Shown: piece by piece, positions 1 through 64,000 of the stretch | Position numbering within the stretch: the first letter of the stretch is position 1 | Layout of the letters: each line of letters opens with the position of its first letter | IMG/VR virus record: IMGVR_UViG_3300023440_000003 | Coordinates: 15,588-79,587 of that record | Origin: a virus | Reading direction: 5' to 3' (one strand) | Length of the DNA stretch: 64,000 nt | Notes under the pieces: model-generated | Database searches by the model: none | Seen by the model: only the letters and a program-made list of their open reading frames with translations | What the model was told of the DNA's origin: nothing | Program-made: the position numbers and the translations under genes

Positions 1-2
1 GG

Positions 3-1559
3 GTATTAAGATGTAAAAAATGTGGATTTGAAGATAAAATTGCCCGGTTTAGAGTGGTAACTATTTCAGCAAGGTATGAAATTGTAGGTATCTGTGAAAA
101 ATGTAAACAGCGTACTGTGTTCGATGTTCAGGATATTATTCAAACTAATAAGACTTATATTTTCAAAATATGGGATCCCAGAGATATAGTGATTGACGTG
201 GATCCTATAGGACATAAAAACAGATACATTTTGAAAGTACCTAAACAGATTATTAATAGAATAAAACGATATTCCGCCACACCTATACCTACTACGTTGA
301 ATATTAATCCTCAAATGGTTTATAAATTTGGGGAAATTAAGGCTTTTCTTGAAACACTCGATCTAAATTTCTTAAAGGCTATTAAACATAAAAAAGGCAT
401 ACTATTCGCCCCAGGAGAAGTATTACATGTAAGGCGTATAGGTAATTTTGCTTTTTGGGAATCTGTGTGGGGCCTTCCTATACATGCTGCTGCTTTGGAG
501 GATTTAATAGCTTATTCTATATTAAAGCGTTACAGGAATTACTTAGCTAGAGAGCGTACTATCCCCTTAAGGTTCGTATATCCTCAGATATCTGGAGAAA
601 TTATTAAGCTTTTAGATTTAAAAACACACGCATCTAATGTTATCAAGGCTTTTGAGCAATGGGCAAGAAATAAATCGACTATTCATTATATTCCTATACC
701 GGTGGGGATGCTTAACCTGGGTGCAGAAGGTGCTATGATTAATCTGGAGCCTATGATTCAGTCATTAGAACAAAAAATTATAATGAGCTGTAATGTTCCT
801 CAAGAGTTTGTTTATGGAGGCATTTCTAGCTGGACTGGTAGCAGTATAGCATTGCGAATGTTAGAGAATCATTTAAGATTTTTGCTTAATATAGATGCTC
901 GAATACTTAACTACATAAAAGATAAAATAGCTTTAATAGAAGGAGTTTATGAAGAGTTAAAGGATATAAAGCTACGTCTTGCTTCACCAAGAACAGTTGA
1001 TGATATAGCCAAGCAGCGTATTATGCTTGAACTTAACCAGCGGAATTTATTATCTGACAGCACTCTTCTTAAAGAGCTCGGTGTGGATCCTGATAAAGAA
1101 CATGAAAATACGATTTCTGATTTTCGTAAACGAGCAGAACGCCAGGTTGAGTTTATGAAGGCAGAACTTGAAGTTAAGAAAGAAGCTGCAAAATATCAAG
1201 TAGAATCTCAGATAGAACTTCAGACTTTACAAAAACAATTATTAGCTGCTCATGGGATAGAATTTGAAAAATTTACTCAGCTTCCTCAGGAAGCACAGGC
1301 TCTGGTTTATCGTCTTCTTTCTATGAAACCTTCTGAAAGAATGTTTGCACTAAGTATGTTACAACAACAGTTTCCTGTCTTGTATAATCACATACTTCCA
1401 ATACTAGACCAATTAATTCAACAGCAACAACAACAATCTGAACAGCCACAGGAGCAACCTGAAACTCAACAGGGAGGTACTGAACAATCTGGCAAAACAC
1501 CTGCAGAGGCTCCACTTCCTGAACAACGTCCTCCACGAAGAGAAGAAAAGCCAGTGTAA
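3..1559 (+). CDS. Portal protein (5'-truncated), with CxxC..CxxC insertion and Q-rich tail
   Basis: Frame is open from position 3 (VLRCKKCGF...). Portal-like segments: VLHVRR..WGLP, KIIMSCNVPQEFVYGG, LSDSTLLKELGVDPDKE. Phage structural context. Confidence 0.7.
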   Translation, partial: VLRCKKCGFEDKIARFRVVTISARYEIVGICEKCKQRTVFDVQDIIQTNKTYIFKIWDPRDIVIDVDPIGHKNRYILKVPKQIINRIKRYSATPIPTTLNINPQMVYKFGEIKAFLETLDLNFLKAIKHKKGILFAPGEVLHVRRIGNFAFWESVWGLPIHAAALEDLIAYSILKRYRNYLARERTIPLRFVYPQISGEIIKLLDLKTHASNVIKAFEQWARNKSTIHYIPIPVGMLNLGAEGAMINLEPMIQSLEQKIIMSCNVPQEFVYGGISSWTGSSIALRMLENHLRFLLNIDARILNYIKDKIALIEGVYEELKDIKLRLASPRTVDDIAKQRIMLELNQRNLLSDSTLLKELGVDPDKEHENTISDFRKRAERQVEFMKAELEVKKEAAKYQVESQIELQTLQKQLLAAHGIEFEKFTQLPQEAQALVYRLLSMKPSERMFALSMLQQQFPVLYNHILPILDQLIQQQQQQSEQPQEQPETQQGGTEQSGKTPAEAPLPEQRPPRREEKPV

Positions 1560-1582
1560 GACTTTCATGAAGGAGGTGAATA

Positions 1583-1939
1583 ATGGCTAAATTAGTAGAT
1601 TTACCATCTAAACCAAAAAAGAAAAAATCGGTAGATAACATTATTGAAGATTTTATTTCTGGCATCAAATCAGAATCTATATCTGATATAGATAGAATAC
1701 TTGCTCCATGGCAGCAAGCAGTTAAGAAAATTGATGATTCTGTTTTTCATATAGAAAAATTCTGCATAGATAATCCTGATGATAAAATAGAATTTGAGAT
1801 GTTAATGAACCGTATAAAGAAGGAGCCTGATAAGTTTTTAGATCTTACTATTAAAGATTATTTCAGCAAAGATGGCCTTTATTTTGTAGTGGTTCAATAC
1901 TATGAAGTAAAGGAGGGTAACGATGCCGACAGTGAATAA
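1583..1939 (+). CDS. Hypothetical protein
   Basis: 118-aa ORF with strong AGGAGGTG Shine-Dalgarno (SD). Confidence 0.75.
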   Translation: MAKLVDLPSKPKKKKSVDNIIEDFISGIKSESISDIDRILAPWQQAVKKIDDSVFHIEKFCIDNPDDKIEFEMLMNRIKKEPDKFLDLTIKDYFSKDGLYFVVVQYYEVKEGNDADSE

Positions 1940-2294
1940 TGATGTAATTTTTACCAGTCAACCAGTTAAATCCACAGTAGTTCAAAATATAGCAGTTGGT
2001 GGTGGTGAAGATCTTATAGTAAATTTTGGTCTGCGTCAGGATAATCTGTTGAATTTAACCAAGATACAGCGGATTATGATAAGCAAGCCAGGAACCGGTA
2101 CTGCCAGTTTGCAGATTACTTTGAGTGATAATTATGAAAACTATGTGATAGTGAATACTACTTTTTCTGACTATTTTGTCTTCACCCCTGATCCTGCTCT
2201 TCCATGGTTTAAGGATGAAACTTTAATAATAACAGTTGGCACACCAGATGCTGGTGATTATGTCATAAGCGTAGTTCATGGAGCCATTATATAA
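1923..2294 (+). CDS. Putative beta-rich virion protein
   Basis: Coupled ORF with SD; composition rich in V/T/I. Confidence 0.55.
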   Translation: MPTVNNDVIFTSQPVKSTVVQNIAVGGGEDLIVNFGLRQDNLLNLTKIQRIMISKPGTGTASLQITLSDNYENYVIVNTTFSDYFVFTPDPALPWFKDETLIITVGTPDAGDYVISVVHGAII

Positions 2295-2905
2295 TGGCAG
2301 GAGCTAGGCCATATAGTTCTAAGTCTATATCTAGAGATACCACAGAAACATCTACGATAAATTCAGCTACCCCTTTAACTAAAGAACCTCCTTTGGTTGT
2401 TATTGGACCTAGAAAAGGCAGGGATAGGGTTTTATTGACTGAGTCTTTGAAAAATCAGGATGATATCTTAAATGCTCCTGCATTTTTTTACATTAAAGCT
2501 AACACAAGTGTGATTTATTATCATAAGATTATTATTCAAAGTGTAGATTCTTCAATAAATGAAGGAGTTTCACCCATTCCAACAAACAAGGGGCCTATTT
2601 ATCTTGTAGGTAAGAAACCTCCTACAACAGTAAGAATTTCTGGAACGTACCTGATGGGGAAGAATGTAGAAACTGGAGAAATAATAACGCCTAAAGATTT
2701 CGTAAAAGAATATTACAATTACTTGTCTGCCGAAACGTCTACTAAAAATAACTATGATGTATATCTTTCTTATTTTGGTGATTTAATTAAAGTTTTAGTT
2801 TTGGGAGCTTCTTTTGGAAACACTTATGCTCCTGTACTTTCTGTGGCATTTAACTTAGCACTCCTTGATGAAAGTGATGTATTTAAGAATTTAGTTACCA
2901 GTTAA
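2294..2905 (+). CDS. Putative baseplate/tail-tube-initiator-like protein
   Basis: YLVGKKPPTTVRISG segment resembles tube-fold baseplate proteins; lies next to the tape measure gene. Confidence 0.35.
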   Translation: MAGARPYSSKSISRDTTETSTINSATPLTKEPPLVVIGPRKGRDRVLLTESLKNQDDILNAPAFFYIKANTSVIYYHKIIIQSVDSSINEGVSPIPTNKGPIYLVGKKPPTTVRISGTYLMGKNVETGEIITPKDFVKEYYNYLSAETSTKNNYDVYLSYFGDLIKVLVLGASFGNTYAPVLSVAFNLALLDESDVFKNLVTS

Positions 2906-5759
2906 GGCTTGTTTTGGTATTCATAGCTATTTCAAGAAGTTGTTTGATTTCTTTTATACTATTATCTATCTGAGCAAGCCATTCTTTTTCACTTTTCTTT
3001 TCAACTTCTGCTTTTTTAAGTTCAGCTATCATTTCTTCAGGCTCTTTTAATGGTGTTACTTCGTATTTTTCATATTTAGCTACGATTCTTTTGATGTGTT
3101 GTGCTGTTTGTTCATCCAGTCTGTAAGTTTTGACTAATCTATCTACTTCTTTTATTGATTGATCTTTAGGTAGTGCAGTAATATTAATTAATTCTCGTGT
3201 GAGAGCATGACGTAGTTCTGGAGCCATAGTTTCAGGTAATGCAGCTTCGAGTTCTCTTCCAAATCGTTCCATACGTTTTGCAGCTACTTCTATAGTTTGT
3301 TCAGTGAGTCCTTGTTTTAACTCAGCCGCTGTGAGAAGCAATCCTGATTGTTGAATTTTGTTTGCTATATCAGCAGGCAATTTGCCTTGAGAAAGGAGAT
3401 TTTCCATTTCCTGTCTTCTCTGATTTAATAATTCAAATATTGGACTTGAACTGCCGTAGGTCATATATGCCATGATTCTTGCACCTGTAGGATCTAGGCC
3501 ATTAAATATCTGAAATAATTTAACTGCTCCTTGAAATCTTGCTTTTGGATCAGAAATATTCACACCAAGAGCTTTTAGCATCAAGTTTGTATGAGTTTTC
3601 AGAGCGGAGAAAAATCTATAGCTTTGCATTAATGTCTTTTTTGGTGCTGTTTTTATTTTGAATAACATATCCAACATACCACCTTCATTAAAGATTTGTC
3701 CCGCGGCACCAAATAGATCAAACACGTTAGTAAATCCTCCTGCTGGAGTTTTTCCTACTTCTGCAGCCAACGCCGCCACAAAAGCTAAAGGTGATTGCAT
3801 TACTATTTGTGCACCTGTTCTGAAAGCTGTCATGGCTGCCTGAACAGGTCCTCCCATATTGACAAAAACATCTCTATACAGCCGTTCTCCTCTATAAGCT
3901 GCACCAAGAACTCTACCTAATATAGCATTATTCATTTGTATTAACGGACTTGCTTCTTGAGCAGTGACTACTTGAGGATAATAACCTATATTTCTACCCA
4001 TGGATAAGATCATTTGTACTAACGGCATAGCTCTTTCCGGTCCTACACCAAACGGAGCGAAACGTTGCAATCCTGGTCTAATTATGTTAAACCACGCAGT
4101 GGGTTGTATTCCTAATCTTGTGCCTACAAGTATGGCTTCTCTGGTAACTACTTCTGGAGGTAAATTATATCTTACTGCAACTTCTCCCATACTAAGTGCT
4201 AATTGTCTCATCACCGCTGAAGCTGATTCGGGTCCGTACCATGGTAAGATTTCCCCAGTTCGGATAAGTGCTTCCATAAGTTCTGGAGATCTTTCTATTA
4301 AAACGTTTTCTAGTGCATGTGTTACTTTATTTATACGTTCAACGTATTTTTGTACCAATTCTCTGGATCTTAATCTGTAATACAGGCGGTTATATACTTG
4401 TCTACCAAAATCTATTTGTCTCTGAGCCTCTTCTGCACCCATTAATGGTGTCCAGATAGTTTCTAAGAACGGAGCTGCCAGATACTCATACCATCCTCTT
4501 AACATTCCTGTAGCAAATAGTCCTGCTCTTGTAGCAAGTCTTTCATACCATGCATATTCTCTAAATAATGGTTGATACATTCGTATGCCCTGTGGAGTAG
4601 TCCTAATTGTGAGTCCTTGCATAATTCCTGGAACCATCGCTGCGGGCACTTCTCTTAGCAAGTTTCGTTGCACTGTTCTTCTTACACGTGCTTCCATATT
4701 CACACGTCTAAGTACATCAGTTATTAATTGACTGCTTCCATAGAATTGGGAAGATTTCACGTATCCAATAAAGTTTTGATATATTTCTGCGACACTTTGT
4801 ACATCCATACCAAAAGGCACTATGCCTTGAGGATTCCATAACCAAGAAGCAGCCTGGGCCCATCTTTGCAGTATATCTGGATTTCTGTATAACTCCTCAA
4901 TAGCTTCTATTCTTCCCATCATTTCTCTGGAACTTATTCCATATCTTCTTGCAAGTTCACTCACACGTCTCACATAAGTTGGCATCCATGATCGTACGAA
5001 AAAGCCCCATTCTTCTGGAGTAGCAAATATTGTTCTTGCAACTGGTCCTGCGAGTATTGCCCCTATACCAATTCCTCCAGCGATAGCGCCTGCAACTGGC
5101 AGTACAGTCCCTGCAGCCGGGACTAAAGCACCTAATTTAGACAGTTTGCTCCATAATAACATTCCACCAATAATTCCCATCAATCCTTCTTGTTGAAAAC
5201 CCAGTAATCTTAAGAACATATTGCCTGGAACAATTGTGGGAATTTGTGTCCATCCCATTAATGCAGATCCTATACCGAACAGCATTCCAGAAGTATTTAC
5301 CCATGGAAATACATTTATTGCAGCCCATCCTATTCTTTCTCTCCAGGAAAGCTGGCCAAATGGGATTGTTAATTGTTCACGTATTCTTTCTCTGGCTTCA
5401 TACACAACTCTTTGTGCTTCCGAAAATTGTGTTAAAGTACCTAAATAACTGAATGGACTTATTCCCATAGTATACATAAATTTAGCGGCAGGCGATGCCT
5501 GAAAAGGCAACATAACCCTGGCAGCGTAATCCATTGCAGAAGGACCAAACTGTACTCCGAACCCACCAAGTGTGGCCGCACTTAAACCAGGGGCCATTCC
5601 ATATCCTGGCATTAGAGGCATTCCTGTCATCATAGCAGCAGTCACAGGGCCAACAGTAGTTTGCATTTGTTGAATAGTCTGACGGCGGAGTTTCATTAAC
5701 TCGGTTTGTACGTTTGAAGTATCAAGTTCTACTGCTATGCGATAAGTATCTTCTGGCAT
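2895..5759 (-). CDS. Putative tape measure protein
   Basis: 954 aa, helical, A/G/M/R-rich with hydrophobic Gly-rich segments; N-terminus YRIAVELDTSNVQTELMKL is typical of tape measure proteins. Confidence 0.6.
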   Translation of the reverse strand: MPEDTYRIAVELDTSNVQTELMKLRRQTIQQMQTTVGPVTAAMMTGMPLMPGYGMAPGLSAATLGGFGVQFGPSAMDYAARVMLPFQASPAAKFMYTMGISPFSYLGTLTQFSEAQRVVYEARERIREQLTIPFGQLSWRERIGWAAINVFPWVNTSGMLFGIGSALMGWTQIPTIVPGNMFLRLLGFQQEGLMGIIGGMLLWSKLSKLGALVPAAGTVLPVAGAIAGGIGIGAILAGPVARTIFATPEEWGFFVRSWMPTYVRRVSELARRYGISSREMMGRIEAIEELYRNPDILQRWAQAASWLWNPQGIVPFGMDVQSVAEIYQNFIGYVKSSQFYGSSQLITDVLRRVNMEARVRRTVQRNLLREVPAAMVPGIMQGLTIRTTPQGIRMYQPLFREYAWYERLATRAGLFATGMLRGWYEYLAAPFLETIWTPLMGAEEAQRQIDFGRQVYNRLYYRLRSRELVQKYVERINKVTHALENVLIERSPELMEALIRTGEILPWYGPESASAVMRQLALSMGEVAVRYNLPPEVVTREAILVGTRLGIQPTAWFNIIRPGLQRFAPFGVGPERAMPLVQMILSMGRNIGYYPQVVTAQEASPLIQMNNAILGRVLGAAYRGERLYRDVFVNMGGPVQAAMTAFRTGAQIVMQSPLAFVAALAAEVGKTPAGGFTNVFDLFGAAGQIFNEGGMLDMLFKIKTAPKKTLMQSYRFFSALKTHTNLMLKALGVNISDPKARFQGAVKLFQIFNGLDPTGARIMAYMTYGSSSPIFELLNQRRQEMENLLSQGKLPADIANKIQQSGLLLTAAELKQGLTEQTIEVAAKRMERFGRELEAALPETMAPELRHALTRELINITALPKDQSIKEVDRLVKTYRLDEQTAQHIKRIVAKYEKYEVTPLKEPEEMIAELKKAEVEKKSEKEWLAQIDNSIKEIKQLLEIAMNTKTSLNW

Positions 5760-8700
5760 TTATGGCCTCTTAGGTTCAAAAGGTTTAATATTGGATATTA
5801 TATTTTCCATACTGGCTTGTTCTGGTTTAAATTCATCTATGTTTGTTACTGGCACACTTAAGAGACCTGTTTCTAGATTCATCGAAAATAATCCTCTGTA
5901 GCTTCCACCATATTTCATTGGTGATATATCTAATCGAATTTGTCCTTTGCCTGGCTTTTTTGTAATAGTGTATTTATCTGGTGCGCCACTTGCCGTTATA
6001 AATTGTTGTAATTTTCTCTTTATCATATCTCTAGCTTCGTCGATAGTTCGTTTTTTCTTTAAATAGCCTATGACATAAAAACCTCTTCCTCCTGAGAATC
6101 TAACTTCCACTTGTTTAATGTCTGGATCTTTTTTCATGAAATCTCTTACCTTTTTTGTTACTTCTTTGATTTGATCAAAATCTACATCAGGCCCTGGATC
6201 GATATCTACAACTAATCTATCAGTTATAGCACCAAATGATGGATGAAATTCTACAGTTCTTCTTTCAATCCAGTATTGAAAGTCTTCTGGATTGTCTACA
6301 TCTCCTTTATGTTGTTTTATTTTTATTTTTTCTTCATCTATATTACGTCTTAGTACTATCCTGGAAGGATCAAATGCTTGCATTACAATTACCTGAGGGA
6401 ATTGTTTCAATTCATTAAGAAGATTTTTTCTGATTTTTGGTTGCATATAGAGTAAGAATATATCTCTTTTGGTAAAACTACCGAATGGTGCGTCTACTAT
6501 GATATTATCCCATCTTTCTGGATCGGGAGTTTTTGATGCTACTTTTTCTATAAATTCTTTGCCCTTTTCAGGATGCCATCCTATAAAAACTGGCTGTCTA
6601 AGTGCTCCATCGGGGTATTGTCCGGCTGCTCTGATTTTTGCCACTCGACCTATATATTTTTCTGGATGTTCTGCCATATCTTTTCTTTGTTCCATTGTAA
6701 ATCCTGCACCTACTCTTCCTACCACGGGCCCGTTAGGTTCGAAAGAGTATTCTATACCTCCAGCATATTTGCCTCTCCAGTTTGGAGAAGAGGATTCAAA
6801 GATACCTACTACATAAACATCATATTCAGGTTTGAATTTTGCTTTTACAGGTTTTTCTACATCTTCGAGATTTTGTATTACTATACCTTCTTTAGATTCA
6901 GGTATGGATCCGGTACGTATTGCATCAAAAAGCATTTGCTTTTCTTCTTTGGTAAACGCTGCTTGTGGAGGTTCTGCATAAGGAAAGTGTTGAACGAATT
7001 CATTAATCAGCCTTAGTTTTTCTTTGTAAGGTAATTCTTTTTCTACATATTGGTCTTTAAATTTTACAACATCAAATACCGTAAGGCGGGGCTGGACTTT
7101 TTTGCTTTCAATAAGTTTTCTACTTATTGGAGTCTCGCTATGGGTAACACTTACTATTTCATTAATTGGTTTAGCCTGTCCTTTTTCATCTGTAAGAAAA
7201 AGTTCGGCTCTGAATATACTTCCTTTGAATGATGAAGGCACTTTGAATTTTCCATAAGGAGGAACTTTATATGTATGTTCTATTAATCCCGTACTTGTGC
7301 TTACAGCCCATCTTGGTGAAAAGAGCTTGACTTTACCATCTGGTTTTACATAAAGAAGAACTTGTACACCATCATCTTTTCTGGTAAATATGTATCTATC
7401 ATCATTTAGGAATCTTTTAATTGCTTCTTCTGGAGTTATTTCTTTGTATTTTTCTTTACCTTCCGGAAGGTCCAGTAGTTTATCTCTGGTATCGGTAACA
7501 TTTATCATGTACCAGTTATCACCTTGACCTTTAGTTAACAGGTATTCTTGAGTTTCATTTGCTCGATATATGTTGAATCTTATATGAGAATCATCTGCAC
7601 TTAAGATGTCAGCTTTACCTCTGAACTCTATGGTTACTGTTCCTGCACCATAGTATCCATCAGGAATGCGTCCTGAAAAATTCATATAGTCCATTGTGTG
7701 ATCTGGTTGTCTTATGAATAATCGACGTTCTCCTGGCATAGGCCAGTATCTTCCCGCCCAACTGTAAGCTATTTTTGTTTTAGGATCTCCAAGTCTGAAA
7801 TCGAGGTGGCTATTCGATACAAGCAAACTGCCTGCAAAGTAATTATGATTATCTTCTACTTCAATATCATATCGTTCTAGTGGTTTTGACGGATTTACTT
7901 TTATATACTTTATCTCTCTGATAGGTACAGGCAATAAGGTCATTTCATTATGCGTTGCAGCTGTCCAGTTGTAATATCCTATTTCATCTAAAGGACATTT
8001 ATATTCCATGCCTTTAGCGATGTAAGGAGCTACTAATTTTAGGAATCTTTCTATACTTTTTTTCCTGTTTATGGAAATATAGTAGTAGGTTTTGCCGTTA
8101 GGATAAGTTCTATTTCTTAGAGTAGCGTGGATTTCGTATTTTTCTCGTAGCCATGTAATAATAAGTTGTACATCTTCTTTAGGAAAGCCGAGAGTGTGTA
8201 AGAGTATTTGCTGATGCGGACTAATTCTTTTTCCTCGGTCTGATCTAGGTCTACGTTTGTATCGAGCTGAATGTTTAATAACATAGTCGCCTCCCGGAAC
8301 ATATTGACCATCATCCATATACCATACTGCTAATGCTCTTTCGTCTATCATATCTAATATTTCCTTAGTGATACGTTTCTTGCCGTCTTTGTATAAGATA
8401 TTTCTGAGTAGATAAAACCATGGATGTTTTATTCTGAAATAGTAATAGTCTTGTCTTTTGCCTTTACCTTGTCTAATTTCGACGTCCATTTTAAACGTTG
8501 GAGAGAGAAGTTTGTAACCAAAATCGAAATACTCTTTGTTGACTTGTCCCCAATTGAATGTCCAAGGAGTAGTCTGCGGAATAGACCCATCACCTAATAG
8601 CGCACCTAAGATAAATTGTTTTTGATCTTCTGTTAAATTTTGCACAGGCATCAACATATAATCCCCTTTACGAACATCTTTAGCCAGTTTTGGGATAATT

Positions 8701-9191
8701 TTTCCATCCACATATACATACACTTTATGGTTTCCTGTCAGTGTTATTGACCCACGTCTCGAGTGGAATCTAAGTCTTATCCATTCAGTGGATGTTCCAT
8801 TTTTATACCAGTTAACCACCCTTTTCCATTCCAGTTTACCTGTTCTAAAATTGTAGCTTAGGACTTTTATAGGTAGACGTTTGTTGACTATTTCTTGAAT
8901 TCTTATTCTTCCCTTGTCAGTGATAATTCGTGTGCCTCCCGTCAAACATCCAGCACGTTTAGCATTATGCTTTTGAATGACGCATTCCCATTCTACTGGC
9001 GGATCATCAGGTCCAAGTTTTATAGTCGGAATTGGGGATTTTTGTTCAAAATTTATAATTCCAGTTATAGCAGTATCATTGTATCTGGATTGTGCTCTCT
9101 GTATTAATTTATCCGCTTCTTGCAATAATGGGTCTTCAAGTACAGCCAGATTGTTTAGATTTTCCGCTATTTTAGTTAATTTTTTCCACAT
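5760..9191 (-). CDS. ligD: LigD-like NHEJ enzyme (phosphoesterase, ATP-dependent ligase/OB, primase-polymerase), intein-containing
   Basis: Phosphoesterase: VIQKHNAKRAG/SHLDFRL, DHTMDY, GYYGAG. Ligase: RKDDG, VFDVV, EGIVI, KAKFK. OB: GRVGAGF, LRQPVF. Polymerase: VEFHP, DRLVVDIDP, SGGRG, IRLD. Confidence 0.9.
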   Translation of the reverse strand: MWKKLTKIAENLNNLAVLEDPLLQEADKLIQRAQSRYNDTAITGIINFEQKSPIPTIKLGPDDPPVEWECVIQKHNAKRAGCLTGGTRIITDKGRIRIQEIVNKRLPIKVLSYNFRTGKLEWKRVVNWYKNGTSTEWIRLRFHSRRGSITLTGNHKVYVYVDGKIIPKLAKDVRKGDYMLMPVQNLTEDQKQFILGALLGDGSIPQTTPWTFNWGQVNKEYFDFGYKLLSPTFKMDVEIRQGKGKRQDYYYFRIKHPWFYLLRNILYKDGKKRITKEILDMIDERALAVWYMDDGQYVPGGDYVIKHSARYKRRPRSDRGKRISPHQQILLHTLGFPKEDVQLIITWLREKYEIHATLRNRTYPNGKTYYYISINRKKSIERFLKLVAPYIAKGMEYKCPLDEIGYYNWTAATHNEMTLLPVPIREIKYIKVNPSKPLERYDIEVEDNHNYFAGSLLVSNSHLDFRLGDPKTKIAYSWAGRYWPMPGERRLFIRQPDHTMDYMNFSGRIPDGYYGAGTVTIEFRGKADILSADDSHIRFNIYRANETQEYLLTKGQGDNWYMINVTDTRDKLLDLPEGKEKYKEITPEEAIKRFLNDDRYIFTRKDDGVQVLLYVKPDGKVKLFSPRWAVSTSTGLIEHTYKVPPYGKFKVPSSFKGSIFRAELFLTDEKGQAKPINEIVSVTHSETPISRKLIESKKVQPRLTVFDVVKFKDQYVEKELPYKEKLRLINEFVQHFPYAEPPQAAFTKEEKQMLFDAIRTGSIPESKEGIVIQNLEDVEKPVKAKFKPEYDVYVVGIFESSSPNWRGKYAGGIEYSFEPNGPVVGRVGAGFTMEQRKDMAEHPEKYIGRVAKIRAAGQYPDGALRQPVFIGWHPEKGKEFIEKVASKTPDPERWDNIIVDAPFGSFTKRDIFLLYMQPKIRKNLLNELKQFPQVIVMQAFDPSRIVLRRNIDEEKIKIKQHKGDVDNPEDFQYWIERRTVEFHPSFGAITDRLVVDIDPGPDVDFDQIKEVTKKVRDFMKKDPDIKQVEVRFSGGRGFYVIGYLKKKRTIDEARDMIKRKLQQFITASGAPDKYTITKKPGKGQIRLDISPMKYGGSYRGLFSMNLETGLLSVPVTNIDEFKPEQASMENIISNIKPFEPKRP
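7812..8948 (-). mobile_element. Intein (379 aa) with LAGLIDADG homing endonuclease in the LigD phosphoesterase domain
   Basis: Starts CLTGGTRI; block B LTGNHKV; ILGALLGDG and LAVWYMDDG; ends YDIEVEDNHNYFAGSLLVSN followed by Ser+1. Confidence 0.92.
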
Positions 9192-9206
9192 TTTGTGCTC
9201 TTTTTG

Positions 9207-9215
9207 ATTTTATCA
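9207..9215 (-). promoter_or_regulatory. Extended -10 promoter (TGATAAAAT) for the ligD-tape measure unit
   Basis: TGnTAnnnT 15 nt upstream of the ATG. Confidence 0.55.
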
Positions 9216-9248
9216 TAGTGACTTCTGTTGAAGAAACCCTTATTTAGC

Positions 9249-9257
9249 GGGTATAAG
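9249..9257 (+). promoter_or_regulatory. Class-B promoter-like motif GGGTATAAG
   Basis: Same nGnTATAAG motif as at 21613, 31290, 60422 and 62516; upstream of the helicase operon. Confidence 0.5.
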
Positions 9258-9287
9258 TAGAGAAAATTACGACGAGGAGGTGGAGGC

Positions 9288-9494
9288 ATGAATGATCAAT
9301 TTATAAGGCTCAAGCGCGAGGATTTAGAAAACTTAGATTCCGTTAAAGATTTACTGACAGAGGTTATTTTGGCAGATAATACAGTAATTTACATGGTGAA
9401 AGATAACAAGCTAAATGATGTTGTTGAGTTTATAGACGAGTTTATGGATAGCTTCGACTACTTTCATGAATTTTATAGGAGGCTTATAAGATGA
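9288..9494 (+). CDS. Hypothetical protein
   Basis: Strong SD; overlaps the start of the helicase gene. Confidence 0.7.
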   Translation: MNDQFIRLKREDLENLDSVKDLLTEVILADNTVIYMVKDNKLNDVVEFIDEFMDSFDYFHEFYRRLIR

Positions 9495-11050
9495 TAGCTA
9501 CTTATAGAGATAAGTACGTAGTTATTGATGATGGTTATCACTATAAACAGTACTTAAAAAAGCTTGGTTTCGTCTGGGACTCTAAGATGAAAGCATGGAA
9601 ATTATTGGCTGATGTAGGAGCTTTTCGCGCGTTAAAAGAATTACGTACAACTTTTGCAGTGCCTGTAATTATAGACAGTAGACTCAAGCGATACAAAGAA
9701 CGATTAGCTCAATTGCTTAGAATGAAGATAGATTATTCGTCTTTTCAGCCTACTAAGCCTTCTATGGAACATCAGATCGATTCTACGTTACTGATTTTAA
9801 AAGCCAAACGTGCAGGCATTTTTAATGACACAGGTACGGGTAAAACTAAGATTGCGGTGGATGCTATAGAGTTTCTTATTAATAATGGATATATTCGTAA
9901 CGTTTTAATTATTACTCCAAAGCATTTAATTAAAAAATGGAAACGTGAGATAGCAAAGTTTACAAAATTGGATCCTGAAAGTATAGACATTATAAACTAT
10001 GAGTTTTTTTCCAGAAATCCAGATTTTAATATCACTTACGATATGATTGTTCTGGACGAAGCTACTTATATTAAAAATCCAAAAGCTAAACGGACTCAGA
10101 CTATCTGGAAATTAGGTGCTGGAGTTCCATTTAAAGTAGTACTTACTGCAACACCTACTACGCAATCCATCGAAGATTTGTGGTCTATTATGTTTTTCCT
10201 TGATGGTGGTAAGCGTCTTGGTACCAGTTTTAGTGCATTCAGAGATAAGTACATGCATAAGCGTGAGGTAAGACGACGGGATGGTAGTAAATTTGTAAAG
10301 TACATTCCTATCAAACGATTAATTGGAGAGATTACTGAGAATATTTCTGATATTACAGTCGCTTACACGAAAGATGTGATAAAAGATTTACCATCTAAAC
10401 TATACGACGAAAGGCCGTTGGAGCCTACTAAAGAAATGCTTGATTATCATCATATGGTGAAAAAAGGTATTTTTATATCTGGAGAAGACAAACTGTACAG
10501 AATCAAAAATACCATTATTCGTCTACATCAAATCACTTCTGGTTTTGTTTACGATCCAGATAAGGATCGGTATATAATATTTAAAAATAATCCTAAACTT
10601 GAAGCTTTGAAAGAGATTTTAGAAGAAGAAGTCAGAGGCAAGAAAGTTTTAATCTGGAGGACATTTGTTATAGAGACAGGTTTGATAAAAGAGGTGGTGC
10701 ACAAAGCAGGATTAAAGCCATTGATTCTGGATGCTAAAACTAAAGATCCTGCTGCGGTTCTTGATGAATTTCATAATAAAGATGATAGAGTGATAATTGC
10801 CAGTCCTTTTTCTCATAAATATGGGCATGAGATATTTGCAGATGTGATAATCTTCTATTCCAATTCTTTTTCTGTGGAAACAAGAAAACAGGCAGAAGAC
10901 AGAAGTCACAGATATGGTTCTGTGAGGTCGCCACTCTATATAGATTTATATTACGAGGGAATGATGGATGATTATGTATTGAAGAGTTTAAAAAGAAATA
11001 TAGATGTTTTAGACACCACAATATCCAATTTAAGGAGGGCGTTGATATGA
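9491..11050 (+). CDS. SNF2-family helicase/ATPase
   Basis: DTGTGKT (Walker A), VLDEAT (Walker B), LTATP, DLWS, LHQITSG, QAEDRSHRYG. Confidence 0.9.
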   Translation: MIATYRDKYVVIDDGYHYKQYLKKLGFVWDSKMKAWKLLADVGAFRALKELRTTFAVPVIIDSRLKRYKERLAQLLRMKIDYSSFQPTKPSMEHQIDSTLLILKAKRAGIFNDTGTGKTKIAVDAIEFLINNGYIRNVLIITPKHLIKKWKREIAKFTKLDPESIDIINYEFFSRNPDFNITYDMIVLDEATYIKNPKAKRTQTIWKLGAGVPFKVVLTATPTTQSIEDLWSIMFFLDGGKRLGTSFSAFRDKYMHKREVRRRDGSKFVKYIPIKRLIGEITENISDITVAYTKDVIKDLPSKLYDERPLEPTKEMLDYHHMVKKGIFISGEDKLYRIKNTIIRLHQITSGFVYDPDKDRYIIFKNNPKLEALKEILEEEVRGKKVLIWRTFVIETGLIKEVVHKAGLKPLILDAKTKDPAAVLDEFHNKDDRVIIASPFSHKYGHEIFADVIIFYSNSFSVETRKQAEDRSHRYGSVRSPLYIDLYYEGMMDDYVLKSLKRNIDVLDTTISNLRRALI

Positions 11051-11547
11051 GAGTAATTGGTATTGATCCATCTTTGAGGTACACAGGAGTTGTGATTTTA
11101 AATGATGATTACATTGAGAGATCCGTATTGTTATATTCGGTGAAGAAAGTTGATGTGAAAAATGCCGAGCCAATATATGTCGAAGATATGTATATTGGTT
11201 TGGATGAATATCTACCCAAATTAATATCCAAATATAACCCAACAATAGCTGGTGTAGAAATACCTTTTATCCCTAGAAACATGGGACATTTGAATAAAAT
11301 TCTTATTCTCTGCGGCTGGATTCAACATATTATTTACAAATCTCAGAATGGTGTAAGTGCTTTATTTGATGTAACTGTGCCTCAAATCAGGAATCATTTG
11401 AATGTATTTAAGAATTTTAAACATAATATCCGAACAAAGGTTAAGTCTTTAGTAGTTAACGCTGATTGGACTGGTAAGGACAGTCAACACTTGTATGACG
11501 CCACAGCAGTAGCATTGACTGCTATGCATATGATGAATCTAAAGTGA
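11047..11547 (+). CDS. ruvC: RuvC-like Holliday junction resolvase
   Basis: MRVIGIDPSLRYTG, GVE, C-terminal HLYDATAVA. Confidence 0.8.
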   Translation: MRVIGIDPSLRYTGVVILNDDYIERSVLLYSVKKVDVKNAEPIYVEDMYIGLDEYLPKLISKYNPTIAGVEIPFIPRNMGHLNKILILCGWIQHIIYKSQNGVSALFDVTVPQIRNHLNVFKNFKHNIRTKVKSLVVNADWTGKDSQHLYDATAVALTAMHMMNLK

Positions 11548-11645
11548 GTACTATTTTTTGCTATTCTAGCTTTTAAAACTAGTTTTGATTCTATTTTTAT
11601 TTTTTAGTTAGAATATGTAGTAGTTTGTTTTTATTAGAGGTGATT

Positions 11646-12827
11646 ATGCTTTACAACGATTGGTTAAGTAAGTCGTTATACAGGCATCAGCTTTATAAAA
11701 CTGCTTTTTTACCCCCTTTACCTGTGGGTTTACGTTTAAGGGCTATCGAACTGCCCGCAGTTGGACTTGAAACTTTGAGACAATCAGGACATAGATTATC
11801 TCAATATTTAGGTTCTTTAAGATCTTCACGTCAATATCGTAGAGGTTTACGGAATCTTGGTTCAGCTTTAGAACGAGGTGGTGAACTTGCTCTTAGGCAG
11901 GCTCAATCTTTAGAACGTTTATTTAATGCTGTAAGTACGGCAGCTATGAATGCTAGTGCTGAAAGATTTTTTTCTCAATTAGGACGCGCAGGATCTTTAT
12001 ATGCCGCAAGAGCATCAGGAATTTCTCGTTTGGGTAAAGCTTTAGAATCAGCTGCTCAGCTTCAGGCTGCAAAAAATATTGGAGAATTCTTAAGGACATA
12101 TGGCACTCCTCCTGTTCGTAATGCAAGAGTTAGTAGAAGTATTTTTTCTAAAGTGATGCCTTATGCTTTGATTGGTGCAGGTGGATATTTATTGGCCAGA
12201 GCGATATCGAAACCAAAATCTAAGTCTAAATATATATCAAAAACTGCTTCTATTTATGGAGGTGAACCTATGTATTACATACATCCATTGTTAATAAAAA
12301 TAGCTGAAGATCGAGCTTTAGAAGAACTTCAGAATCGCTTAGCTCAACTCAGACAATTTGGTGTTTTAAACTATCCAGATGTTGTGCAGGCTTTAGAGAT
12401 TGCGCCTCCTTTGCTATTAGGTGTTGCAGGTATAGGTTTAGGAGGATTTCTCGGTAGAAGGCATCCTCTTGCTGTGGGTCTTGGTACTATGCTTGGAGGT
12501 ATTCTTGGGGGTTTTGGTGGTTATAAACTGGGTCAATGGTTAGCTAATGTATATGCATCAGATCCTGAACGATTGGCACTAGCACGTAAGTATGGTGAGG
12601 CGCTTCTTGCTTATCGAAGAGCTTTAGGATTATCTGCTCCTTCTTTACCGTCAGATCCTGTAAGATTGATGAAAGCTATATCTGCTTTGACTCCTGCTGC
12701 TGTGAAGGAAGAAATTGCACGACAAAGATTAGAAGATAGTATTAGAGCACAAAAAGCTGCGTTGTTAAGTAAAGCAATGGCTGATCAGATGTTAGGAAAA
12801 GATACTAATTTATCTATAGGAATTTGA
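11646..12827 (+). CDS. Putative internal virion protein with glycine-zipper helices; internal in-frame start at 12270
   Basis: SD GAGGTG before ATG 11646; LYKTA, SKTA and LIKIA motifs; GxxxG helices. Confidence 0.6.
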   Translation: MLYNDWLSKSLYRHQLYKTAFLPPLPVGLRLRAIELPAVGLETLRQSGHRLSQYLGSLRSSRQYRRGLRNLGSALERGGELALRQAQSLERLFNAVSTAAMNASAERFFSQLGRAGSLYAARASGISRLGKALESAAQLQAAKNIGEFLRTYGTPPVRNARVSRSIFSKVMPYALIGAGGYLLARAISKPKSKSKYISKTASIYGGEPMYYIHPLLIKIAEDRALEELQNRLAQLRQFGVLNYPDVVQALEIAPPLLLGVAGIGLGGFLGRRHPLAVGLGTMLGGILGGFGGYKLGQWLANVYASDPERLALARKYGEALLAYRRALGLSAPSLPSDPVRLMKAISALTPAAVKEEIARQRLEDSIRAQKAALLSKAMADQMLGKDTNLSIGI

Positions 12828-12830
12828 GAC

Positions 12831-13118
12831 ATGAAGGATAATTTAATTCTTGCAGCATATTATTTGTACAAATACGCTAAAGGAGGACATTCTCGTAAAG
12901 ATCCCACTCCTGAACTCGTTGATCATGTTGCTGCCAGAATAATGAAGGAACATCCTGAATACACCAGAGAGCAGGCTTATCGTATTGCAGTTAAGCAACT
13001 CCAAAGACATGGTTATTTGAAGAAAGGAACCATGCAGTTAACAGAAAAAGGTAAACGCCAGGCTCAAAAGCATTATAAACATAGACGAGCATTAGATTGG
13101 AAAAAACGACCTTATTAA
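12831..13118 (+). CDS. Small basic putative head protein
   Basis: YYLYKYA leader followed by a K/R/H-rich body. Confidence 0.6.
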   Translation: MKDNLILAAYYLYKYAKGGHSRKDPTPELVDHVAARIMKEHPEYTREQAYRIAVKQLQRHGYLKKGTMQLTEKGKRQAQKHYKHRRALDWKKRPY

Positions 13119-13131
13119 GGAGGTGAATGTT

Positions 13132-13521
13132 ATGTTTGAGTACATTACTCCAGAGAACTTAGCTATTTTAGATATCGTATCGGATTTACACATCCAAGAA
13201 AATGACCCAGTTTATACGTTAATGAAGTATGCTGACGCGCAACGTGCGGCTTTGATTGCTGGAACTGGACTTAGTTTAGCTGGTGGAGGAGGTTTGCTGT
13301 ATGATTTGATCAGAAAAAGACTGATTCAGAAAAAATTACAACAGCTTGGAGGCACCCCTATAGCATCATTGCCTGCGACTACCGGAGGATTGAGAATTTC
13401 TGATTTGTTGGGACGACGCAGTTCTAATTTGCTTTCAATACTTAAGCGGAAAAAACATTTGTGGCCTGTGTTTGCTCTTACTTTAGGTGGAGGTCTTTTA
13501 ACTTATGGTTTATTGGATTAG
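13132..13521 (+). CDS. Putative internal virion membrane-helix protein
   Basis: SD AAGGAGGTG; LMKYA motif; two Gly-rich hydrophobic helices. Confidence 0.6.
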   Translation: MFEYITPENLAILDIVSDLHIQENDPVYTLMKYADAQRAALIAGTGLSLAGGGGLLYDLIRKRLIQKKLQQLGGTPIASLPATTGGLRISDLLGRRSSNLLSILKRKKHLWPVFALTLGGGLLTYGLLD

Positions 13522-13541
13522 ATCTTTAAGGAGGTGAATTT

Positions 13542-14378
13542 ATGGATCCAAAACTTTTAAGAGCACGAACTTTGTCAAGCAGATTATTGGATGAATATAT
13601 AAGATTGAAAGGTCTTTCTGAAAAAGCCAGGTTAGTATCAGAACATGCCATGAAAGATTTGCGAAGAGCACCACAGCAATTCATACCTGAATGGGGTCAA
13701 ACTCTATCACAATTAGAATCTGAATTTTCTAGGATGTATCGGGTTATGCGAACTTTACCGACGGAAACTGTTGAAGCCTTGCGTCAATATCATAAGGCAG
13801 TTCCTAAAGTGTTTAGTCATCCATTACCTTTAGCTTTAGGTGTATTGGGATTAGGTTTAGGATATCTTGCCAGCCGCAAGGACTATCAAGTTCCAGGATA
13901 TATTCCTCTGGGTTTGGGTACTATAGGTTTAGCAGGAACAGCGGGAAGCCTGATGAAAGCACGTTCAGCGCATAGCGCTGCCGCGGATTTACTTTCATTG
14001 TTACCTGATATTGATTTCTCCAGAGTGTTTCCAAGAGATGCTGGCGCTATGCCAGATTTTACTAATGTTGTTAGGAATGTAGAAGAATATTTAAAAGCCC
14101 GACAGAATTTAGCTGAAGCTTTTGCTAAAAATCGGGCTGCTCGTAGTTATAGTAGTGCTTTAAGACAGTTGAGATTAAATAAGAGTTATGTTGAGGAATT
14201 ATTATCCAGAATGGGACGTATGGATTATGATATTACGCGTTTTATGGAATTGAGTCGTGATTTTATATCTCGCCAGTTAGAAGCCAATAGGTTACGCAGG
14301 TTGGGGCGTCTTTTCTGGATGGCTTCTCTTCCGTTGTTTACTTATTATGCTGGCACGAAGTTATTCAACAGGCAGTAA
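13542..14378 (+). CDS. Putative internal virion membrane-helix protein
   Basis: Strong SD; R-rich helical protein with GxxxG hydrophobic segments. Confidence 0.55.
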   Translation: MDPKLLRARTLSSRLLDEYIRLKGLSEKARLVSEHAMKDLRRAPQQFIPEWGQTLSQLESEFSRMYRVMRTLPTETVEALRQYHKAVPKVFSHPLPLALGVLGLGLGYLASRKDYQVPGYIPLGLGTIGLAGTAGSLMKARSAHSAAADLLSLLPDIDFSRVFPRDAGAMPDFTNVVRNVEEYLKARQNLAEAFAKNRAARSYSSALRQLRLNKSYVEELLSRMGRMDYDITRFMELSRDFISRQLEANRLRRLGRLFWMASLPLFTYYAGTKLFNRQ

Positions 14379-14383
14379 ATAAT

Positions 14384-14971
14384 TTATTTGAATATTTTTT
14401 CCCATTCTCTTAATTTCTCTATTTGAGCCTCTTCTTCTTTTTCTGTCATAGGGAATAATCGATTCATAAGTGTGCTTATAGCTTTAGTTTTATTGTTATC
14501 ATCTGCTGTAAGAGCTATAACGGATAGTAATATTATTTCTTTAAAATAGTTCCATATCTGCATCAATGCTATTTCCTCTATTTCATTCAAGGGTTCATTT
14601 TTTAATTTGTATATGATTCTTGGAAGAGTTTTTATTATTAATGTATCTACTATGTCTTCTGAATATAATTTTTTTAGTTCTTCTCTGAATCGATCTGTGG
14701 ATATTTTTTTGTTGATATTTTCGGTGAATTGATTAAATGCTTCCTCGATTTTGTTTACTATAGGCAGAGGAAGCTTCTTGTACTGTTCTGCAATAGCCTT
14801 CTTATCAGTAGTTCCATTTAAGTCAAATAAATAGTCAACGATATAGTTTGAAGTTTTAAACTCGTACCGAAAAGTCACATAGAATTTATTTTTGATAATC
14901 CAGTAGCTTTCTTCTACATAACCTTCGACCAAAGCAGTTCTTACATCAATTCTGCTGTGTTTTATTTTCAT
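14384..14971 (-). CDS. Putative tail/baseplate assembly chaperone (paralogue of 14968..15354)
   Basis: SYWIIKNKFYVTFR and KKLPLPIVNKI match segments of the neighbouring ORF. Confidence 0.45.
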   Translation of the reverse strand: MKIKHSRIDVRTALVEGYVEESYWIIKNKFYVTFRYEFKTSNYIVDYLFDLNGTTDKKAIAEQYKKLPLPIVNKIEEAFNQFTENINKKISTDRFREELKKLYSEDIVDTLIIKTLPRIIYKLKNEPLNEIEEIALMQIWNYFKEIILLSVIALTADDNNKTKAISTLMNRLFPMTEKEEEAQIEKLREWEKIFK

Positions 14972-15354
14972 TTATTGAGCAGTTCATTACATTCTCTTGT
15001 GAAAATAAGATAAAGATTAAGTATTTTGTCAATTAGTGGTGTAGGAAGTGATTTAAGATATTCTTCGGCTTCTTCAGGATTGGAAAACTTCTGATCACCT
15101 AATTCTGTTATTTGATGGCACATATAATAAAAATTCCAGTTAACAGTAACATCCTGAACATTTTTAGACATTAGTTCTTCTCTAATTTGAAGAGCTTCTT
15201 CATTAATCAGGCTTTGAAATGTAACGTGCAATTTATTTGGTATTACCCAGTAACTTTTGGATACTCTTCCTCCTGGGGTTAATAAGTTTTCTGGTGTAAA
15301 ATTAGAATCATCTTTTACTTCATACTTAAGTGTTGGAAACAGTTCATCTGTCAT
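14968..15354 (-). CDS. Putative tail/baseplate assembly chaperone
   Basis: VTFQSLINEE...YLKSLPTPLIDKILNLY pattern resembles tail assembly chaperones. Confidence 0.45.
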   Translation of the reverse strand: MTDELFPTLKYEVKDDSNFTPENLLTPGGRVSKSYWVIPNKLHVTFQSLINEEALQIREELMSKNVQDVTVNWNFYYMCHQITELGDQKFSNPEEAEEYLKSLPTPLIDKILNLYLIFTRECNELLNK

Positions 15355-15737
15355 AACTTTCCTCCTGAAAGGATTTTGATTAGCTTTAATGGCACGGGTT
15401 TTTCTTTAGACATTAGGTAGCAGACTTCTCGTAAAAATAATCTAATTCTTTCTGGATCTTGATTCATTGCTTTGCATATGTTTGTGAAATGGTAAAGATA
15501 TTGTTCATTATCCTGTCTGAAAAAATAATACACAGCATCTGCTATCGAAAATGGATTTTTATCTTGTAGATCTTTTAGTGCTTGTAATGTGACTCTATGC
15601 ATGACTTCCAGAATATAGTCATTATGTTTGTTTTGTGCTAAAGATCTTTCGAAGGTTTTCCTTAAACTATCTATGATAGTTTTAGATGAAGGATTCTTCA
15701 CATAGGATAGCTTATATTGGTTTGTTTTAATTGTCAA
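15351..15737 (-). CDS. Hypothetical protein
   Basis: 128-aa ORF coupled to the downstream gene; start uncertain (TTG). Confidence 0.6.
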   Translation of the reverse strand: MTIKTNQYKLSYVKNPSSKTIIDSLRKTFERSLAQNKHNDYILEVMHRVTLQALKDLQDKNPFSIADAVYYFFRQDNEQYLYHFTNICKAMNQDPERIRLFLREVCYLMSKEKPVPLKLIKILSGGKL

Positions 15738-15783
15738 CTACAATATAATATTCTTAGACATTATTACTAAAGGAGGTAAAACA

Positions 15784-16146
15784 ATGTATTACGACATCAT
15801 GCTTTACAAATTAGCACAACAACAACAAATGAATGAAGAAGCATTGAAAAGAGCTTTAGGGCGTAGATTTATTCAAACACTGGCGTTAAGTGAGCGACTC
15901 GCTGAACAGACTTTACCTCGTTTTGGAGTTGCTGTAGGATCTGGTGTTTTAGGTGGAGCTCTTGGTGGCGCTGCTACTGCTCTATTACGGAAAGGACCTG
16001 TTGGTCGTACTATGGGTAAAGGTGCTTTGATTGGTGGTGTTTTGGGTGCGGGATTAGGTATTTATGATTGGCTTCGTCGTAGAAAGATTCAGCGTGCATT
16101 AGCTAGAAATATGCTTATGAATTATATGTATCAATACAGATTATGA
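15784..16146 (+). CDS. Glycine-zipper putative internal virion protein
   Basis: MYYDIMLYKLA leader; GVLGGALGGAA and GALIGGVLGAGLG. Confidence 0.65.
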   Translation: MYYDIMLYKLAQQQQMNEEALKRALGRRFIQTLALSERLAEQTLPRFGVAVGSGVLGGALGGAATALLRKGPVGRTMGKGALIGGVLGAGLGIYDWLRRRKIQRALARNMLMNYMYQYRL

Positions 16147-16562
16147 GTATTATTAAAGATCTTGAAAGTTATTTTGGAAGTTCTACTGCGGATGATGTTG
16201 CTAGTGTAAAGTCTATACCTTTTGATGTAAAAGTTACTTTTACTTCTGCTGAACTTGCTGGCCATCGAGTTACAGTAGAAAAAGTTATTAATTTACCATC
16301 ACCCAACGTTTATATAGAAAACGTTAGTGCCATAAAACGCAGCGGTTTAGGTTATTTTTCTATTTTGCTGAGTAAGAGTTCTATTAGTCAAAATAGTCTT
16401 GTAGATGTTTTTTATGAAGTAATAGACGTATCTGATAAGATTATAGACGAGATTGGGATGAATTATTTCTCTTCAGATCAGACTCCTAGGTTATGGGTAG
16501 TGGTCACTAGTTATGGAACCCCTTTAGAAGTTGAGGTTCAAATTTCGGGGCTAATTAGATAG
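16143..16562 (+). CDS. Putative structural protein
   Basis: Coupled ORF, beta-rich composition. Confidence 0.55.
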   Translation: MSIIKDLESYFGSSTADDVASVKSIPFDVKVTFTSAELAGHRVTVEKVINLPSPNVYIENVSAIKRSGLGYFSILLSKSSISQNSLVDVFYEVIDVSDKIIDEIGMNYFSSDQTPRLWVVVTSYGTPLEVEVQISGLIR

Positions 16563-16566
16563 TAAA

Positions 16567-17901
16567 ATGTTTAGAGTTAGGCCCAAAAGCTTCGGTGTCT
16601 ATTCTAGAGCTACTGTAGTTCAGAGTAAGGTATCTATTTATCGTTTAGGTGGTAGTAATGTGTTTGTTTTGCGCCCTTCGGTACCAATTTTAGGATCTAT
16701 GGACGACTCTATTGTAATTCATACATTGCCTAATGGAGGTAATGCTGAATTGATCCAAGTCTTTAAGTCTTTGGATGATAACATAGAATCTGTGTCTTTT
16801 ATCGTTGGATTAGACGCAACTCCTACTATCGTTGATAATTTTGAAGGTGCTTTTGCCTGGCAGACTAGTGATGCCACTAATACTCCGGCAACCCAAGATA
16901 TTAATGCTTATGAAGGTAATTATGCTATGAAAATTTCTACTACTAAAAATCGAAGCCTTAACGACAAAGTTTTTTTGTCGTATCAGACTGCTCAGGATTG
17001 GTCTGGATATGAATTTATAAAATTTTATTGGCAGTGCAATGAAGATTTATATTTCCGTTTTTATATATCCGATGGAGTGAATTTTATGTATATAGATTTA
17101 CCGAAATCCAATGTTTACACTGAGCAAGTAATAAGATTATCAAGTATGATTCCGGATGGAGGGACTTATCCTGATTTAACTGCAGTAGTAGAGGTAGGTT
17201 TTTTGGTTATACGAGATAATGAAAATACTACAGCATATGTGGATAATATAGTATTGATACCAGATAGTGCTGTATCTTTTGATGTACAAATTCTTGATCT
17301 TGGTTCCACACCTTCAGTCGTTCCTCCTTTTACTGTAAAGCCTTTCGATGATGGATCTACTTTTACCACATTTACTTTGTCAAATTATATTAAAAATGAA
17401 GTAGAGATAGAAACTCCTATCGGGATATCTGACCTATCTAACTTATTAGTCAAGGGTAATTTTTATGGAGTACGTATTTTCAATGTGCAGGGCGATTGGC
17501 CTTTACAAATTTATGGAGGGATATCAGCGGATCCATCACTTTATATGGTATATACTAGCACTGACGGTACAAATTTTAGTGAACTTGCAGGCAATTCTGC
17601 ACATTTTTATACGAAAGTAGAGTTGAGTCAAGGAAGTTTTTTGAGGCATTTAAGTCTGCATCCAGAAATTGTACCAAACAATTCTAGAGTTGAAGTTAGA
17701 TGTATGTTGTATAATAATGAAGTCATACATCATGTAATTAATGATACTATAATTACAGATAAACTTGAAGTTACTTTTGAACCTCCTTTATTTATTCCCA
17801 GAGGTGCTTATGGTTTGTTACATATTTATGATAATTCTGTAGGCGGTTCTTGGTTAATAAAGAGATTATTATTATATGAAAAAGCAGAGTATATACCATA
17901 G
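16567..17901 (+). CDS. Putative virion protein with carbohydrate-binding-module-like domain
   Basis: IVDNFEG...QDWSGYEFIKFY...YVDNIVL pattern of CBM-like jelly rolls. Confidence 0.55.
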   Translation: MFRVRPKSFGVYSRATVVQSKVSIYRLGGSNVFVLRPSVPILGSMDDSIVIHTLPNGGNAELIQVFKSLDDNIESVSFIVGLDATPTIVDNFEGAFAWQTSDATNTPATQDINAYEGNYAMKISTTKNRSLNDKVFLSYQTAQDWSGYEFIKFYWQCNEDLYFRFYISDGVNFMYIDLPKSNVYTEQVIRLSSMIPDGGTYPDLTAVVEVGFLVIRDNENTTAYVDNIVLIPDSAVSFDVQILDLGSTPSVVPPFTVKPFDDGSTFTTFTLSNYIKNEVEIETPIGISDLSNLLVKGNFYGVRIFNVQGDWPLQIYGGISADPSLYMVYTSTDGTNFSELAGNSAHFYTKVELSQGSFLRHLSLHPEIVPNNSRVEVRCMLYNNEVIHHVINDTIITDKLEVTFEPPLFIPRGAYGLLHIYDNSVGGSWLIKRLLLYEKAEYIP

Positions 17902-17903
17902 CT

Positions 17904-18332
17904 ATGAGAAGGATTGATTATATAGTAATTCATCATTCTGCAAGTTCTTACGGTGATTCAAAATTAATAGATAGATGGCATAGAGAAAGAGGATTCAAAA
18001 AGATAGGTTATCACTATATCATTTTAAATGGCTTTAGAAAAAATAGCCGGGAATACGAAGTAGCTTTTGATGGTTTTATAGAACCTGGAAGAAAATTATC
18101 AGAAATAGGTGCACACGTGAAAGGATATAACAAGAATTCTATAGGCATATGCCTTATAGGAAATCATTTGTTTACGTTAAATCAATTCATAAGTTTGAAA
18201 ATTCTTGTTAAAGAGCTAAAAAATAAATTTCCTACTGCTAAGGTGGTAGGTCATTGTGACCTGGATCCAGTAAATAAACCTGACTGCCCAGGATTTGATG
18301 TTGATACATTTATAGCTGAAGTTTTGGATTAA
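17904..18332 (+). CDS. N-acetylmuramoyl-L-alanine amidase (T7 lysozyme-like endolysin)
   Basis: IVIHHSA, IGYHYII, GAHVKGYN, SIGICLIG, GHCD, CPGFDV. Confidence 0.93.
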   Translation: MRRIDYIVIHHSASSYGDSKLIDRWHRERGFKKIGYHYIILNGFRKNSREYEVAFDGFIEPGRKLSEIGAHVKGYNKNSIGICLIGNHLFTLNQFISLKILVKELKNKFPTAKVVGHCDLDPVNKPDCPGFDVDTFIAEVLD

Positions 18333-18341
18333 TCTTTCATA

Positions 18342-18611
18342 CCAGGGAGGATCCCAGTAGTCCCCCTTGGCCGGGGGGCTCGGGGCACTACGGGTCTAGC
18401 CCCACCCCGCCCGTGGCCCTGAGAATCCTGGGATCGAAGAGGCTGTATGAGTAGGAGGGGCGCCCGGTAGGGGGTAGCCTCTCCGCTGCCCTGCGGTAGG
18501 TCCCACCTACCGCAGGGAAGGCTGACTGGGGACCCGGGACCCGGTCAGCCCAGGGTCAGCGTCGGACCGGCCTGGTCCACCGGTGGCGCTGACTTGGAGT
18601 TTTTTTTTTTT
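18342..18611 (+). ncRNA. Unassigned highly structured ncRNA
   Basis: GC-rich intergenic island in an AT-rich genome; at least six stems whose G-U wobbles favour the + strand; ends in 12 T. Confidence 0.75.
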
Positions 18612-18653
18612 AGCTATTATTTTATTTTAGACTTTTGATAAAATAGCTAAAAA

Positions 18654-18887
18654 ATGAAGGTTCTAGATTTAGAATTTATACGCAATAAGAAAAGGTGGAA
18701 GTACTTTTTATATAAACTTTCTTTTTACATGATTTTATTATCTACGGCGATATTTTTTGGAGCAGTTCTTTTTGCACTTATAGAAGGATTGGTTAAGTAT
18801 AGATTATGGAAGTTAGTTGGTGTAGCAGCGTTAGGCGTGTTTGTATTTTTTATTATATTCCATTACACTTGTGAGGAATTTGATTGA
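18654..18887 (+). CDS. Two-TM membrane protein, holin candidate
   Basis: Two hydrophobic helices, basic N-terminus, near the amidase; TGATAAAAT at 18636-18644. Confidence 0.45.
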   Translation: MKVLDLEFIRNKKRWKYFLYKLSFYMILLSTAIFFGAVLFALIEGLVKYRLWKLVGVAALGVFVFFIIFHYTCEEFD

Positions 18888-19207
18888 TTTGATAGCGTTT
18901 CTAATAGTTGTTTTATTTTTATGAATCTCCTAGGATTTCCATTAGGTATATATTCTATACCATTTTCTGTAATTTTAGGGATATAACCGTCTAGCATTTT
19001 TTGATAAAGTTGTTTCATTTCTTTTGGTGATTTGTTTAGTTTGATCATCAGAAAATGATACAACAGACTATCTAAGTATTTAAGAATTTTCACAGATTTA
19101 CTTCTTCTTACTACATGGCATTTTTCAATGTATATCTCAATGTAATCAGTTACTCCTTTTTTGACTAATTCTTGTCGATACAAGAATTTTTTGAATTCTT
19201 GAATCAT
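18863..19207 (-). CDS. Hypothetical protein (paralogue of 20752..21102)
   Basis: SD present; shares EFKKF, CH, LD.LL.HF and GY.P motifs. Confidence 0.7.
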   Translation of the reverse strand: MIQEFKKFLYRQELVKKGVTDYIEIYIEKCHVVRRSKSVKILKYLDSLLYHFLMIKLNKSPKEMKQLYQKMLDGYIPKITENGIEYIPNGNPRRFIKIKQLLETLSNQSNSSQV

Positions 19208-19217
19208 TCCCGCCTCC

Positions 19218-19712
19218 TTAATAATGAAAATCTACTAATACTACCCATTTGTTTAATAGGAGTTCAGGTGGATTCACTTCTAGAAAGTGTGTTATATATT
19301 CTCCATATTCTGATTCATCTATTATTATACACGCTTCTCCTGAACATACGCCTTCATCATTGTCTGCTTTGCATTGTATAAGTTCATTTAATATGATATC
19401 ATCTATACGTTCTACTACACTTATTTTCAGGTTATATTTTTTTACTATATTGTCCCATTCTTCTCCAGTGAAATAAGATTTATTTTTAATAATACGATCC
19501 CATTCTTTTGGGATGATGTGTAGTATATCTAAATATGTATTCCATCTGTGTAAGTTAGAATTTATAACAAAGTAATCCGCTATACCACCAGCCCAGAATT
19601 TACCTTCGTAATTTACGAAGTTGTTTTCGTACAACCATCGTTCTACCATATCAGCCACTTCTTCTCTATTTAACTTGTCGTCCAATACGACTACACGTAA
19701 CAACGCATGCAT
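19218..19712 (-). CDS. Hypothetical protein
   Basis: 164-aa ORF in an operon; ends WVVLVDFHY. Confidence 0.7.
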   Translation of the reverse strand: MHALLRVVVLDDKLNREEVADMVERWLYENNFVNYEGKFWAGGIADYFVINSNLHRWNTYLDILHIIPKEWDRIIKNKSYFTGEEWDNIVKKYNLKISVVERIDDIILNELIQCKADNDEGVCSGEACIIIDESEYGEYITHFLEVNPPELLLNKWVVLVDFHY

Positions 19713-19715
19713 TTT

Positions 19716-19934
19716 TCATACTCGTATTACATCAATATTTTTTATCCATAGGTCTATGTAAGAAATCTCATAATTTTTATTATTAAATTTCTTTTCTAAT
19801 TCTTGAGATATAGCTTGCATTACTTTTATAGGATTTTTGTTAGAGGTTACATATATCTGATCTGTAATAACTCGTTTACTACCATCAGTTCGTTTTTTGT
19901 GTTCAATTAGATATTTCACTTTGAACAGTCTCAT
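19716..19934 (-). CDS. Hypothetical protein
   Basis: SD AAGGAG; operon context. Confidence 0.65.
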   Translation of the reverse strand: MRLFKVKYLIEHKKRTDGSKRVITDQIYVTSNKNPIKVMQAISQELEKKFNNKNYEISYIDLWIKNIDVIRV

Positions 19935-19954
19935 TTGTTGACTCCTTGTTGGAT

Positions 19955-20755
19955 TTAGGTGTAATTTAGCTCCATTAAACTAGTGATATTGTCAATGTAA
20001 TCTATGTTATAGTATAGAGTCCTCATGGCACTTCCATAAATATAAATAGTCATATTGTTCTCTCGAATTTTTTTAATAGGATGTAACATCGTCATAGCGG
20101 AAAGATGATGTTCTACACTATACAATATTGATCCTTGACTCATGTTTGGAAATGAAATAATTGTTTTTCCTGTGCTTAAATCAGCAGTAATACCCCAAAG
20201 CCAGCGTGATATTAAGGCTAGACGCGGTTGCATTAAAGGAATCAGTCCACACACAGGATCCATGTATTCAGACCACGACTGTAAATTTTTCTTGAATAAA
20301 TATATATATCCGTATGAATCAATATCGCTAAGACTTATATTAGAACGTGATAATGGCCATGTATGACCTGAAATGCATGATATAATGTAGTTGTAAGTAT
20401 CTAAGTGTATTGCTTTAATTTTTACGCCTTTATCGTTGAGCCATCCCCTTAAGAGTTTAGTATTGATTTTTTGCGATGTAATCATAGCTGATATTTCTTT
20501 CTCATCTATTGTTAAGTTTGGGGTATTACATTGTCTTGTTATTGATATGATAACTGTACATTTTTTATCTCTGATAGTTGTAGCCCCAAAAACTGCTTGG
20601 CCTAGCTGGTCTTTGATAAGTATTGTCATAGGAGGTAATAATTCTTGTTTAAATAATATATCAATTTTATTTTGTTGATTGCCTGCTGTAATTTCAGTAG
20701 AGGATTTTTGGATTACAAATGAGTGAAATGAAGGATTATTAAATTCTATCTTCAA
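19955..20755 (-). CDS. Hypothetical protein
   Basis: 266-aa ORF coupled to the upstream gene. Confidence 0.65.
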   Translation of the reverse strand: MKIEFNNPSFHSFVIQKSSTEITAGNQQNKIDILFKQELLPPMTILIKDQLGQAVFGATTIRDKKCTVIISITRQCNTPNLTIDEKEISAMITSQKINTKLLRGWLNDKGVKIKAIHLDTYNYIISCISGHTWPLSRSNISLSDIDSYGYIYLFKKNLQSWSEYMDPVCGLIPLMQPRLALISRWLWGITADLSTGKTIISFPNMSQGSILYSVEHHLSAMTMLHPIKKIRENNMTIYIYGSAMRTLYYNIDYIDNITSLMELNYT

Positions 20756-21102
20756 TGTGATCCTCCGAATTCTTCATTTAGATGTATTATGAATCTTCTC
20801 ACGCTTATAAAAGTGTTGGTATTGTAGAATTTTATTTCATTATCTTTTTTACGTGGAAGATAACCTTCTTTTGCTCTCTTTATTATCGTTTTACACGTGT
20901 TTTCGTCAAAGTCGAACTTTGTATATATGAAATGTTCCAATAATGTGTCTAAAACATTAAATGATGCTATATATTTGCGGTCAATTAAATGACAATAATT
21001 GATATATTTTTCTAAAAGCTGTTCCGTGTCGGAAGTAACATCAATTAGAGATTCTAGTACAAACTTTTTGAATTCCGTTATTATTTCAGTCACATTTTCC
21101 AT
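20752..21102 (-). CDS. Hypothetical protein (paralogue of 18863..19207)
   Basis: Shared motifs; coupled ORF. Confidence 0.7.
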   Translation of the reverse strand: MENVTEIITEFKKFVLESLIDVTSDTEQLLEKYINYCHLIDRKYIASFNVLDTLLEHFIYTKFDFDENTCKTIIKRAKEGYLPRKKDNEIKFYNTNTFISVRRFIIHLNEEFGGSH

Positions 21103-21593
21103 GTCAATTCCTCCAGATCAATGTCTTCTATTTCTTTTTTGATTTTCTTTTCATACACATCTACAGGTACAATCATATAATCTCCTATCAAATTGACAAT
21201 ATTATTTTCTTTTGCGTATGCAGGAAATGTCCATATTCTGATGTGGTTATTTACCTTATCTATAATGAAAGCTCTGTTAATTCCGAACACTGTAGGTGAG
21301 GTTGTAATTTTAGGCAGCAGTATTGTTTCCAATACTACATCTGTAATGGTACCCCTATAATAGGTCCGGTTAATTCTACTATTGTCTCTAATAGGAGTTG
21401 TGTCTATATTTACAGTGACGTACATATCTATAGGAGATTGATGAAACATAGTAAGGTCCTGATCAATTTTTTGATGTATTAAAATTTTGTCTACCGCTAC
21501 TACTGCACGCATTTCTAGCACATCATTAGAATCCGGTGTTATAGCTATAATAGCTTCTTTGCTTATTATGAAAAATATTTGTTCCATGCTCAC
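21090..21593 (-). CDS. Hypothetical protein
   Basis: SD AGGAGGTG; first gene after the TGTTATAAG motif. Confidence 0.7.
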   Translation of the reverse strand: MSMEQIFFIISKEAIIAITPDSNDVLEMRAVVAVDKILIHQKIDQDLTMFHQSPIDMYVTVNIDTTPIRDNSRINRTYYRGTITDVVLETILLPKITTSPTVFGINRAFIIDKVNNHIRIWTFPAYAKENNIVNLIGDYMIVPVDVYEKKIKKEIEDIDLEELTWKM

Positions 21594-21612
21594 CTCCTTG
21601 AAGTTTTTAACT

Positions 21613-21661
21613 CTTATAACATCATTTTACCTTTATGGTTAATAATAAAGTTTGCTATAAT
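21613..21661. promoter_or_regulatory. Divergent promoter pair: TGTTATAAG (-, 21613-21621) and TGCTATAAT (+, 21653-21661)
   Basis: Both motifs read directly in the divergent intergenic gap. Confidence 0.6.
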
Positions 21662-21671
21662 AATGCATGAA

Positions 21672-21980
21672 ATGCCACAGTTTAAAGATTTACAAGCAGA
21701 TAATTTCTTTTACGCAACTGAAACTACTTACACAATAAGTGCATCTGGCTGGACTGAGGTGGATTTTGGCTTCGAAGCTAAGATTCTTGTATCCGTAGAA
21801 AATAAAAGTACCACAGGATATCTAGAAGTAGCTTTATCTCCTATAAGTAACCCAAATCCACCTCAGCCTAATTATGCTAGATTGGAGCCTGGAGGTGATC
21901 CTTTAGACTTACCTAGGCTGACTATTTCAAGGATTTATATAAGAGGAACATCAGATAAATTTATAATAAAAGCTGTGTGA
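21672..21980 (+). CDS. Putative structural protein
   Basis: Start reassigned to the ATG 10 nt after the -10 box; beta-rich. Confidence 0.55.
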   Translation: MPQFKDLQADNFFYATETTYTISASGWTEVDFGFEAKILVSVENKSTTGYLEVALSPISNPNPPQPNYARLEPGGDPLDLPRLTISRIYIRGTSDKFIIKAV

Positions 21981-21988
21981 GGTGAGTT

Positions 21989-22255
21989 ATGGCTGTAACT
22001 TATACTATTAATGGGATGAGTATCACAGTCAACGGAGCTACTTTTACTTTGACTGCTGACACTATTCAGGATAAGAGATATGTTTTTTATGATGATGGTA
22101 CTGGCACGATTAATTTTGTTGAAGTCGTTCCAAATGGAGCTGAATATAGCTTACCGTCAGGAGCTGCTGAATTATTACATGTGGTTGTTCCATGTAACTG
22201 TGTTGATCTAGTTAATGTAGATGGTTGGGGAATTATTGATGTAAGTGGAGGTTAA
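21989..22255 (+). CDS. Putative structural protein
   Basis: SD GAGGTG; beta-rich. Confidence 0.6.
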   Translation: MAVTYTINGMSITVNGATFTLTADTIQDKRYVFYDDGTGTINFVEVVPNGAEYSLPSGAAELLHVVVPCNCVDLVNVDGWGIIDVSGG

Positions 22256-22257
22256 AT

Positions 22258-23136
22258 GTGGCTTATTATTCTTTCCTATCTAATTCAGCAAACTTAATTA
22301 CTGACATAAAGAATGTTCTTGTGACTAATGAAGGATGGATAGATTATGACCCGACATACAATGTAGTTCAGACTCCAGCTACTGCGGCCTATCCTTTTTT
22401 CTTTAGGTTTGTGCAGGTGTTAAATCATTATAGGTTAGATGGAGCTGCCTATCTTGGTTGGGATAATGTCAATCACACTGGTAGTTTTGCTTCTCCAACA
22501 AAGTATGCTCAATTTTATAGCACTACTCCAACAGTTACTCCTGCTGCAGTCAATGTAATTATGTACGTCTGGAATAATGGTTTCATTATATGGCTTAAAG
22601 GTGCTGCTACAGATGGTACTCCCTATACAGGTATGTTTTATATAGGAGATATGGAAGTTTTAAGTGACTTTCCTAATACTATGCCTCTTGCTTATCTTGC
22701 TACATATGGAACTGTGTATGCTCCTGGTTTTGTGGGAGCATGTCCATACACGAGAAATCAAACAGAATTCATATGGAATAATACTGGTTACTATTTTGTT
22801 CTTTCTTCCATAATTCCTGCTGCAAATTATTATGTTCATGTAGGCACAACCACAACTCCTGAAGGTGAGAGGTTATGGTTGAATGAATTGTTTTTAGTTA
22901 ACGTCAATAATCTGACTGCCAACGCTGTTGCTCAGGGTATTATGGGAAAGCTTAGATTTGTGAGAGGTATTTCACAAGATGTAGCATTACTTGACGGTGA
23001 TGAAATTGTCGACCAGTTTAACAGCTGGACTTTTGTGTCCTTACCTCAAGATGGAGGAAATCAGTTCAACAATGCAATGTGGAATGATTTGAGAAATTAT
23101 ACCTCTTTTAAGTACATTGCTATTTTTAAGGCGTAG
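22258..23136 (+). CDS. Putative tail fibre/receptor-binding protein, copy A
   Basis: Rich in aromatics and N/T; paralogous to 23321..24184. Confidence 0.55.
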   Translation: MAYYSFLSNSANLITDIKNVLVTNEGWIDYDPTYNVVQTPATAAYPFFFRFVQVLNHYRLDGAAYLGWDNVNHTGSFASPTKYAQFYSTTPTVTPAAVNVIMYVWNNGFIIWLKGAATDGTPYTGMFYIGDMEVLSDFPNTMPLAYLATYGTVYAPGFVGACPYTRNQTEFIWNNTGYYFVLSSIIPAANYYVHVGTTTTPEGERLWLNELFLVNVNNLTANAVAQGIMGKLRFVRGISQDVALLDGDEIVDQFNSWTFVSLPQDGGNQFNNAMWNDLRNYTSFKYIAIFKA

Positions 23137-23138
23137 AT

Positions 23139-23309
23139 ATGGCAATTTATACAAGTGGATATCAGTTTAATGCACCTATCTCTCAACAGAGAACTATTAT
23201 CATGAATCCGGTTTATATAGCTGACTATCATACATCTATTCTCTCCACAATATCATACGGAGTTACTACTTTTACTGTAAAGCTTAGAAGATTATTCTTG
23301 TTTTTGTAG
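23139..23309 (+). CDS. 56-aa partner protein, copy A (absent from the ORF track)
   Basis: MAIYTSGY...FTVKLRRLFLFL; paralogous to 24184..24417 (MAVYTYGY...FRVQIRRVWVFL). Confidence 0.75.
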   Translation: MAIYTSGYQFNAPISQQRTIIMNPVYIADYHTSILSTISYGVTTFTVKLRRLFLFL

Positions 23310-23320
23310 GGAGGTCAGCT

Positions 23321-24184
23321 ATGGGATTCTATATAGGGTCTGCCACCAGAGACATTTTAATATCCACTATAAAAACCAATCTTGTCAATGAGGGTTGGAT
23401 TGATTACGATCCAACATACAATGTAATTCAAACTCCTACAACAGCAACATATCAGTTTTTTGTAAGGTTCATATCGATAGATGATCAAAAGCTTAGCATC
23501 GCTTGTTATTTAAATTGGGATAATGTGAATCATACTGGGTCACAGTCGTCTAACACTAAGGATATTGTATTTTTTGATTCTCCTCCTAATACGACTCCAC
23601 CTAACGTTAACTACATTTTGAGATCGTGGGGAAATGGATTTATTCTATGGCTGAAAGGAGATCCTCTACATGGAAGTCCACAATATAATCTTGCATATAT
23701 TGGAGATCTAGCAGTTGTTACTGATTTTCCTCATCCATTTCCAGTAATATTTATGTGTTCTTCGTATTTTTCTGGTGCTTCTCATCTTGGATCTGGATAT
23801 ATTGTAGCCAAAAACCGTTTTGGCGAATTTGTGTGGGGTGGTCCTGCACATTACGCTCATCTTGTTTCAATCCCGCCATGTTCCACATGGGAAGGAGGTT
23901 ATACGATAAATGGAGATGTAAATACTCCAGATGGACAGAGATTATGGATGCCTGAGTTGTATCTAGTAGCAGCAAAACAGCCTCAAGGTGTTTATGGCCG
24001 ACTGCAATATATTAAAGGTATTACTCAGGATATAGCTTTTTTTGATGGGGACGAATTGATAGATCAAAGCGGGAACAGTTTTGTTGTAGCAAATCTTTAC
24101 AATCGTTATGGCGAATTCTGCAATTTACTAGGGGCTTATCCTTATGCATATAATATAAAAAGAGTTGCTATACAGAAAATCTGA
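23321..24184 (+). CDS. Putative tail fibre/receptor-binding protein, copy B
   Basis: Shares NEGWIDYDPTYNV.QTP, WDNVNHTGS, GFI.WLKG, YIGD and DGDE with copy A. Confidence 0.55.
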   Translation: MGFYIGSATRDILISTIKTNLVNEGWIDYDPTYNVIQTPTTATYQFFVRFISIDDQKLSIACYLNWDNVNHTGSQSSNTKDIVFFDSPPNTTPPNVNYILRSWGNGFILWLKGDPLHGSPQYNLAYIGDLAVVTDFPHPFPVIFMCSSYFSGASHLGSGYIVAKNRFGEFVWGGPAHYAHLVSIPPCSTWEGGYTINGDVNTPDGQRLWMPELYLVAAKQPQGVYGRLQYIKGITQDIAFFDGDELIDQSGNSFVVANLYNRYGEFCNLLGAYPYAYNIKRVAIQKI

Positions 24185-24417
24185 TGGCTGTATACACTTA
24201 TGGATACAGTACCAGCATTTCTCTTAACAATGTTAATTCAAACACACATATAGTAACCGGTGCAGTCGAACCTTTGGCTGTCCAAGTTTCTTTTCAGAGT
24301 TCTTATCTTAGCCTTGAGTTTGGCGTAGGCTTACCCAGACGAGTTACTGTATTTTTAACCAATACATCTCCAGAGGCTTTTAGAGTTCAGATAAGACGTG
24401 TATGGGTGTTTTTATAA
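24184..24417 (+). CDS. Small partner protein, copy B
   Basis: Paralogue of 23139..23309. Confidence 0.7.
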   Translation: MAVYTYGYSTSISLNNVNSNTHIVTGAVEPLAVQVSFQSSYLSLEFGVGLPRRVTVFLTNTSPEAFRVQIRRVWVFL

Positions 24418-24468
24418 TACTACTTTTTCCAAACACTATATTTTTAATCTAGCTGCTTTGGCTACGTA

Positions 24469-24497
24469 TTGATAATTTAATGATTGTTTTTTAAAAT
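24469..24497 (+). promoter_or_regulatory. Sigma70-type promoter TTGATA-17-TAAAAT
   Basis: Consensus spacing; ATG 8 nt downstream with no SD. Confidence 0.6.
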
Positions 24498-24505
24498 CGT
24501 TTTTA

Positions 24506-25549
24506 ATGCCTTTGGTGCTTAGAAGATATCTTAGAATATTGTTTTGTCGTGCAGATAAAGGAGGAGTAGGTCATTATAGGGTTACATTGCCTGTCAAATA
24601 TCTAAGAAATACAGGTTTTTTCTGCACAGATAGTATGGCTATTTCTGCTTCTTTAGTTGAATCACATGACGTTCTTTATTTCAGTAGACAATATAAATGG
24701 GAAATCATAAGCTTTCTGCAAAAATTTTCTGCTGGATTGCCAATTATTCACGATTTTGATGATTATTTGTTTCATGTTGATCCTGCAAATCCTGCTTCTG
24801 CTTTGTTTTACAGACCTGAAGTACAGAAGGGCTTGATAGAATTCACAAAAATGTCTAAAGTTGTGACTGTGTCTACCGAGCCATTGATGGAAGAAATGAA
24901 AAAGCGTTTTCCTAAAAAACTTATTGTATTGTGTCCTAATGGTATTGAAGATGATAATTGGTTAAATCCTGAAGCTAAAAAGCCTAATGATAAAATCAGA
25001 ATTGGATGGGCGGGTTCTGTTAGTCACGTTGGAGATATGAGAATTATTGCAGATGCTGTAAATGAGATAGCCAGAAAATACCAAAACAAAGTGGAATTTC
25101 ATTTTTTTGGAGTTACTGAGGAATGGTTAAGTAATGTAGGCATCAAAACTGATGCTCCTAACATTCACACACACAAACCTGTACCGGTGGAAATGTATAT
25201 GGCTATGTTAAAAAATTTGAATTTTGATATAGGCTTTGCTCCTTTAGATCTTACAAGGTTCAATGATTGTAAAAGCAACATCAAATTTTTAGAATACACT
25301 GCCGCTGGTGTACCCGGGATTTATTCTCCAGCATATCCGTATAAGTCAAGTATAGAACATGGCGTTACGGGTTTATTGGTTAAAAAGAATCAGATAAAGC
25401 ATTGGATAAAAGCTTTTGAACAATTGATTCATGATGAAGCCATGAGAAAAGAATTGGTAATTAAAGCTCAAGAGTGTGTTAGAAAGAAATGGACTATGAA
25501 TCAAACTGTAGAATACTGGAGTAATGCAATTGAAGCCGCAATTCAATGA
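24506..25549 (+). CDS. GT-B (family 4-like) glycosyltransferase
   Basis: GVGHYRV..P, HDFDD, VTVST, RIGWAGS..H, DIGFAPL..FNDCKSNIKFLEY. Confidence 0.88.
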   Translation: MPLVLRRYLRILFCRADKGGVGHYRVTLPVKYLRNTGFFCTDSMAISASLVESHDVLYFSRQYKWEIISFLQKFSAGLPIIHDFDDYLFHVDPANPASALFYRPEVQKGLIEFTKMSKVVTVSTEPLMEEMKKRFPKKLIVLCPNGIEDDNWLNPEAKKPNDKIRIGWAGSVSHVGDMRIIADAVNEIARKYQNKVEFHFFGVTEEWLSNVGIKTDAPNIHTHKPVPVEMYMAMLKNLNFDIGFAPLDLTRFNDCKSNIKFLEYTAAGVPGIYSPAYPYKSSIEHGVTGLLVKKNQIKHWIKAFEQLIHDEAMRKELVIKAQECVRKKWTMNQTVEYWSNAIEAAIQ

Positions 25550-25670
25550 TCATAGGTCTTTTGTAGGACCACCTGATAAATTTGATCTTATTGGTGCTAT
25601 ACAATTTAAGGAGTATAAAAATATTAATGTAATCATGAAGAAATACGGAATTTAAAAGATACCTGTAAAA

Positions 25671-25699
25671 TTGCACTGTGGTTATTAGACTGGTATAAT
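25671..25699 (+). promoter_or_regulatory. Sigma70-type promoter TTGCAC-17-TATAAT with extended TG
   Basis: Near-consensus boxes and spacing. Confidence 0.65.
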
Positions 25700-25733
25700 T
25701 TAATCTAGGTTATAAAATTAGAGAGGTGCTATA

Positions 25734-26228
25734 ATGGCTATCATAGAAAATGAAGTCATAATTCCTCAACTTTATTCAGAATGGCGCACAGATGTCATAA
25801 ATTTTTTAAGATCTTTGGTTTATGAGTTAAGAGATCATAAGCATAAATTAACTACTGGATGTACAGTTAAGGATCTCTTATCAATATTTCAATCGGTAAA
25901 AGTACGTGTAGACAAAATTAAACAGTTATTGAATTCGCCATTTCTGTCGAGACTGGAAAGTGATTTGCAAAACGAAATAAGCCCATTGTTTTCGATTACT
26001 TCTAAATTGCAAGAACTGGATCAGTATCATCAACAATTAGAACTGCTTATCAATAAGAAATTTTTTGATCCTAATGAACCTCCTCCCCCAAATGGTCTTT
26101 CTCTGCGAGATAAATATTTTGATGCTTCTGGAAATCCCAAGCTGGTAAATCCTGATCTTACTGATAGAATGATCGACCCTGCAGACTTTACAGATATTGT
26201 CAATTTGATGACAAGTTATGGAATTTAG
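25734..26228 (+). CDS. Hypothetical protein
   Basis: SD GAGGTG; helical ORF. Confidence 0.65.
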   Translation: MAIIENEVIIPQLYSEWRTDVINFLRSLVYELRDHKHKLTTGCTVKDLLSIFQSVKVRVDKIKQLLNSPFLSRLESDLQNEISPLFSITSKLQELDQYHQQLELLINKKFFDPNEPPPPNGLSLRDKYFDASGNPKLVNPDLTDRMIDPADFTDIVNLMTSYGI

Positions 26229-26231
26229 TGT

Positions 26232-27251
26232 ATGGGTTGGTTATCTGGATGGCAATACCGGCGATTAATTACTGTGGACAATTCTCAAGGTGTATCTAAA
26301 AATGACTACCAAGTTCTTGTAGAACTAAATTCTTCTAATTTCGATTTTACTAAGGTTAACAGTGATGGTTCAGATTTAAGAGCTACTTTATCTGATGGTA
26401 CAACTGTTATACCTTTGTGGATTGATATATGGGATACGGTTACACCATATGCTCGTATATTTGTTAAACTTCCATCCATATCTGTAGGTATTAATCAGTT
26501 TTATCTTTATTACGGTAATCCTGGAGTAGGTTCAGCCTCTGATCCGTTTCAAGTTTTTGATGAATATCGTGATTTCGAACCTTCAGAGGATTTGACAGGA
26601 TGGACTACTACATGGATTAGTGCTTCAAATGTTTCTTATGTATATGATATACCAGCGAAATACAATAGCTATGGTAAATATTATAAAGATCCATCTACTG
26701 GATATGGAGCTGTAGTTGATTATAAGACCCTTTCACAGTACGAAGATTTTATTGCGGAACTGTGGGTATATGTAGCTTTCAATTATAGTTATTATGACCA
26801 GCATTATGGAATTCTACTGTATAAAAGTGGATCGACGGTATACAGGGCAGGTTTATCAAATCCAGGAGCTTCTAATTCTCCTCGTTTGTATGCTATAGCA
26901 GGTTACAAATTAATAAGTTTATGGCCAAATAATAACGTATGGTATTTTATTAGAGCAAAAGTTCAATATGATGTAGCTAATAATCAGACTACATGTACTA
27001 CAGAAGTTTATCACGAGGATTTAACCTTGATGGACAGTTATACTTATACATCTAGTGTTTTGGCAAATGTAATAGGAGTCCATTTAGCATCTGGTTATTC
27101 TCAAACAGGAAAAGTAGGAGTGGATAGTTTAAGGAAAATGAAATGGATTTATCCAGACCCTATTGTCACTGTAGGTAGTGAAGAGCTTGCTCCACCACTT
27201 GGTTCATCAAGACGTCGTAGGGTAATATTTTATTATGGAGAATACCGATGA
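26232..27251 (+). CDS. DUF2341-like domain protein with lectin-like C-terminus (virion)
   Basis: WLSGWQYRRLIT, DYQV, DGSDLR, IFVKLP, YLYYGNP. Confidence 0.75.
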   Translation: MGWLSGWQYRRLITVDNSQGVSKNDYQVLVELNSSNFDFTKVNSDGSDLRATLSDGTTVIPLWIDIWDTVTPYARIFVKLPSISVGINQFYLYYGNPGVGSASDPFQVFDEYRDFEPSEDLTGWTTTWISASNVSYVYDIPAKYNSYGKYYKDPSTGYGAVVDYKTLSQYEDFIAELWVYVAFNYSYYDQHYGILLYKSGSTVYRAGLSNPGASNSPRLYAIAGYKLISLWPNNNVWYFIRAKVQYDVANNQTTCTTEVYHEDLTLMDSYTYTSSVLANVIGVHLASGYSQTGKVGVDSLRKMKWIYPDPIVTVGSEELAPPLGSSRRRRVIFYYGEYR

Positions 27252-27631
27252 CGGTTAGAAAGAGTCAGACCCTGCAAGATCTAGTTTTTGTGATTCCTCT
27301 GGTTAAAGTTACTGGAGAAGCTGCCGCAGGTCTTGTAACCACTCTCTCAACCAGGATTATTGATCCAACAGGTAATCCTCTTCTACCAGGTATTGATTAT
27401 GATGAAGCTGTTTTTAGTGAACCACATTCTGATGGAAACTACGTGGTTAAATTTCCACAAACGGCTAATTTGAAAGCATTTACTTTAGAAGATGCTACTA
27501 ATCCTTATGTTTTGATACTTGATTCTACTGACCCGGATACATATCCTACTGTATTAGAAGTGTGGATTGTGTCTGAGTATGCCTGGGAAAGAAAGGCTAG
27601 AATTATTGATTATATAAAAAGTTATAGCTAA
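27248..27631 (+). CDS. Putative structural protein
   Basis: Coupled ORF in the fibre cluster. Confidence 0.55.
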   Translation: MTVRKSQTLQDLVFVIPLVKVTGEAAAGLVTTLSTRIIDPTGNPLLPGIDYDEAVFSEPHSDGNYVVKFPQTANLKAFTLEDATNPYVLILDSTDPDTYPTVLEVWIVSEYAWERKARIIDYIKSYS

Positions 27632-27643
27632 TGGAGATCTAAA

Positions 27644-29077
27644 ATGCGTTGGTTTGTAAAAAGTACAGGTGATGATAACAATTCAGGTGAGACGATAGAT
27701 CAGGCATTTGCCACATTACAGAAGGCTTTAGAAGTTGCTGCGGATGGTGATGAAATTATTATTTTAGATAATATTGTTAACACTTCCGACATTATTTTAC
27801 CTAATAAATCGTTAATTATTCGTGGACATAGACTAGGATACTATCCTTTAACTGATGGTGAATCGCGACCCAGCTCTATACAATTTAAACAAGGCAGTGT
27901 AATGGTTTTTTCTCAGGGCTCTGCTCCTATAGTGATTGAAGACCTTGATTTCATTTTTGATTCTGATACGCCTTCTGCATCAGGTGCAGATATACTATTA
28001 CAGTCCGGTACCAGTTTTTGTTACCATAAGACGTTTCAAAGCTGTATGATATCTTCTTATAGGAATAATCCTGTAGTTAATTTGAACTTATCGTATATTG
28101 GTTTGATGAATTTTTATAATGTACATATACAGTCTTATACAGAGAATGAATGTTTAATTTTGACTAATATTACAGGAGTTTTTGCTGACGGACTTTTAAC
28201 TCAGCATGTCTCTGCCAGCGGAGATGTTAACCCTCATGTGTTGTTGATGGTTAATAATTCAATACCAAAATCTTTTATAGTCAGAGAATCAAGTTTTTTA
28301 TTTGTTAATGAAGATACTGGTTATACTAATTACATTTTTGTTTCAGATAATTCTCCAGGAATAGGTGTAGTTTTTGATAAAAATACTTATGCTCTAATAG
28401 AATTTAACGATCTCACCCAGAGTAAATATTTTACTAGTCAGATGCCTTCTGGTGCTAAAGAATACGATCCTTCTCCTTCAGAAGCTTTATTTACTTATCC
28501 TATTGCTTCTAGTATTATGGTATCACCCCCGGGTATTTATAATGTCACAATTTCTACTAAGACTGCGGGAGGTTCGGGGATACCATTTACTATGATAAAT
28601 GTGCTTAATGATCAAGGTAAATTACTTCATGAATTTCAGACTGATCAGAATGGAAATGCATCTATTACATTGAATCAAGGAACATATCACATCCGGGCTT
28701 ATGCTGTGGGGTATACCTTTACGGAATCAATAGTTAATATTACACAGGATACTCAAATAGATCTTACAGGTTCTGAAATTTATTACACTCCATCACCAGA
28801 TCCAGCATTGTGTCGTATTCACATTTATGTTAAAGATTTCGGATTGCAACCTCGTGCTAATATAAGAGTATATGTGGATATTTCGGATTTACCTCAGACT
28901 ATAGGCTCTAATATAGGAGTGCTTAATACACAGACTTTTCTTACCGATGCTAATGGGTATGTTTATTTTGATGTGGCTCAAGGTGCTACAATTACTGTCA
29001 ATATTCCAGATGCCAGATTGAAAAAAGAATTTACGGTACCTCTGCAATCTTCACTTAATTTAGCTGATATTGTGTGA
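27644..29077 (+). CDS. Tailspike-like beta-helix protein with C-terminal prealbumin-like domains
   Basis: WFVKSTGDDNNSG..AFATLQKAL..GDEII beta-helix cap; TDQNGNA and TDANGYV repeats. Confidence 0.65.
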   Translation: MRWFVKSTGDDNNSGETIDQAFATLQKALEVAADGDEIIILDNIVNTSDIILPNKSLIIRGHRLGYYPLTDGESRPSSIQFKQGSVMVFSQGSAPIVIEDLDFIFDSDTPSASGADILLQSGTSFCYHKTFQSCMISSYRNNPVVNLNLSYIGLMNFYNVHIQSYTENECLILTNITGVFADGLLTQHVSASGDVNPHVLLMVNNSIPKSFIVRESSFLFVNEDTGYTNYIFVSDNSPGIGVVFDKNTYALIEFNDLTQSKYFTSQMPSGAKEYDPSPSEALFTYPIASSIMVSPPGIYNVTISTKTAGGSGIPFTMINVLNDQGKLLHEFQTDQNGNASITLNQGTYHIRAYAVGYTFTESIVNITQDTQIDLTGSEIYYTPSPDPALCRIHIYVKDFGLQPRANIRVYVDISDLPQTIGSNIGVLNTQTFLTDANGYVYFDVAQGATITVNIPDARLKKEFTVPLQSSLNLADIV

Positions 29078-29116
29078 TTTTAGAGAATAATAAGTTGATA
29101 TGATAATATGTTTACC

Positions 29117-29371
29117 ATGAATGAAGCTAAAAAAACAGCATTATGGTCGCGTATTTTAAGTTCCCCTTTATTAGTGTTATTAGCTAAAGGCACAGTGATG
29201 AGTGGATTAAGTAGAGCAGCCGGTTTGCCATGGAAGTATGCTTTGCCTATTGGAGCTTCTGCAGCTTTTGCAGATTTGGTGTGGGTATACCTTGAGCGAA
29301 TGGCTAATTTACGTGCAATTCAACATTATAATCCACAAATTCAGATACCAAAGTCAGTGTATGTAATATGA
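29117..29371 (+). CDS. Small membrane-helix protein
   Basis: Start reassigned 7 nt after TGATAATAT; KKTA; ends IQHYNPQIQI. Confidence 0.55.
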   Translation: MNEAKKTALWSRILSSPLLVLLAKGTVMSGLSRAAGLPWKYALPIGASAAFADLVWVYLERMANLRAIQHYNPQIQIPKSVYVI

Positions 29372-29643
29372 TGGATAATTGGCCATACTATGTTGGAAGA
29401 TTTATAACTGCTCCTGCAGTTGAGGCAACTAGTGTTTTATTAGGTGCTAAATTGTTAGAAAAGAAATTTCCTGATGTATTTAAAAAATTAAGTCCCAGAG
29501 GCAGAGCAGTGGCATATCTTACACTAGCAGCGCTCGCTTATACTACATCGCATTTAAGCAGAAAACATTTGGTTAAGAGCTTACAACAATATAATCCTAA
29601 TATTAAAGTAAGCATGCCATGGTCATTTTATTATTTAATATAG
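29368..29643 (+). CDS. Small membrane-helix protein (paralogue of upstream gene)
   Basis: Ends LQQYNPNIKV; two hydrophobic helices. Confidence 0.55.
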   Translation: MMDNWPYYVGRFITAPAVEATSVLLGAKLLEKKFPDVFKKLSPRGRAVAYLTLAALAYTTSHLSRKHLVKSLQQYNPNIKVSMPWSFYYLI

Positions 29644-29686
29644 GCTTTGGTAGAATAAATGGTAGAATCCTTCAGGAGGTGGTATC

Positions 29687-30016
29687 ATGGACAATTTAGT
29701 ATATGCAAGCTTTTTACTTAAAGAAGCAGCTAAACTCAGTTATAGGGAGCGGCAGCGTTTGCCTGATTCTGCTTTTGCTATTGTTTACAGAGATCCTAAG
29801 ACTGGAGAAAAAATCAGAAAGTACCCTATTCACGATAGGGCCCATGCAAAAAATGCGCTGGCTCGTGTTGCTCAGTTCGGTACCCCTGAAGAAAGAGAAA
29901 TAGTCAGACGAAAGGTTTATCAGCGATATCCTGACTTGAAGAAGCAAAGAGAAGAAAAAATAGGTAGACCTTTGACTAGACGTGATTTACGTAAGCGCAA
30001 GTTACCTAAGAAGTAA
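29687..30016 (+). CDS. Basic DUF6582-like putative head protein
   Basis: RQRLPDSAFA..RKYPIHDRAHAKNALAR; LLKEAA leader; strong SD. Confidence 0.6.
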   Translation: MDNLVYASFLLKEAAKLSYRERQRLPDSAFAIVYRDPKTGEKIRKYPIHDRAHAKNALARVAQFGTPEEREIVRRKVYQRYPDLKKQREEKIGRPLTRRDLRKRKLPKK

Positions 30017-30017
30017 T

Positions 30018-31268
30018 TCAATTTGCATTTGTACACAAAATTAATACTTTATCTGGATACTTTGAATGTCTAAACACTAATATTTGAACAAATCCTGATA
30101 TATTTCGTGGGGTTAGTATTATTTTTTGAGTTTTGGGGTTAAGTTTCTCTAAAAGTGCACTTATCTTTCTATACAAGGCTATATATTCTGTGGTTGACCC
30201 CAGTAACCTGAAGCCTTTATTATATAGCTTTTTGATAAGATTTCTTAAATCGTCCTTATATTTGTATTGTATTATTGCTATGTTTATATCTGGCTTATTT
30301 ATTTCAGCATTCTCGAAGAATCTGTCGTATAGGTGAATGGTATGTCGACCATAAAGTTCAACGCCAGCACTTTTTGCTGCCCATAATATAGGGTTTATGT
30401 ATCCATAATAACCGTTCTTTTTATTATGGTCTCTTTCTTTATCTAAAAATACAGCAGCTTTTTTGGATAATGATCTGGGAAGTTTTAACATTACTTTATC
30501 GTCAGTTTTTACGAAATATAATCCAAGAAATTTGAATTCCTCATTTTTCCTTATTGGTGTGATACGGATCTTAAATTTATAACGTCCAAATACAGACTTA
30601 ATGTAGTTTATGATTTTTTCATCACTTAAACTAGATTGAACTCCTATTAAAAAATCATCAGCATATCTGAATGTCACCATCGATAGCGATCTATTATATG
30701 CTTTTGTAATCACATTAAGTCTGTAAGTTAAGCCCGTAGTAAGTATTCCGGCAAGTATAGGTGATGTAGGTAATCCATAAGGGATATGACCATTTATGAA
30801 ACAATACGTTTTAATTACGTCTATGAATCTATCTATATCCATACCTAACTGCAACTTATTTACCTTAGCTATAAAATTTATTGAATCGTCCAATGCGACG
30901 TCATAAGTTTCATATAATTTTTTTGGGAGAACATATTTATATAGGTCTAATCTGTCAGGAGTTATTGATTCGAAGTAATTTATTACATCCACTTTAAAAA
31001 ATCTTCTGTCATCTTGCAGTATATGAAAGAGTTGTAGGAATTTTTGGCCTGAATGTACTGATGAGATAGCGAAATCAGTACAGTTAGTTTCGACATATTT
31101 TAGATATATGATGTAGTGTGTACTTAGAGTGTTATGCAAAATTTTTAGAACTTTTTCGTAAGGACCTAACGGTATATATATTTTTTTAAACTTATCTTTC
31201 TTCTTTATTTGTCTGACTCTATACACTTTGGGTATTTCTTTCTTGAAAATTTTTGTTTCAAACTCCAT
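30018..31268 (-). CDS. Reverse transcriptase, retron-like/unclassified
   Basis: KVDVINYFESI, IPYGLPTSPIL, FRYADDF, FLGL; strong SD AGGAGGTG. Confidence 0.88.
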   Translation of the reverse strand: MEFETKIFKKEIPKVYRVRQIKKKDKFKKIYIPLGPYEKVLKILHNTLSTHYIIYLKYVETNCTDFAISSVHSGQKFLQLFHILQDDRRFFKVDVINYFESITPDRLDLYKYVLPKKLYETYDVALDDSINFIAKVNKLQLGMDIDRFIDVIKTYCFINGHIPYGLPTSPILAGILTTGLTYRLNVITKAYNRSLSMVTFRYADDFLIGVQSSLSDEKIINYIKSVFGRYKFKIRITPIRKNEEFKFLGLYFVKTDDKVMLKLPRSLSKKAAVFLDKERDHNKKNGYYGYINPILWAAKSAGVELYGRHTIHLYDRFFENAEINKPDINIAIIQYKYKDDLRNLIKKLYNKGFRLLGSTTEYIALYRKISALLEKLNPKTQKIILTPRNISGFVQILVFRHSKYPDKVLILCTNAN

Positions 31269-31289
31269 GCATCACCTCCTTTTCTACTT

Positions 31290-31314
31290 CTTATATCTCT
31301 AAATATGCTAAAAT
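31290..31314. promoter_or_regulatory. Back-to-back promoters: AGATATAAG (-, RT) and TGCTAAAAT (+, RNAP)
   Basis: Both motif classes occur in the 56-nt divergent gap. Confidence 0.55.
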
Positions 31315-31324
31315 GTTCAAAGAA

Positions 31325-34300
31325 ATGGTCAAGGAATTCATTCAATTTGTCAAGTCAGTATTTCCGATAGCCACACAGAATCGTGAGATTAAACTGGATA
31401 ATGTCTATACAGATGCTTCCAAAATACCCGATGTATCTGATTATCAAATCCAAAAAAGATACAGACTTGAAGGCCGAAGTTTAAGTGTACCGGTTTATGC
31501 AGATTTTACTCTGTATGAAAAAGGCAAAGTTGTTGCTAAAGCACAGAAGTTGCTAATCGCTCGCGTACCGTTAAAACTTCCTAGAGGAACTTATCTGTTT
31601 AAGGGTAATGAGTTCTTTGTTGCAAATCAGCTTCGTTTGAAGCCAGGAATTTATGTCAGAATTAGAGAAAACGGAGAAGTGGAGGCCCATTTCAATTTAG
31701 CTAAGTGGACTTTTAAAGCTTATTTTAATGGAAGTAAAGTTTATGCTAAGTTCACAAGAGGTCCTGCTATACCTTACTATACATTACTGAAGCTATTTGG
31801 TGCTTCTGAAGATGAGATTAAAAATGCATTTGGCGAACTATATAATGAGAACATTTTATATGACGAAGATGCTATTCTTGGGTGGTATCGTGCATATTAT
31901 GGAGAAGGTACTAAGGAAGAAGCTGTAAAAACATTCAAAAGTATATTATCCTCCGGTTACAGGTTTGATCCGGAAATTTCCAGGCATCTTTTAAATATAG
32001 AAGCATCAAACATTAATAAAGATGTCCTGCTTGCAGCTTTAAAAAAACTTATCGCAGTACGGAGAGGTGAGAAAGAACCTGATGATAGAGATGCTTTGTT
32101 TTTTAAACAGCTATTGGAAGAAAGCGATATATTAAGTGAACATTTTCATAATATGAAATCAAAAGTTATTTTTAAAATACGAAGAAATCTAGTATTAAAA
32201 GACAAAATAAGAGATATTGTTCCTATAGCTGTATTTCAGAGTGTTGTAGACAATGTTTTTACTAAAGATCTTGTAAATCCTTTAAAGCAAACAAATCCAG
32301 TAACCATTGCAGAAAACAATTCCAGAGTAACTATTTTTGGAGAAGGAGGTATTAAGTCAGAATATGCAGTGCCTTATCAGGCTAGAGCACTTAATCCGTC
32401 GCATTTTGGTATTGTAGATCCAGTAAGGACTCCAGAATCTTCAAAGGTAGGGGCTGTATTATTTAGAACAATTGGAGCTGGTAAAGATCCGAAGACTGGT
32501 CTACCAGCAACTGAAGTTTTAGATGTGAAAACAGGAAAGCTTAAACGGATAACATCAACTGAATTTTTTAATTCAAGGGTTGCTTTTCCTGACCAAATTA
32601 AAGAAGTAAAAAATGGTAAGGTAGTTTTTAAGAACAAGTCTCAGGTAAAAATACTATACCGTGGAAATATTGAAATAGTTCCTGCATCTAAAGTGGATTA
32701 TGTTGTGCCTAACTACATGAATGTTTTTACTGTTTCGACCCTATTTTTACCTTTTTTACAATCATTACACCCTAACCGTGCTTCTAAAGCAGCAAACACC
32801 ATAACACAAGCACTTCCATTAAAATACAGGGAACCTCCTTTGGTCCAAAGCGCAATATCAGAAAATTTATCTATGGTGGATATTGTAGGCAGGCAATATT
32901 CAGTGAGATCTCCTGTGGATGGAGAGATAAAATCGGTTAAGAATAATGTGATAGTCATCAAAGATAAAAAAGGAAAAGAGCATAAAATATCTTTAGCTGA
33001 TTATCTTCCATTGAACCAAAATAGTTTCATCTCTATGGAAATTAAAGAAAATATAAAACCTGGCGTAAAGGTAAAAAAGGGAGATTTGCTGGCAGATACT
33101 AATTTTACAAAAGATGGTCAGTTGGCGTTAGGAGTGAATGCTATTACTGCTTTAATGCCGTTCAAACATTTAAATTTTGAGGATGGTATTGTGGTATCAG
33201 AGTCTTTTGCTAAAAAGCTTACTTCTCAACGTTTATTTCACTTTCGTTATCCTTTAGGTTCTGATGTAAAAATTGACAAAGAACTTTATCGATCACTTTA
33301 TCCTCATGAATTACTTGAAGACAATTATAAAAAGTTGGATGAGGATGGAATAATAAAGAAAGGAGCAGTAGTTAAAGATGGTGATATATTAATAGCGGGC
33401 TTAGTAAAAAAGAAGGAAAGTAAAATAGACGAAATAATTGCTCGGTTAAACAGACGTTTAGTTCAACCCTGGGTAAAAAAGCCATTAATTTGGGATAAAG
33501 AGTTTGATGGCATAGTAAAAGACGTAATTAAGACAAAACAGTTTATATCTATAACTGTTCTTACTGAAGAACCAGCAATAGTTGGAGACAAATTGACAAA
33601 CTCTCATGGTTCAAAAGGAGTCATTGTGCACATAATTCCTGATGATCAAATGCCTAAACTTCCGGATGGTCGAACTGTAGAGGTAATCATAAATCCTGTC
33701 TCTATTCTTGGAAGAAATAATCCATCTCAGGTTTATGAAATGGTAGCTGGAAAAGTAGCTGAAAAACTAAAACAGCCTTTAAAAATTCCAGCATTTGGAG
33801 TAGATGACACTCATAAGTTATTAAAAAATCTCACCAAACAATATGGGGTTTCGGATACTGAAACTTTAATTGATCCAGTTACCGGAAAGAAAATCCCCAA
33901 TGTTATGGTTGGTCCTATGTACATTTATAAACTGGAACATCAAGTAGAAGAAAAAATGTCAGCCAGATACAAAGGAGCCTATGATCAGTGGGATATGACT
34001 CCAGCAAAAGGTGTTGATGAACCTGGACAGGCTGTAGGGCTTATGGAAATATATGCTTTATTGGCTCATGGTGCAGGAAATGTATTAAAAGAAATGGCTA
34101 CATGGAAGTCAGAGCGTAATCCTTTATTCTGGGAGGCCATAGAAAATAACTTACCTCCTCCGCCCCCAAAGACTACATTTGTTACTAAAAAATTCGAGAA
34201 CTTATTGAGAGCTGCTGGAATTGATGTAAAAAAAGAAGGGCATCTCGTAAGGATAATGCCACTTACTCAAAGCCAGGTTAAATCTCTCACACAAAATCGT

Positions 34301-37300
34301 TTCATAAAAAATGCCAAGATGGTAGTAGCTGGTACTTTAAAAGAAGAAAGTGGTGGTCTTTTTGATCCAGAACTAACTGGTGGTTTACGTGGAGATAAAT
34401 GGGCTGCTATTAAGTTACCGGATAAGTTACCTTCACCTATCGTATTGCGTGTGTTTAGCTTATTATTGAATATGAAAGAAAAAGATATTAAAGATATAAT
34501 TCTTGGTGTTAAAAAAATTCAGGGAATGTCTGGTTCTGAAGCTATTCTCAAACTGTTAAAGTCTAAATCTTTAGACGAATATTTGAAGCAAGCTCAGGAT
34601 ATGGCTGACGTAGCTAAGCGGTCTAATAATTTGAACGAGTTAAATAAAGCTAACTTGATTATACGTTTTATAAAATACATGAAGGAGAATAACATTAAAT
34701 GGGAGGAATTCTTTCTCGATCGCTTGCCGGTACTCCCTCCTCAATTCCGTCCTGTGTATGTTGATAAACATAACAGGTTATTTCATTCAGATTTTAATCT
34801 TGTATACAGAGATATTAAATTACTGGCGGACCAGATCCAGAGAGCAAAGCAGGAAGGTTTACCTGAAGACGAGATTAACAAAATGAAGAAAGATTTATAT
34901 GAATCTATTGAAATTCTGTATGGTCTGGCGGATCCTTCTTCTAGATATTATGGTAAACGTAAACCCAGAGGAATACTTGACTACATTCATGGACCAAAAC
35001 CTAAAGAAGGTTACTACCAGCACAAAGTACTCCGTAAAACTCAGGATTTATCTGGACGCTCTGTTATTGTTCCTAATCCTGGCCTCCATCCAGATGAAAT
35101 CGGTATCCCAGAGGAAATGGCGTGGAAGATATTTGAACCTTTTATTTTAGCTAAACTTAAATCAGAGTTTGCTATGTCTCCTGCTGAAGCAAGGATCGAA
35201 CTGGCTAATCGAGGTGATAAGGCCAGAAAAGCTTTGGAATTGGTCGCCAGCGAACGGTTAGTTATTGTTAATCGCGCACCTTCACTTCATAAATACAATA
35301 TGCTCGCTTTTAAACCTAAAATTGTTCCAGGACATGCTATACATTTTCCAAACGTCGTAGTATCTATGCAAAGTGGTGATTACGATGGCAACTCGTTAGC
35401 TGGTGATGAATATGTGATTTATTCGTTGAAAGATGAAATATATTTTCGTCCTATTAAAGACTTTCCTAGGGAAGATTCTCCGTACAAGATTAGTAAAAGA
35501 GGTGTTAAATATTTTAAAGTTCCACCAGGCATCAAGGTTCTTGCCTATGATTATAATACAAACACCTTGAAGTGGGATAAGGTCAGTAGTTTTAGTGAAC
35601 ATCCAGTTCAGAAAGTTTATAAAGTTAAGACTTATCATGGAGCTTCGGCTGTAGTTACTGGAGATCATTCTTTACTTGTTTTTGATCCAAGAGATTATAC
35701 TTTCAAACGTATGTCTCCTTTGGAGATAATGCGTAATAAAAACAGGCGTTTTTTTGTGGTCAGACCTAAGAAAATTCGTCCTCTCGTAGAGGTTCCGCGT
35801 ATAAAATTAGGCGATTTGGAGTTAGATTTGGATTTTGAACTTGGTTATTTAATTGGATGTTATGTTGGGGATGGTTGGGTTGACAATCGGAATGGTTTTT
35901 ACATTGCTAGTATGGATAACGGAATTTACGGTAAGCTTAAAAGACTAATAAAGCGGAAATTTAATGTGGCTATGAAAGCTAGAAAAGCTGTAACCAAGAT
36001 TTTTAAGGGTTATGAAGCAACTTCTAGAAAGTTATACGCTAATTTACCTAAGGAATTCAGACGATTTTTAAAAGAAAATTGTGGAAGCAAAGCTAGTGAT
36101 AAAAAATTACCTTCTCCTATTTACTTTTGTTCGCCTGTTATTTTCAGATTAGGATTATTATCTGGTTTACTTGATACGGATGGTACAGTGCATCAATCTT
36201 CTGAAGGTAGGTTCACTATCCTTTATAATACTATTTCTGAAGTTTTAGCAGATGAAGTTAGAATATTAGCTCTTAGTCTTGGTATCAGATCTACGATTAA
36301 AAAGGTTAAGAATACAGATGGTGTTGAGTATTTTCAGATTATATTTTCCTGCAAGGATTTAGCTGAAGCTGTTTTTGGAAAAGGTATACACCTTAGACTA
36401 TATCATACAAAGAAAAAGAAGATTCTGAGTAAGCTTTTTGAAGTAAAGCGAGATAAACGTTTCAATGGCAGTTTGTTCAATATTGTTCCTATATCTGAAG
36501 AGTTAATATATCTTTTGAATTATTCATATCGAAAAGGTTCTAGATTTTCAGCTGATTTCATCTTAGATACTATTAAGCGTGAATACGTTCCGAAGGAAAT
36601 GATATCTTCTATATTACATAATGTTCATCCTAGACATGAACATTTAAAAAAACAGTTCGAGTTACTTAAAGCTTTTATAGAGACAGATGATGTATGGTTT
36701 GATTTTATTACAGAAGTCATTCCGCAGCAGGAAGTTCCTACCTATGATTTAACTACAGAATCTAAGACTTTTCTGTGTGGTATAGATTTCATAGTTTATG
36801 ATACTACTGCAATACATGTTCCAGTAACTCAAGAAGCTCTGCAGGATGCAGTAAAGCTTTTACCTTCTCAGAATTGGCTTCATGAGGGGCGTCCTAAAGA
36901 AATATGGCTTACGCCAAAGATTGAAGCAATATGGGGGCTCTATAAAATAACCCGAGACGGAAAAGATAAAAGCAAACAGTTTAAATTCAATAATGTAGAT
37001 GATGCATTACGTGCTTTTCACAGAGGTGATATTGACATTACGGATACTGTTGTGATTAATAATCAAAAAACTACTTTAGGTAGAGCCTTAGTTAACCGTA
37101 TTTTACCTAAAGATTTCAGAGATCCTAATATTAAACTAGACAAAACCACTATAAATAAATTGATGCGGAATATTTTTGAAAAATATGGCGGTAAAGAAGG
37201 TGCCAGGGTTGCAGGAGAATTGAATAAACTTGGAGGAGATTTTGCTTATCTTATCGGATTTAAATTGTCTTTAGATGATTTTAGTCCTAAATTTGAGGAT

Positions 37301-38845
37301 TTATTGGACAAAGCGTTTGTAGAATCGCTTAAAACTAAAGATCCATCAAAAATTAACCGTAAGGCTATGGAGCTGCGTCAAAAAATAATGAAGTCTTTAA
37401 TGAAGCAGGATGATAACACTTTGGTACAATTAGTTAAATCCGGTACACGCGCTAAAAAAGATTCCTTAATGCAACTTTTAGCTTCGCCAGTACAGCTTGC
37501 TGATGTATATGATCGTCCAATTCCTGTAATAGTTCCAAGAGGATATGCTAAAGGTATGGACACTATTGATTACTTATTTGCTTCTTATGGTGCTAGAAAA
37601 GGAGCGATAGAAAAAACAGTTAAAACAGGGGAACCTGGAGAGCTTTCAAAAGAACTTGTTGCTGCAGCGATAGATTATGTAATAACTATGGAAGATTGTG
37701 GAACTAGAAAAGGAATCGTTATGGATGTGGATAAGGCAGATGCTTTAAACAGAGCTTTAGCAGAAAATGTGGTTAAAAATGGTAAGATTATTGCAAAACG
37801 TAATGAGATAGTTGATGGTAAAGTATATGAAAAACTCAAAGAATCAGGAGTGAAACAGGTAAAGGTAAGATCACCTTTGACATGTGAAGCCCCTGATGGT
37901 ATATGTGTGTTATGTTATGGTGCTAAACCTGATGGCACAATGCCTCATATAGGAGAATACGTAGGAATTAAGAGTGCACAGTATTTAAGTGAACCTGTAA
38001 CACAGATGACTATATCTTCTGTACATACTGGTGGACTTGTTAAAGATATGGGCACTTCTTTTCAGGATATTAGAGCCGTAATGGAAATGAGTAATGTGCC
38101 TGCTAGAGCCACGGTTGCTAAAGTTGCTGGCAAAGTAGAAAAAATTGTGAAACGGCCAGAAGGCGGATATGAAATAATAATAGATGGAAAATCTCATATC
38201 ACTTCTCCATGGGTTGAACCTAAAGTTAAAGAAGGAGATGAAGTAGCCAAGGGTGATATTTTAACTACTGGTTTACCCCATCCAAAAGATATCTATGATG
38301 CCGCAGGCTTGGAAGCTGCACGTAATTTTGTAGTGAATTATCTTGATACTGCTTATCAACAAAATGGTATGAAGTTAGACAGGCGTCATTTTGAAATTAT
38401 AGGCAAAGTTATGTTTGATACAGCTGTTGTTACTGATCCTGGTGACACGGATTTAGTTCCCGGAGATTACGTTAAAATTAATAAACTCAAAGCTTTAAAC
38501 GCACAGATGCCTCCAGAAATAGACGTATCTTTAGAAGACGCAGCAGGTAGAATCTTGGCAACTCCTGTAGATAAATATCCTGCAGGTACTAAGTTAACTT
38601 CTGAGATAATAGATGATTTAAGAAAGAAAAAAATAAAAACCGTAAAAGTTAGAAGCAAGCCAGCATCATTCAAACCCGTAGTTAAAGGTATAGAACAATT
38701 GCCATTGCTTCGTGATGATTGGCTTACAAGAATGGCTTATAGAGATATTAAAAATACTGCTATAGAAGGGGCTCTACGTTCATGGAGTTCTGACTTACAA
38801 GGCTACAGTCCGATACCAAAATTAGTGTATGGAGAGACTCCATGA
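31325..38845 (+). CDS. rpoBC: Fused beta/beta-prime multisubunit-type DNA-dependent RNA polymerase, intein-containing
   Basis: Beta: NQLRLKPG, RTPES, NFEDGIVVSE, GDKLTNSHGSKG, YKLEH..EKMSAR, GLMEIYAL. Beta-prime: GGLFD, LPVLPP..RP, SGRSVI, NRAPSLH, DYDG, RSPLTC, EPVTQ..HTGG, RHFEII. Start is 31325 or 31313. Confidence 0.95.
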   Translation: MVKEFIQFVKSVFPIATQNREIKLDNVYTDASKIPDVSDYQIQKRYRLEGRSLSVPVYADFTLYEKGKVVAKAQKLLIARVPLKLPRGTYLFKGNEFFVANQLRLKPGIYVRIRENGEVEAHFNLAKWTFKAYFNGSKVYAKFTRGPAIPYYTLLKLFGASEDEIKNAFGELYNENILYDEDAILGWYRAYYGEGTKEEAVKTFKSILSSGYRFDPEISRHLLNIEASNINKDVLLAALKKLIAVRRGEKEPDDRDALFFKQLLEESDILSEHFHNMKSKVIFKIRRNLVLKDKIRDIVPIAVFQSVVDNVFTKDLVNPLKQTNPVTIAENNSRVTIFGEGGIKSEYAVPYQARALNPSHFGIVDPVRTPESSKVGAVLFRTIGAGKDPKTGLPATEVLDVKTGKLKRITSTEFFNSRVAFPDQIKEVKNGKVVFKNKSQVKILYRGNIEIVPASKVDYVVPNYMNVFTVSTLFLPFLQSLHPNRASKAANTITQALPLKYREPPLVQSAISENLSMVDIVGRQYSVRSPVDGEIKSVKNNVIVIKDKKGKEHKISLADYLPLNQNSFISMEIKENIKPGVKVKKGDLLADTNFTKDGQLALGVNAITALMPFKHLNFEDGIVVSESFAKKLTSQRLFHFRYPLGSDVKIDKELYRSLYPHELLEDNYKKLDEDGIIKKGAVVKDGDILIAGLVKKKESKIDEIIARLNRRLVQPWVKKPLIWDKEFDGIVKDVIKTKQFISITVLTEEPAIVGDKLTNSHGSKGVIVHIIPDDQMPKLPDGRTVEVIINPVSILGRNNPSQVYEMVAGKVAEKLKQPLKIPAFGVDDTHKLLKNLTKQYGVSDTETLIDPVTGKKIPNVMVGPMYIYKLEHQVEEKMSARYKGAYDQWDMTPAKGVDEPGQAVGLMEIYALLAHGAGNVLKEMATWKSERNPLFWEAIENNLPPPPPKTTFVTKKFENLLRAAGIDVKKEGHLVRIMPLTQSQVKSLTQNRFIKNAKMVVAGTLKEESGGLFDPELTGGLRGDKWAAIKLPDKLPSPIVLRVFSLLLNMKEKDIKDIILGVKKIQGMSGSEAILKLLKSKSLDEYLKQAQDMADVAKRSNNLNELNKANLIIRFIKYMKENNIKWEEFFLDRLPVLPPQFRPVYVDKHNRLFHSDFNLVYRDIKLLADQIQRAKQEGLPEDEINKMKKDLYESIEILYGLADPSSRYYGKRKPRGILDYIHGPKPKEGYYQHKVLRKTQDLSGRSVIVPNPGLHPDEIGIPEEMAWKIFEPFILAKLKSEFAMSPAEARIELANRGDKARKALELVASERLVIVNRAPSLHKYNMLAFKPKIVPGHAIHFPNVVVSMQSGDYDGNSLAGDEYVIYSLKDEIYFRPIKDFPREDSPYKISKRGVKYFKVPPGIKVLAYDYNTNTLKWDKVSSFSEHPVQKVYKVKTYHGASAVVTGDHSLLVFDPRDYTFKRMSPLEIMRNKNRRFFVVRPKKIRPLVEVPRIKLGDLELDLDFELGYLIGCYVGDGWVDNRNGFYIASMDNGIYGKLKRLIKRKFNVAMKARKAVTKIFKGYEATSRKLYANLPKEFRRFLKENCGSKASDKKLPSPIYFCSPVIFRLGLLSGLLDTDGTVHQSSEGRFTILYNTISEVLADEVRILALSLGIRSTIKKVKNTDGVEYFQIIFSCKDLAEAVFGKGIHLRLYHTKKKKILSKLFEVKRDKRFNGSLFNIVPISEELIYLLNYSYRKGSRFSADFILDTIKREYVPKEMISSILHNVHPRHEHLKKQFELLKAFIETDDVWFDFITEVIPQQEVPTYDLTTESKTFLCGIDFIVYDTTAIHVPVTQEALQDAVKLLPSQNWLHEGRPKEIWLTPKIEAIWGLYKITRDGKDKSKQFKFNNVDDALRAFHRGDIDITDTVVINNQKTTLGRALVNRILPKDFRDPNIKLDKTTINKLMRNIFEKYGGKEGARVAGELNKLGGDFAYLIGFKLSLDDFSPKFEDLLDKAFVESLKTKDPSKINRKAMELRQKIMKSLMKQDDNTLVQLVKSGTRAKKDSLMQLLASPVQLADVYDRPIPVIVPRGYAKGMDTIDYLFASYGARKGAIEKTVKTGEPGELSKELVAAAIDYVITMEDCGTRKGIVMDVDKADALNRALAENVVKNGKIIAKRNEIVDGKVYEKLKESGVKQVKVRSPLTCEAPDGICVLCYGAKPDGTMPHIGEYVGIKSAQYLSEPVTQMTISSVHTGGLVKDMGTSFQDIRAVMEMSNVPARATVAKVAGKVEKIVKRPEGGYEIIIDGKSHITSPWVEPKVKEGDEVAKGDILTTGLPHPKDIYDAAGLEAARNFVVNYLDTAYQQNGMKLDRRHFEIIGKVMFDTAVVTDPGDTDLVPGDYVKINKLKALNAQMPPEIDVSLEDAAGRILATPVDKYPAGTKLTSEIIDDLRKKKIKTVKVRSKPASFKPVVKGIEQLPLLRDDWLTRMAYRDIKNTAIEGALRSWSSDLQGYSPIPKLVYGETP
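35393..36802 (+). mobile_element. Intein (470 aa, Ser1, C-terminal Asp, Thr+1) with LAGLIDADG endonuclease in the RNAP catalytic loop
   Basis: SLAGDEYV start; block B VTGDHSL; LIGCYVGDG and LSGLLDTDG; ends TYDLTT..TFLCGIDFIVYD; flanks align to NADFDGDQMAVHVP. Confidence 0.9.
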
Positions 38846-39891
38846 AGATAAGGGTTGCAGAGATTATCTTAGTAGATACACGCAAGGGTAAATTAAAGGT
38901 AAAGTGTCTTGATAACGAAGAGTTATTCACCATCACCAGAATGGCTGTGATACTTGGATCTTCTAATTATTATTCTGGTTTTTTTAAATATCCAGAGAAG
39001 GGCGATAGAGTGCTGTTATTAGAACAGGAAAATGATCCTGATCCTGTTATCTTACCAATATTTGTACCTGAATCTAGGATAATGTTCGAAGATGAAGATA
39101 ATGAATTTTATCTTGTGGAATTGCTTCATTTAATAAACAATCTGGATGCTCAGCCAGGAGATTATGTGATTTATGGAAAAAATGATAATTATGTAATAGT
39201 TCGGGCGAACGGTAATATTATCTTTAAGACTGGCTTTACTAAAGTATTAATGTCCGCTTCCATTAATATAGGAGGTTTTTATACTGATGCTATGAATTTT
39301 ATATTTAGAAGCCATTTAGGTTTATTTGCGTTGAAATTACTTTATAATAGAAACGTTGGACCTTCAGCTATTTTTGAAATCAATCAGCCTCCCAATTTAT
39401 CTGGCGATTCTCCACTTGTTGCATTTAAGGCTGGCAATACTATAAAGAACTTTTTAAGCTTTGAACTTGATAGAAATGACGGAAGTATTAGGTTGTATTC
39501 TGATAGTTTTACTATTAAAATAGATTCTGATGGTAATCTAGAATATGAAACTGAAGGGAATAATAAAGTGATTATTCGTCAGAATCTAGATCATACTATT
39601 GAAGGCAAAGCCGATTTAAGAGTTAAACAAGATATATCTACTCAGGTATCTGGAAATGCATCTATTCAAACGTCAGGAGACATGAATATTAAAAGTAAGG
39701 AACTGGTTATACAAGTTACAGGTGATGCTGTGATCAAAGCCACCAATGCTATAGTGGATGCAACTACTGTTACCCTAGGGAAATCGCCTCAATCGCCTAT
39801 AGTTACGGGATTTCCTGATGGAACTATGCCAGTGTGTTATGTTACCGGAGCTCCAATACAGGGAAGTACTACATGTAAGGCAGGAAAATGA
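38842..39891 (+). CDS. Baseplate spike (gpV/gp5-like)
   Basis: N-terminal OB-fold pattern (YPEKGDRVLL) and C-terminal beta-helix repeats (IEGKA, VSGNA, TSGDM, VTGDA). Confidence 0.7.
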   Translation: MKIRVAEIILVDTRKGKLKVKCLDNEELFTITRMAVILGSSNYYSGFFKYPEKGDRVLLLEQENDPDPVILPIFVPESRIMFEDEDNEFYLVELLHLINNLDAQPGDYVIYGKNDNYVIVRANGNIIFKTGFTKVLMSASINIGGFYTDAMNFIFRSHLGLFALKLLYNRNVGPSAIFEINQPPNLSGDSPLVAFKAGNTIKNFLSFELDRNDGSIRLYSDSFTIKIDSDGNLEYETEGNNKVIIRQNLDHTIEGKADLRVKQDISTQVSGNASIQTSGDMNIKSKELVIQVTGDAVIKATNAIVDATTVTLGKSPQSPIVTGFPDGTMPVCYVTGAPIQGSTTCKAGK

Positions 39892-40499
39892 ATTTAATGA
39901 ATTTAATGGCACAAGAACTGGGTTGGGTAAATGCTCAGCAGGCAGTTCTGCGATACTCTTTTATAGATTCTTTTGTCAATCCTGGGGATATAGTAATAGA
40001 TATTGGTGCTGGGTATGGATTTCTAGGAGATTATATAATTAAAGTGTCTGGAAAGAGCATTACTTACATTCCAGTAGAACCTCATGATGATTTTTATTCA
40101 CGTCTTGTTGAAAAATATCCTCATGCTATTAAAAAAAGTTTATTTCACATAGCTTCTCCTTCTAATATTTTTGGTGATATACTTCCCGCTGATGTAGTTG
40201 TAGCTTCAGGAGTAATAGCGGAATTATCTATAGATCGTACTATTAAATTGCCAGTAGATCAGAAAGAAAAATTGTTTATAAAATTACTACTTAGTATTCC
40301 TAGCAAAACCTACATCTTTGATATATGGGACAAACATTTCTTTAGGCGTAGGGGTGGAGATACTCAGGTTAGAGTATCGGATCCAGGATTAATACTAAAT
40401 TACGTCGAAGAAAATTTAAATAAGGAAGATAAGGTTTTTTATTTAAGACCCATAAAAGATGACTATGAAGCTTCATTCTTTGTGATAACAAAAAAGTAA
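39888..40499 (+). CDS. Class I SAM-dependent methyltransferase
   Basis: VIDIGAGYG; YIPVE; DVVVASG. Confidence 0.75.
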   Translation: MNLMNLMAQELGWVNAQQAVLRYSFIDSFVNPGDIVIDIGAGYGFLGDYIIKVSGKSITYIPVEPHDDFYSRLVEKYPHAIKKSLFHIASPSNIFGDILPADVVVASGVIAELSIDRTIKLPVDQKEKLFIKLLLSIPSKTYIFDIWDKHFFRRRGGDTQVRVSDPGLILNYVEENLNKEDKVFYLRPIKDDYEASFFVITKK

Positions 40500-40512
40500 A
40501 AGGAGGAATTTT

Positions 40513-40854
40513 ATGAAGAATTTGATTGTCCAGTATTTTACTTTAGTTCAAAAACAAGTTCCCCAAGCTCAGATGGAAGCATTCGCCAAAAAATCAGGAT
40601 TAAACACTCAAAATATATCTCAAATTGCTAAGATAGTGGTTGCAATAAACAGTGCGTTCAATACAGCAATCCTTGCCACGCAGGATACTCCCGAAGTATT
40701 TCCTAAAGTGTTCGCTAATGTTGTAGATAATAACATGAAAGAATTAGGTCTAGATTTAAATTCTTTACCTAAAGATCTAGTTTTTGGGGTAATAGAGGCT
40801 ATCTTGGCAATAAGTTCTCAAATTTTGAATGAAGTGTCCGAGAATCAACCCTGA
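40513..40854 (+). CDS. Hypothetical protein
   Basis: SD AGGAGG; helical. Confidence 0.65.
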   Translation: MKNLIVQYFTLVQKQVPQAQMEAFAKKSGLNTQNISQIAKIVVAINSAFNTAILATQDTPEVFPKVFANVVDNNMKELGLDLNSLPKDLVFGVIEAILAISSQILNEVSENQP

Positions 40855-42812
40855 AAGGCAAATTTTAATTCTTTTACATAAGACAGGAATTTATCGAACT
40901 CATCTATTAAAATTTTAAGTTCATCTTCTGGGTAATCTATACCGCCTAATCTTGCCATTAACAAATATTTGGCCAGAATGCTTTCAGCTTCTTCTAGAAT
41001 AGGTAAACCCTCGATCAAATATGCCATATTTTCAGGAGCTGCAAGAGACAAACTAAAAATAGAATCCAGAGTAGTTGCATCGTTTAATTCTATTGCGATT
41101 TTTATGATCTGCCATGGCATTATTAAGTTATTGAATTTATCAAGTAATTCTCTGCCTTTATAAGATGCTTTTTTCAACATTTCGTTTATGGAACTTGATG
41201 GCAGATAGAAATCATTAATGTATACTTCACTATGCTGCATAGCCAGTTTAAGCAGATTTCCTGCATCACTAGGTTTATATCTGTGAGAAAGTATAAAAGT
41301 CGCTTCATCCCAGGTTAAGTTTTTAAGGTCAAATGTTATCGTATCGTAATATATTGATGCTCCTTTTATGATTCTATCTAAGTAAGGTCCTTCTATACTG
41401 AAAGTTTTACTTTGTCTGTCATAACGTATGATACAGGTAGAAAGGTCTTTATTAATATCATGCTTGGCTTGCTTGAGTATGTTTGCATTGCATTTTATTA
41501 CTTCTGTTTTTTTAGTCACCTCTATTAACTTAACAGATTTGCCAGGTAATCTTATATTTGATTCATCATCGCTTATCATTACCATTGCATGATCTGAAGA
41601 ATTATTTATAACAACTTTATATTTCTTATCGAGTCCATCGAAAATGATAGTATAACCATGTCGTTTATCTATTTCTTTGGTAACTACTTGCCAGGGACCA
41701 AATGCATATTTATCATCTATCACAATAAAGTAGTATCTTCCTGGTAAAGCAATAGGATGCTCTTTTAAATGTACGTTCTTTTTTAATTTAGTTATTGCTG
41801 CAAAAGGTTCATCAAAACTTACATCAAACCATTTATCACTTATAAAAATGTATCCTTTATCTATCGTTTTATCGTCTTTTATATCTTTCCATTGAAATAC
41901 TTTGCCTTCTAATTTGAGTTTTCTTTCTGGCGAATATGTAATAATACTATCGCCGGCTTTTGCAGTTATGAAATCAATACTGGCTATTTTTACAGGATAT
42001 GTTTTACCAAAATTTAATGTGACCGTTTGATGTGCTGCAATGAACTCTATGAATTTTTTACTGTCTATATTATATTTTTCTGCTATTTTATGTAGTGTTG
42101 TATAGTCTCCTTTTATTTTTATAGGGTTCCATATTTTCTGACTATTCATTATGATTGTAAATTTTCCTGGAACTTCTGCATCTTTGCGTATTTGTATTAC
42201 TGGTCTATCAATACTATCCTCAAAAACTTCGGTCAGCTTATTTATATCCGGAAAGACTCTACTTTGAAGCACATCCAGTATTTCATTGAAATGTGGGTAC
42301 TTAACTCTTAACTTATCTACTTCTCTTTTATGCTGATTTAGTATGTTGGCTAATTTAAGAAGTTTCGTTCTATTCGTTAATGAAGAGACTTTCTCAAGCA
42401 AAGCTCTGGAACCAGACTGTGGAGCCAATGCTCCCCCGCCTATATCAGGTTGTTTTGGAATTCCAGCCGTTCCTGCAAATAATTTGTTTCCTTGTAAGGC
42501 ATCATATAGTTTTCGTGGATTGGCATAAGTAAGTTTTTTATCAACTATCATAAGATCTATTGGTAAGAGTTTTCTGTTTCTTATAATTACCGGAAGATCC
42601 ACACGTGCATCTTCTGAATATATGGTTACATATCCTATAGCATTATTTTCATCCGCCTTAATAAAAATAACGTCCATTATATATGGTGCAGTTTCTGGAT
42701 ATTTTTCCGTTACAGTTTGTATTACAATACCAGTCCACTGTGATGGATCTGGAGGAAGACTAATTTCCTCACTGTTACTACGGAGCACGTTTGTAATAGG
42801 GTTCACTGCCAT
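40845..42812 (-). CDS. Putative inner head protein with many KxA motifs
   Basis: LLKLA, LHKIA, VKIA, ILKQA, IIKGA, LLKLA, MLKKA, IIKIA; TGATATACT 9 nt upstream of the ATG. Confidence 0.55.
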   Translation of the reverse strand: MAVNPITNVLRSNSEEISLPPDPSQWTGIVIQTVTEKYPETAPYIMDVIFIKADENNAIGYVTIYSEDARVDLPVIIRNRKLLPIDLMIVDKKLTYANPRKLYDALQGNKLFAGTAGIPKQPDIGGGALAPQSGSRALLEKVSSLTNRTKLLKLANILNQHKREVDKLRVKYPHFNEILDVLQSRVFPDINKLTEVFEDSIDRPVIQIRKDAEVPGKFTIIMNSQKIWNPIKIKGDYTTLHKIAEKYNIDSKKFIEFIAAHQTVTLNFGKTYPVKIASIDFITAKAGDSIITYSPERKLKLEGKVFQWKDIKDDKTIDKGYIFISDKWFDVSFDEPFAAITKLKKNVHLKEHPIALPGRYYFIVIDDKYAFGPWQVVTKEIDKRHGYTIIFDGLDKKYKVVINNSSDHAMVMISDDESNIRLPGKSVKLIEVTKKTEVIKCNANILKQAKHDINKDLSTCIIRYDRQSKTFSIEGPYLDRIIKGASIYYDTITFDLKNLTWDEATFILSHRYKPSDAGNLLKLAMQHSEVYINDFYLPSSSINEMLKKASYKGRELLDKFNNLIMPWQIIKIAIELNDATTLDSIFSLSLAAPENMAYLIEGLPILEEAESILAKYLLMARLGGIDYPEDELKILIDEFDKFLSYVKELKFAFQG

Positions 42813-42852
42813 TTGTCTAAAAGTATATCACAGAGATTAATTAACTTCCAAT

Positions 42853-43539
42853 TTAAGGATAGATTACAGGACCCTTGCATGTAGAACTACTTGTAGCTGA
42901 TGTAGTGGTTCCTGTTACTGTCATATAAGCTTCACTGCCTGATATTATAGCTTCATAAATATTTATTATTTCAGTCACAAGAGTTTGCATAAATTTGGGC
43001 AATTCTCCTGTGGGATTACCTGTGCTATCATATTTTGTAAATCCCAGACTTATGAAATAAGATATAATCGCATTTTCCAGCGATGATCTATTCTGTAATG
43101 ACAAGTCAGCATATGCAGATCCAGATGTGGTGGGTGTCGTCTCTAGATTTGTGATATCTAGAGTATTGATCTGATTAAGGAATTGTCTAAATGCATTTAC
43201 GAATATATTTAGAAAATCATCTCCAAAACCTTGTTGTATGTTTAATGCAGCCTTTGCATTATTGATTGCAGTAGCTACTGCTGGATGATTACTATCAGGT
43301 ATTATTGAAAACATTAACGTTATCGAGGTTACGTTAGTTATTATTGGGCCTGCGATTATAGCTGTCGCAGTTATTGAAGTATAATCGTAAAACAGATCTC
43401 CCATAGCCTTTGCTATTATTTCATCGAACCTTTCATTTATATTTGGTATTAATGGTTTATTACTAACGATGTCTGGATATGTATTTTGATACTCTGTGAG
43501 TATCAGATTACCTAATTTTTTATCTATACTAATTGACAT
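42853..43539 (-). CDS. Hypothetical protein, possibly structural
   Basis: 228-aa ORF rich in T/I/N. Confidence 0.6.
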   Translation of the reverse strand: MSISIDKKLGNLILTEYQNTYPDIVSNKPLIPNINERFDEIIAKAMGDLFYDYTSITATAIIAGPIITNVTSITLMFSIIPDSNHPAVATAINNAKAALNIQQGFGDDFLNIFVNAFRQFLNQINTLDITNLETTPTTSGSAYADLSLQNRSSLENAIISYFISLGFTKYDSTGNPTGELPKFMQTLVTEIINIYEAIISGSEAYMTVTGTTTSATSSSTCKGPVIYP

Positions 43540-43561
43540 TGAATTGCCTCAATGATAAAGT
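43533..43561 (+). promoter_or_regulatory. Sigma70-type promoter TTGACA-17-TAAAGT with extended TG
   Basis: Perfect -35 box, 17-nt spacer, GTG start 7 nt downstream. Confidence 0.7.
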
Positions 43562-43568
43562 AGAATAC

Positions 43569-44393
43569 GTGATTAGATTACCTTGCATACGTTTCATAGC
43601 GGCTTCATTAATTTTATTTGATGATATAGAACAATGTAAAGAGTTTCTTGTACAGAATTACGTTCCTTTACCTCCGGATGATAAATTACAAAAATTGAAT
43701 GAAGTAGTGAAAGGCTCTTCAAAACGATTGACAAAGACTCAAAAAATAAAACTTCTGAAAGAAAAGAAAATGCCAGAATTTGCAAGGTATTTTATAAAGG
43801 GTGAAATAGACATGGAGCCTGATTTTGATGAGCTCTTACACGTGCAGCAAAGTTTTAATATAAGAATACCACTTCAAGCTTTTTTGATGACCAAAGACCC
43901 TGACATGTTGAAATTAAGTCCTTTTGAGGTTTCTGAAAAAACACGTGAACTTTATAAATTCTATTTATTTGACATAGAAAAGATGAGATTAAAAGACTGG
44001 ATAGTTTATCTTAAGTTACTGTATGAATTATTTCCTACGGATGCCAAATTGCTACTTATGCTTAAGAAAGGAGAAACTTTCTTATTTAAAAGGCACTTCA
44101 AACACTATTTGAAGATAAGTATGGATGATGTAAATATGGAGCTTAATAGTACTGCTGTTACAGTATTTCGCTTGTTAAGTGAACAGATTATTAAACAGGA
44201 TGAATATGGAAATTTATACCTTGAAATGAAGCCAGAAGTTTTTAGGGAGGCTAGATTATGGGCTAATTTACTTATTAATTCTATGAAGGTATTCAGAGAA
44301 CAACTGACAGGAGAACAGATACCAGAAAAAGTGGAATTAGTGCCACATGAATATGATATACCCACATTAAAAAGATTAATAGATGGGAAGTAA
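43569..44393 (+). CDS. Hypothetical protein, terminase small subunit candidate
   Basis: Directly upstream of and overlapping terL; helical; start reassigned to GTG 43569. Confidence 0.4.
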   Translation: MIRLPCIRFIAASLILFDDIEQCKEFLVQNYVPLPPDDKLQKLNEVVKGSSKRLTKTQKIKLLKEKKMPEFARYFIKGEIDMEPDFDELLHVQQSFNIRIPLQAFLMTKDPDMLKLSPFEVSEKTRELYKFYLFDIEKMRLKDWIVYLKLLYELFPTDAKLLLMLKKGETFLFKRHFKHYLKISMDDVNMELNSTAVTVFRLLSEQIIKQDEYGNLYLEMKPEVFREARLWANLLINSMKVFREQLTGEQIPEKVELVPHEYDIPTLKRLIDGK

Positions 44394-45918
44394 CAAACCA
44401 GTACAGCTTCGCAGAAGCGATCTTGTTGCAAGTCTTATATATATCGGAGGAAAGCCTTTTGATTTTAAAAATAGAGAATATTTAATACCTATTTATGATA
44501 CATTTAGGCCGGTTGTATTAAAAGGTGGTAGACAGATTGAAAAAAGTACTTTGCTTGCTGTGATTATGATTATTGACGGAATAAGTCATGATTTTTTCAA
44601 TTCGTTATATGTGAGTTATACTCAAAAACAGGTATCATTTTTTTCTAATTTACGTTTCGATCCTATAGCGTCATACTCTCCTTACATAAAATCTCATTTC
44701 TATACCGGCTCAAATCTAATAAAAAGGGTTGGTGATAAAACTTTTCGCAATGGTTCTGCGTTCTTTTTTAGATCAATGTATTCACATCATACAGCAGAAT
44801 CTATAAGAGGATTAAGCGCTGATAGAATATGTTTCGATGAGGTTCAAAGTCTCGATCCTAGAGGAATGTCTATAGTGGAGGAATGTATGTCCCACTCACC
44901 GTATAAATATGTAATATATGCAGGTACAGCAAAATCTCCTCAGAATGAAATAGAACGTATGTGGAATATGTCGACTCAGATTGAGTATATGATCAAATGT
45001 GAAGCATGCAACCACTGGAATTATCAGGATGAGAAAATAATAGGCAAAAACAGTTATATATGCAGTAGATGTGGAAAGCCTATAGATATGAGAAATGGTA
45101 CTCTTGTTATGATGGGAGATAAATATGCGCCATACTTTGGAATGCGTATCACTCAGATGCAGGCTCCTTTTGTAAGTTTTGATGAAATAAAACTTAAATA
45201 TGAACGTATGCCATTATATCTGTTCTATAATGAAGTCCTGGGTCTTCCTTATGAATTTGCAGAACGCCCCATCAGTTTAAGAGAACTGCAGGCTTGTTGT
45301 GTTGATAGAGATTTCATAGAGTCTTCTACTCTTGTAGGTAGAACTGTAGCTGCGGGAATAGATTGGGGAGGCGGTACCAGATCTTTTACTGAGGTGGTTA
45401 TAGGAGAATTTATAAATGGTAAGTACAAAGTCTATTATGTGCATAGATTAAAAGTAGCAGATCCTATTGAGCAGGTGGATTTTCTATCTAGATTGCTGAA
45501 GACTTATAAAGTCAGAATTGCCGTATGTGATATGGGTTTTGGTGACATGAAAGTACAGGAGCTTAGAGCTCTAACTGGCATTCCAGTTATTGGTTGTTAT
45601 TATTCATCTACTAAAGTCAGAAGCATTATATATAAAGAAAAAGAAAATATGATCCATGTAAATAGAACCTGGGCCTTAAGTGAAGTATTTCGTCTTTTGA
45701 AACGTAGAAGGTTTGAATTTCCCAGATATTCTATAATGGCAGAATTTTTTGAAGAAATCCTGAACGTAACAACTGAGGTACATCAAGTTCAGGGGCAAGA
45801 TACAATTATGTATATTCACGATGCCGAACATCCAGATGATTTTCTTCATGCGCTGAATTATTTTAAAATAGCCTGCGATTATAAAAAATTCGTTGACAAT
45901 CTTAACATAGTGGTTTAG
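44383..45918 (+). CDS. terL: Terminase large subunit (GpA-like)
   Basis: VLKGGRQIEKST, IRGLSADRICFDEVQ, CEAC/CSRC zinc finger, NEVLGLPY, AGIDWG, DDFLHA. Confidence 0.88.
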   Translation: MGSNKPVQLRRSDLVASLIYIGGKPFDFKNREYLIPIYDTFRPVVLKGGRQIEKSTLLAVIMIIDGISHDFFNSLYVSYTQKQVSFFSNLRFDPIASYSPYIKSHFYTGSNLIKRVGDKTFRNGSAFFFRSMYSHHTAESIRGLSADRICFDEVQSLDPRGMSIVEECMSHSPYKYVIYAGTAKSPQNEIERMWNMSTQIEYMIKCEACNHWNYQDEKIIGKNSYICSRCGKPIDMRNGTLVMMGDKYAPYFGMRITQMQAPFVSFDEIKLKYERMPLYLFYNEVLGLPYEFAERPISLRELQACCVDRDFIESSTLVGRTVAAGIDWGGGTRSFTEVVIGEFINGKYKVYYVHRLKVADPIEQVDFLSRLLKTYKVRIAVCDMGFGDMKVQELRALTGIPVIGCYYSSTKVRSIIYKEKENMIHVNRTWALSEVFRLLKRRRFEFPRYSIMAEFFEEILNVTTEVHQVQGQDTIMYIHDAEHPDDFLHALNYFKIACDYKKFVDNLNIVV

Positions 45919-45960
45919 TTTGGGTATTGAACATATGAATATGCTAAAATTGACTTGACT

Positions 45961-46989
45961 ATGGAAATAGTTAAGAAAGCCATAGATCTGTATTATAGTG
46001 AAAAACTAGATCCTCATGCTGTATTAGCCGCCTGGGTTTTACGTGATAGACCTCCCAGAGCTGTTATAGAAAAAGCTGCTAAGGAAATAAATCAAGCTCT
46101 TTATACTGAGGAAGTCCTGAGAAGAGGTAATCTGGATGTAAATATTCCTTTGATAAATATAGACAAAGTAATGAAACTTATTGAATCTTACGAAAATAGT
46201 AACCCCAGATCTGAACCTCTTCCAGAAATAGATTTAGTATCTACTCCTTCCGCTATAGGAGAACTTGTTTCTAACGGTCGTATGGAATTATGGTTAAACG
46301 ATATGTTAAAGCAAGCAGATGATCGTCCTAAAAGTTCTCCAGAAGCTTTGAGAGAAAAAGTTATTAATTTGTTGAAAACCACGTATACAGAAGAGTATAG
46401 GAAAATTAAAGATCACTTAGTTAATACTATTCTTGATCTTGAAGATTTTACTGAAAAAGTAGCATCTGCTATGGTCAATGATACTGTATATTTAAATGTA
46501 GCTCCTCAGTCCTTTTTTCCTATTCTGGATCACTATATAAAAAATCCTGGAATTAAGAGTCTGATATTGCAAAAATATAATGAAGGCTTATCTAAGCATG
46601 CTTCTATTGATTCTTCTGAAATGATAAGTGGTGATAGAGTCATTGATGTTATTGATAAAATGAGCACTATTTACTATTTAAAATCCGACAACAGAACTAG
46701 ACATCTCGATCACACTACAATATCTATTCCAGTTTTATACACTTTATTTTCTGAAATGGGATGTGAAGATATGTTGGACACCTCAGAAATAAAGCCAATA
46801 AAAAAAGAAAAATCGGACGAAATAGAACTTGAAGTAAAAATACCTATTCCTAAAAGCCCGGGTGATCTAATTAATTATCTGTTAAGTTTCGACGTAGCGG
46901 AGTCTATTGATTACAAACCTATTCTTCAGTCCATTATTGATCTGGCCAAACTCAAAATGCTATTGGGGGTGTTAGATGAATCGGAATGA
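45961..46989 (+). CDS. Putative head core protein
   Basis: IEKAA, MLKQA, EKVA, LSKHA; ATG 10 nt after TGCTAAAAT. Confidence 0.5.
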   Translation: MEIVKKAIDLYYSEKLDPHAVLAAWVLRDRPPRAVIEKAAKEINQALYTEEVLRRGNLDVNIPLINIDKVMKLIESYENSNPRSEPLPEIDLVSTPSAIGELVSNGRMELWLNDMLKQADDRPKSSPEALREKVINLLKTTYTEEYRKIKDHLVNTILDLEDFTEKVASAMVNDTVYLNVAPQSFFPILDHYIKNPGIKSLILQKYNEGLSKHASIDSSEMISGDRVIDVIDKMSTIYYLKSDNRTRHLDHTTISIPVLYTLFSEMGCEDMLDTSEIKPIKKEKSDEIELEVKIPIPKSPGDLINYLLSFDVAESIDYKPILQSIIDLAKLKMLLGVLDESE

Positions 46990-47434
46990 AATAGTATATG
47001 CTATGCTTTACAAAACTGCAGCTGGAGGGTCAATAGAACCGTTAGGAGTGCGCCACAGACTAAGAAGAATTGTAAGATTATTAACACCTCCTATGGTAGG
47101 CTTAGGAATACTTCACATGTACCACACTGTTAGATCATGGATCGATAAACGCCATTTTGAAAAAGTACTTGAAGAAGTCATGAAAGAACCATCAATAGCA
47201 AGATATCCAAAAGAACAAGTGCGTAGATATGCTGAAACTTTTTATGAACTCAATCCGGATCTTGCTACAAAAGCTGAAGTCTTAAAAACTTTTCTACGGT
47301 CTGCCTTAGCGATGCAAGGTATAGATCCGGGTTTTGCTAGTAAAGTTGTGCAGAGAACTAAACCACCTATTGATATCAGTGTGCCTTTAGGTCCTATTAT
47401 AGCTCAAAAACTTTTTGGGTCTATGGGATCATGA
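46976..47434 (+). CDS. Putative internal head protein
   Basis: YAMLYKTAA leader; hydrophobic helix. Confidence 0.55.
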   Translation: MNRNEIVYAMLYKTAAGGSIEPLGVRHRLRRIVRLLTPPMVGLGILHMYHTVRSWIDKRHFEKVLEEVMKEPSIARYPKEQVRRYAETFYELNPDLATKAEVLKTFLRSALAMQGIDPGFASKVVQRTKPPIDISVPLGPIIAQKLFGSMGS

Positions 47435-48714
47435 TTAAGTATTTTTCAGATAGTATGATTCTTGCTTATGTAGATTTAAAAAAAGACATACTCCATAAAA
47501 TTGCATCAAGTCCAGATCTTGAAAAAATCGCTGAAGAATCATTACGCAAAAAACCTTTAGAACCTGGGTATCGTAGAATTCTAATAAATGCACTAGGCGC
47601 TGGAGAATACTGGGGATTTAACAAGAGAGGTGATTATTTTCCTGAGAATGAACTGAATCCCTCAGAATATAGATTTGGCATCCCATATGGATATCAAACT
47701 TATGAAACTCATGGGAAAGTCTATTTACATCATAAAAAAGACAATCCTGAATTTTGCATTGGTAAAGTTGCAATGGCCTATTGGCATGATGGTTTAAAAA
47801 GAGTGTTTGTGTTAGGAGATGTACTGGAAAAGAAAGCTGCAAATTACTTAGAACACTTAAGATCTGGAAATCCAGTTCCCACATCAATGGGTGCAGCTGT
47901 GTTATTTGACGCTTGTAGTATATGTGCACCTGATTATGAATACTTAACTCAGTTTCATCCTGATGAAGTAAAGTTATTAATTAAACAAGGACAACTTCCT
48001 GGAGTACGCACTAAGCCCTCAGAAAGTCCATGTATACATGTACCCCACAGAGTTAGTACATATTATCCAGAATTAGACAAGTATGCCTATATGGTAAATT
48101 ATTATCCCGTATTTATAGATATTTCTATTGTAGATAGGCCAGCAGATTCAATATCTGCAGCACTTAAAAAAATTGCGTCAATTGATGAAAGTTTGATTTT
48201 TAATACAAGCAATCTGGCTAGAACTAAAACATTTATACATGAACAGTTATTACCTCAGTCAGTAGACAGCAAAGATATACTGCTTTTGGTCAAACTTGCT
48301 AATTTCTTAGGTCCCAAGAATACACTAAATTACCTCAGCAAATTACGCATTCCCTTAACTAAAGCTGAATTTGAAGCTATTAAACAAACTAAAATCGTCA
48401 AAACGGCTAATTTAGATCAGGATACCTTAATACATCTTGCAACATTTTTTGTAAAACGTTCGGCAGCTCCTCATGTATTGCATACCAGAGTGCAAAATGC
48501 AAAACCTGATTCAGCCTTATATCTAGAGGCTGCTGGAGATGACCATGTGAATTACATAATGGATATAATCAACGACCCTGAGTTAAAATTTGATGATAAT
48601 CATCCCATAACTAAATTAGCAAAATATACTGCTTATTATGGTCCACACGGAGATAAAAAAGTTTCCAATACTTTATCCAGATTGTATGCGGCTTCTTTTA
48701 TAGGTTTGATTTGA
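47431..48714 (+). CDS. Prohead maturation protease (HK97/herpes-type serine protease)
   Basis: NKRGDYF, VYLHH, IGKV, PTSMG, FIDISIVDRPAD; lies between terL and the capsid gene. Confidence 0.75.
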   Translation: MIKYFSDSMILAYVDLKKDILHKIASSPDLEKIAEESLRKKPLEPGYRRILINALGAGEYWGFNKRGDYFPENELNPSEYRFGIPYGYQTYETHGKVYLHHKKDNPEFCIGKVAMAYWHDGLKRVFVLGDVLEKKAANYLEHLRSGNPVPTSMGAAVLFDACSICAPDYEYLTQFHPDEVKLLIKQGQLPGVRTKPSESPCIHVPHRVSTYYPELDKYAYMVNYYPVFIDISIVDRPADSISAALKKIASIDESLIFNTSNLARTKTFIHEQLLPQSVDSKDILLLVKLANFLGPKNTLNYLSKLRIPLTKAEFEAIKQTKIVKTANLDQDTLIHLATFFVKRSAAPHVLHTRVQNAKPDSALYLEAAGDDHVNYIMDIINDPELKFDDNHPITKLAKYTAYYGPHGDKKVSNTLSRLYAASFIGLI

Positions 48715-48770
48715 CATATGCTGTAAAGTATAATTTTAAGTAGACAAAAATTATTTTAGGAGGTGTAACT

Positions 48771-49610
48771 ATGTCTACGTTCATTGATAAGGAAGTAGAA
48801 AGAATTCTTAAATCGGCTTTAAGCCCCGAAGATACGGATTTATTACAAATTTCTATGGAACTTGCTAAAGAAGCTGCAGAGTTTCAGGTAGATGATCCAA
48901 AGCAGTCACAAACTACTCAGTCTTCTCAGGAATCTGTTTCAGTTCAGAAAGTTCTGGAATCTCTGAAGAAGAAAGGACTTATTAAAACTGCTCAGGAAGA
49001 GGCTGCTGCTGCTCAGGCTGTCGCAGATGCTCTTGCTGAAGATTTATCTGCCACAAATAAGCCTGAAGATCCTTCCATGTCAAAACATGTAAACCCTGCT
49101 GTGACTACTCCTAACAATGCTGATGATCCGATCCCGCCAAATAAGACTGACGTGACTCCTGAAGGCGCTCCTGCTGAAATGTTATCTGATGTTATCGGTC
49201 AGCTCGGTACTCAGCAAGACCCTGTTAAAGCTCTTGGCGGTGAAGTAGATGTAACTGTTAAGGCTCCTAGCGAAGATGTTATGGTTAAGAAGATAAAAGA
49301 GCTCCTGGTTGCTCTTGGTATTCCAGAAGATATAGCCGAAGAAGCAGCTACGAAAGCTGGTAAATCTATTCTTACTGAATTATCCAGAGACAAGGCTTCT
49401 GCAGAAACCGGAGCTGCTCAAGATCTTCCATCTTCTCCTGAGGAAATAAAAGATACTGCTCAGGCTATTGGCGAAGCTCTTGATCAGATGGAGGCCGCTG
49501 TTTTAAGCCCGGTAGAGCAAGCTTTAGAGAGTGAGCCTTCACCGGAAGATCTTGAAAAAGTAGCTTCACTGATTTTTGGACAGTACATTAATCCGTACTT
49601 TTATTATTAA
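48771..49610 (+). CDS. Acidic scaffold-like protein
   Basis: A/E/D/P-rich; ILKSA, LAKEA, LIKTA, LEKVA; promoter TTGATT-17-TATAAT upstream. Confidence 0.55.
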   Translation: MSTFIDKEVERILKSALSPEDTDLLQISMELAKEAAEFQVDDPKQSQTTQSSQESVSVQKVLESLKKKGLIKTAQEEAAAAQAVADALAEDLSATNKPEDPSMSKHVNPAVTTPNNADDPIPPNKTDVTPEGAPAEMLSDVIGQLGTQQDPVKALGGEVDVTVKAPSEDVMVKKIKELLVALGIPEDIAEEAATKAGKSILTELSRDKASAETGAAQDLPSSPEEIKDTAQAIGEALDQMEAAVLSPVEQALESEPSPEDLEKVASLIFGQYINPYFYY

Positions 49611-49621
49611 GGAGGTGCATC

Positions 49622-49906
49622 ATGTATCCAGATCTTTTAGGTTATGACTTACTTGATTACATTAATCCTGTAGATTTTTATGCTGATCCGTATCTTGAAA
49701 TGTACGATTATATGCCTGTGTACGAACCTGTAGTTCAGACACCGCAGATTCCTGTAGTTCCAATGCCTGCGTTCACTGATACTAAATCACTTGTGAAGGA
49801 AGCTAAAGCTCTGGCAGCCTCACAAGAGGTTATTGTAAAGCTTGCGGAAGAGCTGGCTAAAAGGCCACATCTGGCGGAGTTATTACGGCTGGTTCTTAAT
49901 GCATAA
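49622..49906 (+). CDS. Putative head core protein
   Basis: Y/D/P-rich N-terminus; LVKEA, IVKLA. Confidence 0.55.
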   Translation: MYPDLLGYDLLDYINPVDFYADPYLEMYDYMPVYEPVVQTPQIPVVPMPAFTDTKSLVKEAKALAASQEVIVKLAEELAKRPHLAELLRLVLNA

Positions 49907-50142
49907 TGACTATTTATGAACAAATACTCCGCGTGGTCCAGAAGGGCCACGCGGATTCTTCTATGTCAAATAAATCGGTGGAGTCTGACTTAGATAAAGC
50001 AGTCCTTTTAAAAGTGGCTCAGATAGATAATAAAGATTTGGTTAATAAACTGAATCGGATATTGAAAATAGCTTCTATGACAGATTTGCCTTCTGTAGAG
50101 ATACCTGACGCAATAATCAAGACTATAGTAAAGGTAAAATGA
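49906..50142 (+). CDS. Putative head core protein
   Basis: LLKVA, ILKIA. Confidence 0.55.
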   Translation: MTIYEQILRVVQKGHADSSMSNKSVESDLDKAVLLKVAQIDNKDLVNKLNRILKIASMTDLPSVEIPDAIIKTIVKVK

Positions 50143-50414
50143 ATAAGCAGATTTATCATTACTTATATAAAGTAGCTGCCAGAAAGATTCCTTTTGAAAA
50201 AACGTTTAAATTTCTTAAATGGGTAGGCAGGACTACAATGAAGCATCCTACTGTAGGATTAACCGTATTTGGTGGTACACCTTTAGCTTTATACGGATAT
50301 TACAAATATATAACAAATCCTCAAGTCATTCAGCAGCGTTATTTGACTCAACGTCTTAAAGAAAGTGTTGACCAATATATAGATTCCCTTCAAGCAACCC
50401 GCACAGCTTTGTGA
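50139..50414 (+). CDS. Putative internal head protein
   Basis: YHYLYKVAA leader; hydrophobic helix. Confidence 0.55.
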   Translation: MNKQIYHYLYKVAARKIPFEKTFKFLKWVGRTTMKHPTVGLTVFGGTPLALYGYYKYITNPQVIQQRYLTQRLKESVDQYIDSLQATRTAL

Positions 50415-50453
50415 ATTTTGGTTTTCATATAACTTTCTGTTATTATTATTAAC

Positions 50454-50798
50454 ATGATGATTAGTGGTGATAAATTAAAAAAGCTTATAAAAATAGCTGC
50501 TGCTAAGATTGCTGTACAAGATAAAGTGATAAATGAATTAGTTAAGACTGCCAAAGATCTAAACAGATTTAAAGAAGCTGTTGAGATTGTGGAAAAGATG
50601 TGGAGCAAAGGTTTGATAAATGATAATGAGATATTTTTTAAGATTGCTGAAATAAAAGCCTTACCAGATGATAAATTCAATGAACTAAAAGCAAAAATGG
50701 AGATTGTTGCAGGAAGCGTATTTAAAGGAATTGATGAAAGTTCAGAAAGCTTAGATGATGAAGAAAGACTATTAGCATCTGTTCTGTTAGAAGACTAA
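50454..50798 (+). CDS. Scaffold-like protein
   Basis: Coiled, with acidic C-terminus; LIKIA, AKIA, LVKTA, FFKIA. Confidence 0.55.
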   Translation: MMISGDKLKKLIKIAAAKIAVQDKVINELVKTAKDLNRFKEAVEIVEKMWSKGLINDNEIFFKIAEIKALPDDKFNELKAKMEIVAGSVFKGIDESSESLDDEERLLASVLLED

Positions 50799-50820
50799 AT
50801 CTTGAAAGGGAGGTGTAACT

Positions 50821-51372
50821 ATGCCTTATAAGGTGACGTTTCAGAGATATGTCTTCGAAAACGATGTTGAACTGGCAACTACTTATAATCTTGGAGCTAC
50901 TGGTACGTTCAACTTAGGCGACTCTGGATTCCGTCTGGGAGAAGGATCCATTCTGGTTCTGCAGAGTGATGGTAAATGGGCTGTGGGTGGTGCTTATGAT
51001 TCTGTTAACACAGACAACAACTATATTACTGCAGATAACGCAGTGGCATTTGTCTGGCCCGGCCCGAGGGTGGATAAAACTGGTGCGTTATATAGCGAAA
51101 CTGGTGATCCGGTAGTTAATTATGACATTATTAAGACCAACTCTCGAGTGAAAGTGATCATGCCTCCGTGCATAATTGAGTATGATAGTTCTTTAATAGT
51201 TGGCACTCCGTCTACGGGAGGTATCCTTTATGTCAGTGTTGTGGAACCGACCGCTGGTGTTGGATATGGTGAATACAGATTTACGACTGCCGCTCCGACT
51301 AATGTGACTAATCCGCTGAAAGCTGTTGTTGTTGGTGTGTCTGGTAATTATGTCCAGGTTTATGTGAAGTAA
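50821..51372 (+). CDS. Capsid decoration/cement protein candidate
   Basis: Beta-rich, strong SD, immediately upstream of the major capsid gene. Confidence 0.55.
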   Translation: MPYKVTFQRYVFENDVELATTYNLGATGTFNLGDSGFRLGEGSILVLQSDGKWAVGGAYDSVNTDNNYITADNAVAFVWPGPRVDKTGALYSETGDPVVNYDIIKTNSRVKVIMPPCIIEYDSSLIVGTPSTGGILYVSVVEPTAGVGYGEYRFTTAAPTNVTNPLKAVVVGVSGNYVQVYVK

Positions 51373-51389
51373 TCTAAGGAGGGATAGCC

Positions 51390-52349
51390 ATGAGGTTAAC
51401 ATTAGCAGATCTTTATGCTTCGCTTTCTAAAGGTAATATAACAAAAACTGCTCAGGCTTTTGAGTCTATTATTCGTAAACGTATCAGAGAAGACGGAAAG
51501 GCACGTATTGCGCTTCCTCCTATAAAGATCAATCCTAGCGATCTGACCTATGATCCTAACAATGAAACTCTGTTTAGGGTCATCCATATTGAACCTGAAG
51601 TGCATCGTGATTTTGCAGTAGTCACTTCTCTTAAAGGCAAGGCTGAAAAAGTTCAGACCCGTCCAGAAGCCGTTGCTGCATATCTGTACACTGTGGCAAC
51701 GAAAGAAGTAGAAATTGATGTTGTTGATACTTGGAAAACTAATTACAGCTTACAATCCTGGCTTCAGCAAAATCTTATCAAAGATCTGGAAAAGAAAGAG
51801 ACTCAGAAATTCCTCGACCTTGTACACGTTGCCGCAAATAGTACCGGATCAATAATCCAGATTCCTGCTGCTTCATGGATCAGCTTCGATCAGATACTCA
51901 GTCAGGGAATCTCCAAATTCTCTGAGGATGAGAGACGTGGATATCTCAATCTTATCATGATGAACGAAAAAGACTTTACTATTATGGTGTCTAACCTGTT
52001 CTCTCAGCAGGTGGCTGTGGATCAGCTGGCAAGAGAAATAATCTCAGATTCTCTGCAGATCACCACACTTTTCGGATATCAGTTTGTAGTCACCAGACAG
52101 AGCTCTCTTATTCCGCCTGGTGTGATTTATCTCTTTGCTAAACCAGAATGGCTTGGTGAATTCGCTCTGGTTACTGATGTATCTGTGCACATTGAAAGCA
52201 AACAGAAAAAGTTCAGCTTTGCTGCATGGGAAGCCTTCACAATGGCTATTGCTAATCCTTATGGATGTGTGGTACTTGTCCAGGAGGGAATTCCGGCTAC
52301 TAACCTGGGTAACTGGGATAAATACACCGAATCCGGTATTGTAGCATAA
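51390..52349 (+). CDS. Major capsid protein (HK97 fold)
   Basis: 319 aa after protease and scaffolds; spine helix IKDLEKKETQKFL, IMMNEKDF, TLFGYQFVVT, IPPGVIY; followed by a strong terminator. Confidence 0.8.
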   Translation: MRLTLADLYASLSKGNITKTAQAFESIIRKRIREDGKARIALPPIKINPSDLTYDPNNETLFRVIHIEPEVHRDFAVVTSLKGKAEKVQTRPEAVAAYLYTVATKEVEIDVVDTWKTNYSLQSWLQQNLIKDLEKKETQKFLDLVHVAANSTGSIIQIPAASWISFDQILSQGISKFSEDERRGYLNLIMMNEKDFTIMVSNLFSQQVAVDQLAREIISDSLQITTLFGYQFVVTRQSSLIPPGVIYLFAKPEWLGEFALVTDVSVHIESKQKKFSFAAWEAFTMAIANPYGCVVLVQEGIPATNLGNWDKYTESGIVA

Positions 52350-52375
52350 TTTTAGGATTTATCCTTATGATGTAC

Positions 52376-52409
52376 GGCCCTCTTCCCTCTTGGAAGAGGG
52401 CCTTTTTTT
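52376..52409 (+). terminator. Rho-independent terminator after the major capsid gene
   Basis: GGCCCTCTTCC-ctctt-GGAAGAGGGCC followed by T7. Confidence 0.9.
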
Positions 52410-52456
52410 ATGTTAAAATTTAGCCGTAAAGATTAATACTTTAAGGAGGTTTAGAG

Positions 52457-52936
52457 ATGTATTTAATTATCAACAACACATTTTTTCCGAGAGATTTGGG
52501 TAAAGGAATTATTGTACCCCCTAGAGATAAAATCAAAATATCTAAGGAGTTAATTCCTAATCACATAGTGCAGCTACTCAAACAACGCCAAATACCTGGA
52601 CTTTCGATTATTGATTTGGATGAAGTAACTGCTGTAACAGATCAAGTTGTTAATACTGATACTCAAATAACTGATCAAATAACTATTACTGAAGCTGAAT
52701 CATCACCCTCTTCTTCTAAAGAAGAACAACTTGTCAAACAAATAGAAGCTGAATCTGTTCAAGAAGTTACCCCTCCAGAACCTCCTCAAGTCAGCGAAGC
52801 TTCAGTTGAAGAACAATCCGTGCAGGAAGCTACGACAGATACTTCCAGCTCATCGGAAGATATTGTTATTCCTGAGAATGTTTCCACAGAGAAACCTAAA
52901 ACAAAGCGCAGAGGTCGTAGACGTAGAAAGAAATAA
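52457..52936 (+). CDS. Hypothetical protein with acidic linker and basic tail
   Basis: SD; TGTTAAAAT upstream; ends KRRGRRRRKK. Confidence 0.7.
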   Translation: MYLIINNTFFPRDLGKGIIVPPRDKIKISKELIPNHIVQLLKQRQIPGLSIIDLDEVTAVTDQVVNTDTQITDQITITEAESSPSSSKEEQLVKQIEAESVQEVTPPEPPQVSEASVEEQSVQEATTDTSSSSEDIVIPENVSTEKPKTKRRGRRRRKK

Positions 52937-52939
52937 GCT

Positions 52940-53371
52940 ATGGGGTTTCAAAATTTACAAGATGCTATAACCTATGTTAGAAATTTTTTGCGGGATACTC
53001 CTGAGCTTAATGAACTACTTGAAGGTTATGAAACGGAAGATTCTTTGATAGCTGAGGCTATTAATAACGCTATTGAAGTATTTAACAGCACTCCGCCTTT
53101 AATTTTGCAAGTGACACTTGAAACTTTTCCTAACAACGTAGCACTACGTAATTTTGCAGTAGCACAGATTTTAAAGTCTGCAGCTATATGGTATGAACGT
53201 AACAGATTAAACTATGCAGATGGCAGAGGTGTTACTGTAGTTCTTAAAGATAAAGGGCCGACTTTTGCACAGATGGCATCGTTATACGAATCTCAATGGA
53301 ATCAATGGCTTACTGAATATAAAATGGCAGCAAATCTTAATTCAGCATATTTAAGTACTAGAAGCTATTGA
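52940..53371 (+). CDS. Head-tail adaptor candidate
   Basis: YVRNFLRD...FNSTPP; position after the capsid gene. Confidence 0.55.
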   Translation: MGFQNLQDAITYVRNFLRDTPELNELLEGYETEDSLIAEAINNAIEVFNSTPPLILQVTLETFPNNVALRNFAVAQILKSAAIWYERNRLNYADGRGVTVVLKDKGPTFAQMASLYESQWNQWLTEYKMAANLNSAYLSTRSY

Positions 53372-54150
53372 TGGTAGACTTCGTCGAAGTTACGGTTTAT
53401 CCCAGAATTCATGATTTAAGCTTTGAAGTATACTGGAAAGTCACTGATTATTTAGGTTTTAATGTAACTTTTTATGTACAACGTGCTGATGCGCCTGATC
53501 CATCCTTGATGCAGGATGTTTCACCTGCTCTTGTGGATACTTATTATTATCATGATACTGATGCATATTTATACAGACGTGATACTAAATATTTTTACAG
53601 AATCCGCATGGAATATTTAGCAAATGGCAATCTTGTGACAAAATATAGTGATATAGTATCGGAACCTGATCCTATCAGACCGGAAGTTAAACATATAGTT
53701 AAGGAAGATTACATTTATTTATCACGTTTTGTTAACGAACCTATAAAAGTTTACAAACGCAAAAGATATGGCAAAAGATGCAATGAATGTTATGACCCAA
53801 TAAAAGGACGTGTCATTAGAGAAACCTGTTATGTATGTTATGGTACAGGATTCGAAGGTGGCTATTATGGACCTTTTGATACCTACTGGAATAGAGGTCT
53901 AAAGCCTGTAGCAAATGTTTTGAATCAGCAAGCCAGTCTAGATGTTCCAGAAAATACTCAGGCATGGATGTCTATTTATCCACTTTTAGAAGTGGATGAT
54001 CTTATTTACTCAATTAAAGAAGGTTTATTATATAAAGTCAATAATATACAGGTTCCACGATTCAGAGGATATCCTATAAGACAACACATTTATCAATGTA
54101 ATGCTCTTAACATAGGAGCTCCTGAGTATAGATTACTTGAGAGTTTATGA
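53368..54150 (+). CDS. Neck/head-closure protein with zinc finger
   Basis: CNEC...CYVCYGTGFEGGY; position in the neck cluster. Confidence 0.55.
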   Translation: MMVDFVEVTVYPRIHDLSFEVYWKVTDYLGFNVTFYVQRADAPDPSLMQDVSPALVDTYYYHDTDAYLYRRDTKYFYRIRMEYLANGNLVTKYSDIVSEPDPIRPEVKHIVKEDYIYLSRFVNEPIKVYKRKRYGKRCNECYDPIKGRVIRETCYVCYGTGFEGGYYGPFDTYWNRGLKPVANVLNQQASLDVPENTQAWMSIYPLLEVDDLIYSIKEGLLYKVNNIQVPRFRGYPIRQHIYQCNALNIGAPEYRLLESL

Positions 54151-54162
54151 TATTATATACAT

Positions 54163-54516
54163 ATGACTGAGTTTGAATATCATACTTTACAATTTCCATA
54201 TATAACTTACGGTTCAAATTTAGGTGCAGCTGTTGCAGGAGGATTAATAGGAGGAACTGAGCTTGGTTATTTAATTAGACGCAGGTTGTTAGGAGATCAT
54301 TCGTTGCCTCCAAGAAAATATTATCCGTATTTATTGGCTGCTGGATTAATGCTGGGAGGTTTAGCAGGAAGTTTATTTGATTTTGGTATTATTTCCAGAT
54401 CAAGGCGCAGGAGGAGACAGGAAGATAAACCTGTGATGTTGGCACGTCCTCTGGCTGCATTATATTACTCTCCTGAATTAGAAGAGCAACTATTAAAGCA
54501 GATAGGGTCTTTATGA
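54163..54516 (+). CDS. Glycine-zipper membrane-helix protein
   Basis: GAAVAGGLIGG and GLMLGGLAG. Confidence 0.55.
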   Translation: MTEFEYHTLQFPYITYGSNLGAAVAGGLIGGTELGYLIRRRLLGDHSLPPRKYYPYLLAAGLMLGGLAGSLFDFGIISRSRRRRRQEDKPVMLARPLAALYYSPELEEQLLKQIGSL

Positions 54517-54965
54517 TGGATGTTAAACATTTGTTTAATAAAGATCATCTAAAAAATTACATAAAAGAAAAATTATATGATGTAATTTATTCCCCTGCAT
54601 TATCTAAATATCCTAAAACACCAGAAGCACGTCGCAATCTGGCTATGAGTATTAATGTATATTATGATCCTATGAAAGATGACTTTATTATTGAATCTAA
54701 TCATCCCGGGTTCAAGTATCTTGATAAAGGAGTACGTCCACATATTATGTCATATTTATTAGACAGAACTGTACCTATTAAATCTAAAGAAGGAATGATT
54801 TTTAGGAGAGTATCAGCAAAATCTTTATTAGAAGGAAAATGGAGACATTCAGGAATTCCTCCTCAGAGATATATAGATAAAACCGTAGATCTTATGCTGA
54901 AAGATAAAAAAGTTAGACAATTGATCATAGATGAAGTTTTTACTGAAGCAGGGTACAAGAAATGA
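54513..54965 (+). CDS. Neck/tail completion protein candidate
   Basis: YLDKGVRPH...WRHSGIPPQRYI pattern like HK97-gp10-type neck proteins. Confidence 0.5.
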   Translation: MMDVKHLFNKDHLKNYIKEKLYDVIYSPALSKYPKTPEARRNLAMSINVYYDPMKDDFIIESNHPGFKYLDKGVRPHIMSYLLDRTVPIKSKEGMIFRRVSAKSLLEGKWRHSGIPPQRYIDKTVDLMLKDKKVRQLIIDEVFTEAGYKK

Positions 54966-55579
54966 TTTTTATAACTGACGCATCTAGAGATCCGTTTATT
55001 TTGTTTTTGAAATCTTATTTTGCAGAACATCCTGAATATGTGTGGAGCGAAGATCCAACTAATCGAAAAATTTTAATAGCAGATGCATACGCTTTATCAG
55101 TAGAAGATATAGAAAAGTTACCTTCTATTATAGTTATGAGAGGTCCCTTAACATTAGAAAATCCTTCTATGGCTTATGGTTCTATAGAATGGGATGTGCT
55201 TAAGAATTTTGAAGACAAACATATGATACGTATGTGCCGAGGTAGTTTAAGAGTGCATACAGTAGCTCACGATGGTATTATAGCAGAACGTTTGGCTAAT
55301 GAAGTGATGTACGCAGTAGAGGCTTTTAAAGACTTACTTAGAAAAGTAGGATATCATTCTATAAATCCAGTAAATATATCTCCAGAACAACCTCTAGAAT
55401 TAGCAGGTACTACTATAGATAAAGCAAGTGTCACAGTTGATTTCAGCATTTCCTTTATGATAAAAATAGATGTGATGGTTCCTGAAGAGCTGAAGAAAAA
55501 AGTTACTAAAGCGGTCCTTGAAACTATAGAAACATGGTACGCTCAAGGACCTAATGTTATTAAGATGGAGGTAAGTTAA
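54962..55579 (+). CDS. Tail terminator candidate
   Basis: LPSIIV, AERLANEV; directly upstream of the sheath gene. Confidence 0.55.
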   Translation: MIFITDASRDPFILFLKSYFAEHPEYVWSEDPTNRKILIADAYALSVEDIEKLPSIIVMRGPLTLENPSMAYGSIEWDVLKNFEDKHMIRMCRGSLRVHTVAHDGIIAERLANEVMYAVEAFKDLLRKVGYHSINPVNISPEQPLELAGTTIDKASVTVDFSISFMIKIDVMVPEELKKKVTKAVLETIETWYAQGPNVIKMEVS

Positions 55580-55580
55580 T

Positions 55581-57782
55581 ATGGCTAATATACCAAAACC
55601 ATCAGTTGTGATAAGAACCTATTTTAGGCCTTCACCGCCACCTCCGGTTAGTAACGTATTAGCTCCAGGTCTCATAGGGCCTCTTTATAGAATAAAACAG
55701 TATTCCGGAAGTCAGTTGTGGGATGGTTCTTCTACTGTAAGTATTGTACTTTCCGATTATAATTCATCGGTAGAAAGTTTAGATATAGATTATACAGAAG
55801 CTCATATGAGCTTAGTGCTTGGAGCTAAGACTTATGATTTACCCGTGGAAATAACTTTAAATTATAACACTGCAAATCCACCATCAGTTACAGTAAATAA
55901 TGATCAACTTACTATCACAAATCTTACTGCATTTCCTTTAGTTCTGCCGAAAGATATTGTTGAATTTGATACTCCGTTAATCAGTAAAGGACGAATCAAA
56001 AACGTTTATGGTAGTTATTCTTCAAGTACACAGACATATACTTTAAACATTGTTTTTGAAAATCCAGTAGCATCTAATGTTAATCATACTATAGATATTT
56101 CTCAGGTACACATAAAAACTATCGCTCCAGAAGTATCTGGAAGTGATGTAATACTTTATGATAGAGTTAGAGAACTTGTATGGACTATCGATGGCACTAC
56201 AATAACTGCTAGTGGTAACACTCCCATTACAGGACAGATTACTATACAAAATGCTGGATCAACTACAGCAATCACTGATTCAAGAATTCTTCCAGGAGAT
56301 ACTGTAACTATTACCTACAACACAAACTCTACCATTACTGGAACCGTGGTATCCACAAATGAAACCACCACCTATTCAGAAATAATTGTGGATGTTGGTA
56401 CTGATACAACTGGCTGGACTTTCAATAAAGTAGAGCTTGCAAAAACAATAGCTTCATCTTATGAAGGATATCCTTCTGTTTATGCCAGATATAGAGTCAC
56501 TTCTGTGTCAGAACTTCCCCTTATAGTTACTGACGAAGTAGCTTTTTATGAACAATATGGCAATCCCACTCCAGATAACCCTATGGTGGAAGCAGTAAAA
56601 TGGATACGTCAAGCAGGCGCATCAGATGTGCCTATTTATTGTTACCCTGTAGCTACTGATGATGCTGCAGGTTATTCAGCCGTTCTGAATGAGATGTACA
56701 AAGAGAGATATAGTTATGCTATTGTTCCGTTGACCAATAACTATAACCTTGTGGATCAGGTAGCTTCTGCGATTGAGGATATGAATTCTGAAACAAAGAA
56801 CATTGTCAAGCGCATAATCACGTTTTATGAAATAGATCAGCACACTGAAATCGATAAAGATCTTAACAACACTACCGCCAGTTATACTAATTCTACAAAA
56901 ACTATTTCTGGAGTTACGTTTAGTTCTACTCCTTTAGCAGGAGATAAAATCAAAATAGATACTGGTACTATAACTGCGACTCTTACTGTTTCATCTTACG
57001 ATGCTAATACTGGAAATATTACTGTTGAAGAATATTTAGGCACTGACTTGAGTGCCAGTGCGTCTCAAGCATGGAATGTGTATTTACTCAGAGACGTATA
57101 TCAAGCTAAAAATGCTCTAAAGCAAACTATTATAGCGTTTCTTAAGAAGTACGATAGCATTCATACAGATGTTTTAGTAGGACACGTTTACGGTGAAGAT
57201 GCATCTGGAAATCTGCAAGAAGTACCTATGATGTTTGTTGCTGCAGAATATGCAGGCATGATAGCCGCATACCCTCCTCAGGTACATTTCAACCTCAAAC
57301 AGCTTCCTGGAATAGTATACAGTGATAGATTATGGGACATATACAGTGACCTTGATCCAAATACTTCTGAACTGAACGATATTGCTGGTGAAGGAGCAGT
57401 ATTGATTGTTCAGGATACTAAATATGACCGTCCGTATATACGGAATCAGCTTACTACTGATACTACGTCAGTCCGTACGCGTAATCTTTCTGTTGTTAAA
57501 TCAGTCGATTATGTGAAACGTATTCTTTATGACGATCTGAAGTCATTACTTCAGCAAGGTTATAACTTTGGTGGTGGTATTGTTATGGCTATTAACTTAC
57601 TAATGCAAGCCAGAATAAGACAATTTAAAGACTACAAAGTTGATCGCTATGGGTCTATTGTTAGAAATGGTGCAGTTAAAGAAATCATCGAAGATCCTAA
57701 CACGGAAACTTTAAAAGTAGTGGTAACCATGGACTTTCCAGAGCCTGTTGGAAGAATAGAAATGGAATTATACGTTGAATAA
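55581..57782 (+). CDS. Tail sheath protein with beta-rich insertions
   Basis: N-terminal KPSVVI; C-terminal YIRNQLTT, LSVVKSVDYV, FPEPVGRIEMELYV. Confidence 0.82.
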   Translation: MANIPKPSVVIRTYFRPSPPPPVSNVLAPGLIGPLYRIKQYSGSQLWDGSSTVSIVLSDYNSSVESLDIDYTEAHMSLVLGAKTYDLPVEITLNYNTANPPSVTVNNDQLTITNLTAFPLVLPKDIVEFDTPLISKGRIKNVYGSYSSSTQTYTLNIVFENPVASNVNHTIDISQVHIKTIAPEVSGSDVILYDRVRELVWTIDGTTITASGNTPITGQITIQNAGSTTAITDSRILPGDTVTITYNTNSTITGTVVSTNETTTYSEIIVDVGTDTTGWTFNKVELAKTIASSYEGYPSVYARYRVTSVSELPLIVTDEVAFYEQYGNPTPDNPMVEAVKWIRQAGASDVPIYCYPVATDDAAGYSAVLNEMYKERYSYAIVPLTNNYNLVDQVASAIEDMNSETKNIVKRIITFYEIDQHTEIDKDLNNTTASYTNSTKTISGVTFSSTPLAGDKIKIDTGTITATLTVSSYDANTGNITVEEYLGTDLSASASQAWNVYLLRDVYQAKNALKQTIIAFLKKYDSIHTDVLVGHVYGEDASGNLQEVPMMFVAAEYAGMIAAYPPQVHFNLKQLPGIVYSDRLWDIYSDLDPNTSELNDIAGEGAVLIVQDTKYDRPYIRNQLTTDTTSVRTRNLSVVKSVDYVKRILYDDLKSLLQQGYNFGGGIVMAINLLMQARIRQFKDYKVDRYGSIVRNGAVKEIIEDPNTETLKVVVTMDFPEPVGRIEMELYVE

Positions 57783-57793
57783 GGAGGGATAAC

Positions 57794-58465
57794 ATGCCCT
57801 TAACTAAATCATTAACAGAGTGGGATCCCAGAAGCAGCCATATATATACTAATGTACGGTCAGATCAGTTTTTTGGCTCTGATGATGTTGTGTTAATAAG
57901 TTTAGGTACTCAAATGCCAGATCAGAGTGCTATAGCGAATAATATTTCTACCGATCAAAATCTTCAATTTGTAGGATTACTTACCGCATTTACTTTTTCA
58001 GGTGCGCAATCCGTAACACCTGTTTTTGAGATAGGAAGCAGTCTTGCTTATTATGTAGCAGCTCAAAGCTCTGTGAGTTTTCAGGGCGGTGTGCTTATGT
58101 GGAGAGGACCGTCATTATTGTCCAGAATATATCATGATGCAAACTGGAACACTCATAGAGGTATATTGTTAAAAGAAAGCACCGTTAACAATAGGACTAT
58201 ATATTATCCCGTAGATGATACTGCCAATGCTCAAGGAATTTTTGGTATAGATTTCAGCGATGACGTTTATTCAAAACCTGTAGGATTGCTGACGGTTTTC
58301 ACATTTAAAGATGAAAATAACAATAAAGTTCTAGGTGCATGGCTGTGGGAAAATGCGTTTATTGCTAATGTGGCTGCAGGAGTTAATGCAGGAACTACTC
58401 TCATAAACGAAGGTTTCAGTGGATTTGCTGAAAATATCGTTGGTATGTATCTTGGTACTATCTAA
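57794..58465 (+). CDS. Tail tube protein
   Basis: Follows the sheath gene; PVFEIGS, WLWENAFI. Confidence 0.72.
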   Translation: MPLTKSLTEWDPRSSHIYTNVRSDQFFGSDDVVLISLGTQMPDQSAIANNISTDQNLQFVGLLTAFTFSGAQSVTPVFEIGSSLAYYVAAQSSVSFQGGVLMWRGPSLLSRIYHDANWNTHRGILLKESTVNNRTIYYPVDDTANAQGIFGIDFSDDVYSKPVGLLTVFTFKDENNNKVLGAWLWENAFIANVAAGVNAGTTLINEGFSGFAENIVGMYLGTI

Positions 58466-58929
58466 GGTTTGATTAATTTATATTCTTCCTTAAGTAATTG
58501 TTCATTTAAACGCTTAGAGATATAATCAGGCACGGTAGTATCATCATAGGTTCTAAATTCCTTGATTAAAGCCTGCATGATTTTTTCATGAATATCTTTC
58601 CATAAAGGATGCTTTGCCAGAGTTTTGATGGTAAGACACGCACTATTAAATAAATTAGGCAAACGATCTATCCTAACCTTGTCCGGGAAATATACAGGAG
58701 GAATAATACCAGATGCTATAGTGCAACGTATGACTCTGTTTACCATACGTAACCATACGGGAAAATCCAATTTCTTTTTAGGATTAATATGGTACAGAAT
58801 ATCATCTCCTTTCTTGATAGCCTCGAATTCATAAAAATCAGTACTTCCTACATCAAAAACTAATTCGCTGACTTGTAAAAGTTTTCTTTTGGATATTAAC
58901 TCTTTTGCTTCTTTAAGTTTATCACTCAT
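58462..58929 (-). CDS. Hypothetical protein
   Basis: 155-aa ORF; TGATATGTT 7 nt upstream of the ATG. Confidence 0.65.
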   Translation of the reverse strand: MSDKLKEAKELISKRKLLQVSELVFDVGSTDFYEFEAIKKGDDILYHINPKKKLDFPVWLRMVNRVIRCTIASGIIPPVYFPDKVRIDRLPNLFNSACLTIKTLAKHPLWKDIHEKIMQALIKEFRTYDDTTVPDYISKRLNEQLLKEEYKLIKP

Positions 58930-58951
58930 TGTTTACAACATATCATGCCTG

Positions 58952-59005
58952 AGCTAAAAAAAGCAAGATCTAAGTAATCCTCCCGGGGGATTTTCCCCCG
59001 GGAGG
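58952..59005 (-). terminator. Hairpin plus TTTTTTTAGCT terminator-like element
   Basis: 12-bp stem at 58979-59005, then T7-AGCT 16 nt further along the minus strand. Confidence 0.65.
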
Positions 59006-59022
59006 CAAATTTTTCACTATAA

Positions 59023-59679
59023 CTATCTGCTATGCTCTTTAATATGATCTAAGATTATTTTTGTAAAGTTTTTGTTCCTTACTCTTAAGATATCTATAGC
59101 TTCATCAATATACTTATTTGTTATAGGAACTAATTTATCATTTTCTAATCTGAATATTACCATTTCATCTTCTATAGGAAATTTCATAAAGATATCAAAA
59201 TCTTCAATAACGTTATCTTCAGATATCAGATTATTATTAAGTATATTCTCTACTACTCCTTTTGCTATAAGTGCGTTCTTAAGGTCTGTTCCTACTAGAT
59301 CCACTAATATGTGATTTCTATATTTGGTCATAACAAGATCTCCATATTTAACTCCTGATTTATCAAAATATTCTATTTTTTCTGATACCTGTATTAAATT
59401 ACTGCCCTCGTTTATAAATTCGCCTTTGATAACATGGTTTATAGTCTTTGGTGACGTATTTGATGTTTCTAGAGTATGAGTTGCTACTGATATAAATATA
59501 CCATCATTTTTAGCTAACAGTACGTCTTTAATATCTTCGAGTGATACCATTTCATTTCTAGACATATCATAATCGATTTTAATATTTGTCTGATATGGAT
59601 CTTCTAAGTAAATTTTAAAGTGAATATTTCTATGGAAACCATTTACATATACAAGATCATTTTTATAACTGATTATCAT
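59023..59679 (-). CDS. Hypothetical protein (expanded family)
   Basis: HVIKGEF motif. Confidence 0.65.
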   Translation of the reverse strand: MIISYKNDLVYVNGFHRNIHFKIYLEDPYQTNIKIDYDMSRNEMVSLEDIKDVLLAKNDGIFISVATHTLETSNTSPKTINHVIKGEFINEGSNLIQVSEKIEYFDKSGVKYGDLVMTKYRNHILVDLVGTDLKNALIAKGVVENILNNNLISEDNVIEDFDIFMKFPIEDEMVIFRLENDKLVPITNKYIDEAIDILRVRNKNFTKIILDHIKEHSR

Positions 59680-60275
59680 ATTTCTTCTCCCATAAAGAAT
59701 TTTGGTACATAAACGTTCTTAGATACTTTACTAACAGCATCTTGTATTGCGGCTTTAATATATTCAGGATTATTTACTTCAACTCTAGTAACTTCCAATG
59801 TATTTTTATCTTTTTCACTAAATATGATCGTATACTTATCCGTGGCTGCTATAAATCTTTTACTTGGCTCTATGCCGAAGATATTCTTAAATTTTTCTAC
59901 TTCATAATATATATCCTCATCAGTAGCTTCTACCGGAATTTCTATAAATCCTATTGTTTTACCGGTGAATTGACTAAAAGTCATTATTCTACAATCATCT
60001 ATTAATACAGCGTCGAATATTCTACTAGCAAATTGTATTGATGGATATATAGCGTCTTTAAACTTTCTATCTATAATCGGTTTACATATCTCTAACTTTC
60101 CTACTGGGATAATTTTATCATTGTTTATTTTAAAGCTTCCTTTAACTACCGTCTTTACTAATCTATCCATATTAACTACGTCGTTTTCTTTAATATCGAT
60201 TGATATCTTGTTGTTTATATTGCCATAATTATAGATTTCTAAATTGGACCCACTGAGTATCGCCACTCGAATCAT
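59676..60275 (-). CDS. Hypothetical protein (expanded family)
   Basis: VVKGSF motif; SD AGGAGG. Confidence 0.65.
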   Translation of the reverse strand: MIRVAILSGSNLEIYNYGNINNKISIDIKENDVVNMDRLVKTVVKGSFKINNDKIIPVGKLEICKPIIDRKFKDAIYPSIQFASRIFDAVLIDDCRIMTFSQFTGKTIGFIEIPVEATDEDIYYEVEKFKNIFGIEPSKRFIAATDKYTIIFSEKDKNTLEVTRVEVNNPEYIKAAIQDAVSKVSKNVYVPKFFMGEEI

Positions 60276-60305
60276 CCAATCCTCCTGCCCATGATTTTTT
60301 CTACA

Positions 60306-60379
60306 CCATCTGAGCGGGCCACTCAGATGGCCGAATAGCTAAAAGCGGGTAGGAAGGGGAATTCCCCCCTTCCTACCCG
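60306..60379 (-). promoter_or_regulatory. Double-hairpin leader with internal terminator-like element
   Basis: 14-bp stem at 60346-60379, then TTTTAGCTA, then a 9-bp stem at 60306-60330. Confidence 0.6.
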
Positions 60380-60421
60380 TGTTACTAATCAAAATTTACT
60401 ACCCTGTTTTTTATTTCTTAC

Positions 60422-60461
60422 CTTATAACATAAACAATCCGTAGCTGTTTCGTGTTAAAAG
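60422..60461. promoter_or_regulatory. Divergent class-B motifs TGTTATAAG (-) and TGTTAAAAG (+)
   Basis: Located in the divergent intergenic gap. Confidence 0.5.
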
Positions 60462-60490
60462 AAATAAAATTAACTGGAAGGAGGTGATTC

Positions 60491-61204
60491 ATGGAGAGAA
60501 AACTTATTTTATTTCGACCACCTAAAAATGGTGATTTATATGTAGAAGTTTCATTTAAAGCTGATGATGGTGCAGCATGGACTGAACCCTGGTTACGTAA
60601 CTCATTTACTAATACTGGTTATGGTGATCTGCTAGGAAACACAACGTTTTTAGATTTGATAGAGGCTAGTTTGTATGGTTATTATGAAATCTATGGAGAT
60701 ACTTCATTTTATATGCGTAACGTTAATATATTCAATCAAGGTATTATACACATGTCTTCTGGTTTTATTAGTCAACGACTCGTCAGAGAGATTGAATCAG
60801 GAATATTTGATATAAAAATAAAGAAGCACGGGGAATCTATATACATTATATTACCAGAAAGAAGCAAGATAGCAGATTTCAGAAAAAATTATCAGGAACA
60901 TTATATGATATGCATACCTTCTGAAAACTATTCTAGAGAAACTGTAGATTACATTAAAAGTCAGGTAAGTATTTATTTTCCGAAAATAAAAGTTGAAAAA
61001 ATATTGTGCGAAGTAAAGATTGCTTTGGAGACTATAGTAATGCTAGAAGAAACAGCTCCAGGACATCTTATGTACAACGCAGAATATTCTTTAATAAATC
61101 ATGATGTCACTTATAAAGAGGTGAAAAAAGCTTTCAACACTCCAGTGACTATAGAAATGCCTGCTATTATATTTGGAGGTGATCATGATTTTGAAGAGTT
61201 CTGA
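60491..61204 (+). CDS. Hypothetical protein (expanded family)
   Basis: Strong SD; LYGYYEI. Confidence 0.65.
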   Translation: MERKLILFRPPKNGDLYVEVSFKADDGAAWTEPWLRNSFTNTGYGDLLGNTTFLDLIEASLYGYYEIYGDTSFYMRNVNIFNQGIIHMSSGFISQRLVREIESGIFDIKIKKHGESIYIILPERSKIADFRKNYQEHYMICIPSENYSRETVDYIKSQVSIYFPKIKVEKILCEVKIALETIVMLEETAPGHLMYNAEYSLINHDVTYKEVKKAFNTPVTIEMPAIIFGGDHDFEEF

Positions 61205-61667
61205 TAAGTTCGTATTCTTTGGTGAAGTGGTAAGTATGAATATTACATTTATAAATCCATGTGAAACTGGTTTATTAACTAAGATCTGCATAATTCCCGA
61301 CCCTAAATATGGCAGACTGATAAACATTACTCATAAAAAGGATATGATTCAGGAGTACTATACTTTAGAACGAGTACATGTGCAGAGATGCAAAGATATT
61401 AAAGGATTTATATCAGGAGAATTTTTCTTTAATGGCACAGATTTTATACTTCTGAGAACGGGTCTCAGAATAAAAGAGGATGTTCCTATAATTGCTAAAG
61501 TGTCTTATTCTGCTATTGGACAAGTAACTACAGATGTGTTTGATCTTTTGCTGGAACGTAGTATTCGCATTCTGAATTCTACTAATCATACTATATATAG
61601 TGATAATATAGTCAATGCTATAAGAAAGTTGATGAAACGATCAAAAAGACAGGGAGGAACTGCATGA
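61185..61667 (+). CDS. Hypothetical protein (expanded family)
   Basis: GGAGGTG SD before ATG 61185; KDIKGFISGEF. Confidence 0.6.
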   Translation: MILKSSDKFVFFGEVVSMNITFINPCETGLLTKICIIPDPKYGRLINITHKKDMIQEYYTLERVHVQRCKDIKGFISGEFFFNGTDFILLRTGLRIKEDVPIIAKVSYSAIGQVTTDVFDLLLERSIRILNSTNHTIYSDNIVNAIRKLMKRSKRQGGTA

Positions 61668-61846
61668 AAAGATCTTTTTTGGTGCGAATATATAAACACA
61701 AAATTTATATAACCATATCAAATGTAAACGAGCCAACTCGCTTACTCAGGAAAATGGGAATAATCATTTATTCTTATAATTTTTCAGATAATAGTCCAAT
61801 ATTTATGCTTCCTAATACTGTTTTGTCTAAATTAGAATCAAAATGA
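61664..61846 (+). CDS. Hypothetical protein
   Basis: Coupled 60-aa ORF with SD. Confidence 0.55.
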   Translation: MKRSFLVRIYKHKIYITISNVNEPTRLLRKMGIIIYSYNFSDNSPIFMLPNTVLSKLESK

Positions 61847-62508
61847 TTACCAGAACAATTACTGTTAGCGTATCACCATTAACCTTGACTATTTCATTAG
61901 ATTATCCTTCTACATTGTATGATTTAGCAACTAAACATGAAATCATGGTGTTTCCTTTTTTAGGATATACTGATGTAGTAAAAGTAAAAGATAACACTTT
62001 AATCAAAGATGTTATTAATTGTATTGTCATAGGTGAAGTTGAAATACATAATGATTCTCTTGAAATACTCAGCTCAAGTTTGAGAATTCTATGTAAGGAA
62101 GTTATATACAAGATAGGTGATCCCTCCGATCCTGATGTTAAAGTCTGGATTGGCCCAAATAAGCGCAATAATTGGATTTCTAACATAATTCTCCCATCGG
62201 AATATGAAATGAAGAAACTAAATATAAAAACTATTTATAATCTGAAATGTGACATCGTTTCTTATACGCCAGACTTCACAGAAAAAGCTACTGAACTAGT
62301 AAAACCCATACTATCCAACTTCAACGGTTTTGATCAAGTAGTGGCTTATTATAGATTATCTGCATCTACTAGTATACCATTTTATGAAAAATATCCTGGA
62401 TATTTGGTAATCCATCCCGACATTAAAATGACACCAAAAATTATCAAGCCAAAATTAAATAAAGGAGTGACAGTAGAACTGCATGATAAAGTAATACGAA
62501 AGTTGTAA
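61843..62508 (+). CDS. Hypothetical protein (expanded family)
   Basis: IKDVINCIVIGEV. Confidence 0.65.
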   Translation: MITRTITVSVSPLTLTISLDYPSTLYDLATKHEIMVFPFLGYTDVVKVKDNTLIKDVINCIVIGEVEIHNDSLEILSSSLRILCKEVIYKIGDPSDPDVKVWIGPNKRNNWISNIILPSEYEMKKLNIKTIYNLKCDIVSYTPDFTEKATELVKPILSNFNGFDQVVAYYRLSASTSIPFYEKYPGYLVIHPDIKMTPKIIKPKLNKGVTVELHDKVIRKL

Positions 62509-62565
62509 GTTTTGATGTTATAAGACATAAAAAGTGCTACAAAATTTTTCTAAAGGGGGTGAAAC

Positions 62566-63348
62566 ATGAAGGTACGAATAAAAGAAGATTTTCTTAGAGA
62601 TCCTTTTGTTATAGAAACTATTGATACTATCAGACATATAGTTGTAAGTTTTACTTACGACCAAAATATGTATCTAAATGTATCATCAAAATTCGAACCT
62701 TTAAAAACGGAATCTTATGACAAAAGAACATTCTCATTTTACGTTAGTGAAAGAGGATCCTTTAATTATCGACTTATGAAAATAGAGAAGTTACTCCCTG
62801 TTTTAATAAAAGGTTCGTTCTACATTGATGTACAGGAATCGGAATTTATTATAGATGGAGCATGGAGCTCATCTCATATTTTTGTTTACGATAAAACCTT
62901 ATCCATGCCAAGGTATCTATTTGATTCTGAAGATAGACATCTGAAAGAAGTATTCGATGTTATGCTAGAATGGGATCAGACCCATTGGTTTATCTTACCC
63001 GAACCAAATACAATACAATTTAAAAAGAACATATTTAAAATTTATGCACCCATTACAGCTTTCGGGATACGTGAGAATTTAAGATTGGCAGCTAACAATA
63101 TCTTCAAATATTTTGGGATCAAAAAATACAAGCCGATGTTATATTTCAGACTTTATTATGATAATGAAGCTAAATTATTGTTCAAACTTATAGAAAAAGA
63201 GAAAGTATTAGAGTTAGTTAATGTAAGGTCGTATGATAGCAACTATACAATTACCTACAAAGATTTAACAAAATATATATATGAACGTTACGGTAGTTAT
63301 CTTGAAGATGATTACGAAATTTATGTACCTACTGTATTGAATCTATAA
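62566..63348 (+). CDS. Hypothetical protein (expanded family)
   Basis: NMYLNVSSKF, LIKGSF; TGTTATAAG at 62516-62524. Confidence 0.65.
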   Translation: MKVRIKEDFLRDPFVIETIDTIRHIVVSFTYDQNMYLNVSSKFEPLKTESYDKRTFSFYVSERGSFNYRLMKIEKLLPVLIKGSFYIDVQESEFIIDGAWSSSHIFVYDKTLSMPRYLFDSEDRHLKEVFDVMLEWDQTHWFILPEPNTIQFKKNIFKIYAPITAFGIRENLRLAANNIFKYFGIKKYKPMLYFRLYYDNEAKLLFKLIEKEKVLELVNVRSYDSNYTITYKDLTKYIYERYGSYLEDDYEIYVPTVLNL

Positions 63349-64000
63349 ATGCTATTAGATACAGGAAACAAGAAATATTTCACAACAGGACTCATAAGAA
63401 CTTTAATATTCAGTATCACCAGACATGGAAATATGTATCTTCATGTTAAAAGCAGATTTAGAGCATCTTATTTCATATATGAAGCAGATCCTTACCTTGA
63501 AGGTAAAAAAATAAACCCTGATTATATAAGTAAGATTACTCAGTGTGATCGTAAGACTATGACTTTGAAAGATATTAATCATAATGTAGTCTATGGAGAT
63601 TTCAAGTATGTGAATGGTGAGTTTATCCCTATAAATAAGATATACACTATCAACTTAGCTGATTCTATAATCAATACCAGAATTAAACCGGTAATTCATG
63701 AAAGGTATCCATATCGACTTATAGAGATATTCAAAATGCTGCAGGAAGTAGGATGGAATATAGGATTGTTATCTATGCATCTGACGATAAAGTTTGATCA
63801 GGAACCTGCTTTAGAATGTGATTGCTTCACTTATGAAGGTGCATATGAGCCTAATACACATGCCTATATGGATAAGATTGTAATAACAATAACTCCAAAG
63901 TTGTCAAGGTTATCAGACAATGACACTAAAATAGATAAGCTCTATGAAATATTCAAAGACTTAGATAAGATGCCAACATCATATGACACAAAAAGTTTAA
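63349..64000 (+). CDS. Hypothetical protein (expanded family), 3'-truncated, absent from the ORF track
   Basis: Open from ATG 63349 to the window end; NMYLHVKSRF and LKDINHNVVYGDF. Confidence 0.7.
   Translation, partial: MLLDTGNKKYFTTGLIRTLIFSITRHGNMYLHVKSRFRASYFIYEADPYLEGKKINPDYISKITQCDRKTMTLKDINHNVVYGDFKYVNGEFIPINKIYTINLADSIINTRIKPVIHERYPYRLIEIFKMLQEVGWNIGLLSMHLTIKFDQEPALECDCFTYEGAYEPNTHAYMDKIVITITPKLSRLSDNDTKIDKLYEIFKDLDKMPTSYDTKSL

Follow-up and report, generated by a model that had tools for sequence, protein, structure and literature searches.

A streamlined beta/beta-prime RNA polymerase encoded as one intein-bearing chain in a phage

A single reading frame in this phage DNA raises the question of whether one polypeptide can carry the catalytic core of an RNA polymerase (RNAP) of the bacterial type and, if so, how that polypeptide would mature, find its promoters and reach its template. 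The window (the whole 64,000-nt stretch analysed, part of a contig of 79.6 kb with a CheckV completeness estimate of 44%) contains a stop-free plus-strand frame that runs from 31253, 31313 or 31325 to 38845. We conclude that it encodes a genuine streamlined single-chain beta/beta-prime RNAP. The overall reading that we favour, with a probability of roughly 0.6, is that of a spliced single-chain core, probably free of alpha and omega, guided by a phage sigma factor and carried in the virion. The parts of the frame are as follows.

31325-38845, plus strand: single-chain RNAP precursor, 2506 aa from ATG 31325 (database form P0002, 2510 aa, from ATG 31313)
31325-34228, plus strand: beta module, residues 1-968 (Rpb2_6, E 1.1e-54; Thermus alignment; Foldseek)
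33584-33619, plus strand: second-barrel motif GDK...SKG in the beta module
34217-34264, plus strand: fusion point, a single beta-hairpin (residues 965-980) to which the end of beta and the start of beta-prime give one strand each
34229-35392, plus strand: beta-prime N-terminal module, residues 969-1356 (Rpb1_1 and Rpb1_2 by Pfam; alignment to bacterial chains)
36803-38842, plus strand: beta-prime C-terminal module, residues 1827-2506 (Rpb1_3 and Rpb1_5 by Pfam; Bacillus alignment)
37694-37714 and 37871-37921, plus strand: second Zn site of the beta-prime C-terminal module, with its Cys residues kept

Seven Rpb1/Rpb2 Pfam families were matched: Rpb2 domains 3, 6 and 7 at precursor residues 320-930, and Rpb1 domains 1, 2, 3 and 5 at residues 1063-2265, with LAGLIDADG_3 and Intein_splicing in between. 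The Rpb2 domain 6 barrel is present (PF00562, E 1.1e-54, with the GDK and SKG lysines at residues 754-765), and so is the bridge-helix/trigger-loop region (Rpb1_5, E 2.8e-28; collinear with Bacillus beta-prime 707-1104). Thermus beta could be aligned over residues 62/88-1099 (of 1119), the alignment ending at residue 968 of the fused RNAP, while residues 2-57 of Thermus aquaticus beta-prime correspond to residues 969-1025. The junction is residue 968/969 (DNA ~34229), which agrees with the initial annotation, where beta was seen to run without a stop into beta-prime near 34230. Further on, E. coli beta-prime 178-464 aligns with the beta-prime N-terminal module, and Bacillus subtilis beta-prime 456-1161 (of 1199) is collinear with the C-terminal one. 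The fusion point is linker-free by alignment to bacterial chains, in the family alignment and in an AlphaFold model covering residues 560-1356 (pLDDT 90.3, pTM 0.80). There its two strands (E407-412 and E415-420) are at pLDDT 83-94, and bacterial beta chains are the top Foldseek matches of the modelled segment. The spliced RNAP counts 2036 aa against 2749 for E. coli beta plus beta-prime (1342 + 1407) and 2392 for Bacillus subtilis (PDB chain lengths), so that the sizes first proposed (about 2036 against about 2750) were right. The gene encodes the full catalytic core of a bacterial-type RNAP as one chain, with the last strand of beta passing directly into the first strand of beta-prime; it has been shortened by the loss of lineage-specific insertions, of ~50 residues at the start of beta and of the zinc-binding domain of beta-prime.

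With a query spanning the junction, 945 clusters (50% identity) were found at E <= 1e-10, and in all 150 of those listed the match crossed the junction in one stretch; the junction was seamless, and its sequence conserved, in 120 aligned relatives. The closest relative is P0003, at 53% identity. The near-complete relatives used in the census below come from outside the closer branch, at only 31-36% identity to the nearest intein-free relative of this RNAP, which counts against arguing from them by analogy. Family genomes are roughly 160-215 kb in size. Each of 12 near-complete relatives has a single beta locus, as does this contig. Cultured members exist, namely Salmonella phage Arash and Vibrio phage D69. 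Arash (OQ632216.1) and the Vibrio phages D69, D148 and D181 have the same junction and the same order, with ~30% identity to this RNAP over its whole length, and the portal, terminase and helicase are also common. The Arash proteins Gp206 (1525 aa) and Gp216 (606 aa) are collinear with this ORF, and the phage has a sigma factor, Gp10. In Arash and D69, however, the chain is split again inside beta-prime, near precursor residue 1915, and other genes separate the two pieces, whereas here there is one chain; the intein and an Asn at the third catalytic Asp (see below) also set this RNAP apart from theirs. In the Arash paper Gp206 and Gp216 are labelled 'beta' and 'beta-prime', and the fusion goes unmentioned (PMC10585845); nor is it described in the mReC study (see below) or the jumbo-phage reviews, as far as these were searchable. 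The family is very large, and a description of it was found in no paper. Two features go beyond what the initial annotation contained: the occurrence of the architecture in roughly a thousand database clusters, and the Asn at the third catalytic Asp.

Two elements of the beta-prime N-terminal module deserve separate mention.

34352-34417, plus strand: position of the missing zinc-binding domain, where four connecting residues stand in for the four-Cys module
34787-34924, plus strand: retained beta-prime clamp helices (coiled coil), from the Thermus aquaticus clamp-helix alignment and the model

At the first, GGLFDPELTGG is followed by four residues and then by KWAAIKL, where bacterial beta-prime has a four-Cys module. 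The loss of the zinc-binding domain, already part of the initial annotation, is confirmed by alignment and was found in 120/120 relatives inspected; in the model a short loop, predicted with confidence, leads into a strand at this site. Judged from the sequences, it is a family trait and not a local oddity. The clamp helices are the main sigma-docking element of bacterial RNAP. In the structure prediction, a check that had been suggested, they form a helical hairpin (H597-617/H622-640).

No sigma or alpha Pfam domain was found across the whole 79.6-kb contig, which extends to the contig the earlier remark that neither gene is recognisable in the window. For sigma, the contig gave nothing with Pfam r2 and r4 in six frames, with Pfam on 20 ORFs at E 0.1, with HMMs derived from 15 sigma-like ORFs in related phages (six frames), or with hhalign against all ORFs of 120-520 aa. 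One weak candidate came up repeatedly (8148-9095 of the contig) and was rejected (E 0.097, hhalign probability 2.5%, no ESM Atlas support). The hint of a sigma-free enzyme in the initial annotation is not supported: the failure to find sigma is not evidence here, because the contig is estimated at about 44% complete, all the near-complete relatives have sigma (Sigma70 r3 in 10/12, r2 in 7/12, union 12/12) and the clamp helices are kept. Arash Gp10 likewise has a Sigma70_r3 match above cut-off. For alpha, PF01000 and PF01193 were found in 0/12 near-complete relatives and PF01000 nowhere on this contig, and for omega PF01192 was above cut-off in 0/12. The suggestion that the enzyme may not need alpha is in line with these counts, but use of host alpha by the fused RNAP is possible. 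By analogy with the relatives, we infer that the enzyme of this phage is sigma-dependent and alpha-independent, and it is probably the sole RNAP of the phage. Cellular RNAPs need an alpha dimer for the assembly of beta with beta-prime. In the fused enzyme the covalent link would replace this assembly platform, probably without need for alpha or omega, and a phage sigma-70-family factor, bound to the clamp helices that remain, would probably confer promoter specificity.

How does this enzyme compare with known ones? Its best matches in sequence and fold are cellular RNAPs (Thermus beta, E 2.7e-74; Bacillus beta-prime, E 1.9e-58), with which it shares the clamp helices, the Zn2 site and both barrels. 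The cellular enzyme comprises beta, beta-prime, two alpha, omega and a sigma-70-family factor; here the zinc-binding domain is missing, and the relatives have no alpha or omega gene. Natural rpoB-rpoC fusions occur in Helicobacter and Wolbachia, where the C-terminus of beta is joined to the N-terminus of beta-prime. Their products are housekeeping enzymes of full size that have kept alpha and omega as partners, whereas the phage enzyme is trimmed and its relatives' genomes lack both genes. The mReC are members of the Caudovirales whose multisubunit RNAP branches deeply (Weinheimer and Aylward 2020, PMC7481178). They resemble the present case in being large uncultured tailed phages whose bacterial-type beta and beta-prime are readily aligned to cellular enzymes, and locus L065 of an mReC contig (149,482 bp) is a roughly 25%-identical relative. 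In the accessible part of that study, mReC have distinct beta and beta-prime ORFs, several contigs bearing two sets (PMC7481178), whereas here there is a single set per genome, in one fused gene; the separate genes described in that part, together with an identity of only ~25%, ruled out membership of the mReC. As the same study summarises, crAss-like phage gp66, which is virion-borne, and YonO have both catalytic barrels in one chain and are so divergent that they escape the COG/Pfam models for beta and beta-prime (PMC7481178), unlike the fused RNAP with its seven Pfam families. Phages of the phiKZ/AR9 type also have their own two-barrel RNAPs without alpha or omega, one set of which is packaged in the virion (PMC7598289, PMC13282480). 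Those enzymes are far more divergent and consist of four or five polypeptides, in two sets and with a fifth subunit that is not of the sigma-70 type, compared with one chain and one locus here; none was among the best PDB sequence matches of the fused RNAP.

The surroundings of the gene are relevant to when and where the enzyme would act.

31306-31314, plus strand: extended -10-like element TGCTAAAAT, 10 nt before ATG 31325, with no Shine-Dalgarno sequence after it
38842-39891, plus strand: baseplate hub/spike-like gene (phrog_430, E 3.8e-8; phrog_9992, E 6e-7; both weak)
44383-45918, plus strand: large terminase, TerL (phrog_675, E 2.6e-79), marking the morphogenesis block that probably holds the RNAP gene

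The RNAP stop codon TGA (38843-38845) and the next ATG (38842-38844) overlap by 4 nt (ATGA). The overlap with a spike gene was thus correctly noted, the baseplate hub/tail lysozyme match of that gene being weak and its Pfam search without a match. Baseplate-hub-like and tail-fibre-like genes are neighbours, and TerL lies 5.5 kb downstream. The portal is directly upstream of the RNAP gene in 41/80 related loci, and TerL is downstream in 18; here the portal homologue is 30 kb upstream. From these gene orders, a conserved portal-RNAP-terminase block appears to be the setting of the RNAP gene. A second copy of the TGCTAAAAT 9-mer precedes another gene (45942-45950); the copy before the RNAP ORF is possibly the promoter of a leaderless RNAP mRNA. 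In the whole window TGNTAWAAT is not enriched (15 found, 16.3 expected), and only its intergenic placement is suggestive. The contig has no terminal repeats, and no tRNAs were found.

That the RNAP may travel in the virion, as the initial annotation had thought possible, is suggested by Arash: virion mass spectrometry ranked its homologue Gp206 first, covering 100% of the protein with 3516 spectra and exceeding the major capsid protein, and also detected Gp216 and Gp10 (PMC10585845). The late synthesis proposed in the same annotation is conjectural. These data and the morphogenesis block make packaging plausible; against it stand the distance of the portal in this phage and a caveat of the Arash authors, namely that proteins abundant during infection can contaminate virion preparations (PMC10585845). 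We infer by analogy that the RNAP of this phage is packaged: it would probably join the structural proteins in the virion and enter with the DNA, and the injected enzyme would start transcription without the host one. The alternative that survives best is a fused RNAP made during infection for middle or late genes, host RNAP with host sigma transcribing the early genes and the RNAP gene itself from sigma-70-like promoters. The Arash signal would then be carry-over of the kind its authors raise, and the intergenic extended -10-like elements, including the one just before the RNAP ORF, could equally serve host RNAP. We consider this unlikely, though a contender: carry-over fits poorly with a protein detected above the major capsid protein and over its entire length, the RNAP gene stays within the portal-to-terminase block across the family, and there is one RNAP per genome and therefore no separate virion enzyme.

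The beta-prime sequence has two oddities at its Mg loop.

35378-35392, plus strand: Mg loop DYDGN, at the end of the beta-prime N-terminal module
35393-36802, plus strand: intein, 470 aa, residues 1357-1826 (Ser1, TxxH block, two LAGLIDADG motifs, Tyr-Asp end, +1 Thr)
35651-35680, plus strand: intein TxxH block (TGDH)
35840-35881 and 36149-36190, plus strand: intein LAGLIDADG motifs

The intein sits in the Mg-binding loop of beta-prime; intein-free relatives have DFDGD followed by T-M-A-V-H-V-P without interruption. Its Ser1, TGDH, two LAGLIDADG motifs and Thr+1 are those of a class 1 LAGLIDADG intein (LAGLIDADG_3, E 8.5e-15; Intein_splicing, 30.1 bits, under its 35.8 cut-off), and it ends in Tyr-Asp instead of the class 1 His-Asn. 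Asp-ended inteins are able to splice. In six other clusters an intein at the same site ends in YD or QD beside an intact DFDGD, and from this conservation the Tyr-Asp-ended intein probably splices. The precursor would be inactive because the homing-endonuclease intein splits the Mg-binding loop, and protein splicing would then give the 2036-aa enzyme. The second oddity is the residue directly before the intein: the third Mg-binding Asp of the D-x-D-x-D triad, kept in 118/120 relatives, is an Asn (codon AAC, 35390-35392), and therefore canonical splicing yields DYDGN. This Asn may reduce or abolish activity. A reading of the intein ends as an Asn/Asp swap was rejected as coincidence, YD/QD being a subfamily trait beside intact DFDGD in the six other clusters.

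Could the RNAP of this phage then be catalytically crippled or dead, through its D-D-N triad or a non-splicing Tyr-Asp intein, and persist as a decaying or purely structural passenger? The rarity of Asn at this position and the non-canonical intein C-terminus would fit, but the frame of 2506 codons is intact, neither the second-barrel lysines nor the clamp helices nor the Zn2 site has been lost, the YD/QD ending is conserved next to a normal Mg loop, and the contig has no second RNAP; besides, the Asn codon may be a single A/G assembly error. At columns 95% conserved, this RNAP deviates in 8/123, compared with 8 and 6 in its nearest relatives, so general gene decay was ruled out. We find a crippled or dead enzyme distinctly improbable.

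The triad Asn is found in 10/46 intein-bearing alleles and in 0/74 intein-free ones; of the ten, eight have an Asn-Gly pair in a D-N-D triad, while the other two, one of them this RNAP, are D-D-N, the Asn directly preceding the intein. A pro-enzyme double-locked by an intein in the Mg loop and by the triad Asn may be imagined. In this speculative picture the enzyme would be kept silent in the cell that makes it and would regain activity afterwards, inside the virion or in the next host, through splicing together with slow deamidation of the Asn or some other conversion. We hold this to be very improbable. Standard splicing leaves an Asn, and a single clade may account for all eight D-N-D sequences. 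Finally, that the fusion is an artefact of assembly or gene calling uniting two separate genes has a negligible chance: the source is a metagenome-derived record, but no supporting evidence was found, the junction sequence is kept in the 120 aligned relatives and across the 945 clusters, and a single alignment piece spans it in the cultured phages Arash and D69.

If the spliced, sigma-guided and virion-borne single chain is the right reading, this enzyme would rank as the smallest self-contained machine for bacterial-type transcription (a chain of 2036 aa, with sigma and without alpha or omega in the relatives). Such an enzyme is attractive for structural work and for minimal-cell and orthogonal-expression engineering, and it could be used to ask what the true roles of alpha, omega and the zinc-binding domain are. 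Injected with the DNA, it would run a programme independent of host RNAP with one sigma-dependent enzyme, unlike the solutions adopted by phiKZ or N4. As a last observation, the protein composition in the branch of this RNAP hints at moderate thermophily.

The source record, of which the window makes up the final 64 kb, is a single linear sequence of 79,587 bp without terminal repeat, whose completeness was estimated at 44% by CheckV. On the + strand of the window, a frame open from 31253 to 38845 offers two likely starts for the RNA polymerase ORF, ATG 31313 (2510 aa; this is the database form, P0002) or ATG 31325 (2506 aa, used here for residue numbers). The features of the ORF and of its start are the following:

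31306-31314, + strand: extended -10-like sequence motif, TGCTAAAAT, ending 10 nt before ATG 31325
residues 320-930, + strand: Rpb2 domains 3, 6 and 7 (Pfam)
3' of the Rpb2 domains, + strand: Rpb1 domains 1 and 2, then a LAGLIDADG/intein block, then Rpb1 domains 3 and 5 (Pfam)
35393-36802, + strand: intein of 470 residues, inserted between the DFDGD-equivalent loop and T-M-A-V-H-V-P

Since Rpb2 and then Rpb1 domains follow each other in one open frame, the continuous beta to beta-prime reading of the initial annotation is real. Alignment with solved structures matched residues 39-968 to bacterial beta, reaching residue 1099 of 1119 in the Thermus chain, and residues 969-1025 to residues 2-57 of Thermus aquaticus beta-prime. 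The two subunits are thus fused head to tail, without linker, at about position 34229, practically where the junction had been placed (about 34230). Structure prediction agreed: residues 560-1356 were modelled with AlphaFold from 52 family sequences (mean pLDDT 90.3, pTM 0.80), and in this model the final strand of beta pairs with the initial strand of beta-prime in one hairpin. The top Foldseek matches of the model were bacterial beta chains.

The enzyme is trimmed as had been claimed. Only four residues separate the GGLFDP...TGG segment from the strand which, in bacteria, comes after the four-cysteine zinc-binding domain; this module is gone in the structure alignment, and both its deletion and the junction sequence are kept in all 120 aligned relatives. 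About 99 residues stand for E. coli beta-prime 1-178, and the ORF has neither the first ~50 residues of beta nor the lineage-specific insertions. The C-terminal part of beta-prime is collinear with Bacillus beta-prime 456-1161, with the second zinc site kept, and the clamp-helix coiled coil is still present in both alignment and model. The predicted spliced product amounts to 2036 aa, versus 2749 for E. coli (about 2750 in the initial annotation) and 2392 for Bacillus subtilis, as judged from PDB chain lengths.

The window polymerase is not isolated. A word-indexed search gave at least 473 clusters (1378-4386 aa, on contigs of up to ~200 kb), mostly of ~2000 aa when intein-free or ~2500 aa with an intein. 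A 220-residue query spanning the junction, run against 1.84 billion representatives, gave 945 clusters (50% identity) at E <= 1e-10; each of the best 150 was one unbroken match across the junction. Some members are in culture: Salmonella phage Arash has beta and the front of beta-prime on Gp206 (1525 aa), which aligns in a single piece, and the remainder on Gp216 (606 aa); Vibrio phage D69, also cultured, has the same build. More distant (~25% identity) are the mReC phages (Weinheimer and Aylward), of which one contig was recovered (L065); in the rows compared of their supplementary table (PMC7481178), beta and beta-prime each have their own gene, and several contigs have two sets. In the literature searched, namely the Arash paper (PMC10585845), a jumbo-phage comparative paper, a 2020 review and a 2026 review, the fused form is not described. 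We conclude that the window polymerase, somewhat aberrant by its intein and D-D-N triad, adds one more member to a large, essentially undescribed phage variant of the bacterial-type enzyme. Several relatives (Arash, D69 and G001, G002, G004 and G007, the genome records behind loci L028, L029, L047 and L054) show secondary splits or interruptions of the fused gene, with beta-barrel-bearing frames of 1257, 1488, 1525 and 1546 aa. In two relatives' genomes even the match to the barrel is broken in two, a sign that there may be further insertions.

The partner subunits were sought in twelve near-complete relatives (160-216 kb, Arash and D69 included; eight estimated at least 93% complete), each with exactly one beta locus. 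Sigma-70 region 3 was matched in 10 and region 2 in 7, so that all 12 have one or the other; Arash Gp10 is above the Pfam cut-off for Sigma70_r3. Neither the alpha N-terminal domain nor an above-cut-off omega match was found in any of the 12. The initial annotation saw no sigma, and none was detected on the window's contig by any search method; however, this says nothing, since the contig is estimated to lack over half of the genome. The retained clamp helices favour a sigma partner. The single-chain enzyme is thus very likely sigma-dependent and, as had been proposed for alpha, probably independent of alpha and omega. The original interpretation thus holds in part, as to a streamlined single-chain phage polymerase; its hint of a sigma-free enzyme is not supported.

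Packaging in the virion, also proposed, is plausible by analogy. Mass spectrometry of Arash virions gave Gp206 the most spectra of all proteins (3516, 100% coverage) and also detected Gp216 and the sigma Gp10, but the authors cautioned that abundant infection-phase proteins may be carried over (PMC10585845). Of 80 related loci, 41 have the portal gene immediately upstream of the polymerase gene, and 18 have the large terminase downstream of it. In the window, the terminase is 5.5 kb downstream and the portal homologue (54-1559) 30 kb upstream, the interval holding ligase, helicase, glycosyltransferase, reverse transcriptase and many unannotated genes. The same-strand upstream neighbour is tail-fibre-like; the downstream gene, the 'spike' gene of the reported overlap, is baseplate-hub-like and does share an ATGA with the polymerase stop. 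Head to head with the polymerase gene, ~45-56 nt from its ATG, is a reverse-transcriptase-like gene (30018-31268, - strand, 416 aa; Pfam RVT_1 E 2.5e-6, below cut-off; phrog_2825 and phrog_1423 matches) with its own ribosome-binding site, GGAGGTG.

The intein begins with Ser, carries a TxxH block and two LAGLIDADG motifs, ends in Tyr-Asp and is followed by Thr; in intein-free relatives T-M-A-V-H-V-P directly follows DFDGD. A Tyr-Asp or Gln-Asp end recurs in six other clusters beside an intact DFDGD and is therefore a trait of the intein subfamily, not a defect. The residue before the intein is, unusually, Asn (AAC); in 118 of 120 relatives this position is taken by the third Mg-binding Asp. 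Ordinary splicing would leave DYDGN (35378-35392). Triad Asn occurs in 10 of 46 intein-bearing alleles versus none of 74 intein-free ones (Fisher p = 3.5e-5, kinship ignored): the window ORF and P0016, P0047, P0050, P0055, P0060, P0070, P0094, P0095 and P0097. Eight have DFNGD then Ser, and two D-x-D-G-N then Ser or Cys. The rest of the protein is without decay, being off consensus at 8 of 123 columns at least 95% conserved (8 and 6 for the two nearest relatives). The contig may hold a second intein, in an ATP-dependent ligase-like ORF (5760-9191, - strand, 1143 aa) whose residues 185-313 match the LAGLIDADG homing endonuclease phrog_11023 (E 1.2e-13).

No Shine-Dalgarno sequence precedes the polymerase ATG at 31325, and strong ones were found at 35 of the 105 gene starts of the whole contig. 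TAnAAT, 4-12 nt before a start without Shine-Dalgarno, was found for eight other genes (nine with the polymerase; control rate 2.5%), for instance at 18636-18644, 25691-25699, 31306-31314 and 45942-45950. Gene starts are thus of two classes, the second of which hints at leaderless mRNAs from sigma-70-type extended -10 promoters; the signals do not discriminate between host and phage enzyme as reader. The widest intergenic gap (18333-18653, 321 nt) is GC-rich, with a T12 run at its end, then the TGATAAAAT element.

The IVYWREL fraction across all predicted contig proteins is 0.415, a rough growth-temperature estimate of ~54 C. Within the family, the window polymerase and its four nearest relatives (P0003, P0004, P0006 and P0007) rank highest in this fraction (0.40-0.42 versus 0.32-0.39), a compositional hint that this branch infects moderate thermophiles.

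Follow-up and report, generated by a model that had tools for sequence, protein, structure and literature searches.

An Asp-ending intein adjoining an asparagine at the third catalytic aspartate position of a phage RNA polymerase

Introduction

Few motifs in biology are as conserved as the DxDGD aspartate triad of multisubunit RNA polymerases (RNAPs). Substitutions in this triad affect catalysis about as strongly as deletion of the trigger loop (PMC3105419), and PolD, a related two-barrel polymerase, requires just two of the three aspartates (PMC4996933). Inteins have previously been listed for RNAPs, namely for Mja rPol A', in Mja and Nph rPol A'', and in the eukaryotic RPA2, RPB2 and RPC2 (PMC1635734). 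With regard to the types of inteins, classes 2 and 3 have no nucleophile at position 1, class 2 being defined by Ala1 and Ser at G:6 and class 3 by Cys at F:4, and BIL domains have no +1 nucleophile; the terminal Asn can be replaced by Asp or Gln, which still cyclises (PMC4031507). Examples of Asp- or Gln-ending inteins are those of Amitai et al. 2004, as cited by this source, and those of CIV ribonucleotide reductase and Pyrococcus abyssi Pol II.

Here we analysed a 64,000-nucleotide stretch of the viral record IMGVR_UViG_3300023440_000003, referred to as the window, in which an Asp-ending intein directly follows an Asn at the third Asp position of the RNAP beta' loop. An initial annotation of the window had proposed that the Asn and Asp at the two intein boundaries were apparently swapped, and had offered deamidation, non-canonical junction chemistry or a working DxDGN as explanations. 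Our literature searches found neither this intein family nor the Asn state described.

Results

The intein is hosted by a gene for a single-chain beta-beta' multisubunit-type RNAP (31313..38845, plus strand, as are all features below), identified by its ORF, translation and Pfam domains. The frame is open over 2530 codons (31253..38845), with TTG at 31253, and the database protein starts at ATG 31313. Rpb2_6, Rpb2_3, Rpb1_2 and Rpb1_5 were detected above the Pfam cut-offs, together with weaker Rpb1_1 and Rpb1_3. Both beta and beta' domains in one 2530-aa ORF place the protein in the metagenomic phage family of single-chain beta-beta' RNAPs, and it contains both the remainder of the beta' domain 2 motif (RAPSLHK...) and the HVP continuation. 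The database protein P0002 (2510 aa) was identical to the window polymerase over the regions searched. Among 114 homologues, most were approximately 2000 aa long without an intein; DGD and an intein of another type were found in the closest relative, at about 70% identity. The 79.6-kb viral record, a 44%-complete contig, contains one RNAP beta' locus, which is the intein host gene. According to the IMG/VR loci used for codon checks and genome context of the alleles with Asn at the third position (DGN alleles), two complete phage genomes with terminal repeats and another of 93% completeness have a single beta' locus each. A second RNAP copy serving as a backup was ruled out for the complete DGN-allele genomes, and one copy only is present on the window's 44%-complete contig.

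The Mg-binding loop of the N-extein (35378..35392), which aligns with DFDGD of 95 intein-free homologues, is encoded as D-Y-D-G-N instead of the canonical D-x-D-G-D, and does not retain all three Asp of the beta' loop (NADFDGD). The Asn(-1) at the third catalytic Asp position (AAC, 35390..35392, aa 1380) and the terminal Asp of the intein within block G (GAT, 36800..36802, aa 1850) were both invariant in seven full-length proteins sharing about 30% overall identity. The C-extein starts with TTAIHVPV (36803..36826), including Thr+1 (36803-36805), in the same loop register as xMxVHVP of the empty alleles. The codons are GAT TAC GAT GGC AAC / TCG TTA GCT GGT GAT GAA at the N-junction (35378-35410) and ATA GTT TAT GAT / ACT ACT GCA ATA CAT GTT CCA at the C-junction (36791-36823). 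The precursor reads DYDGN / S...VYD / TTAIHVP with both junctions within one open frame, and removal of residues 1381-1850 gives DYDGN-TTAIHVP, equal in length to DFDGD-TMAVHVP of the 95 empty alleles.

The initial annotation had set the boundaries at N/S and D/T, in agreement with our alignment to 30 allelic inteins, and the AAC and GAT codons on which it relied were found at the above positions in the window sequence. Its further suggestion that the insert could be read as placed one codon early is formally possible, but protein homology fixes the junctions at N/S and D/T. Removal of 35390..36799 at the RNA level, as an intron, was ruled out, since the insert codes for a HINT domain of confidently predicted fold, the terminal strands of which lie against the exteins.

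The intein (35393..36802) consists of 470 aa from Ser1 to Asp470, and was assigned by Pfam, allelic alignment, AF2, Foldseek and phmmer as a HINT splicing domain with a nested LAGLIDADG homing endonuclease. Pfam detected LAGLIDADG_3 above the cut-off (55 bits) and Intein_splicing below it. The AF2 model (pLDDT 89.1, pTM 0.89) predicted a HINT fold with the termini together, for which the best Foldseek matches were the endonuclease-bearing inteins TliVMA 7qss (E 9e-23), PI-PkoII, PI-PfuI and PI-SceI; phmmer also matched PI-PkoII (E 6e-10). One homologue of the intein is a mini-intein of 290 aa. The allelic alignment located block A (SLAGDEYVIY, 35393..35422) with the nucleophile Ser1 (TCG, 35393-35395), block B (VVTGDHSLLVF, 35651..35683) with Thr (35657-59) and His (35666-68), and blocks F and G (PTYDLTTESKTFLCGIDFIVYD, 36737..36802) with Asp (36746-48), Lys at the position equivalent to the block-F His (36764-66, aa 1838) and the penultimate Tyr (36797-99). 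The two LAGLIDADG motifs, identified by Pfam and alignment, are situated at 35840..35878 and 36149..36187, with acidic residues encoded by GAT at 35870-72 and 36179-81, respectively.

Compared with the features of class 1 inteins, the position-1 nucleophile is Ser in the window and C, S or T in 77/77 Asp-ending allelic inteins, and the block B Thr-x-x-His is present as T-G-D-H (35657-35668). The block F Asp (F:4) is the sole intein column invariant across the alignments of 56 and 62 sequences. The +1 nucleophile is Thr in the window and T or S in every DGN allele, and the insert lies in frame at a conserved site for which intein-free alleles of matching register exist. The C-terminal His-Asn (G:6-G:7) is replaced by Tyr-Asp (36797-36802). 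Ser1, the F:4 Asp and Thr+1 are all present, and the intein does not fall under the definitions of class 2, class 3 or BIL.

The intein-free alleles were then compared at the third Asp position. The initial annotation had reasoned that DGD in empty alleles would support its claim, and this was borne out by 95/95 intein-free proteins. In IMG/VR, a first pair of scans with an intein-free pattern detected 61 DGD loci and no DGN locus, and a broader pair detected at least 119 DGD loci and no real DGN locus. Four intein-free DGN matches were discarded because all represented a single unrelated gene that lacks RxPSLH upstream. A search of 185,579 species genomes for the exact bacterial motif NADFDGNQMAVH gave a single match, in a fragmented MAG, where it is a probable assembly artefact with the codon about 240 nt from the contig start and rpoC split over contigs. 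None of the observations named beforehand as speaking against the swap was made; the gene was not decaying and no intein-free DGN homologue was present among those examined.

As for the occupied alleles, the junctions in database proteins were located with patterns anchored in blocks F and G. Of 127 inteins at the RNAP-loop site, 77 end in Asp and 50 in Asn, so that the annotated rarity of Asp-ending inteins applies to inteins in general but not to this site. Sixty-four of the Asp-ending inteins adjoin a normal DGD and 13 adjoin DGN, which means that a terminal Asp alone does not imply the swap. Conversely, the DGN proteins with both junctions found were all Asp-ending (13/13), and DGN was seen in 0/50 Asn-ending inteins. 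The combination of DGN and an Asp-ending intein recurred in 13-14 divergent database proteins and in 12 IMG/VR RNAP loci with ADFDGN/C, the latter showing K-x-F and [YW]D/T where the C-junction lay inside the locus; the expected DGN...D state was thus found in occupied alleles of the window's intein type. The presence of the N...D pair in many divergent sequences excludes sequencing error. The ADFDGNC scan of IMG/VR also gave chance matches in non-RNAP genes (16/28), as expected for a pattern with 14 fixed bases; the short ORFs ending after DGNC were such matches and therefore not split polymerases.

Lys at the block-F His position was present in 11/13 DGN inteins, but in 0/64 Asp-ending inteins with DGD and 0/50 Asn-ending inteins, and covaried with Asn(-1) in two independent lineages. 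It was absent from the DGN intein P0159 and from P0267, a member of the main clade. The block B His was kept in only 2/13 DGN inteins, and the window intein keeps it. The Asp at the third position was replaced by Asn alone, never by E, G, H, A, Y or V. A D-to-N replacement was also seen at the second Asp, as DFNGD in three intein-bearing proteins, and arose at least two times. No compensating extein column was found within 200 aa on either side of the loop in DGN alleles.

The evolutionary history was examined with FastTree trees, the extein tree being built with the trait column masked. On this tree the six DGN rows required six changes, each beside DGD relatives; P0003, the sister of P0001, had DGD and a different intein type. 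As judged from these sequences, the Asn follows the intein type and not the polymerase lineage. Asn(-1) originated at least three times, all within the Asp-ending intein clade, and when phylogeny was allowed for, the link between Asn(-1) and the terminal Asp rested on three events only. The window intein is an independent DGN case on a long branch, with Ser1 and the block B His retained. Its Asn and Lys signature in an independent lineage provides convergent evidence that the pairing is functional.

We conclude, with a probability of about 95%, that the insert is a genuine, probably still mobile class-1-type intein, that it immediately follows the third metal-ligand position in the beta' DxDGD loop of the sole RNAP gene found on the contig, that it belongs to a large allelic family of phage RNAP-loop inteins in which the Asp-ending branch is the larger, and that Asn(-1) has been selected for in association with the intein.

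Discussion

A widespread phage polymerase family was found to have Asn at one position of the catalytic triad only when a particular intein adjoins it. Either maturation re-creates the third aspartate or the enzyme works without it. We slightly favour a conversion of Asn to Asp linked to splicing over a working DxDGN enzyme, although we hold it tentatively and at less than even odds. Splicing would then edit the host by removing the amide nitrogen of Asn(-1), turning a dead DxDGN into an active DxDGD and making the intein an obligatory activator. In this process, Ser1 would perform the N-O acyl shift, the N-extein would be transferred to Thr+1, and Asp470 would cyclise to an anhydride to release the intein, as reported for other Asp-ending inteins. 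The amide nitrogen of Asn(-1) would be lost during or just after splicing, giving the mature loop DYDGD. One possible route is that the C-terminal anhydride acylates the Asn carboxamide and the resulting imide is hydrolysed, a literal N/D exchange; another is that the activated Asn ester forms an isoimide or succinimide, which is hydrolysed with the help of Lys.

Such a conversion is supported by the occurrence of Asn only with the intein, its tracking of the intein and not of the host, its independent origins, its covariation with Lys, the single polymerase and the lack of a compensating extein column, and also by the effect of triad substitutions on catalysis (PMC3105419) and the ability of a terminal Asp or Gln to cyclise (PMC4031507). 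Against it, we know of no protein-splicing mechanism that changes the -1 residue. The repeated D-to-N changes, including those at the second Asp beyond the reach of junction chemistry, imply that each single mutation was immediately viable, in better agreement with a tolerated Asn. P0159 and P0267, having DGN without Lys, also count against the conversion, as do the three events to which the link with the terminal Asp is reduced by phylogeny and the two Asp that suffice for PolD (PMC4996933).

If canonical splicing leaves the Asn in place, the polymerase would have to work as DxDGN, at modest cost and with the Asn side-chain carbonyl as the third Mg ligand. This is possible, if on balance doubtful. 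A neutral Asn at -1 would be needed by the intein or would improve its splicing, with the block-F Lys as a later optimisation, and the cost would purge Asn from alleles lacking the intein, which gain nothing from it. It is the sole outcome predicted by established class 1 chemistry (PMC4031507), and the viability of single-step mutants is indicated by D-to-N changes that occurred at least three times at -1 and two times at the second Asp, always to the isosteric Asn. PolD uses two of the three canonical Asp (PMC4996933), P0159 has its DGN without the Lys, and the DGN type is common and present in complete 176-178 kb genomes. A tolerated Asn is less easily reconciled with a third Asp that is invariant in all intein-free alleles examined, the one NADFDGNQMAVH among 185,579 species genomes lying near a contig end, or with triad substitutions about as damaging as trigger-loop deletion (PMC3105419) and DGN unaccompanied by a compensating extein change. 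Moreover, 64 allelic Asp-ending inteins keep Asp(-1), indicating that Asn is not generally needed for splicing at the site.

Cleavage without ligation appears improbable. Asn(-1) would cyclise on the activated carbonyl in the manner of an asparagine lyase and Asp470 would cleave the C-junction, leaving two non-covalent polymerase pieces, with the third ligand supplied by the C-terminal carboxylate thus created or by the Asp-like side chain of a succinimide-derived isoasparagine. Thr/Ser at +1, conserved in all DGN alleles, points instead to ligation, and the ADFDGNC scan of IMG/VR gave no natural split exactly after DGN, its short matches being chance hits in non-RNAP genes. To our knowledge, a chain break in the catalytic loop would be unprecedented. 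On the other hand, succinimide hydrolysis yields Asn or isoAsn (PMC4031507), beta' is naturally split in many relatives, whose proteins of about 1440-1530 aa stop some 90 aa past the loop, and P0044 terminates within an intein-like N-fragment at the same site. An artefact, either a sequencing error or a dying gene with drifting catalytic residues, is hardly credible even though the window intein lies on a long branch: no break occurs in the 2530-codon frame, which includes all RNAP domains, both LAGLIDADG motifs and all splicing blocks are preserved in a confidently predicted fold, and the same two-residue state with the covarying Lys is found in more than 20 divergent sequences, the Asp being replaced by Asn only and the gene being the sole RNAP copy in complete genomes with DGN alleles.

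If the Asn-to-Asp conversion is true, a phage from which the intein DNA was precisely deleted would be left with an inactive DGN polymerase, making the intein hard to lose; a selfish element that is not lost by simple deletion would amount to an addiction strategy. This would represent a new post-translational chemistry, a new route for selfish elements to become indispensable and possibly a tool for protein engineering. If DxDGN works, a multisubunit RNAP operating on two Asp and an Asn would be unexpected for RNA polymerase enzymology. The window intein, which unlike the main clade keeps the canonical Ser1 and block B His, offers a clean experimental construct.

Among the known systems, the RNAP inteins of PMC1635734 resemble the present one in occupying highly conserved buried sites of multisubunit RNAP near the active centre, but the sites described there are in the second-largest subunit with no altered catalytic residue reported, whereas the window intein adjoins an Asn in the beta' loop. 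The intein of P. abyssi PolD DP2 likewise interrupts the loop that binds the metal in a double-psi-beta-barrel (two-barrel) polymerase (PMC4996933), and the P. abyssi Pol II intein ends in Gln and thus also in a residue other than Asn (PMC4031507); however, it has another host enzyme and another insertion point, PolD naturally uses two Asp, and there is no report of a recoded catalytic residue in that system. TliVMA 7qss, PI-PkoII 2cw7, PI-PfuI 1dq3 and PI-SceI share the HINT and nested LAGLIDADG fold (Foldseek E 9e-23 to 1e-12), although the window intein is only 12-20% identical to them, with Tyr-Asp instead of His-Asn and Lys instead of the block-F His. It also differs from the solved inteins in an extra N-terminal extension with a DFPR motif, common to the RNAP-loop family. 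The Asp/Gln-ending inteins are similar in that the C-junction can be cleaved through cyclisation of a terminal residue other than Asn, no penultimate His is present and the remainder is of class 1. The exteins of those described are canonical, whereas on the window's branch the adjacent catalytic Asp is recoded as Asn and paired with the block-F Lys, and in its allelic family, unlike in the known examples, the Asp-ending state is dominant (77/127).

The intein-bearing RNA polymerase gene

The RNA polymerase (RNAP) gene of the window was one long open reading frame on the plus strand (31253..38845), and the corresponding database protein, P0002, starts at an ATG at 31313. Pfam searches detected the beta domains Rpb2_6 and Rpb2_3 followed by the beta' domains Rpb1_2 and Rpb1_5, along with weaker matches to Rpb1_1 and Rpb1_3. 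This was the single RNAP locus on the 79.6-kb IMG/VR viral record containing the window, a record estimated to be 44% complete. A 416-aa minus-strand ORF (30018..31268) adjoined the start of the gene. At 38842..38845 the RNAP stop codon overlaps the start codon (ATG) of the ORF that follows (38842..39891), which suggests translational coupling.

The DNA across the two junctions was GAT TAC GAT GGC AAC / TCG ... TAT GAT / ACT ACT GCA ATA CAT GTT CCA. The precursor is therefore DYDGN / S...VYD / TTAIHVP, exactly as read in the initial annotation, with Asn(-1) at the third catalytic Asp of the D-x-D-G-D loop. The intein of 470 aa (35393..36802, plus strand), delimited by this reading of both junctions, possessed Ser1, T-G-D-H in block B, two LAGLIDADG motifs with acidic residues in both, and the block-F Asp, and ended in a penultimate Tyr and a terminal Asp followed by Thr+1. 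Lys occupied the canonical block-F His position when K-T-F was aligned with H-x-F. Pfam identified LAGLIDADG_3, while the Intein_splicing match fell below its cut-off. The AlphaFold2 model of residues 1366-1865, from a 56-row alignment, was confident (pLDDT 89.1, pTM 0.89); the closest structures were the endonuclease-bearing inteins TliVMA, PI-PkoII, PI-PfuI and PI-SceI, and PI-PkoII was also matched in the sequence search.

Asn(-1) in empty and occupied alleles

The initial annotation proposed that DGD in intein-free homologues, with DGN...D in occupied alleles, would support its reading. The N-extein search gave 114 homologues, mostly metagenomic single-chain beta-beta' proteins of approximately 2000 aa, and D-x-D-G-D followed by x-M-x-V-H-V-P was conserved in all insert-free homologues (95/95). 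Pattern scans of IMG/VR gave the same picture, as D[FY]DGN[TA]MxVH was found at no locus versus 61 for the DGD version. A broader pattern pair gave 4 DGN matches versus at least 119 for DGD, with an RNAP motif upstream in 68 of the 72 DGD loci checked; the four were rejected as intein-free DGN RNAPs because all were one unrelated gene. The scan of 185,579 species genomes with NADFDGNQMAVH detected one MAG only (JAKPSH010000012.1, L108:224-259), in which a bacterial rpoC lacking an intein reads NADFDGNQMAVHVP. As this codon is only approximately 240 nt into its contig, and pieces of the gene lie on separate contigs, the case is probably an assembly artefact.

Searches with the window intein found hundreds of relatives (388 phmmer matches at E<1e-10 against 1.84 billion representatives), the best of which were nearly all at the same RNAP site in phages. 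The allelic RNAP-loop inteins were all mutually homologous, and the tree built with terminal residues removed separated an Asn-ending clade (n=50) and an Asp-ending clade (n=77). Residue 1 was Cys, Ser or Thr in 77/77 Asp-ending inteins, with a variable residue at the block-F His position; it was none of these in 47 Asn-ending inteins, and Glu occupied the block-F His position in 47. All 13 DGN proteins with both junctions mapped were Asp-ending, in favor of the proposed reading, and none of the 50 Asn-ending proteins had DGN (Fisher p = 0.0016, phylogeny not corrected for). DGN arose at least three times on this tree, in a well-supported clade of 11, in P0159, and in the window's intein on a long separate branch. 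Unlike the inteins of the main DGN clade, the window's intein begins with Ser1 instead of Cys1 and retains the block B His. Twelve further IMG/VR RNAP loci carried ADFDGN / C, and the intein ended in [YW]D / T wherever the locus included the C-junction. One of the twelve, L070:6744-7703(-) (IMG/VR 3300018017_000005), has lost the endonuclease domain; this 290-aa mini-intein, of type DGN / C...VVWD / T, offers a compact construct for experiments.

The extein tree was constructed from 200 aa on either side of the insertion site with the trait column masked. The six DGN rows required six changes, every one adjoining DGD relatives (P0014 with P0012, P0133 with P0050, P0017 with P0026, and the window's protein with P0003). 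P0003, the closest relative of the window RNAP (approximately 70% identical), was DGD, and its intein belonged to the other, Asn-ending clade. Asn(-1) and the terminal Asp were invariant across seven DGN proteins that share only approximately 30% identity overall, and no extein column within 200 aa tracked DGN. Judged from these sequence comparisons, Asn(-1) follows the intein, not the host polymerase.

A covarying Lys in block F

The block-F His-equivalent was conspicuous among the columns that set the DGN clade apart from the 64 Asp-ending inteins with DGD. Lys was present in 11/13 DGN inteins, including the window's, but in neither the Asp-ending group with DGD (0/64; Tyr 34, Trp 16, others 14) nor the Asn-ending clade (0/50). 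This distribution ties Lys to Asn(-1), not to the terminal Asp, and the window is an independent lineage that arrived convergently at the Asn and Lys pair.

Reconciling Asn(-1) with catalysis

Asn(-1) has been selected and is linked to the intein, and the polymerase gene carrying it must yield a working enzyme. No second beta' gene was found in three large DGN records: Rpb1_2 matched the intein-bearing gene only, both in the two genomes of 176 and 178 kb that are 100% complete and have terminal repeats and in a third that is 93% complete. Established class 1 chemistry, with Asp cyclising in place of Asn, predicts a mature DYDGN loop (PMC4031507). Substitutions in the triad are reported to do about as much harm as deletion of the trigger loop (PMC3105419). 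In PolD, by contrast, a related two-barrel polymerase that likewise has an intein site in its catalytic loop, two of the three Asp suffice (PMC4996933).

Splicing-linked conversion of Asn(-1) to Asp, to which we assign a probability of about 0.4, is favored by the lack of Asn in the empty alleles examined, the absence of a compensating extein change, and the position of every -1 Asn origin inside the Asp-ending clade; the evolutionary advantage that the intein would gain was also counted in its favor, as was the presence of a plausible local acyl donor, the C-terminal anhydride. We know of no precedent for such a conversion, which speaks for a polymerase that tolerates Asn and works as DxDGN. 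This tentative but quite possible explanation also accords with the repeated origin of the D-to-N mutation by single steps, with DGN lacking Lys in P0159, and with DFNGD in three intein-bearing proteins, where the second Asp is beyond the reach of junction chemistry. Cleavage without ligation is improbable. Sequencing error and gene decay were excluded as sources of Asn(-1), and artefact in general has a negligible share; the remaining probability falls to an explanation outside those considered here.

Other inteins at the same site

Full-text literature searches turned up neither a described intein within the DFDGD loop of RNAP nor a mention of the Asn state, and inteins go unmentioned in the paper defining RNAP-encoding Caudovirales. 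P0043, P0205 and P0284, intein-bearing RNAPs of two independent lineages, encode DFNGD, in which the second catalytic Asp is replaced by Asn in a deamidation-prone Asn-Gly context; their inteins were all Asn-ending (3/3), and DFNGD was found in no intein-free allele. P0044 (1753 aa; longest contig 157 kb) ends 25 aa past DFDGD / SVAGDTKVLV.... This N-terminal intein strand closely resembles SLAGDEYVIY of the window, and the intein at the RNAP catalytic loop of P0044 may be naturally split, its N-fragment being very short.

The Asn-ending clade (P0003, P0015, P0019, P0126, P0128, P0131 and others; 50 proteins) read DGD / x...S-N / T at the same site as window 35393. As residue 1 was Q, D, E, L, A, H, M or G in 47/50, those inteins lack an N-terminal nucleophile. 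The clade also lacked the block B His and had Asp, not Cys, at F:4, together with the block-F Glu and Thr at +1. It looks like class 2 in its Ser G:6 and missing residue-1 nucleophile, but it is no orthologue of KlbA and carries Thr instead of Cys at +1, so that splicing in this clade may follow a route not yet described, in which the extein Asp(-1) perhaps takes part.
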